Shown here: piece by piece, positions 1 to 64,000 of the stretch | Layout of the letters: every line of letters starts with the position of its first letter | Numbering within the stretch: position 1 is the stretch's first letter | Assembly (NCBI GenBank): GCA_022813865.1 | Contig: JALDZX010000019.1 | Coordinates: forward strand, 310,001-374,000 | DNA length: 64,000 nucleotides | Source of the DNA: Xylographa opegraphella | Taxonomy: Eukaryota | Direction of reading: 5' to 3' | Notes under the pieces: model-generated | The model's input: only the letters and a program-made list of their open reading frames with translations | Told to the model about the DNA's origin: nothing | The model's database searches: none | Translations under genes and position numbers: made by a program

Positions 1-1218
1 GACTGATAGTTCACGCCGAATAGGGCACTAGATATAAGATATAACTAGACTACATCTTTGACGGGTTGTGGTTGCGAAAGAGGTGTGTATGGTATTCCGT
101 ATGGCATCATTGCTGAAGTACAAAAACTTTTTATATTCATAAGATGTCATCCAAGGCCATACCCATACCAAATCTCTTCATCAGAATACTTTAACAGCCT
201 CAGAACGATCTGTTTACAGGCAGCTTGCTGCATTACTGATAAAGCGTCTCGTCTCTTCAGTCACTTTTAGTCGTCACAATTGCATTCCCATCTACCTTAC
301 TGTGATTATATAGCTACACATGCTGCTCAAGCCACGCGTTGGAATATACTGCATTGCTTTTCGTGTAAGCTGTATCCATTCTACATTGTGGCAGAGCGTT
401 TTCCTTGCCCGTTGGGTAATCCATCTATGTCCTTTTGTTTCCTGATCTCGTGTATCGGTCGAGTGCACTGCACACTTACAGGGGCGAAACGTGCTAGGCT
501 GGCAGCGAAGATGCTAGCTACACTGGTAGGATATGATGGCTGATGAGTATATGCTGCGGTAGCCCATTTTTGTGTATATGATCCAGTATGTGGTGGTCAC
601 TGGTAGGGTTGGTGGTGAGTTCGGTATGGGACCTGGTATCTTCGTTAGGGTGCGGAGGTTTTGGCGGACAGACTTTACGGCGTTTGGACATTCGTGACAG
701 GGTATCCGAGAGGGCTTTTCGTTCTGCTGGTGTTGGTGGGTAGAGATGCAGTAGCTTAGTATGGGGTTCTTAGATGTTTACTCAACATAGCTCGAGCTCG
801 AGGCCCTTACTTGGGCCTCTGTTCGAAGTTTGATGACTGTATCAAGGAGCATGAGTAAGAGCAACGAGAGGTTGATTTGGATGACCAGGAAGGTATAGCT
901 CGTCCGAAGCTGGACATGGGTTGAGATCACTCAGGTCTATAGAGACCATAGCTTGGGAGTGCAAACTCCGGCATGGTTGTATATGCGCGGATTTGATAGC
1001 TACGAGGTCGCATGTTAGCGGCTCTTCTGGAATGAGGGAAAACCGTGTTGGCTCTCCTAGAATTGTCTGCATGAAGATATGTACATCCAGACGAAGCTGT
1101 CTTTCCACATATCCCATCAGCGCTGAACAGCTAATCCGAGGCATGCCTCCTTTCAGCAATACAACCGGCTAAGTTGACCCCTCTTCTTCTCAGCATAGCA
1201 CCAAAGTCTCTCTACTCA

Positions 1219-2902
1219 TCACTGAACCATACCCAATGCTCGCTGCGCACTGTTCACGCCCTGTCTGAACCCGTGCTCCCACTCCCACACAAAGTCCCCC
1301 GCCCCCAACTGCCTGAGCCTTTTCAAGATCCACAAGTCGAGAAGCCCGATCTTATCGGCCCCTTGCTTCGTTCCTCGTATGCCGTGCTTGAGCCTCATTT
1401 CCCAGAACACGACCGCGTCCTGGAACCCAAGCTCCCAGCCCTCTTCGAAGCGCCAGTGCTCGAACTCCTGCCACGGTGCAGTCTGGTGCCAATACTCCGT
1501 GTGTCCGTCGACATCTTTACGCTTCAAGAACGCTTTATGTTCAAGCGCATGCGATCTTCGAGCCCTCACGTCCGCAAAGTCAAGCGTCAGATACTTGGGC
1601 ACGGCGATTGCTTTCACGCCATTCATGTGCAGGAAATTCCACGCATGACCAACGTCCCCATCCATGTTCGTGGACCAGAAGAATGATCCGCTGGCTCTTT
1701 CGTGCCATGTTTTTGACTGCGCCAACACGAACTGTCGCTGGAGCTCGTTTCGGTCCGCAGCCGACGACCATGCCCAAGTCTCCGGGTCTAGCGCACCGCT
1801 CCATTCTCCTACCACACAGCCGTAAGCTCCTTTGTCAACCACACTATTGCCCCTTGATAGAAGTTCATGTAGCTCATTTTCTACTCGGTGAATAATATCG
1901 ACCGGCGTCTGAGCTCTGTCTGCAGCCGTGAAGCAGTAGTATTTATGCGTGTCAACCACAACAGGCGGTAGCAGCGGTTGGTTGATGGTATTAATACTAG
2001 CTGCAAAGTCCAGGGCATCACCTAGGTTCCATGCATCGCTGATATAGAGTGGGATGCTGGGGTCGATAGCAGAAACAGCATTCGTCAAGTGGCGGTAGAA
2101 ATCGAATGCGCCTGGTGCACCATAAATTGCTTCGTTACATACCTGGATTCCGACAATGCCTGGGATTTGATCCGTGGCTACCGTGGAGGCGATAGAAGTA
2201 ATGCAATCAGCGAGGAGCTGCAGATTGTCCGGATTAGTCCATAGATCTGCACGCCCGGAGGATGTGCCGGAGTGCGAATCACGGTTTGCACCACCCGGCA
2301 CGGCGTGTAGGTCCAGGATGACGCCTATTCCTGCCATGTATAGCCGCGTACAGAGCCTTGCAACGGCTTGCCAGGCTTCCGAATAAACGACGTGAAGCCC
2401 CTCGGAATAGAAAGGCGTATTGATAGTGAATTGACAACCGACAGTAAAATACCCGATCGGGAGACGGACCGTGGTGACATGGAGGCGATATGCTAGATCC
2501 GAGATGTCCTCGAACAAAAGCGCGCTGTTCCAGTGGGCTTCCCATTTTTGCTTTGTTGGAAACACGTCTGATGCATTCAGAGAACTAAAATGCCGTTAGT
2601 GCGTCACGAATACGGGACGGATTTTGGTGGCCTATGGGAGGGGGGGTGCACGCTATCACGGCATCCAGCTCACTGGTGCCTTCTGTGCCTGGTTGGAACA
2701 TGCGGGGGAAAAGCCAGCGTTCCAGGACGAAGATCCCGCCGAGATTGACTCCGTGATGGTAGCGGTAACGGAGGACATCGAGAGCAGTCGGTAGTGGAAG
2801 GAGGCTTATATCGCTTGGAGGTGTTTGTCGGGGATGCTCAGGATGCTGCTCATAGGGTCGTTCATGAGACTCGAGGTTATTGTTATGAAACACTGCTTCC
2901 AT
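1219..2902 (-). CDS. GH5 glucan 1,3-beta-glucosidase (exo-beta-1,3-glucanase-like), probably intracellular; one intron 2585-2651
   Basis: Motifs RYRYHHGVNLGGIFVLERWL, VRLPIGYF, DLHAVPGGAN..HSG, acid/base CNEA, DTHKYY and nucleophile VGEWS. A GT..CTAAC..TAG intron joins the two ORFs in frame (VIA/SLNASDVFPTKQKWEAHW). No signal peptide. Confidence 0.9.
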
Positions 2903-4199
2903 TGTAAAAAGCGCATAAAGACCATATGAGTGCAATGACTTCACCAAAAATCGGTATGCAAAAGTTCACTCCTGTCGTATGAAAGCTAGGTGAGGGGAGT
3001 AGATAAAAACCTTGGTAACAAAGTGGATGCAATTTCACTACAGTAAATGAGCTAAGTTTTTAGAGCTAAATGAGAGCAAAGCAGTATTGACACGTCGACA
3101 CGACAACTTCGAAGAAGGATTAATGGAAGGAGCGAGCAGTTTGAAGGTTTTAAGAACAACCATCGAAGAACCTTCAAGTCACCAGGATATGTTCATTAAC
3201 TTTGCTGCACCGCCAGAGTGATCCAACTGTTCGAAAGAAAACGAACTTCTAAGTACGTCCAGTGTGCGATTGCTACATCGATAGACAGATAGAGCAGAAT
3301 CTTCACATCACCGGGTTGCTACTCATATCCTGCGTAGAGACCAAAAAGGCTAGCGCGAATCTGCCCCTTTTAGACTCGAGCCTGCCGAAGCATTTGGTAC
3401 AACTTGTTACTGGCCGTTACGGTAGCCTAAGCGCGTCACCTTGATTGATACGAATGGGGCCTCCTATGATATTTGGGCAGGTGTGTTTAATGAGCACTCT
3501 ATAGACCAAGTATTTACTACGACCGATTCGTTTCATGTATATGTCTATAACCATGATTTCCTCCGTTCGCATCTCAGCACTGAACAGGCACTTTGCCTAT
3601 GTTCTTTGATATTCCCTTTGGGTCAATGGGGTCTACTTTCGAGACGTAGTGTAACTCCCAGCACATACGTCTCTGGATGGACAACACAGTCTTTGCCTCA
3701 CACTAGGACAAGGCTTTCCTGCTCGTTCTCACCCGGACTTTACCTCACTACCTAATTCGTCAAATTCCTTCTCTCGTCACGACTCTTACTTTTGAAAATC
3801 CAGCCTATCGGTAGAGCAATCATCGTTTTTAACGAGGCAAATTGGAAGGCTAGATTAGTCCAAGAGTGGAGTAAGCGTATCTGTTCTGCTGCCTTGTGAC
3901 CTTAGAAGAGCAGCGAAGTCTTGTCTGGGATTACGATCGAGTTTTCGAGCCAAAGGATATCGCTTCTCCAACTACAACTGAGGCTGTTACTGAGGCTGGC
4001 TAAATAGTTTGCCACGCTCCCTCATTGGGAAGGCTCTCTTCTACCTTGATATGGAGTCAGTGTAAACTTCGATACTCGTCTACTTTGGGAGCTCAGTGTA
4101 CTCCTAAAAAGCTGTTCTTGATTATCTTGGAAAGCCTGTTAATGGAGAGTTGCGGCAGGGATCGAGGGTTTTCAGCAGTGATGCCCAAAACTACGCTAA

Positions 4200-4580
4200 T
4201 ATGGCTGTCAGAAATCACGTAACAATACCTCGAGCCTATCCAAGTCCTTCCGTCCGGTATGAGTTTTTCTGATCAAGCATATGCAAAATCTTGAGGTCCA
4301 GTTCGCCATGGTCTGCCACTCGTTCAACCCATTGTTGCACGTAGTAGCATGCAGAATCGAGGACTTTGAACTGAGGAAAACTGGTTTTCCAAGCGTAAGT
4401 ATCATTCCTGTTGATGAGAAATTTATCGAGTTTGCGAGGGCATGTCCGAGTCGTGGCAGCACTCCCAGCCATGTAAACATGTTGGGGAGCGTTGCTATAT
4501 TGTACCGGAGAGCTATCTCCATCGTTTGATTCGTCCGTTCAGATTGGCCATCCGTTTGCGGATGGTATGAGGTGCTCTTG
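4200..4580 (-). mobile_element. Degenerate Ty3/gypsy LTR-retrotransposon integrase fragment
   Basis: Minus strand from about 4576 translates as STSYHPQTDGQSERTNQTMEIALRY...WLGVLPRLGHALANSINFSSTG, the YHPQTDGQxERxNQ integrase motif. No intact pol or LTRs seen; boundaries approximate. Confidence 0.8.
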
Positions 4581-6060
4581 AAGCCTCGATCCCATACTTG
4601 TTGGCCCCAGATCTCTCAAATGGTGGTCTGAGCCCGCCGCAATACTCATACTCTGGTCCTGATGCTGCCGGACCTACCTAATCGTCTCCTTCCATGCAGT
4701 CATGTATCCGCATCTTCTACCACCAGACTAGACTCTGCCATTATCAACCGCTTTTATAATTCTCTCTTGGATATCAAGGGTATGGCTTTGTGTACCGCTG
4801 GAAAGCAGCATTGAAGCTTCCGAAGAGTTAGTATTGCTGGTTCTTTAGCTGCGTAAGGATGAGGCCAAGGGCTTCGACTGCAGGTCCTGCTCGGATCCCG
4901 GCAGGAGAGCAAGTGTCCCCGCACATTTCTGCGCTTTCTAGCATGGTTTCGGTTGTCCGTATGCATATTCATCCTTTCTTTCTTTTCCGCATGTACAATC
5001 CTATAACCCAGCAAAGCTTCGAGGGAAGCTGGGAAAAGAGGCCAGCGTGCGGCATATGCCATAGGTGTATTGGCGCAACACGCTTTTCGTCCCCCTTCAG
5101 GCTTTATCCGCAGTTGTACAGCTTTACCTTCTTGATATATACGTCGGGTTGGTGGCATCAACAGCAGACTTAAATAATGCCATGTAAACTGTGATCTCGG
5201 ATAAGGAGTATAGTGACTGAAATCAGAAATATAACGGTATAATAATACCAAAGAAACGAGAGTCCAGTGTCTATATGTATAATTCAGTAAATAGAAAGAC
5301 CATCATATATAACCAGAAAGATCGATCCGGAATGACGGCAATAAATCTCATCAACAAAAACCCCGAGTCCCCTATCACCAATCCAGAGTCCGTTCCAGAT
5401 ATATACGAGAAAGAATGACCGCTCCGAGATCTCAATCCGGACCGTACCTCCGTAGCTATGTTCAGACGGATTCAAAATCACTCGATGTTGAGAACCAAGC
5501 AACGGTGCAGCGTCGTCCAAACCGTAGCAGCTCTGCGTAAAAGACACTCACCTCCTTCCTGATAGTGGTGAGCCACTGGACTGGTATAAGCACCAAGCCT
5601 CCTTCAACATCCTCTGAAGCGAAAGGCTGTAGCTACAGTCATACCAGCTCCGTAATCTCCGTGTTAGAAGTGTACCTCTACCTCCGATGAAAGCTACAAA
5701 GAAGGACGCAAGAGAGAGACGGGAGAGATCATATTCCGTTGTTCAGGGAAAGATTCGGTATATCACTGTAACGGGATAGAGAAGATGGATGATGCCTCAT
5801 CTGTGTAAGATGAGTGGAGAGAAGAGTTACGGGAGCGACAACTACGGCTCGGATAAAGAGATTGTACGGTGCGATGATCCTAAACGGAAGTCAGGATGGT
5901 CTGGACCTTCTGCGTGGTCCGACGCACAGGACGAAGATGAGGATTAAAAAGATAGTGGGACAATTCACTCTGGACACGCGCACGGCAATCATCTCGACAG
6001 GGAAGCAGCCGAAGAAAGGCTAACTATAACTTCAGATTTTCGACGATTGGCACGACCTTC

Positions 6061-6660
6061 GTATACTCGACCAAGCGTCCTCGCAGCGGTCTGTGTATAT
6101 GAACGAGGCAGGCTGAAGCATACTTGAAAAAAGGCAGCATTCGTCCAAATGAGAGACTGGTAAGAGGAAAAAACATCTGCTCACATCGTCCCGCCGAAGC
6201 GGAGATGTAAGAAGTATGTAAGGCTAAGGCTCAAGGTCAAGATGGAAAGGAAAGTACCAGGGACTCCAAGCTTCAACTAAGGCCTAGAGAAGTGCGTGGC
6301 AGGAATTTTCACCCGGAATGAGGGATACACCAGCTGTTTGATTATGCACGGAGCCAGGATTTCAGAGTTCAGCATACAGAACAGAGCACAAATGGTCGCA
6401 CAGCGCTGTGGGAGAGAGATCTGCCTTCCGGAGCGGAGCTGATCACGAGAGCTCTAGGAAACGCAATACTACCCAGAACCGATGAAGTAGCTAAAATGCA
6501 TAATTTCGTGCAAGAGACAAGAGGAATAAGAAGAGAGGAAGAAGAACGGAGAATGGAGGAGAAAACGAGGGACAGCGGTGTGAATACGAGTCCGTCGGTT
6601 TTGCGGCCGCTTAGAAACCTGGCATATGAAATGGCGGCATACTTTCCGCGTATCGAGTGA
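6061..6660 (+). pseudogene. Possible decayed coding sequence of unknown family
   Basis: One frame reads protein-like for about 200 codons (...FRVQHTEQSTNGRTALWERDLPSGAELITRAL...LAYEMAAYFPRIE*) with three scattered internal stops. No family recognised. Confidence 0.25.
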
Positions 6661-6869
6661 ATAGTAATGGACGAAAAACGTGTTTGTTCGAAGAGCAAAT
6701 AATCTTTTTGTTGAGTTCGGCAATGGCGAACCAAGAAGCAAACTCACGCTAACGCTACTGGATACAAAAAACGACAGCCATTGACCCACCCAACCGACCC
6801 AAGTAGTGATACAACCAAACCACCTTTCTATCCGAAACATTTCGTCATGTCGTTACGCAGCAGTCAAGC

Positions 6870-9747
6870 TCAATCGACGCTTTGACCGTCGCTTCCAGGA
6901 GGTTCTATACTCTCATGCCGTGCCCGACGCCCAGTACTTTCCGCCACCTGACGTATCGCAGAATTGAAATGCCCGAATGATGCGTACCGGCGTTGGCGGG
7001 CTTCTGCTAATCGAGCATTATCCGCCGAGTTGGGGGTTTTGCGCTCAAGATACTGTCGGGATGTGTGCTGAGCGGAAGGTGTGGATGGCTGCTGAGAAAA
7101 ATCAGAGAGGTAGGTCCTGCGAGTGGGTAGGGATGATTGTGCCGCGGAAGTCCGTAAATCCTGAACGGAGGGAGCATTTTGTGGGAGGTGATCTCTGGTG
7201 CTTGAGCTTTGACGCCGTGCTGAGACGTATTGACCCAATTCGGTATTTGTTCTTGAGGCGGAGCGCATCGGCCTCTCGTTATCGTCTTCGAGCACCCGGC
7301 GTGCTCGCTGAAGAACAGTAGAAGTCCTGCTCACAACCGACGAATTCGAAATAGCTGACGTAGTGGTGCCCAGTTCGGCGCGTTGCTCTTTACCGCGGAC
7401 GGCGCCTTGAGAAAGCCCTTGAAGACCTAGCACGCTACTTCGCCTTGCTTCAAGGCGACTCAAGACCCTCGATGTCGAGCTCTCTTCGGGGTCTTGACTG
7501 GCTCCCCGGCTGTAATTTGGTCGTTCTGCACTCATGTCTCGTTGAAATCGGGCAGAAGCCGCATCTCGACTCGGGGGTCTAACTCCAGCTTTTGATATAC
7601 CAGCCTCTGCACTATCATCCGCAAGCGTAATGCAAAGCTCCGTCAAACTCCGGCACATGCTGTCTGCTTTCCGCTTCAATTGCCGGTCGATACCACTTCC
7701 AGGAACACCGGTTGTGGCATTACTAGCCATCTTTGCTAGGCTGAGTGCGTCCATAGCAGTAGCGTCCAGTGTCCTGTAGACATGAGGACTCACGGTAGAT
7801 TTTGTTTTCGCAAGAGCGGAGGTCAGAAGCGGATGCGTCCCTGCGTCTGCTGGACCACCAGGCACGGAAGTACTGGGAGAAGCACTCGTGTCCCGACCGT
7901 GATTGGGAGACGGAGACATTGTAGTTACCGTCGTGGTAGCAGTACGTGGGCGCTCAACGGTAGTAGTAGCGATTGCGGCACCAGACGAAACAGGCATTTT
8001 AGCAGTCAGCTCAAGCTTCTTCAATCTCGACTTCAAGTCGTCGAGTTCGTCAAATATTGTGGAGGGAGCTGTGGTTGAGACGGTAGATTCGGTCCCCTCA
8101 GCTCGTGGAGTGGACGGTGAATCTTGGTCGTATAGGCTAGAGTGGCCTGTCAAAGGGGACGAGTGATAATAACCGCTGGGTGCGTGCGACAAGTTCGATT
8201 GTCGATAGTCTCGTGCTGAAAATCTATGGTTCGATTCCGGCACTGAAGGTCTGCGACCATATATTGAAGGCAATTCTGGCGATGTTTGTTGGTGCGAGTG
8301 TCCTGAAGATGTAACGTATGTGGATCTTGAGGCACCACTAGATAGGTGTGATGAATGACGCTGGTCGAGCGGATGCGCGGAGGCAGCGTATGAGCGATGG
8401 TTATAATTGAGGCGACCAGGAGAGGTGGGAGGTTTGAAGTAGGGTGGCTGCTCTACTTTCTGCAAACTTGAACGTCTTTCGGTCACAGAGAAGGAGGGAG
8501 CTTTATCACGATCGGCACTATTGGCTTGTGTCCGTGAGTCGGACCCTTGCACCGTCCCATTCGATACCGACAACCGCTGCGTCGACTGGGCAATGCGTGA
8601 CTATATAGTGCGAACGTACCATCAGTTCGTGAAGCTTGTTTCGTGGTCAAGTCCAACCAAAAGCCCCTTCAAGGTACACAGGAAGATGGAATTAAGATTA
8701 CACAGGGTAGACACAAAAGTAAGTGTATTTTTAGCTCAATCTTGCCAGAATCGATCGGGCTAGTGAGAAAGTGTTGCGAGATTGTGCTTCAGTGAGAAAG
8801 TATAATAAGTGATGTTGATGGTAGAGAAAGGTGCAACCTACTCTCCGTCTTTCGGTCCGATCCACATCCTCTGTGACCTCACTTGGAGCCACGTCCGTGT
8901 GTGCCAGATTCAGGAAATAGTCCTCTTGAACAGATTGCGATTGTGGATTCTCTCTCGGATCTTGTGCCTCTCCGTCCTTATTACTTGTATCCATATCTTT
9001 ATCTTTATCCTTCGGTGCCCATTGCTGGTCTTTGCCTGAAGCAGGATTCTGGCAATCAGCGGGTGATGTGATTTCTGCAACCATTCCTCCTTCACATCCA
9101 CCTGTCTCTAGACCGTCTCCAGTGCCAACAGTGGTCCTTGCTTTCGCTAGCAGCTTTGGAGGATCTCCAGTGGATTTTTCTGTTGAAACAGTGTTCTGGG
9201 CATTTAAGCCCATCATGGCTTTAGCTGTCAAGCTTGGTAAGTTTAACGGGGAATCGCTCGATTGCGGGAGCCTCCAGTCACAGTGAGACGCAGTGGTCCA
9301 CTGAGTACTCAATGCTGGTGGGGGACCACTTGAAGTCTCGATCCCATGGCTACTTCGTGAGGCTGGTGGTCGTTTGTTGGCAGGTGACCGAGCCTCAGTG
9401 CCCGAGCCGGTACGGTCGATCGCAAAGTACGACTCTTCTCGTGAAGCGTGTAGGGCAGGGCAGGCTTTGGCAACGGATGAGGATGAGGTTCTTCGTCGGC
9501 CAGCTGGACGTGTTCGCTTCGGTGAAGAATCTGTAGTCGTTGCAGTCGCCAACGAAGGAGTGCTTGGCACCGACCGTGGCGCGGATTGCGGCAGACAGCC
9601 AGAAGTGAAGGCTATCTGCTGGCTCGACAGCAACGCAGCAGTCGATCCAGTCGCGGTGTCTGAAGTCGACGAGTTTGCTGGCAGTGACAGTGGCAGTGGC
9701 AGTGGTCGTGGTCGCGTAGCGGAGGTGGACGGGCGACGCGATTGCAT
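6870..9747 (-). CDS. Conserved fungal Ser/Arg-rich disordered protein, candidate Mto2/Spa18-like MTOC protein; intron 8601-8841
   Basis: Two ORFs joined in frame by a GTAGGT..CTGAT..TAG intron (ERRR/SRIAQ). Helical islands TAPSTIFDELDDLKSRLKKLEL, HPLLTSAL and RKADSMCRSLTELCITL sit in low-complexity sequence. The gene model is solid; the family call is tentative. Confidence 0.8.
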
Positions 9748-12099
9748 GGCCGAAGCAAGGCAGGCTCTCGCCAGTTCCTTCCCCCCTTCGCCAGGATTTT
9801 TAGGAGGGTGCGCTTAACAAGTATCGTTTTAGGTGCAGCAGTGGCCTCCGCTAGCCAGGTCTCATCTCAACGCGCCATCGTGAAGCTCCACCACAACAAT
9901 AGAAATCTGGGTATCAGGCTTCGTTTCTTTCCTCCACCCGACGTTTTTCGTGAGAGCGAGGTTTTCTGGAGGCCCGAAAGGAATCGGATCACATCGTCCC
10001 TAAGAGCGCCGTCACAATCTGGGGGGAGATCGGCGCCGTGAGAAAGAGGTCAGGGCCAGCCGAAAACGGCGGCTTGCACCTGCATTAGCCCGAGTGATGC
10101 CCCCTAACCCTGGCCTCGCCCCGCGGCGGATCACCGCTAATCCCCGCCAAAGGCACCCGACATCTGCTGAGTGCCGGGGCCTCCTTGCCAATCACTTCGA
10201 CGACCAGAAAAGCAATATGAATTGATTATTTCAATAAAGGATGCATGTCACATTGACACTGCACCGCATCAATGAACAGGGTCGAATTTCATTCATCTTC
10301 ACTGTATACCTGCTGTTGGCCGGCTCATTGGACTCCGGTATACTGTGGCATGCAATATCCAGAAGCTTATCGTGGAGATGTAGGTGAGCGTTCACACGGG
10401 GCGTCGCCGTCATTATCTCCTTTTCAGTTGTCGCGAGTATCCTACTTTCACTATACGGAATTGGGCTCTGTGGCTCTGCTGCCTCGAATTGATGAGTATG
10501 TGCCAATGTTAAAAGCCCAATGTTACGTCCCGGGATGGATCATCGGAGGTCCGGATAGTAGACAGCAGGGGATGTGTAGGCTATCACGAACTCCAGCAAC
10601 CAAAGATCAATCGTTGGTCCGATGAGATAGACATCGTTGGAATTGGCTCGAGCATTCGATCTGGAATGTCTTCTAGGTTCTACGGTCGCCAACCATAGCG
10701 AGCAATGATCAATTCGTGATGGAGCCATACACTATCGTGAGCGCTTCAGAGTATCATATCCGTGAAATTTTCGAGATCGCTGTTGCACGACCTTCATGCT
10801 TACAAGAGAAGCTCACATTCCTCTACCTGTTGAGATGTCGGGGTGATGCTATAATTTATATCGGGGCAATTTTGAAGCGTCCATGAATTTCCATAGATTA
10901 TTGATAATTTAAACTTGACTACGGCGGCGAAATACTATTGACTTGTAGGTTAGATCACCATCGCCTTTTCTCAAGCTGTTCGGTCTACTCAATGACGATG
11001 GCAACGTTGCGGCAGGATCTCGTGGGCAGGAGTCATGTACTCGCTTTGCCGAGCGCACTACCACGTAACGACTCCGATGAACGGTGTAAAGGGGAGGAGC
11101 TGAGCCAACGATAGAGTTCGCAGAGAATTAGAAACTACCCAATGGATCTTTACAAATTACCCATAATTCTCATAATTGGCCTTCTTGACAATAGGTAAAT
11201 TCAAGCAAGATATCGGTCGTCATGGGAAAGTTTGAGTGGCTGGGTGGTGGTGACCGGCGCTGGCAGCACACAGTAGTCTGAAGGTGATTTTCATCTCCGG
11301 GCGATGAGACATATGCTCATAGTAAGGCACCCTCGGATCTATAATCCTTCGAGACTCAATTGACAGCCGTAGCGAAAGTAGGGAAGTGTTGCGAAGTATT
11401 CTGTCGCGAGTTTGGGACACCTGCAAAGTCCCTGGCAATCGTTATATATGACACCACTATGTATGGTTGCCCCTGGAAGCACACAGCTTGTTACGTCACC
11501 AGTGATGAACGCTCTCAGTTGTCTTGGCAGCGCACAGTCTTTGGCTAGAGGTTCTGGAGAGCATTGTTCCGATGGTATCCATAGCAGAGAGATTGCCTTG
11601 TGTGGCCAGGGTAAGTAAGCTGAAGATGGAGCATAAAGGGAAGGTAGGCTGTGGAAGAAGCTCCAGAGCACCGAAAGCAATAACTGGACCATTGCTGTAT
11701 GTCTTGAGATACCGATGCCGTTCAGGCTCTGGAGGGCTATTAGCATGTTCTACCTTAGAGTGGAGCCAGCAAATCGGCCTGAAGCTTATTCTATCATCAG
11801 ACCACATAGGGAAACTTGCAATCCGTCGATACGTTTCACTCCAACAGCTGCCGGTGGGACCATGTAGCTTCGTCGGTACCCAAGACGCATCCGGACCACG
11901 GCCAGACAGCCTCACGTGCGCAAGGCCCTAGGTACTGTGGTAGACTTCTGCAACCGCACAGCGAACCGGTCTCGGAACTAAGGTGCAGGGGAACACTCCC
12001 ACATATCCAACAGCCATCAACGTAGAAGCGTATATTGGACATTATTGTATCTCTTTTTGAACAGTTGCTGTGCCCACCTCCATACTCTTTCCCGTCCAT

Positions 12100-12109
12100 C
12101 TATTTTTAG
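12100..12109. promoter_or_regulatory. Rlm1/MEF2-type MADS-box consensus site CTA(W)4TAG
   Basis: CTATTTTTAG about 1.4-1.6 kb upstream of the MAPK phosphatase. A single AT-rich 10-mer, so it could be chance. Confidence 0.3.
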
Positions 12110-13477
12110 CCACCCGCATTCGCCCACAAGTGTTTCAGGGGCGCAGTCGGCTGAAAAGCATTTGCCAAGCTGGCACGGACCACCTTCTGGCCCGTGATGC
12201 GGCCAGCGAGGTTTCATCACGGCCGGTGAAGGGGGGGAAGAGAAAGAAAAAGAGAAGAAAAGAATGCGCGCTGCTGAGAGGCGAGGATTGTCCAATCTCA
12301 TTGTTTGCCCACCATTTGCCCCACCCGCCATATTCCTTCCTCGCTCTCTCTTTTCGAGTCACTTTTTTACCATATCCATCTTAATAGTCGTCGGCCAGTC
12401 CTCCATCTGCGACTTTACGCGTCTCGCTTCAACTGCATGCATGACGGCAAGTCGGACGATTGATGGCTGACCCAGAGACGGAAGGAAGCCTCGCCAACTC
12501 ATCTCTGGCTCTCTGGCTCTGATTATTGATCACGCTGCCCGCAATCTGCAGCTAGAACCTACTTGTGAAGGTCTGAGGAACAGCCTGTCCTTCTGATTCG
12601 CCATCTTTCTTGCCGTAGATGTGCGGAATGTGGTAAGCAGATCTTGCCCCAACCCAACCCCCTTCCCCCAAACCTCCGGCTTGGAAGTTGCCACTGTGTG
12701 CTCGCCAGGCCTCTATCTTGTCCGTGGCCTCCCATCAAGCCTCGTTCCTTTGAAGGAGCCTCACACCTGCACACCACACAGCAGCAAGATGGACGGCCCA
12801 CAAACACCCAGAGCACGGTGGGCCGAGCGGTGATTGGTCGACCTCCTCCTACTGCGGTGGGCGGCTAAAGTTAGAACGTCTCGCCATTGGCCGTTGCAGA
12901 ACCCAAGCGCTGAAGGCTGACTGGGTTCATCCCCCACTCCAACAGATCACTCTTTCGCCATTCGCCCTCTCGAACTTCACACGACTCTCTCTCGCCCGCC
13001 GTCCGCCATCTCGACTCGACTTTCACTTCATCACTGCCATCCTCTCTCCTACCGGGCTGCCTTCACCGTCTCCCGACGACGCTCTATCGGACGTAGCTGC
13101 GAATTCCCTTTGCGTCGGGCCTGGGCTTGGGCAGCGAAGATTTCCTCTGGTGCTGAGCACATTCACCCCCCGACTGCGAAGAATTGCTGGCCATATTCAT
13201 CGAGAACCTGGGTGTAAGCGCGCACAGTCGTCCCGTGCGGACAGAGCACCAATAGTCTTTTTAATGCACCGGGGGAACGTTCGTAGCGCTTCGTTGACGA
13301 CTTGAGGTAAGTTCTACTCCTCGTATATGTTGCGGCCCATTGGCTCCCCTGGCTTCGTGATGCTTGCAGCCTCATTAAGGTGTGCATACTTCTATCACTG
13401 CTTTGCTTCTCTGTCTTTCCTGTCCTCTGCCCATCCTATGTGGGAATCCTACCTATTCGAGAACACAGAACACCGCA

Positions 13478-16198
13478 ATGGACGTGGCGCCGTCTCCTCG
13501 ATGGGAAGATCAAGTCAGTACAAATGCTAACTTGCTGCTCCTCAGAAATTTAGACTTCGCTACTCGAGTTGGTAACAGTTCAGTACGAGAAAAAGCAGAT
13601 TGCCGCTGGTCGGTTGATCCGGATGAGTTGCCAGTAACATCTGTTCGACGGCAAGACTCATCATTGAAATTGAGTTTTTTGGCTGCAGACGAACCAAGAA
13701 TGCCGATTACCTCAGGTTCTCAATCGCTTCTAGCTTCGCTACCCACCTTCATGTCAGTATTTGGTGATGGCACACGGACGAAAGATGCGAGCATAATTAG
13801 CTCTCCAGCGCAGACGGCAGCGTCGTCATTGTCTGAGGCGGTCTCCTCCTTTTCACGCACCAGACGAACTAGTTACAACCAGTCCGTGTGCACTAACCCG
13901 GACGTGCACCGACGCGATTCCAGCACAACGCTTCCGTCAGATTCTACTGAATCTTCACCAACAACAACAATTTCTACCGTTGATTCTAGTCTCACCGAGC
14001 CTTCTCCCAGCTCATCTCCTGAATCACCAGGTGATCGACTCCCAATCTCATCGTCGAGCTCTTTGAGATTTACCACTCCGACGTCAGGGGCTGATAACAT
14101 GTATCGCGCTGGTTTGCCCGCGAGTGGCTCTCCTGGCCGCTCTTCTTTTGACCGATGTGATTCGCCATACAAGAGGCCGAGAAACATGAAGAACTTATCT
14201 GTCAATACTAAAACAGGCCATACCGCTTCTTTGCCGCGTCTCGCTTCCACCGATGCATCCAATACTTTACGTAACAACAGTCACGCCTTTTCTGCGCCAG
14301 CCTCCCCGTCACTACTCAATTCTTCGATGGTGCCGAAACGAAAACCAAGCAATTTAGGTCTTTCCATTGCAACCTACGATCACGATGCAAAAGCTCAACT
14401 ACATCGTGGTGGGTCCGACATTGTTCCTCAAACCCCATCATTCGCACGTCTACATAGTCTGCGGCAGACTGAGGGCTTCGGTGGTATGCCTTTATTCTCT
14501 CCCATCGGTGCTCCTGAAGGTGGGATGCGTTTGCCTCCATTTGGAGGGGCTTCAAACACAACTGCAACACCCAAAACACGGCCGGCTTTGAGTCTCTCCC
14601 ATCACGCTTCTTTCGACTCCACCCATTCTTCGCCCATAGTGCTTCAGACTCTAGACCATGTCCCCGAGGAGGCTGATCACGATCTTCCACTCTCGCGAGA
14701 AATTAAATCTCCCGCTTATCCTCATGGTCCGGTCTGCATCTACCCACCTAGCGTCTTTCTCTACCTGGAGCCTAACGACATCGAAGCCTCCGAATTCGAC
14801 GTCGTCATCAACGTTGCACGTGAAGTAGTCAACCCTTTCGCTATGAAACCTCAGGAGATTGTTGAGCCAAAGACAAGGGATGTAGGAGTGCAGGTTAACC
14901 TGATCTGGGGTACGGCAGGCTCAGCTCCTGCCAACATAGTCCGTGAACCTCCATCCGCCGTCTCCGAGAAGTCGTTCCGTTCTGCTTTTGAGATCATCCC
15001 GTCGAATGATACAGACGGTTCGGAGACACCCAAGCCCGCAAAGGAAGGGCCCGAGTACATCCATGTTCCATGGGAACATAATACCAAGGTATCGTCGGAG
15101 CTCTTCGAGCTTTGCGAGCTAATCGATGATCGCGTCAAGAACGGGAAACGTGTTTTGGTCCACTGTCAATGTGGAGTGAGTAGATCAGCCAGTCTAATCA
15201 TCGCTTATGGGCTGTACAAAAATCCAGGAATGAGTGATAGTGAAGCATACAACTTGGTGAAAGAGCGAAGTCGTTGGATCAACCCAAACATGCATTTCAT
15301 ATTCGAGCTTCACGCTTTCAAGCAGATGTTAGCCGACAAACTCCCCAAGGCTCCACCTAAGCGGCGGCCAGGAATTCACCCTGGGCTCCTAAGAACCCAA
15401 ACCGACAGTGTACTCCCTCACAATACCGATCCAATGTCAGCAGTGTCGCCGCTGGATGAGCCTACTTCCGCGCCACTGGAGAACGATTTCGATTCCCGTG
15501 GCCGGTTGTCTAGATCTATGAACGCTTCGATGCCACAAAACGCAGCAGAAGAGTCGCAAAATAGCGCGATGATCATTGATTCCATCACAGCTTTATCCGA
15601 TGATAACCCAACTCCTACTACGGAGCAGAAACAGGTACAACGAAGCCTGGAGAATGATGAGGTGTCTTTATTTTCTCCTTCGTTTGCTTCGTCAATGATG
15701 AAAGAAACCTCAAATCAACTTCTTGAAACACGAATGGTAGATCAAGCTGGCGATTCCGAAGCACACCCCACATCTAGGCTGACTTTGCGGTCAAGAGCTT
15801 CTCCCGAAGCCGAAGAGCGATCGCGATCAATGAGCCCACGCCTGCGATCCCAACCATCTCTGCCAGCTGGTTTCAGCAGTATCATGTCCCGTCGCGCAAT
15901 CACTCGCGCACTTCCACTTCGTACCGCCTTTCCGGCTCATGTGCCTGCTATTCGGCCTACACACGTCAGTTATGACTGCGTCATGGTTGATGCTGTTCCA
16001 GAGACGCCCTCCCTTCTCTCTCCACGAGCTGCCGAGTTCACAGCCACTCCGTTTCACCGCACGGCCGCTGGTGATTTAGCTGGCTCGTCGTTCTTTGAGC
16101 AAGCTCTTCTGAGTCCAAATTCGGTAGAGCGTGATCCTCGAAGCCCGCCAACCCGGGGTGAAGCTCCAATCACTAGGAGCATTGATGATGTGCTGTGA
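13478..16198 (+). CDS. pmp1: Dual-specificity (MAPK) protein phosphatase, Pmp1/Msg5-like; start may instead be ATG 13700
   Basis: Long intronless ORF with GPVCIYPPSVFLYLEP, FDVVINVARE, YIHVPWEHN and catalytic VLVHCQCGVSRSASL. N-terminal RPRNMKNLSV resembles a MAPK docking motif. Confidence 0.9.
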   Translation: MDVAPSPRWEDQVSTNANLLLLRNLDFATRVGNSSVREKADCRWSVDPDELPVTSVRRQDSSLKLSFLAADEPRMPITSGSQSLLASLPTFMSVFGDGTRTKDASIISSPAQTAASSLSEAVSSFSRTRRTSYNQSVCTNPDVHRRDSSTTLPSDSTESSPTTTISTVDSSLTEPSPSSSPESPGDRLPISSSSSLRFTTPTSGADNMYRAGLPASGSPGRSSFDRCDSPYKRPRNMKNLSVNTKTGHTASLPRLASTDASNTLRNNSHAFSAPASPSLLNSSMVPKRKPSNLGLSIATYDHDAKAQLHRGGSDIVPQTPSFARLHSLRQTEGFGGMPLFSPIGAPEGGMRLPPFGGASNTTATPKTRPALSLSHHASFDSTHSSPIVLQTLDHVPEEADHDLPLSREIKSPAYPHGPVCIYPPSVFLYLEPNDIEASEFDVVINVAREVVNPFAMKPQEIVEPKTRDVGVQVNLIWGTAGSAPANIVREPPSAVSEKSFRSAFEIIPSNDTDGSETPKPAKEGPEYIHVPWEHNTKVSSELFELCELIDDRVKNGKRVLVHCQCGVSRSASLIIAYGLYKNPGMSDSEAYNLVKERSRWINPNMHFIFELHAFKQMLADKLPKAPPKRRPGIHPGLLRTQTDSVLPHNTDPMSAVSPLDEPTSAPLENDFDSRGRLSRSMNASMPQNAAEESQNSAMIIDSITALSDDNPTPTTEQKQVQRSLENDEVSLFSPSFASSMMKETSNQLLETRMVDQAGDSEAHPTSRLTLRSRASPEAEERSRSMSPRLRSQPSLPAGFSSIMSRRAITRALPLRTAFPAHVPAIRPTHVSYDCVMVDAVPETPSLLSPRAAEFTATPFHRTAAGDLAGSSFFEQALLSPNSVERDPRSPPTRGEAPITRSIDDVL

Positions 16199-16977
16199 CT
16201 ATGCGCATTAGGCAGCAGCTAACAGATGGGTATTCTTCTGGCATCAAAATACACTCTAATCTTTCATGGTTTGCGGAATCTTCTCTGCTAGCCGCATGAT
16301 TCTCATACGCTGGCTTGATCCGACGAATTCTACATTTCGGGAGCTTTTCTGAGGCGAGGATACCGTACCGTAACACATTCAATCGAGATCCGCATCTGGT
16401 GGGACTCGAATGGATAGGGCTACGTGGATCGATGGAATCTTGTTTCTGATAATACAAAGGCGTGGATAGACTACGGACGCTACTGCATGATTAGACGGGT
16501 TACTGAGAGGGGAAAGGGGGAAAGGGGAACCATGGCAGCCATGAACATAATGACAGGATACGGAGGAAAACACGGGTAAACACGGGTGATCAAGGACATC
16601 CGCGGCCTGTGAACCTTCTTAAGGCGCTTAGTGGAGCGATGACGGATGGATGGATGTATTGCCCATCAAGCGGCGGGCTTCGGACGGTAGTTAATGCAAC
16701 GGAGGAGGAACCGAGCTCTGTTTGACAGCGTAGATGAATTAAACACCCATCGATCAGTCTGTCGTTGCCAGCCTGACGCTCTGCTCTGACGTGATTGTGC
16801 CCGACGATTTCCATTGTAGTCGACGTTACATTCAGATCCAAGCAGACGTAGCCCATGCTTAGGTAGGTAGTCTTGGTGCTCAAGCATGAAATTTAACCCC
16901 TTAATACTCTTCCGAACATGACCCTAACCTACCATTTCCATATCCGAATACCCCAACCATCAACAACCAACTACGCA

Positions 16978-19604
16978 TCAACCACCCCCCCTCCCCACCC
17001 CCCCCTTCAACGTCCCAAGCCTAAACCCATCATCCCCATCCCCATCCCCATCCTCACCACCCTTCTCATCCCTCCCCTTCCTCCCCTTCCCCTCCTCGTG
17101 CTTATCGTCCCCGAACAGGAAGCCCGCCTTCGCGCGCGCGGGGTTGAGCCGCCGCTCCTCGGGCGCGAAGGCAGACGCGGAGACGAAGCTCGATTTCCGC
17201 TGGTCGTCGCCGAGGATCCAGGAGAAGGACGACTGCGCGAGCGAGGGGCGCGGGTGGTGGAAGGGGGAGAGGCCGGGGCGGGGTTTGGATACTGGCAAAG
17301 GGTTTGGGGGTGCGGAAGCGGTGGGGGACTGGATTTTTAGGGCGCGTGGGTGGTCGTGTGGTTCAGAGGGTTCGATGGCTTTGGTTTCGTGCTTGGTTGT
17401 CTGCGTTGCGGACGCGGCTGGGGATATACTGGTCTTTTCCCCTTGGGAGTGGGGTGCGCCGGCCGCTGTTCCGTCGTTTTCGAGGATTGCTTGTTCGGAA
17501 GCAGGTTCTGACGGCTTCGAGGGCTCCTGAGCTGGCGCTTCGGGCACGAGAGGCATGGTCGAATCCTCAAGGTAGACCTGGACGAACTGCACTTTAGCAA
17601 TGGCGAGGGTGAGTGCGTTTGCCGCGTCTTCCTGCTTCTCTTTGTCGAACAGCTTTTCCTGAGCCCAGAGATCTTCCATCGCCTTCTCCAGCATCTTAGC
17701 CAATGCCTTGTTCCGTTCTTCCAGAGCCTCGATTCGTGAAGTGAGCTCGTTGTTATCTAACGAAGACACCGCCTGCCCGCTATTCAAGGACCAGCGTACG
17801 TCAGGACCAGGGAGCCTTCGTGGCGAGTTACTTCCTGATTGCAGCCCTTGGACAGCACCGAGAAGGGCTTTGCCTACGCCCCATTTCTCACTCCTGCTAT
17901 ACACTCCTTTCGCGGCTTCGTGCAGAATACCCTCGATCCCTCCTTGTTCCTGTAAAAAGCGCGCAGGAGATCGCATAGGCGAGAAGGGTCGATTCGCATT
18001 GCCTACCGACGGTGGTTCGGTCCGATTGGAGCGTTTCCTCCTGTACGAGCCTGTGGGAGTCTTTGGCTGAGCAACAGGTGATCTGCCCGAGTACTTCGAA
18101 ATAATGTCGAACCCGCCGTCTCTTGTGAGGTGTTGTTTCAAGTACATCGCATCGTCAACGAAAGTAGATGGCCCGTTTGGGCTCGGAGGGACAGGGTAGC
18201 GTAACAGTATTGTCAAAGCCGAGCTGTAATCAGACTCCAGAACTAACAGGATAGGTCAGTGTCCATAGTATTGCCTAAGCTTTGCTGGTCCGACTTACGT
18301 TGCCATCTTACACGCAAGAGCATTGCGAGACACACAAAGTCCACAAGCTCCAACGCAGCGTCTTCGGCAAAGAGTACATCCCAGAGAGATAGGACATCGT
18401 CGAACGGGAATTCACGTCCAAACAGAAGGCGAATCCATCGACTATCGAACGAAGTGGATTAGTAATGGAAAATAAATATAATAGAGTACCAATGAATGGT
18501 CTGAGAATGACCAAAACCCATCCATGCCAATGGCAGAGCCGGACGATATTCCAGCAGTTTCAGATATTGTCGGTATGTAGGCAGAAATCTGGATCTACTT
18601 ACATGACGAATATTTGCGGAAGAATCTCAATAGCGGTCAGATGTTTGGTGAGTTCAGGATCCACCCTTCGTAAATAATCCTCATGTATACACTTGCTTCG
18701 CTCCACTATCGGAGAACTACTTGTGATCCCAGTTGCGGACTGATGTGTGGTGCTTCCCATCTCGTAAAACGTTTTCACAGTCTGCATAATTATACAGAAG
18801 AGGGTGAACGCATCGTGCTCGATGAAGGAATTATCAAGTGCTTGTCGAACGGGATCATCGGACTCAGGACTGTTTAAAATCTGCTCGGTGAGAGTCGCAG
18901 GATCAATAGCATCTCGAGAGACTACCCAGAGTATTGGTGCCAGCACCTCGTGCATACCCTGGCGGTATCCCGTGTCTGCATTTAGTTTGCAGAAAATGAA
19001 CAGTATATCAAGTAGAATTGTCTGCGTTGTCGGTTCTCGAAAGTATAGGTTTTCTGGCATGCAACGCTCGACATCCTGGTATATTTCGTCTCGTAGTATC
19101 TCGTCCCGGCGGAGTGTATTCCAAGGGGACTTTCAAGGTCTTAGTGGAAGGTCAGATAATCTGCCTTTGGTGGGCAACTTGACAGTTCTGACTTACGTTG
19201 GCATCATCTGCCAGCGGGTCTGCTGCAGAAAGATCATCAGGATGCTCAATATCGCATAGGAAATGGTTTCTGAGAGATGAGTAGGCGCTTCTGGAGTCGT
19301 GTAAGGTTTTCGACCAAGTACTGCGATCAAGATTCTCAAAAAGAAGAAATGCCTATTCTTTGATCAGGCAAGAACTTGATTATCTAAGACAGAGGCATAG
19401 CCTACCTTCCAGCAAATAGATCTCAAGCCACTTTCACACGGATTGTCTTCTGTACCGTGTCTTACAGATGCCTTCAAGTCAGAAAGGTTAGAACTGTGGG
19501 CGAATGTTGCTTCCCATCGGATACTGTAACGTCATTAGTTGAACGAACTGGCAAGGTCTTAAGGAAATATGCTTGAGATACATTGTTTCTGCCCACGAAC
19601 GCAT
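16978..19604 (-). CDS. TBC-domain Rab GTPase-activating protein (TBC1D5/Gyp6-like), multi-exon
   Basis: Exons encode GLRSICWK, ADPLADD, IYQDVERCMPE (R-finger), GYRQGMHEVLAP (Q-finger), IEILPQIF, RWIRLLFGREF, LLRYP and a C-terminal coiled coil. Start MRSWAET at 19604. Confidence 0.9.
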
Positions 19605-20001
19605 ACCGTATTTACAAAGCTCGTCTAAAGCTCGAAGATCTCACATATCTCGAACCGGAACTATGCCTGCCTTCGATAGGCATATGACATTTACCCGGTG
19701 GTGAATACAACAGCAACTGGCCAGTTGGACGTCAATATTGCTAAACTATGTATCTACCTACCATTTACGATGTGCCAATAACTAGCTCTGCGCCAGAAGG
19801 CTTTCCTATAAGATCTGTATTGTTTTGCTTGAGTCTGCACTTATAAAGGAGCTATGTTTATTTACAGTTGTGTCTACCTAGCACAATAGAGTAATGCTAT
19901 TTGGTCACATTTGGACACACACTTCTCCTACTTCCTATTCTCGATTACTATGATAGCATGCATGAATCCACCACATTGAAAGTCTTGTTTATATAACTAT
20001 C

Positions 20002-21525
20002 ATGTCTTCAGATCTTTGGGCAGCATTTACGGGAGATTCTCAAGACCCTTCAACCAATCCCTGGTCAAATGATCCAGCCACGTCAAAGGGAGGTCACACA
20101 CAGACTTTTCTTAAGCCTACCTCAAACTCTTCCAACGCGCCTCAAATTACCAAATCCCGGAGACTTCAGAAATCGTATACTCCTTTAGCAACTACGGAAT
20201 CTTGGCCAGAACCAACAACTCAGCATGAGAATGTTTGGGTAAACAATGAGTTTGACGACTTCTCAGACACGGAATGGACTGCTCCTTTAGCTACGCCAAA
20301 GAAGGACTTGCATGCTATAGTGGCGTTGGCTACTGAGCTTGTAACGCCAAGTGCGGAAGAGGACGACTTTGGAGATTTCGAAGAGGCAGAGGCTGTACCG
20401 CAACAAACATTTCCAGCTGCGGGTCAGTCAAATGTCACGAGTTTTCACAGTATCATTCCCAGGGTGTCGGATATTGGCAGTAAAAATCTCGACAATTTCG
20501 GAACTCCACCAGACATTATAGATCTCGATGTTCATCACGATCCCTGGGCTGGTGTCGAGTCCCTAGGAAAGCCAGTTCTGCCTACGCACAGAGCTGAGAA
20601 TGTCAAATCTGATACGGAAACCAGTCAGGGAAATTCTATGGCTGATCCGACGTTTCCATTCGTGGAGACCTCCGTAGAGGTACCGTACGCAGCAGAAGAA
20701 TGGGGCGAATTCTCTCCGGATCCGCGGGAAGTCGCACATTCCTTAGATGCCAACGTTTCTTCTTACACCGAAAATGAATCTGTTACCCTGAACACAAATC
20801 AACGGGCGCAAACCAGACCAGGCCCTGCCACGAACAAAGCCACCCCCAAAAAACCCTCGAAAAATATAAATGCAATACCGCCAACGAATGTCCCGCCGCC
20901 CTCAATTCTACTCTCTTTTCTGTCAAATCTGATCGTTGCACTCCCTCCCCACATCACCAAAATCATTGGGCAAGGCTCCCTACTCAAGGGCAACTCAGCA
21001 GCCGTCTCGAGCGCCCAGATTAACTGTCGTCTCTCTTTCCGAGTTGCTGCACGTGTCATAACGGGTCGCAAATTACGCTGGAAGCGCGACATCCACCTCT
21101 TTCAAAGTATGAAAATTGGGCCTGCTTCAGCGGGTAGAGCAGGCGGCATGAAGCTTACAGGCGTCGATAAGGCAGAAACGCAACGCGAGGACCGTGAAGC
21201 TGCAGAGATCGTACGCGTGTGGAAAGCGAATCTTGGCAGTATTCGAGCAGCGCTTGTGGCATCGAGTGGGCAAGCAAGGAAACAGCCACTAGGACTACCA
21301 GATATTTCGGAGAAGATGTTCGTGCAGACGGCAACAGCGGCCGAAGGAGCCATCACGGCGACAAAGTGCTGCTTCTTATGCGGGCTGAAGAGGGATGAGC
21401 GGATTGTGAGCCTTGATACCGAGGTGTCGGACTCCTTAGGGGAGTGGTGGGCTGAGCATTGGGGCCATGGCGACTGCCAGAGTTTTTGGGAGCAGTATGA
21501 GCAGCTCCTTCCGAGGCGGGGCTAG
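20002..21525 (+). CDS. Hypothetical protein (507 aa) with acidic FGDF-type motifs and a C-terminal Cys/His domain
   Basis: Intronless ORF; motifs EFDDF, DDFGDF, DPW and EEWGEF; C-terminus CFLCGLKRDER...GEWWAEHWGHGDCQSFW. Confidence 0.85.
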   Translation: MSSDLWAAFTGDSQDPSTNPWSNDPATSKGGHTQTFLKPTSNSSNAPQITKSRRLQKSYTPLATTESWPEPTTQHENVWVNNEFDDFSDTEWTAPLATPKKDLHAIVALATELVTPSAEEDDFGDFEEAEAVPQQTFPAAGQSNVTSFHSIIPRVSDIGSKNLDNFGTPPDIIDLDVHHDPWAGVESLGKPVLPTHRAENVKSDTETSQGNSMADPTFPFVETSVEVPYAAEEWGEFSPDPREVAHSLDANVSSYTENESVTLNTNQRAQTRPGPATNKATPKKPSKNINAIPPTNVPPPSILLSFLSNLIVALPPHITKIIGQGSLLKGNSAAVSSAQINCRLSFRVAARVITGRKLRWKRDIHLFQSMKIGPASAGRAGGMKLTGVDKAETQREDREAAEIVRVWKANLGSIRAALVASSGQARKQPLGLPDISEKMFVQTATAAEGAITATKCCFLCGLKRDERIVSLDTEVSDSLGEWWAEHWGHGDCQSFWEQYEQLLPRRG

Positions 21526-22510
21526 TTGTCGTAATAAAGGAGCGATTGCGGCAGCCGGTATTACCACCAATTCTCTGAATTGGGATCCGCTTCAGATACT
21601 TTGATTCCTACCACGCTAGTGGCGAGATTTAATACGGAGGAGTGCGCGCTGAGGCTCCTATATGTTAGCAAGTCCATTTTATAGAGTTCGCAGCTTGCTT
21701 CATTTCATCAAACTTGACGGCCAACCTCCAGAACACCCAATGTTTTCTCGACTTCAGAGGAGTCTCAATCTGTTGTTGAGTCGAAGTAGAGCAAGAAGAT
21801 TAAGCCGCGTATACCAGCTTGTGTAAGTACTTGGTTGATAAGGGGCTTACGAACGGTGGAAGCGGAATTGGCATGGAATTACTGGGCCAGCTGGGGCGGT
21901 TCGAGGGCGTTATCAGATAAGAACCATGATGGGTTGATGTGTCCATAGCTGCGACTTGCAACATGGTAGACGGGAACCTTCAAGAGTAGAATGGGAAGAG
22001 ACTATGAATTTTAGGTAAATACTACGTGCTTTACTTCGGTACACAAGATCATGACACGTTGAAGTATGCATAGGTCAAGTCCCAAAAAGAGCAAATCACG
22101 CATGCCGCGCAAGACACAGATACGACTCGACAACTTTCTTTTCATCGCCTCTACCTCCACCTCTACCTCTCTACCTCTACCAGCCTGACGAAACTTAATC
22201 TTCTCTAGAACTTCCTTTTATCGCGGGTATCTCCAACATGCATGGCAATGATAGTAACCAAACACACTCTGCCCCTTCGTAGGATCCATACCAGCCATGC
22301 CATGCCTCTGGGTCTATACAATGCCGCCGCGCGTGAGAGATATGTACATATGTCGAGGAACCCATGACCCAACCTCCTCAAAAGCTATAACCGTAGATGA
22401 CGATGCAAACCCCTAGCCGTTGTAACACTCTGGTATTCCATTATTCATGCTCGAATTTCGTGTATATGAGAACTCTGTGTCAACTCTCCTCGCCAAAGTG
22501 AATAACAGCG

Positions 22511-25500
22511 TTAAAATTCTTCAGCACCCTCCGATTCAAGACACCATGGATGGGATTTCACTTGCGAAATGGTCAATCGTTTATCCGTATCGCGGTCCAG
22601 CATGGCTTTGATTAGATCGATACTGTCTTCACTCATAACCCATGGTATCCGGAGTTCGTGATCCAAGATCTCGTCAACGCTATAGAAAGGATTCTCCTTA
22701 TAGACAAGCGTATAGAGCAGAATGCCCAGTGCCCACACGTCCTGCTCTTTACCGCGGTACGGTTTACCTTGAAGAACTTCAGGAGCAGCGTAATCTGATT
22801 GATATTGCGTCAGTGTGTTATATCATTGATATTGAAGAGACTAGTAGAGGACAAACCAATTGTCCCAACAAACACATCAAAGGGACCACTCTTGATATAC
22901 GCTGCACTACCGAAGTCGATGAGCTTGACTTTGTGTTCACCGTCTAATATGATGTTCTCATCTTTAATATCACGATGGACAACCAGTGCCTTGGTATGAA
23001 GATGGTGTACAGCAGCGACGACCTGGAGGAAGATGTTCTTACATTCCGCTTCTTCCATTGTCGAGCGCATCTCAATATAATCGAAGAGGTCCATGCCTGG
23101 AAGACCGTGAGGGACCATCTCAATGTAGTAGTTATTATTGTCTTCAAAGAAGTCTCTCATCTCTACGATGTTCGGGTGTCGATACTCTTCCCTTCGCAAG
23201 TAGTCGAGCACATGTATCTCTAAAGGTATTGTTCCTAGTCTTCGATCACGAATCCAGGTGTCAAGTAAGATACGCTTCTTGGTCACATACTTGAGCACGC
23301 ATTTGCCTGTCGAGCCATTTCTATACCGGGCCAGCTTTACTTGTCCGTAAGCGCCTTGGCCCATATCTTCGAGAATGATGAAGTCACCAATACATTTCTT
23401 CTCCGGAGGAAGAGCAATTGTGGGCGTCGAGGTTGTGATGTTCGTGGACGGTTGAGCGAACGGCTTGTCAGATATAGGTTCGCGTGTGGCTTCCTCAATT
23501 CTTCTGGTAAGAATAGTCGTGGGAGTTAATGGTCTTAAGTCTTCTGAGCTCATACTGGGCGAGATGATGTTGATGGGCTGTCCAGGTGACGGTTGGCGTG
23601 GCGGAGTACCAGGTCGAGATATGAGTGGAGAGACAGGAGCATCAGGGTTAATGATGGAATGCAGGTGACGAGAGTACGTTATCCACAACGCATAAACAAC
23701 CTGCGAACTTGCTGCCAAGCCGTTGTCAGAGCGGTTCGAATCAGAATCGCTTGTTTCCTCCAAGACAGACTCTTCTGGTATTTGGGTTTCGCTCTTGACA
23801 ACACGCATGCTGACATCAACATGAATGCTAGAGCCATCGCGATGCTTCGCGAGTAAGCCCGTCGGCCGTAAAAAGATTGCCGCAGCATCAGCATTGCCCT
23901 CACGAAGTGCAAGTAACGCTCGCGCTCTCCGAAAGCTGTGTTCGGGAACTACAATACCGTCCACTAAATTTACTTGCTCTTCCTCCTCTAGAAGGCTCAA
24001 TATACTATCAAATCGAGGTATCAGTCGGGTAATACTCAGACCTTCAGGCTGCGGTTGACCAAACAAAGCGGCAGAGAAAACCGAATTCGAGCTCGTAATC
24101 ACCAAGTCTGTAGCAGATAAGACCATAATACCAGCAATATGTGGGAAGCTGGAGACCCTCAGTTCGCCCAAAGCGGGCCTACTGCTGATAGATGTCGGGA
24201 CACAGTAGCCATCTGTGTGTCTAGCGGTAAAGTGCTCCAGCTTATTGATCTGATCGTAGTCAACTTGACCTTTGAGAGAGGGTAAACCTGGAAAGAACCG
24301 CCGTATATCCTCACGGCCTGGCCTTCGATTCTCACCGAATATAGACTCGGTTGCGCCTGTAGCGTCCAAGATCTTTCCAGTTTCGTCCAGTGTTAAATAA
24401 GCCATATCTTCCACGATCTCCTCCAAGACCCAGATAAGAGCTTTACGTTTTTCTTTCACCCATAAACTGGCAGATCCTGTAGCACCATTGCGCTTAAGTA
24501 TTGGCACAACATCACCACAAAGGAGAACTCCCCGAGAATCACTGTGGGAATGATTGAGCCCCGCTTTGGCGGGTTTCTTCCTCGCATAGCTGGATCCGCT
24601 ACCATCATCTGTCTGAGCTCTCCGACTAGATGTCTGCCGGGATGACGGCTTGCTGAGAAGAAGCGCAGTTATCCCACCACGGACTCCGATGGGTTCAGAT
24701 ATGTTTGGGCTGATCCCACGAGGTTTACTCGTTGGAGAGCGCGCCCTTGCAGCGGCTTCAGCCCCTGGCGATCTTAACTTCTCTTCGAGCCATTCCCTTC
24801 GATCCTCCCTGACCACCTCGAGTATGCCCAGTTTTCGAATCTCAGCTTTCGTGACTCCAAATACCAAACATGCAAGGTCGTTCGCCGCCAAAATCGTGTA
24901 TGGAGACTGAGACCCTGTAGTGAAAATCGCTTGTGCTGCAGGTGCCCAGCGATGAGAACTACTATGAAGTGAAGAAGGAATCCGGTTGTTAGCATTCAGA
25001 GGTTTGCCGAACGAAGGAATAATAGTGGGAGTTAGCAATTGGTTTTCTGCCGCATCTTCGCTGGAAAGGTAGGGCTTTGCCAGGGCTTCAATCAATTTAC
25101 TTTGCAAGGATAATGAAGACACATCGGTATATGTCCGCTTTAGGTCAGGACGTGTGATGGAGCTTTGGGATTCCTTTGAAGTGAATGAGTCGCCAAGTGA
25201 TGGTGGAGAAGCCGATCGATCTCCTATTGGCGGCCCATCGGTAGCAGGAGTTTTCACCCTCCTTTTGTCCGAAACGGATACTTGACTGTTCATGGATTCT
25301 GCCAATGCGTTACCTGGAGATAGTTCGGTCTTTACCTGCTCTGGACTTTCTGATCGAGGTAAGAAGGTTTTCTCGAATATGTTCTCTCCGTCAACTTCAG
25401 CAGGGCCCGTCAAAGGACCGTTCAGGTTGGTATTGCGTGGAACGCCCAAACGGTCTCCCAGAATGTTTGCACGAGTCAAGAGCTCCATCATGCTTTGAAC

Positions 25501-26244
25501 CTCAATATCACCGCTCACCTTCGCCTGGGCGCTTAGTAGTCCAGGATTGCTGGCTGCCCAGCCCAATCTATCTCGTAAAAAGTCAAGGCTCTTTTTAAGA
25601 ACGTTCTGTCGATTATGTAAAACATCCTCCGATTGGTGGGCAAATGAAAAGGAATGTAGAGACTCAGAAGGAAACCGGGATAAATCTTCTCTAAAATTCA
25701 ATGTAGGAGAGGAAGGGCCTCCAGGGGTGAAAGTCCGCGAGTGGGGCATCTGGATCGTCATTGAAGTTGACCGGGAAGGAGAAGTGAAGGATGATTCGGG
25801 TGACGATGGCAGTGTGGGAGCTCGTGACAGAGGCTGCTGCCGTATACGACGCAAGCCAGAGAGACCGAGGCCATGCTCATGTTCTCCCATAACAGGTGAC
25901 CTTGCCATTGGATCATATTCTGAAGGTTTTCCCGCATCGAGTGAGAAGCGTATCCTATTGTTTTCTGGCGGCTTGCCCATGTTCGCCAGCAGGTTTCCCG
26001 TGCTTCTGTTTTTAGGAATTGAGAGTCCATCATAAGTGGAAGGAGGAGGTAGTCTCAATATGCCAGGTACAGAGCTCGAGAGGTCCAAGGCGCCTAGAAT
26101 TGCTTCAAAATCAGCATTGGTGTCACCAGATGCCTTCCCCACATCTACATTCGTTGAGTATAGTCACAACGTCTCCAAATATGAAACGGGTTCTTTTCAC
26201 AGTGAACAAAGCTCACCCTTGCTTCTTTGGTCTTCTAGAGACAT
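22511..26244 (-). CDS. PAS-domain serine/threonine kinase (Psk1/Ppk6-like); introns 26145-26216 and 22795-22856
   Basis: Kinase motifs MGQGAYGQV, HRDIKDEN, DFGSA and GTI/DYAAPE (joined across the intron). PAS-like AQAIFTT..TILAANDLACLVFG. Short first exon MSLEDQRSK splices in frame. Confidence 0.92.
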
Positions 26245-27429
26245 TCTCGTCTTCGCTTTGTGACTGCCTTGGAGCCCCCCACAACTATGGACGAAACAGC
26301 GGCTGCGAATGAAGCGCGCTCGGTAGCCTCGCCGCGCACGGCTGGATTGATGGAGATCAAATGTTCATTAGAGCTTTTGTTCTGGCGAAAAGTGCCTATA
26401 TTTCGAGAAAACAATGGCGTTGGTGGTTGAACAGATTCCTCAACGGAACTTTTAGCTTTTTGGTATAATCTCTGCGGCTTCGGCATGTGATCGTAGCATA
26501 CGGCATGGACAGGTGATTCGGCAAGCAAACTTCACGTTGACGATCAAGAGTTATGTAAATGGTTGGGGTTGTCCGAGGCGGACATGGATATATGTTTCAA
26601 ACGTCTGTCATCTGGACCTACAAGGAATGCGATTCCTCCTCACCCGATCGCGGGTAGTGTGGGATGCCGGTTACATAAAACGGTGACGATCGCTATCTTG
26701 ATGCAGTTACGGAGGTATGGCCTGCTACGTATCGCACATGGCATGGGGAACCCTTAAGTATCAGTCTTGTCGACTTCATGTTTCAGCATCTGAACTGTGT
26801 ATCGAGTGCCATGACGCTAATGTTGGAAATAGGGGAAGAAGCTTTGTGGATTATAGAATCTAGTCTACCAGTCTCCAGTCCTAAATACATGAAGTCTTCC
26901 CCAGATAAGTCGTAAGCATATCCCATCATCACGGACGATCGTACGTTCATATCGTTGGTGAGGATAGCAGTAGTATGTCAAGATCTCGAAGAGATCAAGA
27001 CCGAGTTAGGAAGCAAAGGGAATCACCACAGTGTTCGTTGTGGCTTAAGACTCGGTAAAATTGGCATGATGAGGGTCGAGGCGGTCGGGTGGACGGGCGC
27101 TTCTGTTCCAGTGATAGGCTATGTCATGGCGAAGCTGAGCAGATGCAAGCAGCACGTCGATTGTGGGCATGGGATTGCCGTGAAGGGTCGTACACATAGC
27201 CGACAGTCGTAACTTCGTCAAGTTGTAGCTATCGTGAGGATTTAATAGAGAGACACTCGCTCAACTGGCAAGGACAATGAATAGAACAAGACTTTTAGGT
27301 GTGGAGGATATTAAGATAGTGAGAGGCGATCCGAAGTCGATAAATTATATGGCCGTCACGATGTGACACCTCTTCGCCATCCAGACAGTGACTGAATGCT
27401 ATTCCTTCGCGAGTTCTTCAACTCGGACT

Positions 27430-28661
27430 CTATTCTTGGGGTTGCTGGCTTCTCCGCATCTTTTCGGCTTCTAGGTTTTCGTACAGAAGATAAAGTGCCT
27501 TCTCATTCGCTGCGCTACTGCCCATGATTGTGAACATTCGTTCGCCGGTTTCATCATGGGGTGCCTTAGCAATCGAAATCCGCGCTCCGGAGCTCTTCCT
27601 GATCTCGCTGATTTTGCTTCCACCACGGCCGATGATACATCCAACCATATCGGCAGGAATGCTGATGTTTTGCGTTTGAATTTCTTCTCCATCCTCTGTC
27701 ATGGTTGGCAGCGGTCCCCGATTGCCAGCATCGGAATTCGAACGTCGATTGTATCCACCGCCAGCGTTATCACTGAAGTCGGCTCCATTGCCTGTGCGGT
27801 TGTACGAACGATTTCCACCGTACCCCTGAGATCCAGAAGCGTTGTTCATAGGACCGCCACGACCAGCTTCGGCCCGAACAACGGGATTATAAAGTACAGT
27901 CCCAGTACCGCGTTGCCAGTCTTCCACCAAGCATTTGCCAATTTCCCAAGTCGCTTTCTGGATTCCATCAGGAGTACCTTGAATCTCTACGATTCGCTCC
28001 GTTGACTGGGGCAACATCTCTTTCTGAGCAACCATACGAACCCCAGAGACATCCTGGATATGCTTGATCTTTAGACCTTGGCGCCCAATGATGGTGCCCA
28101 TTTGATTATGAGAAATGAGAAGGCGCACAGCTATGTAGGAAACAAGTCAATTGAATTGCGACATGAAAAGCACTCTGCATGGGGTCGTGATTGACTGTGC
28201 ACGACTGTCATGTCACGGCGCGAGAATAGAGAAGACTTACGATGTGTTCCATTATTAGAAATAGCGCCTCCCATACCCATCTGTGGTGCGCCTTCCAGCA
28301 GGCCCTTAGCTACAATACCATAGGCCTTCGAGATTCCCTCGAGGCCTCCCGTAACGGTCAGAACGCGGTCGTGCACGCCTTGCACGACTTTACTGACACC
28401 AGCCTTCACACCAGTCTCGTCGCGTAGATCCGCAACATTCTTCCCGGCCTTTCCAATGATGACGCCTGCCTCTTTCGATGATACGATAGCTCGTAGCGTC
28501 AACTGAGATTGCGCGTATTCGTCGTCTGTCCTAGGAGCAGGCTCTCCGTCGGGTCCCACACGGTGGTCTTCGACGCCATCATTGCTGAGGCCGACCCTGC
28601 TTAAAGACTCTGAGAGATTAGAGATTTCACTGACGTCGTTGCGACTATCGATGTTTGCCAT
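27430..28661 (-). CDS. rnc1: Triple KH-domain RNA-binding protein (Rnc1/Hek2/PCBP family); intron 28131-28240
   Basis: Three GxxG loops: IIGKAGKNV, IIGRQGLKI and IIGRGGSKI. Intron GTAAGT..TAG restores NGTHPVRLLISH. Confidence 0.92.
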
Positions 28662-28859
28662 GGTCTTCTGAAAGCAGTGGGAATTAAGTTTAAGCCTTGT
28701 CTCTGATCAGGTTCATTAGCAAATCTTTGTTAAACGCAGCCGGCTCGACCTTACGGATACGGCTTCGAGTAGCTGTCCAGGAAAAGCTATGACTTTTGCA
28801 TCAGCGCTGTTGTACTTTCAACAAGAGATAGACGAAAGCGCATCAGCCAACAAAAGCCT

Positions 28860-29040
28860 TGAGCGACGGGGATGCTTACGAGACGAGATTAGGAGAGCAG
28901 ATTGGAGAGGTAGAAGCAGGTGTCTGAGACAGGAAGAGAGTATAGAGAAGGCGGAGGAGGAGGAAGAGGAATGCGAGGGGGAGGGCGAAGGTGAGGGGGA
29001 GGGCGGGAAGGTGAGAAAGGCGAAAGGAAGTTGGTGGTCG
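28860..29040 (-). other. Polypyrimidine-rich (CT) tract upstream of the KH gene, typical of a fungal core promoter or 5' UTR
   Basis: Plus strand is strongly GA-rich (gaggaggaggaagagg...gagggcgaaggtgaggggg). Confidence 0.5.
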
Positions 29041-29361
29041 ACGAAGTGGAAGATAGGTGCGCAGGTGAGTGTATCGCTCTCGGTGAAGCTTGGGGAATTA
29101 AGCGGGGCGGCCGAGTGCCCGCCTCGTTTACTTTGCATTTATCTTTCACCGTTTTTTCTTCACGCGCAAGTGGAGAAGCAACCAATGAGACGACGCGCCA
29201 GCGAGATCGACACATGGTGCGGCGACTGGTGCACGTGATGCCACCAGCGACAAGCAGCAGCCATTCACTGCAGCGTCAGATCGTCCATCTGGACGTGATA
29301 CTGATACGAAGTAGTGTAACTGACAGTCCCTTCGTTTCGCATTATCCAGCTGATTTACATG

Positions 29362-30966
29362 TTACTTCTGAGCCTCAAAGACCACTACAATCTCCCATTA
29401 GCGGACCAGAGCGGGCCGTCGTTCCCATGAGGCCTCTTACCTTTCTGTACTTTCATTTTGTCGAAAAGCTCATACCCTTGTAAAGCTTCGCTCAATGGCA
29501 TTATCTTATCAGACATGAATCTGGTCGCGCGGTTCAGTAGACTCGGATCTGAATCCTATTAGGAGCACTTACCCAAGCAGATGTTGCTTTTTTCGAAGCA
29601 TGTCTAAGGACTCGGGAAAGATCGATCTGACGGAACACCGTCCCATCTGGATCCTCAAGTTCTTCCCATACGCTTGATTGCCGGACCTAGCCTGTGTCAG
29701 TCATTGAACAAGTTGAAAGGACACAGGCCGCCCGTATGCAATACCATGGAATCTATGGTCTATTAGTATACACCAGAGCCCGCATACCTTGTGCGTCCAT
29801 ACCTCGGCATTGTGGACCCCAACAGAGGATATGATACCCCATGGCCTCAACAGCTCGAACCCCATTTTCAGCGCTGGACTGAGACCTACAACCTCAATAA
29901 CCACGTCGGCGCCTCGCCCATTCGTCAGCTCTTTCACCCGCTTGTCGAGACCGTCGCGGTCGGTCTGAAAATTCCAGGGCTCTGCACCAAGGGATTTGGC
30001 CAGATCTAATCTCGAAGGGACCGAGTCAACAGCAAGCAAATGCTTTGGCTTGTAGTTCTCTGCGTTTATCAGAGCACACAACCCTACTGGGCCACAGCCG
30101 ATCAGAACAACGGTGGACTCCACCACCTGATCCTTGGACAGCTCCTTGAAGGCATTGTGAGCCGCGAAGTACCCTGGATATCTATCAGCGGATTTTCCGG
30201 GGGGGGGATAGAACATAGCCTTGCCTGTGGGAAATATATCCGCCATGAGCACAAGTGCTTTATCGGCAATTTCCTCTGGTGCTTTCATCACCGTCCCGTC
30301 TGCTAGTGGTACTCTGACCTGGTCAACAATCAGCCAATTCGTGCGAGACTTGAGCCAGCCTGGATCAGTCCGACCTACGTATTCCGCTTGGGCTCCGTCG
30401 AGCGCATTTGTGCCGAATAAGAGACTCTTTTCGCACCTTGAAGAATAGCCATTCTTGCAGTAGAAGCATTCTAGGCTGCTCCTCGTCAATGATGAGGCAC
30501 GACAAATCGGTGGATATTCTGGCTCACCAAGATACAGTAAAGGGTGAAACAACCTGGTCGCCTTTCTTAAAGTTCTTGACTGCCGAACCAATCTCTTCCA
30601 CAGTTCCGGTGAATTCATGCCTGAATAGAGTCAACATCTCAGACGTTGGCAAGCATGACAGCTTACCCCATGATGAAGTCGGTCCCACTAGGCTGATGAC
30701 CCTGTTGGACGGTAATTAACCCCTACTCAGGAAACTCCCACGACGGCACAGACTCTGAAAACATGCAGTTCGCTATGGAATCCATCATTAGCCGGCCATT
30801 CCGCCAACATTCTCTATTTGCTCCCTGCTAACCTGCCACATAACGCCGAGTATATAACTTTGACCACTATATCCGTAGGTGCTTGAAGCTTGGGGATCGG
30901 CCGGTCCTCCAACACTACCTGATAGGGACCTTTGAACACCACTGCCCTCATCGTCTTTTCCGTCAT
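29362..30966 (-). CDS. Zinc-dependent medium-chain alcohol dehydrogenase (MDR family), about 10 introns
   Basis: MRAVVFKGP, ALCGSELH, GHEFTG, structural Zn motif C..CFYC..GYSSRC, DIFPTGY, Rossmann GCGPVG and terminal KVQKVVFEAQK* were all reconstructed across introns. Confidence 0.92.
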
Positions 30967-31501
30967 GATGCCCTTGTGAATGGCGCCCGGATTCTGCACG
31001 CTGCTGAAAGAAAACTTGTAAGGTCAGAGGACCTATTGAGCACGACTTGCGCAGGTGCTGGATTTCCTGCACACCTGCATGTTGTCATTGTTTGCCATGA
31101 GTGCCGCTAATCTCCCCGCACATCACCCCACAGGCTACTCTATACGGTCGCGGTTAAAGCGTTAGGGCATGCTACGGTAGTCCGGGCGAGGAGAGGCTCT
31201 GCGCGAATTTATATCGGCGTCGGCCTTGTCAACAATTGTTCTACAGGATGCTTTAACATAACCTTCATATCGCTACTCCAGAAATTGATTGAAGAGGAAT
31301 GTGTTGTCATAATGCTTAAATTCGACATTCTTATTCCCATCATGCATCACGACTATTCCAGTTCACCACGACAGTCCAGTGGCTGCCTTTCTCAAACCCT
31401 TTCGCGCCACTCCATTCCATCCAGAACGCCCGACTGATTCATCGTCGCAACAATCCAATCCCACCAAAGCCATTCCCATGCACGTCAAGAGTCGCTCTTG
31501 C

Positions 31502-32002
31502 TCAGTAGACGGCCGACAGCAGCTCCGCCTCCAAGATATACTTCCCTTCCTTGTACTTTTCAGAGGCCTCGAATGCTTTGTCATACTTCCACCCGACCGT
31601 CTCCTTGCACTGCCGGCAGCTGATATCCCGCACAATGTGCTTCCCTGTCGTCATGTTGCGCTCGGTAGCTTCCGCTTGCTGTATGTTGACCACGGAGGCG
31701 AAGAGGTAGGCTTTGCCGTGCTGGCCTCGGAAGTTCTGCCGAAGAACAGTTAACTGAGTGATCACCACGAGTGCAACATGAAGAACCGAGTGCGGTGCTG
31801 GGGAGGGGGAAAGAGCAGACAGGTGAAGCACTGCATTGTCGATCACCGATCACTAGAACAAGGAATGCTGAAGTAGGCGGAAACAGGAGTGGGAGCCACT
31901 CACCCGGCTAATGATGGCATCGTGCGTTGCCAAATGCGTCTTGCAGCTCTTGCACCCGAAGATGCGGTCCGCATTCAGGTAGACGTTGTAGGCGAGACCC
32001 AT
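31502..32002 (-). CDS. MOH1: Yippee-family zinc-binding protein (Moh1-like); one intron about 31748-31903
   Basis: MGLAYNVYL..FGCKSCKTHL..IISR/NFRGQHGKAYLF..MTTGKHIVRDISCRQC..VGWKYDKAFE.SEKYKEGKYILE. Confidence 0.93.
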
Positions 32003-32970
32003 CTCGTCGGACAGGTCGATTTCCGACCCAGGAGACGGCTGCCCACTCGGAACAGTATCAAATCGGTAAAGACTGTCCAGCGAAGGGCAGAGCGGGACTT
32101 TGTAGAATGCTCCCTCGGTAAAAGAGAGCTGGATGTGGAGCGAATCGGCGAGCGCGATGAGTTGCTGCTTGGCAGATGTGGAGTGGTCCGTGAAGTGGGT
32201 ATCGGGATCAATCGAGGTGGAAGGGTCGATGGACATGAGTCGGAAAGCTTGGAGATGGACGGTAAGAGGTGAGGGAGGGTAATGTTCTCCGCAGCGGAGT
32301 GGAGACGGCTACGGCACTAGAGCGAGATGAGCTCGGCGGAGCGTGTATATGCGTGTTGGTGAGGGCTTGGATTTCAAAAGGCGGTGGTTGTCCTGGAGGT
32401 GTGGCTACAGTAGAATAGGGAGTATGATATATGTAGACTTAAGAGCTGAAGCTGACAGCAAGGCAGTGGAGGATCACTACCTTGCCTCAAAAAGTAGGCA
32501 CCTGGATTACCCCGTACCCTTATTGGGCTGTTGTACAGGCAGCCGGAGCTGGGTTGCAGGTGACGAGGGGCGTTCCGCGGGGTATTATGCGTGCATAAAG
32601 AGCTTGCATTGGTGTGCACAATTGTGTGTTAACATAAGGTAAGTACCTTAGTGTAGCTACCTACCTTATGGACTCGGAGACACTGTTTTCATACTACGCC
32701 AACGATGGGCATCGGGAGGAATTGAGATGAGCCTTACTGTTGTCCGTCCTCACTACCATGCTTCTCACTCTCTACGTGCCTTACTGTTCGCAACTACCTC
32801 CTAACCTCTTTTTCCTCAATACTTCATGACAATCCCAACCAATATCAATTTGGTGACTCGGAAGAGAGAGACTTTGCCCTTTGTGCCAGCCAGGCGCCGA
32901 GCCGTCCTATCTGCATATCTTGGTACATCCCCGAAACCAAGCTCTTCGTCAGCGTAACCGTCCATCTTCA

Positions 32971-33630
32971 ATGCCTCCCTCCAGCCAGACCTCGTTCCCA
33001 GCCTCCGCCGTCACAACCCTCCTACGATCCCAAGCCGCTCCTTCCTCCCTCACCCACCCCGCACCATACCACCACCTCGCCATCCAAGTCCTCCACAACC
33101 TCCAGTACCAGCACGACTGGACAAACCTCCGTGTTCACACTCACTCCACCCCGTCGGAAATTCCCTCCCATCACTCAACCTCTCCACCCGATCGACCGCG
33201 GCTGCTGCCACGACCACTCGTCTCCGGCTTGCCTCCGAACCGGATCTACGTGCATCCGGACGAGCAGGTGGAGATGCTGCTGGCGGGACGGAGGGAGCAG
33301 GACGTGCTGGTTGAGCGGGAATGGGTGCTGCCCACGCATTTGCGGGAGAAGTGGAGTTTGCGGAAATTTGCCGACGTGTTTGATGCGGTGGGGGAGGAGC
33401 CACCGGAGGGGATTGGTGAGGGTGGAGAAGAAGGCGAGTCCGGCTTGGAGAGGGAGGCTACGGACGGTCCGGGAGTTAGGAAGGATGGCACGAGATGGGG
33501 AGTTGATCCTGGGCCAGAAACCAGTACGAGGCGAGGTGGGAAGAGAGTCCTCCTGGCGACGGTGAGCGACGACAGTACCGTCGTCTATTACATCGTCCAT
33601 GAAGGATTAGTGAAGCCAAGACAAAATTAG
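32971..33630 (+). CDS. SEN15: tRNA-splicing endonuclease subunit Sen15 (fungal type)
   Basis: QVLHNLQYQHDWT, SGLPPNRIYVHPDEQ, EWVLPTHLREKWSL and KRVLLATVSDDSTVVYYIVHEGLVKPRQN. Confidence 0.9.
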   Translation: MPPSSQTSFPASAVTTLLRSQAAPSSLTHPAPYHHLAIQVLHNLQYQHDWTNLRVHTHSTPSEIPSHHSTSPPDRPRLLPRPLVSGLPPNRIYVHPDEQVEMLLAGRREQDVLVEREWVLPTHLREKWSLRKFADVFDAVGEEPPEGIGEGGEEGESGLEREATDGPGVRKDGTRWGVDPGPETSTRRGGKRVLLATVSDDSTVVYYIVHEGLVKPRQN

Positions 33631-33939
33631 TGTCGAGAAATATACCCATACTTCGGAATGAGAGCAACTGTTGTTACGCGGACTTTGCTTCAAATCAACA
33701 GCACAAGTTTATCATTGGACGAGCGCACCGTGACAAGCGCCAAACTGCCAAAACCGAGCTCGGATACATATCAGTGACATCGATCTTCGACCCATTTGTT
33801 GCTCAGACAGCCTCAAACAATCACGATATCTTATCAAATCAAGAAAAATTGACACAATGTTCGCGCCATCTCTTCGACGCCCGCTAGCACTGCTGAACAG
33901 AACCAGTCCAACGTAGGTACAATAGCAGCATCCAGAAAA

Positions 33940-35021
33940 TCAATTCGACACGCCATCAACGTGACCAACCCACCAAAAGGCTGTCCCAGTCAAGACAGCG
34001 GCAGTGGCCCAGACGCTTGCCCATCCAGCTGCCCCCGTACTTTCTGCGCCCTCTACCGTCAGGGCTACCTGATACCAAGTGTTCATGTACGTAAGCGCTG
34101 TCAAGGCCACAGTCCTCGCAATTATAACCCTGGTACGCTTCGAGTAGCCCCACAGATTATGTTGCAGAGTCTCCATCAAAGTAGCTGTCTCCGGATTGAA
34201 AGCTAGTCGTCGAATGTCCTCAAGATCTCGCTTGGCACCGGTGGCAGGCGTGAACAAGAAACTCTTTGCTGCAATGCCGACCGGAATGAATGATGCGATC
34301 AAAAATGGCAGCCGAGCTTCGTGCGCCGCTGAGATGTCTCGGAGGCCCTCGAAATGAATGACCATGTGTACGGGGAGCCAGGTCATAAAGCTACTATAGA
34401 CAGTCAAGCCGTAAATCGCCGCGGCCAAGAGACTATTGTAGACCGAGACCTCCCAATCGTTTAGAATGGACCGATTTGAAACAGCGCCTCTTGGCGCATC
34501 AACAATATGTGTTGCTTCCAGTGGGCGAAAAAGCCGGAATGGGATGTATATTGCAGCCATATCAAGCGCCAGTTTTGTGAGGAGAGTGGTTGGCCGAATG
34601 CCATAAAAGGTTGTAAGTAAATAAAGAGGCGGGCCATGGGTCAGAAGAGTTAGAGATACGATATCATAGCCTGAAATGATGAGTTAGTATGTCGCATCTG
34701 GTGAGAGATCACTTTGAAGCGCGTAAACATGCTACAGGCATCCGTACCATCGAAGTTCCCCCACCAACCCAAGTAGAGCTCCAAGACCTTTAGGAGAAGG
34801 GTGGCACTGACTTCCCTCCAGTTATTGATACTCCTGCTGACCGTGGAAAGGTCACCTGCAGCGTAGGTGGAAGTAAAAGAGAGCAAAGCCGCATTGAGAA
34901 TGAGATTTGTGACTACCACCAAGGGAAAGCGCAAGTGAGAGGAGAGTTCGCTCGCTGAAATTGGAGGCTGAGGGGTCGGAGTCGCGACGACCCCATTTGG
35001 CATTTGCTTTCGCGACACCAT
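33940..35021 (-). CDS. Hypothetical multi-pass membrane protein; intron 34671-34747
   Basis: Hydrophobic ORFs joined in frame (GNFD/GYDIVSLTLLTHGP) with several TM-like segments. Start uncertain. Confidence 0.8.
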
Positions 35022-35581
35022 CTGGAAAGCTGACGAGGTTTCGATGATGAAGGAATGGTGCGCGGTGTTTGCTTTTCCTTAACAACTGAAGGTTTGGTGA
35101 TGAAGGACGCGAGCAGAAGCTTTAGGGATTAGCGCTTTGTTGTTATGGCAATGACGTATGGGAAGGCGCTAGTCCATTAGCCAAAAAGCTCCCGCTTTCA
35201 GCGACTCATCGCTATGAGGAAAAGGACCGGAAGCTTCAGGTGGCTGGGTGGGATTGTAACTCAAAAGTTAGTAGTCGAAGGACCAAACTAATGTCCGCTC
35301 ATGAACATTTCCATTCCATGCTCCGCTCACTTTCGTCAATCGTGCCAGACTCGTTCAACAGGACAGCATTTTTGTTACATAGCTAGGATTTAAGGATTGT
35401 TGAAATGATGTATCTCACGTCCATTGCTTAGTGTATTCTACTTGAGACTAGTGAGAGATGAGCTTCTCTGTATTGCACTGTTATCTCACTCCTACTGGCG
35501 TGCGAGCCGAAGGGCAAGAGTGGTCCAAGAAGTGCAGACACCAGAGTGTACATTGATGCCTGACCTGAGTTTCTATAAGAA

Positions 35582-37464
35582 ATGGCAAGAGTGCTTCGTC
35601 TTCCAGGCCGTCTTACGTATCGCCTCCTGCAAAGCCGGTCTTCTTTGTGCTTTCTTGACCATGGGGTTCACAACCATGAAGCTCAGCTGGGTTGGTGTCG
35701 GACATATGCAAGTAACACTGAGCCTCAAGGCCCTTCTGGCTTTGGTCCGGGTGTCGAAGAACCAGAGGATGGTCAGGACGCACAATCGCAAAACCAGAAT
35801 GGTAGTGCATACAGATCGACAGCTTACAAGATGTTCGAGAGCGCAGCCTCCACTTTTGCATCGCTGACAGTCTTGGCGTGAGTGATGCTGTCCACTGTCC
35901 CATATAGATCGGTTCTAGTACATAAACTCATAATGAACACCAGATTTGCTGGACTGGCCTATCATAAATACTACAAAGATCTAGTTCTTCGTAAAATGGA
36001 AAATGCCTTTAAGCCAGGGGATCCTGTCCTTGAGCTCGCAGCGCTCGGTGGTCAAACGCCTACAAATATTTTCGAAGGAGACCAAGAGCATTGGGTTCGT
36101 CGTCCTGAGCAGGCCAAGATTGACGCCATCATTAATGGTACAGATCGAGGGCATTATTATCTTATGGTTGGCGAGAAGGGGACTGGTAAGTCCTCAATGC
36201 TGCTAGATGCAATGCAGAAGGTCGATGGCGAAGGCGTGTCTGTAAGTGCCAATCTACCGTGTTTCAGTCCCTTTATACAAATGATTTTCGTATGCTTTCG
36301 AACGAAATGATCATTTTCGAAGATGTCAGGAATCATTATCTTTCTCCTCATAAAAGAGTAGCTAACATCCATACCTATCAGTGGTTTGAAGCACACGCCG
36401 ATCTCGAAATCTTTCGCATCCGTCTCGGAAAGGCTCTCGACTTTGAATTCCATGAGGATTACATCGGTAGTTTGTTCAGTATTCGCGGGCCTCGCGACAC
36501 AACCGCACTCCTGGACATCGAGCGTGCTTTCAATAAGCTTGAGAAAGTTGCTTTGAATCGTAGGAAAACAGTTGGTCGGCCACTCGTACTCATAGTCAAC
36601 AGCATGCACCTCCTCCGCGACGACGAAGACGGTCGTGACTTGCTCGAGCTAGTTCAACAACGCGCAGAGCAATGGGCTGCCAGCAACCTCATTACTGTGG
36701 TCCTCAATAGCGACGACTATTGGGTGTACGAGCGTCTCAAAGGACTCGCCACGCGGATGGAGGTTCTCCCTATTTCAGACTTGCCCAAACCGCAAGCCGT
36801 TGCCGCCCTCCGCAGCTATCGCTCCCGCTACTTCCGCGAAAAAGCCTCCGCGGAGGTCTTGAACCAAGTTTACGACCAAGTTGGCGGTCGTCTTACTTTC
36901 CTGAACCGCGTCGCTAAAAGCCCGGACATGCTAGCCGAATGCGCCGAGATATGCGCGCGAGAGAAACGCTGGCTTCTTAATCAATGTTGGGTCCTTGGCG
37001 CGGAAATGGACGACGACGTGATGGATCAGCAGAAGTACTGCTCCGCCGCTCTTGTACTTGCGTCTCACCTGGTCTCCATGTCCACGCCATATGACCATGA
37101 GCAAGGACATTTACTGCCCGAGGTCCCATTGCACCTGGCGCGGCAGGTTATGACGCGGGCCGATTTCATCCAATCCTACGACCATATCAACATCTTCACC
37201 ATCGACTCTCGTGGGATGGTTCGCGCGGATTCGGTGCCGATGCAGAACGCGTTCCGCGAGGTGTGCACAGCAGACGGCTTTCAAGAGCATTTGGAGAAGA
37301 CGCTGGATAGGATCAATGCGATTGAGAGCTTGGGACGGACAAGAGAGGTAGTCGCGAAGGATTTGGTAGGAGGAAAATATACGTTCGATGTTGTAAAGAG
37401 AGATGGGGTACGTGGAGGCCTTATGGCGGAAGTGGGCATTAAAGAGGCGGAGGACGGGATTTGA
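35582..37464 (+). CDS. P-loop (AAA+-like) ATPase, probably mitochondrial with one TM anchor; introns 35878-35943 and 36242-36381
   Basis: Walker A GEKGTGKSS, an Arg/Leu-rich N-terminus resembling a presequence, TM-like TFASLTVLAFAGLAY and VGGRL motif. Confidence 0.85.
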
Positions 37465-37760
37465 TAGCCAAGCATTCGGATGAATAAGCTGGACGGGGAC
37501 CATCTTGACCACCAGATACGGCCAGCTCTTCACCTCCGCTTTTGGATACATTCGCACGTTGAGGATAGCAAACTATTGAGGGAGTGTGCCAGAGGAGCGC
37601 CACCGAGAGCAATCTTTTGGTCCTTACTGCGAACGGCACATCGATGAGTGACTTAGAGTCTAAATATGCATGTCAAAACAGACGGACTCGTTCAGCTTTT
37701 CAGCTATGCAAAGGCAAAGACTCGCTTCACCACACTCCATGACACATCCTGCTATCGAGT

Positions 37761-38363
37761 TCAGCGTTTCTGCTCTTGACCTGACCACGGTGTCACGGTA
37801 TCGACCGGCATCTGCGCTGTCTCTGGCCCGGACCACAGCTCCAACGTGACCCACAACCTCTCGAGCGGCATCGTGGTGCGGCCTCTGCGCGATTTCGTCT
37901 CCTCCATCCACAACAGCAACATCACAGCCATGTCCTGCACCTCCTCCCACTCGTTGAGCCAAAGGATGGTCGCGGATGGGTTTGTCGGTCCCGGCGGGCC
38001 GGACGGGTAGGTCAGCCTGCCCCCGGAATCGGAGATCCACACTCGCAAAATGCTGTGGATGGAGCGGAACTCTTGCGGGACGAAGTAGAAAGGGCTTTGT
38101 GGGACCGGTGGGTCGGGCCGTATGGAAGCCCCACCGGCAGGGCGCAGCACGATGTCTCGGCCGGTAGGGCACTGCGCGATGGCGGCGTAGAGGCCATATC
38201 CATTCGGAATGCCCCTAGTCATCATGCGGAAGAATGGCGGTCCTGGTGGCGGATGTGCTCGTGGCTGGTCTGCTACGAAGGCAGAATTCTCGCGTGTGTT
38301 TGCTGCGGAGACGGACGAGCGTAGCAGGATCAACATGGCCCAGATGGCGATGACATACCGCAT
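37761..38363 (-). CDS. Small putative secreted protein (about 200 aa), no recognised family
   Basis: Signal-peptide-like MRYVIAIWAMLILLRSSVSAA followed by a GC-rich uninterrupted ORF. Confidence 0.6.
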   Translation of the reverse strand: MRYVIAIWAMLILLRSSVSAANTRENSAFVADQPRAHPPPGPPFFRMMTRGIPNGYGLYAAIAQCPTGRDIVLRPAGGASIRPDPPVPQSPFYFVPQEFRSIHSILRVWISDSGGRLTYPSGPPGPTNPSATILWLNEWEEVQDMAVMLLLWMEETKSRRGRTTMPLERLWVTLELWSGPETAQMPVDTVTPWSGQEQKR

Positions 38364-40722
38364 TGTGGGCCGGGCCGACGACGTGGGAGGCCGGCTATGG
38401 TTAGGCGGTTGTTGACGATTGCACGATGGTGCATCGACACCTGGGCAAGGTGGATCACGGCAAGGGCGTTGCTTGCCGGTTGGGAATCGAGCAGTCGGTC
38501 TCTTGTGGGGATGGCACAGCACGAATTCACTTCCGTGGCTCTTTCGTGGGGCAATCTAGTGAAGCAGTATGGGTTGAAGGAGCAGAAGGGGTCCGGGGAT
38601 TGGTTTTGTCTGGACTTGATACAATTGGAGACGTGGTCGTCTGCGCTTTTCCTCCATGGATGTTTCAATTTTGGGGCGGAGGGCATTGGAGCACTGCCGA
38701 ATATGCGCCGGCGCTCCACTGCGATCAGGTATATGTTGTATATCTGAAGCTTGTGGCGGAGGTCCCGTCCGGCTGTCAGGACAGTACTTGGTTGTCGGCA
38801 CTGGAGGTAAGACCGAAGCGTCCGGAGACTCATGATCATCAAGAAGTCTGTTTCAAGTCGATCAGCATTACCACAGTCATGATCATCGATGAGACCGTTT
38901 TCACTCGGTCAGCACTTACTACGAGGCGGACGTACACTTCTGCCGGTGCTGTACTCCGAAGTCATTCATTCAACACGCATGTTCACCAAATCCTGTTATG
39001 GAAAGAGGGCGATTGGCAAACAGCAGAGTATACATAAGTATTGTGGACGAGTGCTTCAAGCATTGCTGACCAAATATCGAGCAACGCGAGCAGATGAAAT
39101 GCCCGAAGCACAACTTCAGCACCGAGTAATGCAGTTCAGAATTCCATGTGTGGAGATGAAATGAAGAACTCGTTCGCCATACCCGTGGCTTATAGATACC
39201 CGAAGTTGATGCCGAACGACCACGATGGGGGTTATACACATACAGCGGCAGGACCGTGATGCTTGAGGATCGAGGGTCTTCATCGTGTCAATTAAAGAAA
39301 CCAGTGCATGTCTCGATCAGCCCGTTCTCTCGACCATGTCATAGGGCTTGTCGGGATCGAGAGGCCGAACGTCTCGCATGCTCTATCATACCGTAGAACA
39401 GTGTAGACTCGTCACGACGAGGTTTGGCCTATCGACAGACCAAGTGCACGGTCCATCAAGGACGGCAAAATCGTCTCTTTTTTGAGCGAGCTCGGCAGGG
39501 CGGGACGCAACATCGTTCTCTTCCGTCTCAGAAGCAAGGAAACAATTCCTTTCCCGCCAGATGCCGCCACTCTTCTTCACCAGAGTCTCGAAGGGCAGGA
39601 AAAACACGTGAAAATAGTGCGCGTCAATCGCTAGGCTCTTAGGCTGGACAGACAGAACACAGATATGCAGAAGCCGGCGACCGAGCTCGACAGATTCGTC
39701 CCTGCACAGACCTCTCGCTTCCAGGCGTTGCATCGGACGAGATGTAAGGTAGATAGCCGCTGACCAGATCGCGATCTCGTCCCCAAGATATCTTCCCGGC
39801 CTGCAGATTACCTATTGTCCGACAGAGTTGCCAGCGTCCGCAGACATGCACTCTGCCTCTGCCTCTTCTACTCTCAACGTGCTTTCTACGATGCCCTCGA
39901 GCTGCAGTGTGCAGTGCTCATCGGACTCTCGTCAATGGATTGGCACCCTTCGTTCGCTTGTTGCGCATATAGAGAGGCTTTTCAGGCAAGGCAGAGGCAA
40001 GGTAGCGACTCACTCGCCACGACGGAAAAGTGCCGCAGAGGGCCGAGCGATGGCACGGGCCATCGGTCCGAATGCCTGCATGCAGGGAGGCAGTGATCAT
40101 CCAGCGCACAGATACCTTATGCTGGCTCGCGTATCGCGACGCATGCGTAGACACGCGATAAAAGGATACAGGCCCGACGAAGCGCCTGCCGTGTCACGCA
40201 CTGGCACGCGCTGGGACACCACCAAGTAGTGTTTGGCCCAATCATCAGAGTGACAGAGCCTCACCGCAGGAGAATGAAACATCGCTCCGGAAGTCGCCAA
40301 TGACGCCTTCCACGAGCAGTTGCCCCATCGTCTGAGAAAGCACTGGAAAACAAGCAGAGTATTGTAAAACGGAGACATATGCGTCCACCTTCGAACGTCG
40401 GTGCTATTAAGCCTAGTGAGAGAGTACCGAGAGATTATAAAGGCGACGTCAATGGGTGTCCTGTGCATCAGCCCCTATACAGAATGGCCGTTGGAGAACC
40501 GCAGTGTGGCAAAATCCCCAGACTCCACTCCCCCCGATTAAACCACGGCGACCCCGCCATGGTTTCCAGTACAGACGTGCAGCGCAATAAATCATGAAAC
40601 CTCCTTCCGGCGGATGTTGTACAAGCCACTCTGTGCCATTAAAAACAATCGTACACCCCCTCAAATCATTGCCGCCCAGCCAACTCCCTTGCCTGGTTCG
40701 TCCTTCTGTCTGTCTGTTGTTG

Positions 40723-41862
40723 TTACCTTGCTTGCAAGGCGTGAGACACGACGCGCAGCTTTCCATCAAGGAATTTGACGAGCGCATCAAAAGCGTAGAT
40801 CTCGGATTCGCTGTCCCCTTGACAAGCCCTTTCCTTCACTTTCGCCACGAGCGTTTCCACTTTGCGCAGCTCGATCTGAACCAGGATCATCTTGATTCGC
40901 TCCTCGTCGTCCCGGTCGAGATTGTACACGCCCAGGGTGATGCGGGCACTGGTGGAGGAGGACGACTGATCGGACCATACGCCGCACGAGCTCTGGTAGA
41001 CGGAAAGAATCTTGGCGATGAGGGAGATGTACAGCAAACCGAGGGATGCCTCCGCGGCGCAATTGCATTCGAGCGCCGCAAGGCACAGGTTCACCGCTTC
41101 CTTGTTGCGAGCCAGAGCGACGTCGAAGGTCAGGTTCGGGAACGAGGAGAAGATGTAGAGGCTGCGCAAGGTCTGGAGAATGGTTTTGAAACACCCGCAC
41201 GTCGAGGGATAGGTGGGCGTCGTAGGCGTGTGAACAGGCGAGGTGAACGATGACGAGGGGGAATCGGTGTACGAGGACTGTTGTCGCTCTTGGTACGCAT
41301 ATGGCGGTGTGCTGATGGGATCTGGCACATGCTGACCACGAACCTCCGCGCAGTGGTACCAATTCTCGCGGAAAGTCTCAATTTGCGCACCGGGCTGGAA
41401 GGTTGAGGACGCCTGCGTGCATTCGGACATATCGAAGAGAGCGGACGTGTCCATGAGGGATGGGGAGTCGTAGTCAACCAGGTTCAGGTACATATCGCCG
41501 TCCATGGGCATCAGATCCATCGCGGTGACGGGTTCCATCATCCACACATTGGGCATTTCCATGGGCGACTGCATAGGGGATTGGAGCAGCGAGTCCCTGG
41601 TCATGTCCAGAGCTGCGGGCCGCTTGCTGAGTGCTGTTTGTTTGACGGTGGCGTTTGGGGAATCGGGGGAAGGCTGCTTGGAGTTTCTTGAGCGAGCGTG
41701 ACTGCGTTCGCGATGAGCGGGGCGCTTTCCGGCGCGCAAGGAGACACTGTAGACGCACTGTTCACTATGCTTCGCACAGCGGGTACACGTCGGCCTTGAC
41801 TTGGAGCATTTCACCTTGGCCTGATTGCACGCATTGCAGGAGGCACGAAGCTTTTGCGACAT
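40723..41862 (-). CDS. Zn2Cys6 transcription factor, AflR/GliZ-like
   Basis: KLRASCNACNQAKVKCSKSRPTCTRC....C; C-terminal TCGC..., FDVALARNK, ITLGVYNLD.DDE..IKMILVQIEL typical of AflR-type regulators. First ATG at 41862. Confidence 0.88.
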   Translation of the reverse strand: MSQKLRASCNACNQAKVKCSKSRPTCTRCAKHSEQCVYSVSLRAGKRPAHRERSHARSRNSKQPSPDSPNATVKQTALSKRPAALDMTRDSLLQSPMQSPMEMPNVWMMEPVTAMDLMPMDGDMYLNLVDYDSPSLMDTSALFDMSECTQASSTFQPGAQIETFRENWYHCAEVRGQHVPDPISTPPYAYQERQQSSYTDSPSSSFTSPVHTPTTPTYPSTCGCFKTILQTLRSLYIFSSFPNLTFDVALARNKEAVNLCLAALECNCAAEASLGLLYISLIAKILSVYQSSCGVWSDQSSSSTSARITLGVYNLDRDDEERIKMILVQIELRKVETLVAKVKERACQGDSESEIYAFDALVKFLDGKLRVVSHALQAR

Positions 41863-44800
41863 TGGACCGACGGGTGAAAGATGAGTAGACCGCAATAGGG
41901 CGGGTGAGTTGGGATGCCTCGTAGTAATAACAGATCTCGAGGAGCGCTACTTGGGCGAATGAACGATCTTACGACACCAGGCAATATCAGCCCCACCAGA
42001 AGCGTGGTTGTACATCGACTTGATGACATCCGCAAACGTTCTCGGAATGGAAGTCAATGTTACATGCGTCGGCCGAGTATCACAGCATCGAGGCCAGCGT
42101 CTGAGCCGGCAAGCGTGCAGGATATCAACATCATCGAGGTAGACCTCGTCCGCAGCAGCCGACCCACAGCGTGGGGTGGGTCTTCAGCTCTGCCATCGTG
42201 TTCGACAGCACGCCACATGCGCTCGAACGGCGATCAAGATTCGTGTCCATGGCCAGAGAGAGATTCCGGCGCGAGGGTGCGCATCAAGGGCGGTACATAT
42301 TGTACAAGCATCAGTGGTCACGCTGTCTCTGCCGGAGGGAAAGCGTCTGGCGATGTACTCTGCTCCTTGGACTCTGCTTCCTTGCACGCCGGGTCTGCTT
42401 CTCATGTCGACGTTGGGGCAGATCGGCCACGGGAACGGATGAGCAGGAGATCTCAGGATAATTTGTATCCTATCATCGCCCTCCCCGGAACATAGTGTGC
42501 ATTCGGCAACGCAGCAGGGAACAGGCTGCATTGGGTCCCCCACCCCATCTGCCAGCTTTGCTGCCATGTCCATCGCTCAGAGCCAGACGAGCAGTGCCCG
42601 GCGGTATTTCCTGGTGCGACTATAAATCATACGATCCTCTCGGCGCGTAATTGGACCAGTATGGTGGCGCGAAAGTGTATATGGACGACTGATTTAAGTT
42701 CTTACCACCCTGTGGCGCACAGCCCAGGATTGCGCTTGTTTTGTCCCAGAACGACTTAGAGACAGCACCTTTGTCTCTGGAGGCGTACGAGTGCCGGCTT
42801 AGCTGTCTGCAACACGGCTCAAGCTTGCCCTGCGTCGATGATCCGGTCGAGACGAAGCTGGCGAACTGCCCAGAGTTGGAGCATATCAAATGAATGAATG
42901 ACGCCTGCATTTTTACACCGCTCTCTATATCATCCACCCGCTCCAATGTATTCTCTGGACTACGCTCTGTGCTTGTTGACTTTGCACGACGGAGACATCA
43001 CTGGTTACACGCACCGTTCGAAGACGTCGGCACTTGCAAAACCTTTGTTCCCTCCAAAAACATGGATCCAACTGCTTGTTCTCTTTGATCTTGAGTCAGC
43101 ACTTCGATGGATCCCACGATCGGTTCGATAGAGTCGTCTTAGCATCGGGTGGATCATACAAGGTGTCGAAATTATACGTTGTTGGTATGGTCTCGGACGC
43201 TTCCGCCTCCCAAAGAATCACGGGGCCACATCTACCTTTCGTGCTAAAAGTGAAAGCAAGTCGGTGTTGTCTTGGGGCTATCAACTTCCGGACTGTACAC
43301 TTTCGTGGACCATGCACCTGCCTAAATCAGAGCAAGCGCAACTCCAGCTGCTGGAGGAATCGTCAATCATCAGGACCTGAAAAATGCAGACATCAGCGGA
43401 CATGTGCAAGGAATGCCAGCAATAATCAGAGTCCAAATTGGCACCCAAATCTGACGTTACAAGCGTACATACAAGAATGCGGAGTGCTAGGAGCCGCAAA
43501 GGTGGATTCTCATCCCCGGCAGCATGAACATGCAATCAATTGGTCGTTGCCAGTATTCTAGTGCCATTTGCTGTGTCACCACCGGATCTAGCCTTCGGCT
43601 CCTAGGAGAAGACTCTTGCAATAAATGGGCTTCCAATTTGCTCCTTCTGAATCGCACCATCGCAAGATCTATTCGTATCTCGATGCCAATCAACCCTTCC
43701 GCGGACTAGGCTACTCAGTTTGCGTCATGGGATTTGCAATCGATCCGAGTGCCAGCGTAGTACAGAACATCTGCAGGGCCCACTTCATGCTTGACGCCGA
43801 AATTGCCTTGATGGCTGCTAACTGTGAAAGCAACAGCCCGTATGTGCACATACTCTCAGAGCTGACCATGTCCTGGTCCAGAATAGGCACATCATTTTGG
43901 AGTGCTCTTGTTTCCTGTCCGTTACTGTTCTTGTGCGACACTCGACCCTTTCGTTGGCCACCTGCCTTACTCGAGCCTCAACGCCGCTGTGGAGATGATT
44001 ATGTACGATCGAATGCTTGATAGATTATCGAATGTCTGCAGATCGAATTCGGAGACATAAGTGGGGGCGACAACAGCACGCGTCACAGGCACTGCCCACG
44101 AGCACTGCAAGTTGTGGAACAAAATACTCGTGGTGCATTCCACATGTATATGCACTTCTCCGCCGATCTGGATTGTCTCCACGGGCTTTGCCGCTAGAGA
44201 GGTCGACAGCTTCGGCTTCACTGTCCCAATCATCAGTGACCACGGTTTATTTGTGTCAGAAAGTCTTCTCAAGGCTAATGTGACACAGCATTATCAATCC
44301 TCCGAGTTGCAGTTGAGCTGGCATCGTACTTCCCAAAGCACTCCGATCTGTATGCACTGTTGACACTTGCACATTTCCGATCGATCATGTTGGTCTTCGC
44401 TGCATGTGCAATGCGACTTCCCGGCCGCCAAGGAATTGGTTGCGGAGACTGAAGTCTGAAGGGAACAAATTTGATGTTCCTCGAGTCCGTGCGGTGTTTC
44501 TATCTTGAGCACGTCCGGAATGCCTTTATGCAAAGTCGTATAGAGTTTACTCGTTGTGAACCGTGAACTTTATCATCCTGGCATGACGCTCCCGTATAAT
44601 ACAGATCCCTTGCATGGGACCGCATAGATACCACTCCTCAACGAAGGATGACCTGCTGAACGATTTTCAAGGGCTTGCCCCTTGCCTGGAATGAGCGTGG
44701 TACGCTTCCGAAATCCTAGGCAGAAGGGGAAATAGCCAAGGGAGCAGAACAATAGATCTTTGGGGGACACCAATAGCATCAAGTATCACAACGATGCGAG

Positions 44801-45621
44801 CGTCATGTAGGCACCTTTTCACCAGGTAAAAAGCAGTAGCAGCTATGGACCTCAGCTGTCCCCGTTATACCCATGTCACTCTAGGATCAAACACTGACAC
44901 ATATAAATATTGCCTTCAAATTCTACAGACACATCCTGGTCTATCTTACCCATTCGACGCTGTGGAAAGCAGGATTTCAGGACCATCTCCAACGCCCAAT
45001 AATTGTAGACTTCGATTCAAGATCTGGCAATCAGCCCTTAGCCAGCAATGCTTCAGGAAAGTAGGTCGCTGGGTTGATGTCAATCTAAGAGATTGTTGAA
45101 CGTGCTTGGTGTGGTAATCTTATGGTAATTGGTGACCGGCTGTGCATGAGAGTCAGTCATTAAAGATTCATCCTAAGTTATCGTATATTCCAACTTTTTC
45201 AATGTGCTCGGAGTAGAATTTACGTTATCGACTCATTGGTCATTTGGATACCTACGTACTTTGGTAAACTCTTTATGTATCAACTCTTAACGCCTTTGAG
45301 ACACATCAAGTTCAGCGCCGCGGCACAGCCACTCGAGCTAGCAAGCTGGAAGCCGGGAACTAACTACTTTGGTGCTTTGGTCTGCAGCGGCCCGCTAGAG
45401 TAGCCGCCCATGGACTCGGCAGTCCCATTGGTCAGTGACTCGATTGTGGCTGAACCTCATGATCCCACTTCCACATCGGTCATGCGCTTCGTCAGTCTAC
45501 CCCGTCTTTCCGTCTTCTCAACTTCACCTCAAGCTGAGCTGACACGCAGCTATGAGATGAGCTTCCGGCGAGTGCTACTCACAGTCACCGATATATCTAA
45601 GCTCCTTCTGGGAGTGTCACG

Positions 45622-48442
45622 ATGTTGACATCCTTCCTCACAGCGGCCGCCGCTGCTTTCATTTTGCAAGGTCTCCTGTCCGAGGCCTCAAAACTCTCTC
45701 CGCCTGTTCTGCCGCTGATTGTTCGTAACCCGTACCTGAGTACATGGCTACAGGACGCACGAGAAGCTCCCTGGAACAGATGGCCTATGCATTGGTCAGG
45801 TCAAGAGGTCAGACTTTGGCACTTATCTCAACGCGTTGACAAAGTAAGGAAGAACTGTTGGACATTGTGAGGGCTAACAGCGTTATACTCTAGGTTGGCT
45901 TCTCTATTCTTGCTGCCATTCCTGCCACAGACCGCGTATATCCTCTACTTGGCAGAGCTCATGATTCCCTTCTACCATCCAATGACGAGTATAGAAATCG
46001 TCAGTTGTTACAAATTATACGCTGACTTTCACAAGGTACAATGTTTCTTTTCCCTTATATTTGGGTGCTCAATACGACGCTTCGACGACCAATCTGACAT
46101 ACCGTATCCCTCCACCTTCAACAGGCATACACTCCTCTGATGATCTCGAAATCGTCATCTCATTTCTCTCCCCTATAACGCCCACCTCTACTCTCCGACA
46201 GTCTATACCGGCTTCGTACCTGACAGTGCACGTTAAGGGAAGCTTCAATGTAGATGTATATATTGACCTCAATGGTCAATGGGTCAGCGGAAATCGTGGA
46301 AGTAGAGTGGTCTGGGACCTTCATCAGTCCGACCTTACCAAAGATAATAAAGGACTGAAAACATGGATGGTGAAGAGAGAGACCGAGCAGCTTTTCACTG
46401 AATGGAACGACAGGGCCGAGTGGGGCACTTTGCATTTCTCAGCTCCTTCTGTAGGTCAGTCTTCATGTCGTAGGTATGCACTGACTGACGAAGATTAGGA
46501 TGTACGCCACGAAGCTGGTACATCTGCGCTCCTACGACAGAGATTTTCGAGGACTGGTACTCTCAAAAATGTTGTGGATGATCGCTCTCGAAGCATCATG
46601 AATGAAGAACCCGTGTTCGCTTTTGCCAAGTCATTCAAGCTGAACGGATCTTCAGCGTCAGCGTCTATGGCAGACAGTGTTCTCTTCACAATTGCTCACA
46701 TTCAAGATCCAGTTGTGCAATTTGCCTCTGGAAGAGGTCTAACCATGATGAAACCATTATGGTCGTCCTGGTTTGCTTCGGATGAGGATGTACTGAAGTT
46801 TCACTATTTTGATTTCGAGAATGCTGCTATGCTCGCCACCAATTACTCATCACAGCTCTCGCTCGACGCCTTTGAGTCGGGAGCTGATGACTACGTTGAT
46901 ATTGTGGCGTTATCGGCCCGTCAGGCAATGGGCGCGTGTGTCTTTGCTGGCACCGAGGATAATCCGATCCTGTTTATGAAAGAAATATCTTCGGATGGCA
47001 ATACTCAGACAATTGACGTGATTTATCCAGCTTTTCCCTTCTTTCTTTACACCAATCCTCGGTGGCTTGCGTACCTCCTTGAGCCGTTGATTGAACACAC
47101 TTTGAGCGGCCAGTATCCAAATAAGTACGCAATGCACGACCTCGGTACTCATTTTCCAAATGCTACCGGCCATCCAGATGGTAATGATGAATACATGCCA
47201 GTAGAGGAGTGCGGGAACATTTTGATTTTGGGCCTTGCCCTTGTGAACAGTCTGAAATATGACACCAGTGCCTCTGCAGGCTCTATTTGGGCAACACTCG
47301 GATCCGATATCTTTGACACAAATCCGGAAAGCAGTGCTTGTTCATTGAGTGTCTCTAGTAACGAAGATACTATGTTCGGGCTAGATGACCGCTGGGGAGG
47401 CTCGACAAAGGGTGCCAAGCAAGCCGAGAAGTGGGTTACAAAAAGTTACAGTCTATGGAAACAGTGGACTGAGTACCTGATCGAATTCACTCTGGAGCCC
47501 CACAACCAACGTATGTAGGGGTCAAAGAAACATGTGAACGGTGCTTACTGGGCCTTAGTTTCAACCGACGATTTCGCTGGCTGGCTCGCTCTTCAGACGA
47601 ATCTCGCTTTGAAAGGAATCATCGGAATTAACGCAATGAGCGCGATATCGGAGGTCATTGGTGAAACCGAGGACGCAAAATATTATAAAGTATGTTACTA
47701 TTGCACTTCGACGCGTTTATGCTAAAATGATTTAGAATATCTCTGATACGTACATCAAAAAATGGGAAGAGTTTGGGATCTCGAGGGACGGCACGCATGC
47801 CAAATTAGCGTATAATTGGTATGGGTCTTGGACGACGCTTTACAACCTTTATGCCGACTCGCTCCTCTGTTTCCACCTTGACGGCCACTCTTCGGCTATC
47901 AATGGACAACCAGTTTCTTTGCGTGGAGATGGTCAAAAGCCTCTCAAGCCAGGTCATGGTAAGGAGTCAGGTTTCGTCCCTCAGCACATCTACAAGATTC
48001 AGAGTGACTGGTACCACAATGTCAGGCAACGCTACGGTTTGCCCCTCGACAGCAGACATCTTTATACTAAGACCGACTGGGAATTCTTCGCTGCCGCTGT
48101 CACTGGCAAAGACGTCCGGGGTGAGATTCTGGACAGCGTTGCGAAATGGGTCAATGAGACGGCCACGGGTACGCTTGCTCCGTCATTTCCGCCGCTTTGC
48201 ATGCTAACAAAACGCTAGACCGTCCATTCACAGACCTTCATAAGACTGAAGAGGATGGTGGCTTTCCGGGACCAAACTTCTTCGCCAGGCCTGTCGTAGG
48301 TGGTCACTTCGCTTTCTTAGCCCTCGAGAGAGCGTGTGGCGGGATGGCTATGCAGGGCTTGGCTTTCTTGGACGAGCCTTCTATTGGTCACAAGGATAGC
48401 GCTCCAGTCCTCGTCAAGCAAGCCCTGGCCGAGGAGTTATAA
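45622..48442 (+). CDS. gtaA: Secreted glutaminase GtaA-family protein, multi-exon
   Basis: Signal peptide, PPVLPLIVRNPYLSTW, FLSPITP..TLRQSIPASYL, KEISSDGNTQTIDVIYP, AMHDLGTHFPNATGH..G.DEYMPVEECGN, STDDFAG, YGLPLDSRH.YTK.DW and ARPVVGGHFA. Confidence 0.92.
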
Positions 48443-48765
48443 GAGTCGATAAGAGAAGCCATAGGAGATTTGGGATTGCAAAGAGACAGTAGCTTCCTAG
48501 CATTTCGTACGCCACATACGTATATCTGGCTTAAATATACATATCAAATGCTTAGAAAACGGTTGACGGTAGGCTGGAACTGCTATCTCCTTGATTGACT
48601 CTTAAATCCAAAGTTTCACCCGATGGAGAACAGTATCTTTGCTGTCTACCTTCCTGCCTTCTCGGGTGGTCAGCCTTCAATCCGACGACCGAGAAAAGGC
48701 TCCGTAAGCTTGCGCAATTGTCATTCTTATCCTCGCCATCACTATCCCCTTCCTTCATTCTTTCT

Positions 48766-50352
48766 TCAATCTTCAGACTTTTCCCTCCTTCTCACGGCTG
48801 AATCCAGAGCATATTTCAGCACTCGCAAACTGCTCACTTTTCTGACCCTCCTTGGCATTTCATCAGTATGACACTCCTTCTCGTCGTCGTCAGTCGTGTC
48901 TCTATTGAACCATTCCTGTCCAGTTCTTGGCCTCGAAGTCTGTCTGCCCAGCCTCCTTCGGTAATCAGCACCTGGGCTCGTCTCGCTGCCACAAGCTGAT
49001 CCGCGAATCCCGGCCTCTCGTCCTCGCTGCGGACTTGGACTACGCCGCATTAACTGCGCAACTAAGCCGCCGAAGTCGGTTCGGTGGTTGCTTTCAATTG
49101 ACTGGCGCACATTCTTCTGACCAGAACGGACTAGGTCATCCTTGTGGGGTGATGAAGACATCGACATAGATAAGAGACCGCGACTGACACTCATGACCGA
49201 GCGATTATTGAGAAGGGGATACTCACTCGGGTAAGATCCTGGCATGGATTTGGTAGGTGAAAGTGGAACACTACTTGGTGGTGAGGGGGGACGAGGAAGG
49301 GAGATTGGAGGAAGTCGAAGAGGGACATCGATTAGTGGAGACGGAGGAGGATGGATTGATGCGTCTTGATCGTCATGGGATGGTGTGGGATGGGATGCGA
49401 GCGACAGGATGGAAGCGGTGCTGGATCTGTGCTCCAAGGCTGCTCTAGCACTTGGATATCTGGATGGGCTAGGACAGTCGGTGAACGCAGTTGAGGTGAT
49501 GCTGAGGCGGTCGAGTTCGTCTACTAACGTCAGCTAGAGTCTACAAGGTAGGTTTCAACCAGGTAATCCGGGAATCTTTAAACGAATCAACAAAAACCCA
49601 GTCTTGCTTACTCGCAAGAGTCGCGAGAGTCAAATTTGAGAAATGCATGAAAGATTGGAAGGCTAGGAACGTACCCCACGAGCAAGCATAGTATCGGAAT
49701 CTTGCAAACGGATTATCGAGGGCATCGAGCAAAGAATACTGGTAGTACTGTTTAGGGTGCCTATGCGTTATGCTACCGGCATTCAACAAACTGCGGTGGT
49801 TAGCCAAGTCAAACAAAGGGGATTCTGTCGAGCTGACCGGATTTCTCCAGGCCTTGTTCTGGGACTAGCACCACTGCCGCCCGGTTTGAGAACATCAATT
49901 TCTGGTATGGTCTTCCTTCTACCTCTTGCTCGGTACACCTTTATCTCCATCATTTCACCATGAGGTCCTCTGCCAGGGCCGTCCTGCTCAGCGAAGCTGA
50001 AGGCTCTTCTTTCAATCCCACCTTCTGCTCCGCGGTAGAGGCCAAACATCGTTTTCCCAGCATAACCTTCTTGCTCTCCACAACCCCAGCTGGCTACATG
50101 GTCGCCGTTCAGTGAAAGCTTGAAGTAGTATAGAGCTTTTGGCGGGTGAGGACTCGAGATACTGTACGACAGCCAAAAGTTCGACCCTGGATAGCTGGGA
50201 ATGTAGACAGATACAAGTGCTTCGGTTGAAGATATGAGGGTAGGCCGGTTCGTGAAAGGGTCATCTGGAGGTGTTTTGGGTGGGTATTCTGGCAGCTGCA
50301 AACAGTCATATTGGCTGATGACTCCCAGAGTGATGCTACGATATCCAGGCAT
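48766..50352 (-). CDS. Hypothetical protein with a structured N-domain and disordered C-tail; about 2 introns in 49500-49830
   Basis: MPGYRSITLGVISQYD..LPEYPP, VSVYIPSYPGSNFWLSY, YFKLSLNG..VASWG and YYQYSLLDALDNPFARFRYYACSW. Internal boundaries approximate. Confidence 0.75.
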
Positions 50353-51106
50353 TTTCTGACGGTTCGAAATGCTTGATCACGGGAAACGAAGGTGACGAAG
50401 CTGTCTATGAGTCGCAATTTGCTCTGTGGCCCGTGAAGGTCATCAGTAGGCCTGACAAAGTAAGATACATGGGTTTGAAAAGATCCGTCAAGGATTCAAA
50501 GATGTTGGCCTTTGTTTTACAGCCACGAGGTGTCTCACGCTAAGTCGGAAGCGAACCCTAAGGTATGCAAGTCACAATCAATGGTTAGCGCTTCGCCTTT
50601 AATTGTTACCAGGCTATCTATTATGACATCTTGTGAATGTCGACAAGACGCGCATGTGTGTATGAATGAGTCACCGATGAATAGGTGAAGAGCGCTAACT
50701 GATATGGTCTTTATGACCGACGCCGCATAATTTGTCCTGCTGCGTTCATTATCACTTGCTCTCACTAAAAAGAATTCTCTTACTCAACTCTACACAACAG
50801 CCCATGACTCTATAGTGTATTGCCTAGGAAAAAGTATCAACGCTGAGGTACATAACCTCGTCTTCATCATAAATGACATTTTCCTATTTCGACTGACAAT
50901 AGTCACTAAACTTTGGTATTCGACTTCTACATTCTCATATCATTCCCAACATTTCATCCTCACAGCTTACGCGGATTCAAAAACACTCCACCACTAAGCT
51001 ATCAAAGCTTGATGGAAAAAGAATTATCCCATACTTGAGCTTCGTCCTTTGATAGATGCAGATAACTAGCTCTGAAAAGCTCCTAGTATCTCTTCAACTC
51101 ACAACA

Positions 51107-52687
51107 ATGGCAAGCATCTCATCTTCTGGACGCAGTCCATCCGGCTCGATTGCCACTGTAGCTGCCACTGCAAGCTCAGAAACCGCGACATCTCTGGTGG
51201 TATCCGAGACAGACAAAGATAGCGATACATGCGTTGATGAAATCACTGTCAATGCACAGACTACTTTGAGTGGGCCGAAGCCTATCTATCCTCTACCTTT
51301 GCGCAAGCTGAGGGAGTAAGTACACTTCGGCGTACCTTCAACGTCCACATCGAAGCACGTGCTAACGTAAATCCACCTACATAGCCTTTTGAAGGGGCCG
51401 ACCATCAATGTATTCGTTGGTCAAAAGCCCTACCTCGATCTCGTGTTCTCGATATCGGTAGCTCTACTTTCATATTTCAGCCCAGCACTTCGCACTGCTC
51501 TTCAGAGCCACTCCGGCAAAAAATATGTCGTCTTTCACAGCGCAGACAAGAAAGCGGTCAGCTGGGTTCTTCGTTGGATGCTGTCCGGTGGTCTTGATAA
51601 AAGTTATGCCAACGCGCCTTTGGTAGGAAGCCCTGTTGATTGTCTCTCTAAGCGGCTTCAAATTGTGGTCGAGCTGGGGATACAAGGCAGTCTGCAGCAC
51701 AGTATGTATGAAGATCTGAAAAAAGCGGCTCTGAAAGGAGCCGTAAGTACCAATCAGCTCGGCTGGATCTTTGCTGTCGACAATACACCTAACACAAAAG
51801 TTCTTGGAAAAAACCTCAGCTTCGTCATTGTAGACGCCGTTCTTAATTCAGAGATGACCACCGTCATTCCGTCTGTAAGATCTAACCATGTCTTTGCCAA
51901 GGAATTTGCAGCGGCTTTGACCGCTAGAAAAGGTCGTTTGTACGCCAAACAACACCACGACTGGGAGCCACTGAGCCTCTTTCAACTAGATTTTGTCTAT
52001 GCTTTCACCAAGAGTGGACATGAGATTCGTAGCATGGTGGTACATGATCTCATTAGACTCCATTATTGGCAATGTGTTCCGGATGAAGAGATCTACATAA
52101 CTTACGCAAAAAAGAACACCGAGTTCAACGATGATTGGAACCGTGCTGAGCAGGAGAGACTTGAATACCGCGCCAATAACAAACTCAAGTCAAGAGCGGC
52201 TGGCACAACTGAGCAACAGCCTGGGGTTGATTCAAAGAAGCAGGAGAAGAGATCACTGCGTAAACAACAGCCTGCGAATAACGAGTACCACACCTATACT
52301 GCCATCACTTCGACTATTCCATCGGGACTTCTGGCAAAACCTAACACTCACGACCATACCACTCCGCAAACTGACAAATCTCCGCCAAAGCCTGCAACTA
52401 CGCGACGCCGCCATCGTCAGAGGGCTAAAATCAATGACCTGTCCTCCAAATCAGGCAGTACAGATCCCAAAACAGTCAACACCGCTGTGCAGAAACGCCC
52501 CGAATTGAAAGCTCAAGAGCGTGTTGCCAAAGATCGGAAGGTAGTTAAGGCAAATTCGAGCGCTAAAAGGCACGCAAAAACACAGAAGACCATTGGAGAC
52601 CAAGCTGTTCCACCACCCGGGAAGCGTATCGAGAGTGACGCTGTACTCCGCCTGACCGTCGACGGCGAGGTTGAGCGTGAGAGATAG
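51107..52687 (+). CDS. Divergent BTB/POZ-like domain protein; intron 51316-51384
   Basis: Intron GTAAGT..CTAAC..TAG gives LRDLLKGPTINVFVG...FSISVALLSYFSP...AVSWVLRWM, a pattern resembling fungal BTB domains. Basic disordered tail. Confidence 0.7.
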
Positions 52688-53148
52688 TGACCGAAAGCGC
52701 TTGATTGGGCGATTGGGCAACTTTGCAGTCAAGCCTCTATCTTGCAGCATGCTTGGAAAGTTATATTCCGCGAACATAGCGTGCACAGATAGAAGATAAC
52801 GAGCTGTGCAGTGAGCTAGTAGTCCATGCATTGAAGGGCATCCCTGAAATTGCGAGCTTCCTGCATTTAGAGACATGTGAAAGTGATACTGTGAGTTTCA
52901 GTGAACTGGCATGTGAAAAGTGATTGCTAGCTTTGTTTGGTCTAGAACGTAAAATATATACAAAACTGGTATGGCAGCCTGCGCAGCAGTTTCCATACCC
53001 CTCCGCACCCACCAGCCATAACGGATCTCTACCGTAGCCATTCCTTTGCCAGTACCGAGGTTCACTCTGATCAAGCTCCACTTCCTTAAAACATCTTATC
53101 CATTATCCATTCCCAAGCCATGCCACTCTACTCCACTCCACCGCCAAA

Positions 53149-55418
53149 TCAGGACGAGCAAGTATTTTCCTCTCCTGAACCGCCTGTTTGTCCCGGCCCG
53201 GCCTCATCCGTACCACTCGGCCTCACCATCGTCGTGAATCCAGATGGCGTGGCGGTATACCCCGGAATAAGTTGCGTAGTTTCACCGGTTGGTGCAGGAG
53301 CAAAGGAGTAGATCTCGGTCGTAGAAGCCGCTGTATCAACCGAGACGGTGGTTGTAGAGGGTGTGACTGATGATTCAGCCGCGTATAGATTCGCTGATGT
53401 CGAAGTACTGATTGTGGTCGGAGCCGGGACGTAGCTGTACTCGAAGGTTGTGGATGCGAAGACACTGATGGAGGCTGGGGTGGAGGTGGAGTAGAGCGCA
53501 GGGCCGGAGTCAGAGCTGGAGGCTGGAGTGTACGCATACGCGTAGGCTGTCGATGTCGACGAAGTAGGGAGATCACCGGAACCAGATGTTGGGCTTAGGG
53601 TGCAGGCGCATGTAGTGGATACAGCTGAATCAGAATATGTAATCGCAGCAGCGCTAAACGAGTATGGAAAGGACGTCGTCGAGACGGAGCTTGTAGAGAT
53701 CGTGGATACGGCTGAATCAAATGTAACCGCAGCAGCGCTAAACGAGTAGGGAAAGGATGTCGTCGAGACGGAGCTTGTAGAGATCGTGGATACGGCTGAA
53801 TCAGATGTCACCGCTGCGGCGCTAAATGAATATGGAAAAGACGTCGTCGAGACCGAGCTCGAGGAGATCGTGGATACAGGGAAGCCAGGATATGTGACTG
53901 CAGCGGCGCTAAATGAATACGGAAAAGACGTCGTCGAGACCGAGCTCGAGGAGATCGTGGATACAGGGGAACCAGGATATGTGACTGCAGCGGCGCTAAA
54001 TGAATATGGAAAAGACGTCGTCATCGGGACGGAGCTTGTAGAACCTGTAGAGTATAGGGGAACACTATCGACGGTTGATGACATAGAGGTTGTCGTAGCT
54101 TGTGTTGCTATGGTCTCGAGACTCCTGGTCGCTGAAGAATCAGTGGCACTCGTGGTTGTCGCTAGGCTAGTCGCAGTAGTTGAAGCCGGAACTGTAGTGG
54201 TGGAATTAGACCCAGTAGCACCCCTAGCGAAACATTGAGAAACGAGCTCTTGATCTGTCCAACCCCCCGCAGCGTTGCCAGAAGGAGTCATTGACAGGAC
54301 GTAATCTGTTGCAAATGACCCGGCGGCCCAGCCGGTGTAGCCCAGGTAAACGTCGGAATTGGCGTCAAGGTAACTGAGTGCCTGACAGACCGCAACTAAG
54401 CAGTCGGCATTGGAGCTTCCTCCGCCAGTCTCAGAGAGAAGCGCTTGACGGTTGTTGGCACGGAGATAGTCCGCCAGAGGACTGAATGATGTATCAATCT
54501 GATTGGAGACACAGTCTGCGCTGGTGCCAGAGCCATCCGAGTCGAAATACTTGTGGACGTCGAAGACAAGGTTCGTCTTGGAGCCGTCTGGATTAGTAAC
54601 GTCACAAAGTGCTGCTGCGGAACCTCCAGAAACGAAAGACTCGGCAGATGTATAGTCGTTCCCTGGAAGTAGGATAATCTGTGAGGTGGCGCCAGCAGTT
54701 CGAATGGCAGTTACTGCCGCTTGCACGGAAGCTGCCCACAGATGGATATCAGGCACTGGTCATGTTATTTAGTATGGTCAAAGTCGATCGGAGAAACAAC
54801 GGCTTACAATCATGAGGCTCGTTCATGAGTCCAAACAAGACCTTACTCTCTGAAGCATACTTAGTAGCCAGCTGACTCCAGAGACTGGCAAATTGATCAT
54901 TTGTTGGCCCGCCCTGGCCAATGATTGCTCCATTCCAGCGAGCATAGTTATGAATGTCAATCAGACAATGACTCCCTGTCGCCAGACAAGCCTGAACGAT
55001 CATATCGTAATTCTCAGAATATGTCGAATCCAGGGGTCCACCGAGGACGTTGTTGACCAGGTATTGCCATGCGACCGGCAGACGGTACAGGTTAAAGTTG
55101 TTAGCATTGGTGAAGTGAAGCATCTGGCCAGCCCCATCTGGCCCATTAAGTTCACGCAGAGCGCCATAAACATTGGTGGTAATGCATGTTCCCTGGGAGG
55201 GTTTTAGCATTCGGATCAAGCAGCGACTTGAGAGTTGAATAGCTAACACACATCTGTGGAGCATCCAAAATCGAACCTAGGCTTGATTAGCAAGACCAAA
55301 TGCACTCGAGTACTCGTATATCATACCCGGCAATGTTCACGCCCTTGAATTGAACAGCAGCAAGAACACTACTTAGGTTCACGACTATAATGGACCCCAA
55401 AAGAAAGTGGAACAACAT
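53149..55418 (-). CDS. Secreted GH5 (subfamily 5, Cel5A/EG II-like) endoglucanase with a long Ser/Thr tail and no CBM1; 3 introns
   Basis: Signal peptide, GVNIAGFDFGCSTDGTC (across a 25-nt exon), RLPVAWQYL, DIHNYARW, acid/base MNEPHD, DVHKYFDSD.SGT, nucleophile LSETGGG and WAAGSF. Confidence 0.93.
53616..54040 (-). repeat. Coding tandem repeat, 5 copies with 84-87 bp period
   Basis: Unit GC(A/G)GCGCTAAA..GA.TA.GGAAA.GA.GTCGTC recurs near 53644, 53728, 53812, 53899 and 53986, encoding TTSFPYSFSAAAVT....VSTIS.SSVS. Confidence 0.95.
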
Positions 55419-56519
55419 AGCTAGAACGAATGTGTGGTAGAAATCAAAGCTGTAAAGAATGTTAGTGATCTTCACAAATTCACAATAAAACCAGTCAAGC
55501 AAAACAAGAGGGACAAGAACGACGAGCGCGTATGCAGATGAAACGAACGGAGCATGGCATACTCTTGTATCCCTTAGCTTGTCAGAACACAATCATTTCC
55601 CCGGACATAGAGTCGTTCAAATATCCGCTATTGGTCGGCAGCAGCTTCAAGCAAGAGCGGGATGCCTCGTACGCTCCGCAGCCATGGGGGGGCGCTTGTC
55701 GCAACACAACTTACATTTCCGCGTCCATTAAGAGCGAGATTGGATGAAGCCATAGGAAGCGTTGTAATAGCAGCTGGGGAGCATGCTGAGCTCGGCACGG
55801 ATATCCTATGCTTGCCACACGGCATCAAGCTTGAGCTTAGGCTCGTCCCCTTCATCACTCGGAGGGGGGATCTCGGATGATGGATTCAAAGCCATAAGCA
55901 GCAGACTGGCCGAGACACAATTCGGCCGTCTGACGAAATTGGGGGCATTCGGGGCGAGGAGGAGAAGCTGGAGGGGAGGACTGGCGGCGTTTCATGTAGC
56001 GATCCAAGCAATTCGACCGCGGCAGAAACAACGTTCTTATCCCACCCGTGTGCTTGTTTCATCAAACTTGGGAACAATCGGCCAGCTCTACAGGCCGTGA
56101 AGTCAGCGTAGACCTCGGACCAATTATGATGCGATCATCTATCCCGGTCAACGCCCTGCCTCCTTTTGTATCACGTTGCGTCAATCATGTCGCCAAGTCA
56201 TATGCATGGCTCTTTGGGGGCACTAATGTCAAAAATTGTTTGTCATACAGAATCTCCAGCTCGCCGAGCAACTCAAGCAAGCGCCGGCAGTAAAAGGTGA
56301 ATACATATTGGTATGAAATTACGGGTCTTTTTGGCCCAGCTACAATTTAGTTACATGATTCACCCTCATCCACACGCCAAGAAGCCACCACAACGTCCTG
56401 TTGCAAGACTTTCCAGTCACGGTGCTTCTCGCTTTCTAGTGATTCTCATGCCCTTTCGGACGATATCCGAAGCCGTCTGAAGACAAATCCCACGCACGGA
56501 GTGAGAGGACAGTTCAGTG

Positions 56520-58736
56520 TTAAGCTCCCGGTGGTGGGGGAGGCGGCAAATCGCTTGGAGGCTATCAACTGTTAGTGACTATTGATCGTTCTGGTTGGGT
56601 GTAAGACTTACCGGAGGGGGAGGAGCATCCCCAGGCGGCGGAGGAGGTGGAGGATTTCCCGCAGAGCCGTTGCCATTGTACTGGAACAGTGCATTGAGCC
56701 CGGGTGGAGCACCAAGACCCACCGCGGCCAGTCCAGGAGGAGCACCCATACCTCCAGCGTATCCATTACCGTTACCATAGCCTGGGTAGGCCCCGTAACC
56801 ACCCGGAGGCGGAGGAGGAGGCGCAGCTTGCTGTTGCCAGGGAGCAGCGCCGCTGTTCTGCTGCCCATGGCCATAGCTGTCCCCACCACGCCCAGCAGCG
56901 GCCCACGGCGGAGCAGATCCACCATCTGGAGCACCATAATCATCACGATGACTACGATCGTCTCCCCCGCGTTGCCAAGGCGCTGCTGCGCCTGTGGGTC
57001 CACGTTGCCACGGCTTAAGATCACCTCGATCACCTTCACCGTATCCATCTTGATTGTCATAGCCTCCAGGCCCTGCTTCGATGCGCTGAGGAGCTTGCCC
57101 ATTGGCGGCAGGGGCACCACCAGAAAGTTCTTGCATGAGTTGCTGTGGAATGTTAGGATGTGATATTTACCCAGAAAGGTTTGACTGACCTCATATTCCC
57201 GATCAACAGCATCACCACCACCAATACGTCCTGCGGGCGCACGATCAGGACCACCAATAGGCGGGCCGTTACGCCAGTCAGCTCCACGCTGCCTATCAGG
57301 ACAGTCTCGAGCCATATGTCCTGCGTTGCCACACACTCTGCAAATGATGTTGGCCGTGAAATTGCGCTGTTCAGGACAATCGTATTTGCGGTGACCGATT
57401 TGGCCACCTATGAGTATTAGAAGCTGTCGAAGATTTCAACTGGTATTGCAATCTGTACTTACAGTTTTGACAAGCTTGATTCTCGTCATCGCGCAATGTT
57501 CCGTTGAGAGCTGCAAGCTCTCGAAGCTGGTTTCGTTTGAGCTCATTCTGTCCCTCGGGGATCGAGGCAGCCTTCGTAGCGTTAGCAGGTCACGAGTTGC
57601 TAGCGTTCCGCTGAACTTACTGTTTCAATGACATTGTGGATCAACTTCTTTGCTTTGTTAACTTTTTCTTCGGTATCGGCCATTATCAAACAATGCAAAT
57701 CTTCTTCCTGGTTACTGGTGTGAGCAGCATCAGATCGACCTTTTCCTTCTTTGACTGATCCTTTCCCACGAATGGCAATCTTGGCTTGCGACTCAGTCTC
57801 CATCTTTTTAAGTGTATTGCCTCGAGGCCCGATAAGTAAGCCGACTTCAGTACACGAACGCAAGCTAAGTGTTAGTCTATGTAGGTCAATACGTATAGCA
57901 ATGTGTATGTAATATGAGCAGGGTTAGTGGTAACATATGCTGCTTCCTTCGTGAAAAGCGGCAAGCATCGACAAAAAGCATGATGAGAAAATAAGAAAAG
58001 AGGTTAGGAGTTAGAGGGTTAGTTATCATACTGAAGTTAATCTCTGGGTAGTCATTGACAGGTACATAGACTTTCTCCTGTGTCTTAGTAGGACGTCTGT
58101 AGTCCGAGGGCGGATGATAGTTAGGAATAATCTTCATGGCTTTCTCAATCTGCCTGTGGCGCTCATCTTCAAGACGCTTGCGATACCGGTATTCGCGTGT
58201 GTTCACGCGACGACCAAAGTTATCATACTGAGGTGGAGGAGACGGAGACCTATATCCATCCATGAGTTCTTGTTCTAGCTTACGGGGAAAGGGTACGAAC
58301 CTATCACCATCTGCAGGAACAACATCATCTATTCTTAGCTTCTCGCTAATCTCTTGAATCCGTAGATGCAACGTGTAAGCCTCAAGCTGTTCGTTAGTCA
58401 TATTCGCCTTGATCATAGTAGGCAATCCCATCAAGCCAGCAGCTTTATTTTCAGATGCATCTCCCCATCGATTTCTCTTCTTGCGTCGCCTCTCACCCGC
58501 ATCAACAGGATCGGCTTCGCAGCAGTTAGTTGTATGGTTCCTCCTAAGAGAGCCAAAGACCTACGACGCTCTGGACTACGGCCACGCTTATAGCCATCGG
58601 ACAAGCCAGTCGGAGGCTGAGCTGCACTGTAGCCACCACCATCGTCACCAGGTGTAGAGTCGCCTCCAAAGCGACGGCGATTGCCTAGAGGAATGTTATT
58701 CGAGCCGGTGATTCCCTGACCTCTCTGCCACGCCAT
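56520..58736 (-). CDS. MSL5: Branchpoint-bridging protein / splicing factor 1 (BBP/SF1); 7 introns
   Basis: [29 protein letters not shown]2 ([19 protein letters not shown]...[11 protein letters not shown]), two CCHC zinc knuckles and a Pro-rich tail. Confidence 0.96.
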
Positions 58737-59245
58737 GATAGAGGTAGTGGCGCTTGCGTAATCTTGAGGGTTTGAAGTTGTAGAGGAGAGCCGATGAAAG
58801 GTGAAGTTGTGTCTTAGGCGCGTTATTTCATTCTAAGACAAATGGGGTTTGGCGCAAAGGTAATGGCCCCCTTCCCGTCCGCCCTCGGCCGTATCCTTGG
58901 CCCCTTTTCAACTGCAAGTCGTGCAACACGATTCACTACCACTTTTCTAAGAATATGATTACTTGATCGTAAGACCTGAAACCGTGAGTTTATTATTAAT
59001 GGGCTAGTCCAATAATTCCTGGATCCAAAATATCGCAAATCAGATGCCTAGCTTGGCTAGAATACCCAACGTAACCATTCCCACAATTTCTATCTTGCAT
59101 AGAGGTGAATCTGGAAAAAACATCACCACCATCAAGCGTTCTAGCCAGCCAGGAGCTGCAGAGCCGACCTTACCGAAATAATGTTCATGTGGATTAAGTC
59201 CCTTTCTCATTATTCTTATACTTCCGTGTTTCCTTTAGGACTGCT

Positions 59246-60265
59246 TCAAGCAGCATCAACGAGTCTCGCTCCCTCATCACGTCCGTTCGCTGTACGGTTA
59301 CCAGAATTCGTTCGTTCTGGCTCATCGAGGAACCTACCACCTCCCGTTCCCTCTTCGTCATCTCTTTCCTCACCTATTATTCTTCCTCCGTTTAGCCTCC
59401 CAAATTCGCCCTGCCCCCTTTCGCCACGAAACCATTCGGGTCTGATTCTCACAGCCAATAAGAACATAATCTAGCGAATAGTATGTCAGCTGCGTTGAAC
59501 TCTCTCAAGGTCTCTTGTGTGTGGCAACAACTGATTGATACAGAGACCCCCAAAGGATTGTTTCGCTGACCTGCATCACCAGAACACCTACGCCCACACC
59601 GACTACCATCCCAAGTATGGACCTCCCCTCCGCCGTCCAAATTGCTTCGCAGGATTCATTTCGCCCGAACCTTTGTATGCATGCCTCTGCAACCACTCCT
59701 TTGGCAGGGAAAGGCCATGCCATGTGCTTAACGGTACTGAACCCGCAGCACTCCAACGAATCCTGGATTGCTTTCACCGCGCTCTCGTTCTTTTCTTGAA
59801 ACATTTGCTTCCATCGAGACTCCAGTCCACATGTGAGAGTCGGTTCTGACAGCGCCGTTGAAGCGAGCGTGATGAGGAGAGTGTCAAGCATAAAGAGCAC
59901 AGTTATAGCTATCTCGCGGGATGGGACAATAAAGCGAGTACATGATGCGGAAAAAGCTTTACCACCGGTCAATCGAAGCATGGGACGAGGTGGACCTCTT
60001 GCAACCGCAAAGAGGATAGCATTGGTAAGGAAAGGGAGGATAATAGCTAGAACTTCGGTCGTAATAGAGGCTGGGAGGAAGAATGTACGGGCACGAATAG
60101 AGGCAACAACGGCGAGAATCGTAAGCGCGAGAGACGGCTACACAATAAATCTCGTTAGTAGACATTTTGGCCGAGACCTCCATCATGACGAAATTGTTGC
60201 AAGCCGATGGAAGGAGTGCGCTCACGTACTAGAAATGTAACGGCAAAAGTAATGAAGCTGTGCAT
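59246..60265 (-). CDS. Fungal tetraspanin (Tsp3-like); 2 introns
   Basis: Four hydrophobic segments and a large loop with LTCGLESRWKQMF...IQDSLECCGF...AWPFP...C...C. Exon 1 MHSFITFAVTFL splices in frame. Confidence 0.8.
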
Positions 60266-60592
60266 ATTGCTGACGAGTACCTTAACAATCAGTTATAGGT
60301 TCTGGGAAGCAGGTTGGAGGAGTTGCAATACTCCTCAAGGAAAGTGGGGTAAAGATAGAACATGTGCATGGCTGATGAATTCGTGTAACATTCACAGTCG
60401 GGCCGATGCAAACTACGAAATAGGCAAGAGAAGAACAAACCGGGGACGATGGTTGGCCGACGAGAACAACGGATCGATTGGAGATTTGATAACGAAGAAG
60501 CTCCAAATATCAGGAATTTGGATATCATTTCGTCTTCTATTATGTAGACTACTCTAACTATGGCACGGCCGATCGGAATTCTCATTCGAAGA

Positions 60593-62926
60593 CTACTTCA
60601 TTGCTGAACCATCCAGCGGGTGAACCCAGTCGTTCTGGAGATCCAAATCAAGCATGGATGCCCAATCTGTGCCAACGTCCAAATATGAATAGTCAGAAAT
60701 TGGAAAGCTATAATTGTTGAATGATACGAACGGATCTGCGTCCAGCTCCACTCCTTCACTGGCTGATTCTCCTAGTGTCAGGAGTTGACTGCCGAGACTT
60801 GTCGTCGAAGGCGATGGCGTGGTCATCCGCGGCTTGCCAATGCGAATTCTTCCGAAGTACGGTATGGTCACTTGGTACGCCTCAGGGGTATTATACTCAT
60901 TGCACCCGTAACGGGCGTCACCGAATTGACGAAGGACCTGAGCGGCTTGGATAGCCACGGGAGAAATCCTTTCCACGCCAATAGTCTCGAAATCTTCCCT
61001 GATGCTATTCACAAGATCCCAGTCGCTGTCTTCTTGGATAAGATCCCTACGCCCACGATTGTTGGCATGCTGATTGAGAAGATCGAGAACAAGTACCATC
61101 GAAGCCGTAAAGGCTTCGAAATCGATGAGATTGCACACTAGGAGAGCGCCGTTCGCCCGTAGAATCTGGTAGCATTTGATCATTTCTCTTGAAGATTCGA
61201 GCCCACTGATTCTGCTCATCTCGTAACGGCGATCGGTGAACGACTTCAACAGATACGGAAGGTGAAGTAGCTTCCGGTCATTGTGATACAAAAATTTAGC
61301 GACAAACATATCACGAACGACATTAGCGGCCATACCAGGTATCGGCAGAGCTTCCCACCATCCGGGTGGCATGGAATTCCGAGCCTCTTCCAGTTCTTGG
61401 TCGATTTTGAGGGTGTCAATCAGGGACGCATTGTTGAGGTCGCTGTTTCGATGTATTATATGTCCTGCAATCACACTCAACTTGGATAGAAGGCCATCTC
61501 CGTACCGCCCAGCTTGCTCTTCATCTGCAAAGTTCTTACGATTGAAGTCATTGTCCAGTGTCGAGTAAGGAAGGCCCAAAATGAGGGAGAGATGTCGGTC
61601 GCCTAGCGACATCTGAAACCAAAGGTCCGCTTTCCGCTTCGCCAGGGGATCAGTCGTGCTTCGGACTGGTCGATGAATACCCACGAAGTACGCGAGCCCA
61701 GTGGCCCTCCGTCCCAGTAGCCAGGCCTTTCGAGGTTTTCCTTCGTCGACATAGAAACGAATCTGCAGCACCATGCACTCCAATCCATCAAGGGTAGAAG
61801 CTAGGCCTTCCTCTGAAGCAAGCAGGGTTTCCACGAAAGCCATGTAGCGTTTCTGAAGCACGTCTGGTTTTGTGGGTAAATTCCATTGACCATGGCCAAA
61901 TCGTCCAGATAATTGCTGAAAACAGACGGCCATACAAATCAGAATCTTCGCAGTATCGCCGACATTGCCCGAATCTAGACACTGTCGTATATGATTCCTC
62001 AGACGGGTGATCTGATCGGTCTCGGTCTCATAAGTCCTGGGCACTAGCATATTGGGAAAATACTTCTGCCAATTCTGCCAACAGCAAAGACAGAGGCGAA
62101 TGATCTGTGTCAAGTCATCGTCATTTGGCACGAGAGCTTTCACGGCCATCGGAATCCGAGATCCTGTATCAAAAAATGGCTGGAACGTCCTGCTTCCTGC
62201 ATCGAGCGAGCTGTTTTCAGTCTCGTTACGAGCATCAACCATCGTGTCGGCTTCCTGTCGTATGACCGCATTGTCAAAGAGGCTAAGCAAAGGCGCGCTG
62301 TCGAAAGAATGAGGCGGGATCGAGGTCACTGTTTCTCCTTGCAAGTGGGCGATGCCACCCTCGGGACTCTGGCTTCGTTCGTCGCTGGCACCGCTTGGAG
62401 AAGGGGATATGCCCAGCTGGAGTGTTTCGAGAGCTTCGGCGGCGCTCATATCCGGATACCCAGTCCGCACGACATATTTGGCGGTGTCTAATCTTTGGAG
62501 TATCTGGGTCACCATTTTTTCCAGCTTGTCTGCCCTGTCACGCACCGTCCGTGGCCGACCGGCGGGGCGTGATTTAGCATCCGAATATTCTTGCGGAACA
62601 CAGCGCGTTCCTCTTGTAGTACAGCCGGCGCATACACGAGTATTGGAATCGGAAATACATTTTATCTTTCGCCGACGACATTCCACGCAGCTATGTGTGC
62701 CTTTCCGCACTTTGGAAAGAGAATCAAGCCTAACCTTAGTTTTGTGCATGGTATTGATGTCGCGAGAAGCTATGTATAACAAATTAACGGAGGCTGGAGG
62801 CAGGAAACGGGAGAAGCTCTGGAGAAGTCCGTCCGAGATAGGCTCGTAGTGTTGCAGGTAATGCACAGTAGTTTGATGCCTGGGTACATTCGTCGGCGTC
62901 TTTCGTCCGTTTTTCGTCCGCGACAT
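60593..62926 (-). CDS. Zn2Cys6 transcription factor with fungal TF middle-homology region (start may be ATG about 62749)
   Basis: VRKGTHSCVECRRRKIKC....CAGCTTRGTRC; GKPRKAWL, DRHLSLILGLP and LLHLPYL. Confidence 0.92.
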   Translation of the reverse strand: MSRTKNGRKTPTNVPRHQTTVHYLQHYEPISDGLLQSFSRFLPPASVNLLYIASRDINTMHKTKVRLDSLSKVRKGTHSCVECRRRKIKCISDSNTRVCAGCTTRGTRCVPQEYSDAKSRPAGRPRTVRDRADKLEKMVTQILQRLDTAKYVVRTGYPDMSAAEALETLQLGISPSPSGASDERSQSPEGGIAHLQGETVTSIPPHSFDSAPLLSLFDNAVIRQEADTMVDARNETENSSLDAGSRTFQPFFDTGSRIPMAVKALVPNDDDLTQIIRLCLCCWQNWQKYFPNMLVPRTYETETDQITRLRNHIRQCLDSGNVGDTAKILICMAVCFQQLSGRFGHGQWNLPTKPDVLQKRYMAFVETLLASEEGLASTLDGLECMVLQIRFYVDEGKPRKAWLLGRRATGLAYFVGIHRPVRSTTDPLAKRKADLWFQMSLGDRHLSLILGLPYSTLDNDFNRKNFADEEQAGRYGDGLLSKLSVIAGHIIHRNSDLNNASLIDTLKIDQELEEARNSMPPGWWEALPIPGMAANVVRDMFVAKFLYHNDRKLLHLPYLLKSFTDRRYEMSRISGLESSREMIKCYQILRANGALLVCNLIDFEAFTASMVLVLDLLNQHANNRGRRDLIQEDSDWDLVNSIREDFETIGVERISPVAIQAAQVLRQFGDARYGCNEYNTPEAYQVTIPYFGRIRIGKPRMTTPSPSTTSLGSQLLTLGESASEGVELDADPFVSFNNYSFPISDYSYLDVGTDWASMLDLDLQNDWVHPLDGSAMK

Positions 62927-63812
62927 TGGTAAGCGATAAGTAGGGGGCTTCGGGGGTTTATTGACCGATTATTCATGCTTACAAGTAAGATACGTCGTAG
63001 GTTCACGAACTTTGCCATAGTCTCTTAAGTCAAACTTTCGCTGCATTGTTACTGTTCATTCCGAGATACCAGACCGAGTTCCTGAATGACCTCTGGAGTA
63101 CAACCGTTGAAGGCGAGTCCCAGGACTATCCCAGGGCTAAAAATTCTGAGCGGCGGTTGGTTGTCATCTAAGAATAGATTTGAATCCCCGCTGTCTGACA
63201 CTTGAACTCCTCATACACGTAAAGTACCGAAGGTGCGGTATGTAAAGTAGACTGGGGAGTTCGTGGTGATCACCGCCAGTCTCCCGGTTTGATATCGTCG
63301 GAGATACCGAATGCTGGTGTTCCGTATCTCCAGTAACTCCATCGGATTAGACCACTGGTCACTTCAAGGAACTGCCTCACTACTGCTTACCTACCTAGCC
63401 TGAGCTCGATGAGTCAATCAAAGCTTGCTGACAGCCGTCTGCTCACGGAAATAGTCGGACATCCTTCGGACCAAAATTCGGACGAAGAGAGAAAGAGTTG
63501 CGCAACTGGCAGCCTAATCCATGCAGAATGGTCGAAGGCAAGGCAGGTAATTACGATTGGCGCCTAGTCTCGCGTGCGCCCTTGATGTGCCGTTCGTGTC
63601 ATGAAATGCATAGTCGAAGATCATGGTAAGCAGGGCCGACGAAGGATTTGGTTGACGAGGAGGAAGAAGTATATATTCATGCACTACGAGCTCCATTTCC
63701 ATTCTCTGCCAATCCGGCCCTCAGTCATCATCTGCTGCTTCTCTAGGGAATTCCTACCCTCTTCTCGTCGTTCGTTGCCCATTCTCTATTCTTCACGTAT
63801 CTCTCAGTCAAC

Positions 63813-64000
63813 ATGCTCGGCGACGTACTTAAAAAAGATAGCCGTGCCAAGCTAGAGCCAGAGGACAAAGCCTCAACTCGAGCACCCTCGCTCTACAATG
63901 TATCGAAGCCATCCAGCCCGCCTGTGTCACTCGCTTCGTCTGAAAAGCAAGCCGTTCAGCCGCCTTCATCACAAGATAGACCGAAACCGGACACTTCCGA
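63813..64000 (+). CDS. 5' end of a gene truncated by the window edge; hydrophilic N-terminus, possibly of a transporter
   Basis: CAACATG after a CT-rich leader. The frame MLGDVLKKDSRAKLEPEDKASTRAPS... stays open to the end of the window. Confidence 0.55.
   Translation, partial: MLGDVLKKDSRAKLEPEDKASTRAPSLYNVSKPSSPPVSLASSEKQAVQPPSSQDRPKPDTS

Follow-up and report, generated by a model that had tools for sequence, protein, structure and literature searches.

It is well established that SR and hnRNP proteins regulate themselves through unproductive splicing, as do a few yeast genes. A fungal example is srp2/SRSF5, a splicing-factor gene in which a long intron is retained and leads to NMD (Lareau and Brenner 2015, PMC4379411, accessible text), and other described systems with bearing on the present case are the yeast genes YRA1, RPL30, RPS14B and RPS9 (PMC11585973), animal QKI (PMC13004596) and Arabidopsis SF1 (PMC12746065). 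For the branchpoint-bridging protein (BBP), the accessible parts of the literature state that UACUAAC is bound by the KH-QUA2 region of Msl5, its core CUAAC being common to SF1 and QKI, that BBP must be ejected before U2 pairs (both PMC4338336), and that BBP-Mud2 influences the retention and abundance of pre-mRNA (PMC2377449). The intron described here suggests that BBP may be subject to a related kind of control through copies of its own recognition sequence.

The window analysed is a 64,000-nucleotide stretch of the Xylographa opegraphella genome, and it contains a BBP/SF1 (Msl5) ortholog in which an SF1 helix-hairpin is followed by a BBP-type KH domain and zinc knuckles. Pfam families PF16275 and PF22675 (SF1-HH and KH-I_KHDC4-BBP) match the exons flanking intron 3, with the upstream exon corresponding to SF1-HH and the downstream one entering the BBP-type KH profile at position 10. 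Pfam also finds zf-CCHC in a full-length homolog (P0231), and two CCHC motifs can be seen by sight in the translation from the window. A search of the X. opegraphella genome returned one copy of the gene. Its relevant features, all on the minus strand, are as follows.

56520..58736, minus strand: BBP/SF1 (branchpoint-bridging protein) gene, 8 exons and 7 introns (translation, intron ends, Pfam)
58032..58249, minus strand: exon 3, end of the SF1 helix-hairpin and KH beta-1 (…YPEINF) (translation, Pfam)
57845..58031, minus strand: intron 3, 187 nt, phase 1, splitting the KH domain (translation; the same junction is spliced in transcript-like homologs)
58026..58031, minus strand: donor GTATGA (GTATGA or GTACGA in 28/38 versions)
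58003..58023, minus strand: three clustered CTAAC close to the donor (the RCTAAC consensus purine is present in the first copy alone)
57973..58002, minus strand: pyrimidine tract directly 3′ of the cluster (pyrimidine content across homologs)
57937..57968, minus strand: possible hairpin spacer, weakly supported (folding runs)
57923..57928, minus strand: mid-intron ACTAAC (in 32/38 versions; 34–79 nt ahead of the branch site)
57885..57889, minus strand: weak second branch-like site TTGAC, 14 nt ahead of the main branch A and overlapping the stop codon of the retained form
57877..57879, minus strand: TAG at −32 (not conserved)
57871..57876, minus strand: main branch site ACTAAC, inferred branch A at 57872 (in 38/38 versions)
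57865..57867, minus strand: proximal TAG, 7 nt past the branch A, not used by the productive form (spacing of 5–7 nt in 38/38)
57853..57864, minus strand: pyrimidine-rich spacer separating the two AGs (mean 86% pyrimidine over 9 nt)
57845..57851, minus strand: productive acceptor overlapping an ACTRA motif (ACTGAAG here; ACTAAAG or ACTAACAG in most homologs)
57621..57844, minus strand: exon 4, remainder of the KH domain (GLLIGPRG…) (translation, Pfam)

The preliminary description of this locus placed a 187-nt GT..AG intron at 58031 to 57845 of the minus strand, interrupting the Ile codon of EINF/IGLLIG in the KH domain, and this placement proved correct. The intron was said to be about three times as long as its siblings, and it is indeed longer, although the factor is 3.4–4, with the other six introns of the gene measuring 50, 51, 49, 55, 47 and 50 nt. 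Five CTAAC motifs had been noted, three of them stacked near the donor, and all are present, at intron positions 10, 18, 25, 105 and 157, the three near the donor being those at 10, 18 and 25 (the coordinates listed for them earlier are low ends on the plus strand). Among 5000 dinucleotide shuffles of the intron, CTAAC occurs 0.46 times on average, five copies are reached in none, and three copies fall inside positions 6–32 in only one. Two elements had been overlooked, an ACTGA on the acceptor (57851–57847) and the weak branch-like TTGAC (57889–57885). Judged by its composition, the cluster together with the pyrimidine tract, which contains no AG, is a candidate BBP-U2AF65-type site misplaced beside the donor.

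Other parts of the gene and its surroundings also deserve mention. Intron 2 (58250–58300, minus strand) has the donor GTTCGT and no CTRAY, and its 51 nt are a multiple of three with no in-frame stop, such that its retention would insert 17 residues in the SF1 helix-hairpin region; homologous ORFs often read through it in frame. In exon 3, 12 nt that encode QYDN (58219–58230, minus strand) repeat the sequence around the intron 3 donor and could be a cryptic donor; the repeat is probably dictated by the codons. Neighbouring genes on the minus strand include one at 53149–55600 with a long Ser/Thr-rich tail of about five imperfect repeats, which we take to resemble a GH5 endoglucanase, a membrane-protein gene upstream of BBP at 59505–60137 with a CCG motif that looks tetraspanin-like by eye, and a Zn2Cys6-type transcription factor ORF of 791 codons from stop to stop at 60593–62968.

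Homologs were sought with exon 3 alone, so that no selection was placed on the intron sequence. Of 415 candidate stretches, 278 proved to be relatives, and the best 80 of these were kept; among the 80, 71 have a full intron 3, six are without the intron and three are without the downstream exon. The 71 introns and that of the window, 72 in all, were reduced to 38 versions at less than 85% identity (the window and 37 homologs), which are related by descent and not independent. As controls we used the 79 other BBP-gene introns that could be cut from the same loci. Intron 3 is 128–245 nt long in the 38 versions (mean 186), whereas control means are 51–54. CTAAC lies within positions 6–32 in 37 of the 38 versions and in one of 79 controls, and at least two copies lie there in 36/38 versus 0/79. 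Pairwise identity over positions 7–24 is 0.69 for intron 3 versus 0.27–0.28 for controls, and over +7 to +22 it reaches 0.73, whereas four-fold sites in the exons on either side give 0.42; restricting the comparison to pairs whose silent identity is under 0.45 (468 of 703) leaves the intron value at 0.70.

The first cluster copy is preceded by a purine in 37/38 versions, and the second has a pyrimidine there in 32/36. The 38 introns together hold 175 CTAAC in the sense strand and none in the antisense strand. The 20 nt after the cluster average 82% pyrimidine (37 introns) versus 64% in controls, a mid-intron CTRAY is present in 32/38 versions, and the acceptor is AAG in 24/38 versus 5/79 control introns. 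The weak AAG noted earlier at this acceptor is not special within the window gene itself, where introns 1 and 4 end in AAG too (3/7 introns), and it was rejected as the key feature for this gene. On the main point, the comparison across homologs that had been proposed came out in favor of the element, since cluster, length and 3′ layout are all kept far above silent sites and controls. These alignments show that intron 3 is under purifying selection; the element is real, conserved and probably regulatory. The pattern of a donor plus two CTAAC has one other match in the 24.7-Mb genome of the species, and this match looks like the 3′ end of a short intron of the usual type.

Two protein searches used the read-through frame as query and hence select for intron-reading proteins; with that proviso, 120/120 and 119/120 among the matches listed enter the same intron start. 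Genera named among them are Aspergillus, Penicillium, Clarireedia, Calycina, Polychaeton, Lophiostoma, Daldinia, Colletotrichum, Trichoderma and Physcia, which presumably cover five classes of Pezizomycotina. One genomic locus (L080) is without intron 3 and keeps its other introns, of which introns 1 and 2 are longer than usual. Because its sister on the tree (L070) has intron 3, the intron was lost in L080 and is thus dispensable in at least one lineage. That lineage offers a natural control.

Retention of intron 3 ends translation, as had been stated, with a stop after 48 codons in the window and a stop within the retained intron in 38/38 versions. The product drops the KH domain and keeps the N-terminus, and a retention-type product (P0127) matches SF1-HH only in Pfam. 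Ten contigs from homologs are transcript-like in that all other checked introns are absent. In five of these (L002, L026, L029, L048 and L060) intron 3 is spliced at the distal acceptor position, and in the other five (L039, L049, L064, L071 and L079) it is retained while the other checked introns are removed. L029 and L048 are identical over the exon stretch compared, as are L039 and L049, and the contigs therefore represent four organisms with the spliced form and four with the retained form. The retained contig L079 has a poly(A) end, and its close relative L060 splices intron 3. These contigs place the retained RNA in relatives rather than in X. opegraphella, and they give presence, no ratios. 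Left out of the count were L036, where intron 1 is present too, L054, L063 and L068, where the downstream exon was not found, and L080, a genomic loss.

Intron 3 also accounts for many truncated or mis-joined public models of this essential gene, which is often mis-annotated. Among the 120 matches listed, 52 proteins have intron 2 removed and end in intron 3, a figure that includes many gene models favored by the query and is not a transcript count. Many named NCBI models (P0126–P0237) read into intron 3 and stop, and 8 of the 120 listed models regain the KH exon by an invented junction.

In all 38 versions a YAG lies 5–7 nt past the branch A, the true acceptor lies 20–29 nt past it, and CTRA falls within the last 9 nt in 31/38 versus 1/79 controls. 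Among the 62 controls bearing CTRAY, the distance from this five-mer to the intron end is never below 8 nt, compared with 4–6 nt to the proximal AG here, and in Neurospora 96% of introns have 9–25 nt from branch point to acceptor (PMC4408805, accessible text). By these control gaps and the Neurospora range, the branch site is flanked by one AG that is too near and another that is at or past the normal far limit. An NTRAY occurs in the 18 nt ahead of the branch site in 23/38 versions (mostly as TTGAY) versus 8/38 for the adjacent window and 14/62 controls. From this weak site to the proximal AG there are 21 nt in the window and 16–24 nt in most of the 23 versions; the proximal YAG is thus too near the main branch site, yet at a normal distance from the weak one in most of the 23. 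We take the proximal AG to belong to a conserved module by which the choice of acceptor is hampered or read out. In a stwintron, removal of the inner intron recreates the donor, branch site or acceptor of the outer intron (PMC6616335, accessible text); checked by eye, the sequence that follows the proximal AG restores no donor.

Of the features that mark autoregulatory unproductive splicing, those at the level of sequence were found here, namely a splicing factor as host, a premature stop, an otherwise processed RNA that retains the intron in relatives, and conserved motifs of the type that the host protein recognizes. We consider it somewhat probable, from sequence conservation and layout, that BBP represses splicing of its own intron 3 with retention as the output, a negative autoregulation. 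The productive splice would be hard by design, since it must join a branch A to an acceptor 20–29 nt away, past an AG that is too close. If free BBP were plentiful, it would, with U2AF65, also fill the decoy module of branch sites and pyrimidines by the donor, and it would sit as well on the ACUAA at the acceptor. Spliceosome assembly would stall on occupied decoys and intron 3 would be retained, with the retained RNA being destroyed, by NMD or nuclear decay, or else giving a KH-less fragment. If BBP were scarce, the decoys would be empty and intron 3 would be spliced out. The proximal AG appears usable only from the weak upstream site, and the AG at −32 is not conserved, and for these reasons retention is taken as the main off-state, with the proximal AG as at most a minor route.

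Some observations weigh against self-repression by BBP. With no purine at −1, the second and third cluster copies may be poor binding sites for BBP. Fungi commonly retain introns, and the longer ones more often. Arabidopsis SF1 binding favors the distal AG (PMC12746065, accessible text), and a preference of this type would make the control here positive, not negative. In yeast, the KH protein Mer1 acts from a site close to the donor to enhance splicing (PMC11585973, accessible text).

A more ambitious version of self-repression, which we hold only tentatively and think somewhat unlikely, is a branch-recognition homeostat in filamentous ascomycetes. The core factor BBP would be titrated by extra branch signals placed on the two splice sites of its own KH-splitting intron, and the twin-register 3′ module (weak site with proximal AG, strong site with distal AG) would serve as a second read-out. 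The retained form would enter BBP-linked nuclear exosome decay, or would yield a U2AF65-binding, KH-less fragment that dampens early assembly on all introns.

Alternatively, intron 3 might sense branch-site recognition overall, including U2 snRNP, U2AF and the helicase that removes BBP, with decoys that soak up U2 or early complexes and an awkward 3′ module that slows splicing. BBP output would then follow splicing capacity, and BBP might even promote the distal acceptor. CUAAC doubles as the U2 pairing sequence (PMC4408805), the two registers described above, 16–24 nt from a weak TTGAY to the proximal AG and 20–29 nt from the strong site to the distal AG, would suit such a sensor, AtSF1 prefers distal AGs (PMC12746065), and yeast Bbp-Mud2 on stalled intermediates is tied to nuclear exosome decay (PMC13322074; all three from accessible text). 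However, the element sits in the BBP gene and a matching pattern is found in no other gene of the same genome, and pure positive feedback would be expected to destabilize an essential factor. We regard a general sensor as unlikely, though the likeliest of the rivals to self-repression.

One version of the preliminary description puts the main off-switch at the upstream acceptors, to which excess BBP would divert splicing, yielding frameshifted NMD targets. Both acceptors exist, the TAG at 57877 (+32 nt) giving a stop at the second codon and the TAG at 57865 (+20 nt) giving 59 codons to the stop. The one at −32 is weakly supported as a poison acceptor: an AG is there in only 16/38 versions and a YAG in 5/38, and it lies upstream of the best branch site. 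The −20 type is universal and, as noted, normally spaced from the weak upstream site, but it is nearer the main branch A than the corresponding AG in any of the 62 controls. It is out of frame in 30/38 versions and in frame in 8/38, where one third would be expected (p = 0.07), a count that gives no clear sign of selection for a frameshift. Use of either upstream acceptor was seen in 0/10 transcript-like contigs, assemblies in which NMD targets would be under-represented and rare ones missed. A search for proteins with the frameshifted −20 tail gave four candidates, none at E 0.01, the frame being poorly conserved and usually short. Upstream acceptors as the main off-switch are improbable. What stands of the feedback originally proposed is a retention isoform with conserved CTAAC elements, while the upstream acceptors fare poorly as poison outputs.

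It is also conceivable that another CUAAC-binding protein or a condition-specific regulator reads the motifs, in the manner of QKI in animals or Mer1 in yeast. Tandem ACUAAC does mediate QKI repression in competition with SF1, but the same source describes QUA1-dimerising STAR proteins as metazoan (PMC13004596, accessible text), and we find this explanation distinctly improbable.

Roles outside splicing were considered as well. Rfam gave no match over 56400–59000 up to E 5. A snoRNA was rejected on this result and on a box C motif in only 2/38 versions, and a telomere-like DNA site was rejected with CCCTAA found only 7 times and ARCCCTAA in 5/38. In 7/38 versions the first motif is displaced by 1–4 nt, and the read-through peptide is variable; the constraint therefore does not act on a peptide, and with these frame-shifting changes in the cluster, conservation of a peptide (SMITNPL) was rejected. 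Folding z-scores are +0.38 for the whole window intron and +0.3 for its mid segment, and the mid segment averages −1.3 over the 38 versions, with 11 below −2. RNAalifold on 13 hand-picked close versions preferred a different 5-pair stem, and for the named 10-pair stem 88% of cells are paired, one pair has double changes, and 19/500 shuffles reach its score. The hairpin is retained just as a possible spacer. Although the GC-rich mid segment folds below shuffles in 20/38 versions (z < −1) and CTAACCCT bears what we take to be a likeness to the telomere C-strand, a non-splicing role as an intron-borne RNA, peptide or DNA site is very improbable, given that the conserved blocks coincide with splice signals, that covariation is no better than in shuffles on most measures, and that the Rfam, box C, CCCTAA and frame results run against it.

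No paper on BBP intron 3 or on self-regulation of BBP/SF1 was found in the openly accessible literature searched; fungal RNA-seq isoform tables may list the retention. In their accessible text, PMC4666396, PMC5640933, PMC13004596, PMC9767378 and PMC13025027 do not describe the intron, the main text of the Li and Breaker survey of fungal RNA motifs (PMC5640933) has no match for BBP, branch or splicing factor, Msl5 autoregulation is absent from a review of yeast autoregulatory introns (PMC11585973), and the Arabidopsis SF1 report (PMC12746065) has no match for "autoregul", "own" or "self" that would mention self-regulation. Within this searched literature, no report describes autoregulation of the branch-point factor itself, or a comparable conserved element in an intron of filamentous fungi. 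If self-repression by BBP is correct, then a splice signal that is otherwise constitutive can also serve to sense dosage, intron 3 is a compact natural reporter of BBP activity, and the choice of AG relative to branch-site distance in fungi becomes testable.

Comparison with known systems, in each case as far as the accessible text of the source goes, shows what is shared and what is particular to this intron. In targets of Arabidopsis SF1, too, the AG nearer the branch site is skipped and the farther one is used, although the effect there is genome-wide and implies activation, not repression (PMC12746065). YRA1, RPL30, RPS14B and RPS9 are precedents for proteins that bind close to the splice sites of their own pre-mRNA and prevent its splicing, as proposed for BBP, but these proteins have other primary jobs and bind structures (PMC11585973), whereas BBP would use surplus copies of the branch signal. 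Repression through multiple ACUAAC bound by a KH-QUA2 protein, also proposed for BBP, is seen when QKI opposes SF1; QKI is a dimeric paralog that competes at real branch sites near the acceptor (PMC13004596), while most copies in BBP intron 3 cannot be branch sites, adjoin the donor, and reside in the SF1-type gene itself. Like BBP, srp2/SRSF5 of filamentous fungi encodes a splicing factor and has a single intron of unusual length, and mRNA that retains this intron contains a stop (PMC4379411). NMD has been demonstrated for srp2 (PMC4379411), whereas BBP intron 3 is known from sequence and contigs, and the srp2 product is an SR protein while BBP is a core branch-site factor. Moreover, the srp2 intron sequence is not notably conserved among Aspergillus (PMC4379411), in contrast to BBP intron 3, which is conserved across classes and, unlike the srp2 intron, is built of the host protein's own motif.
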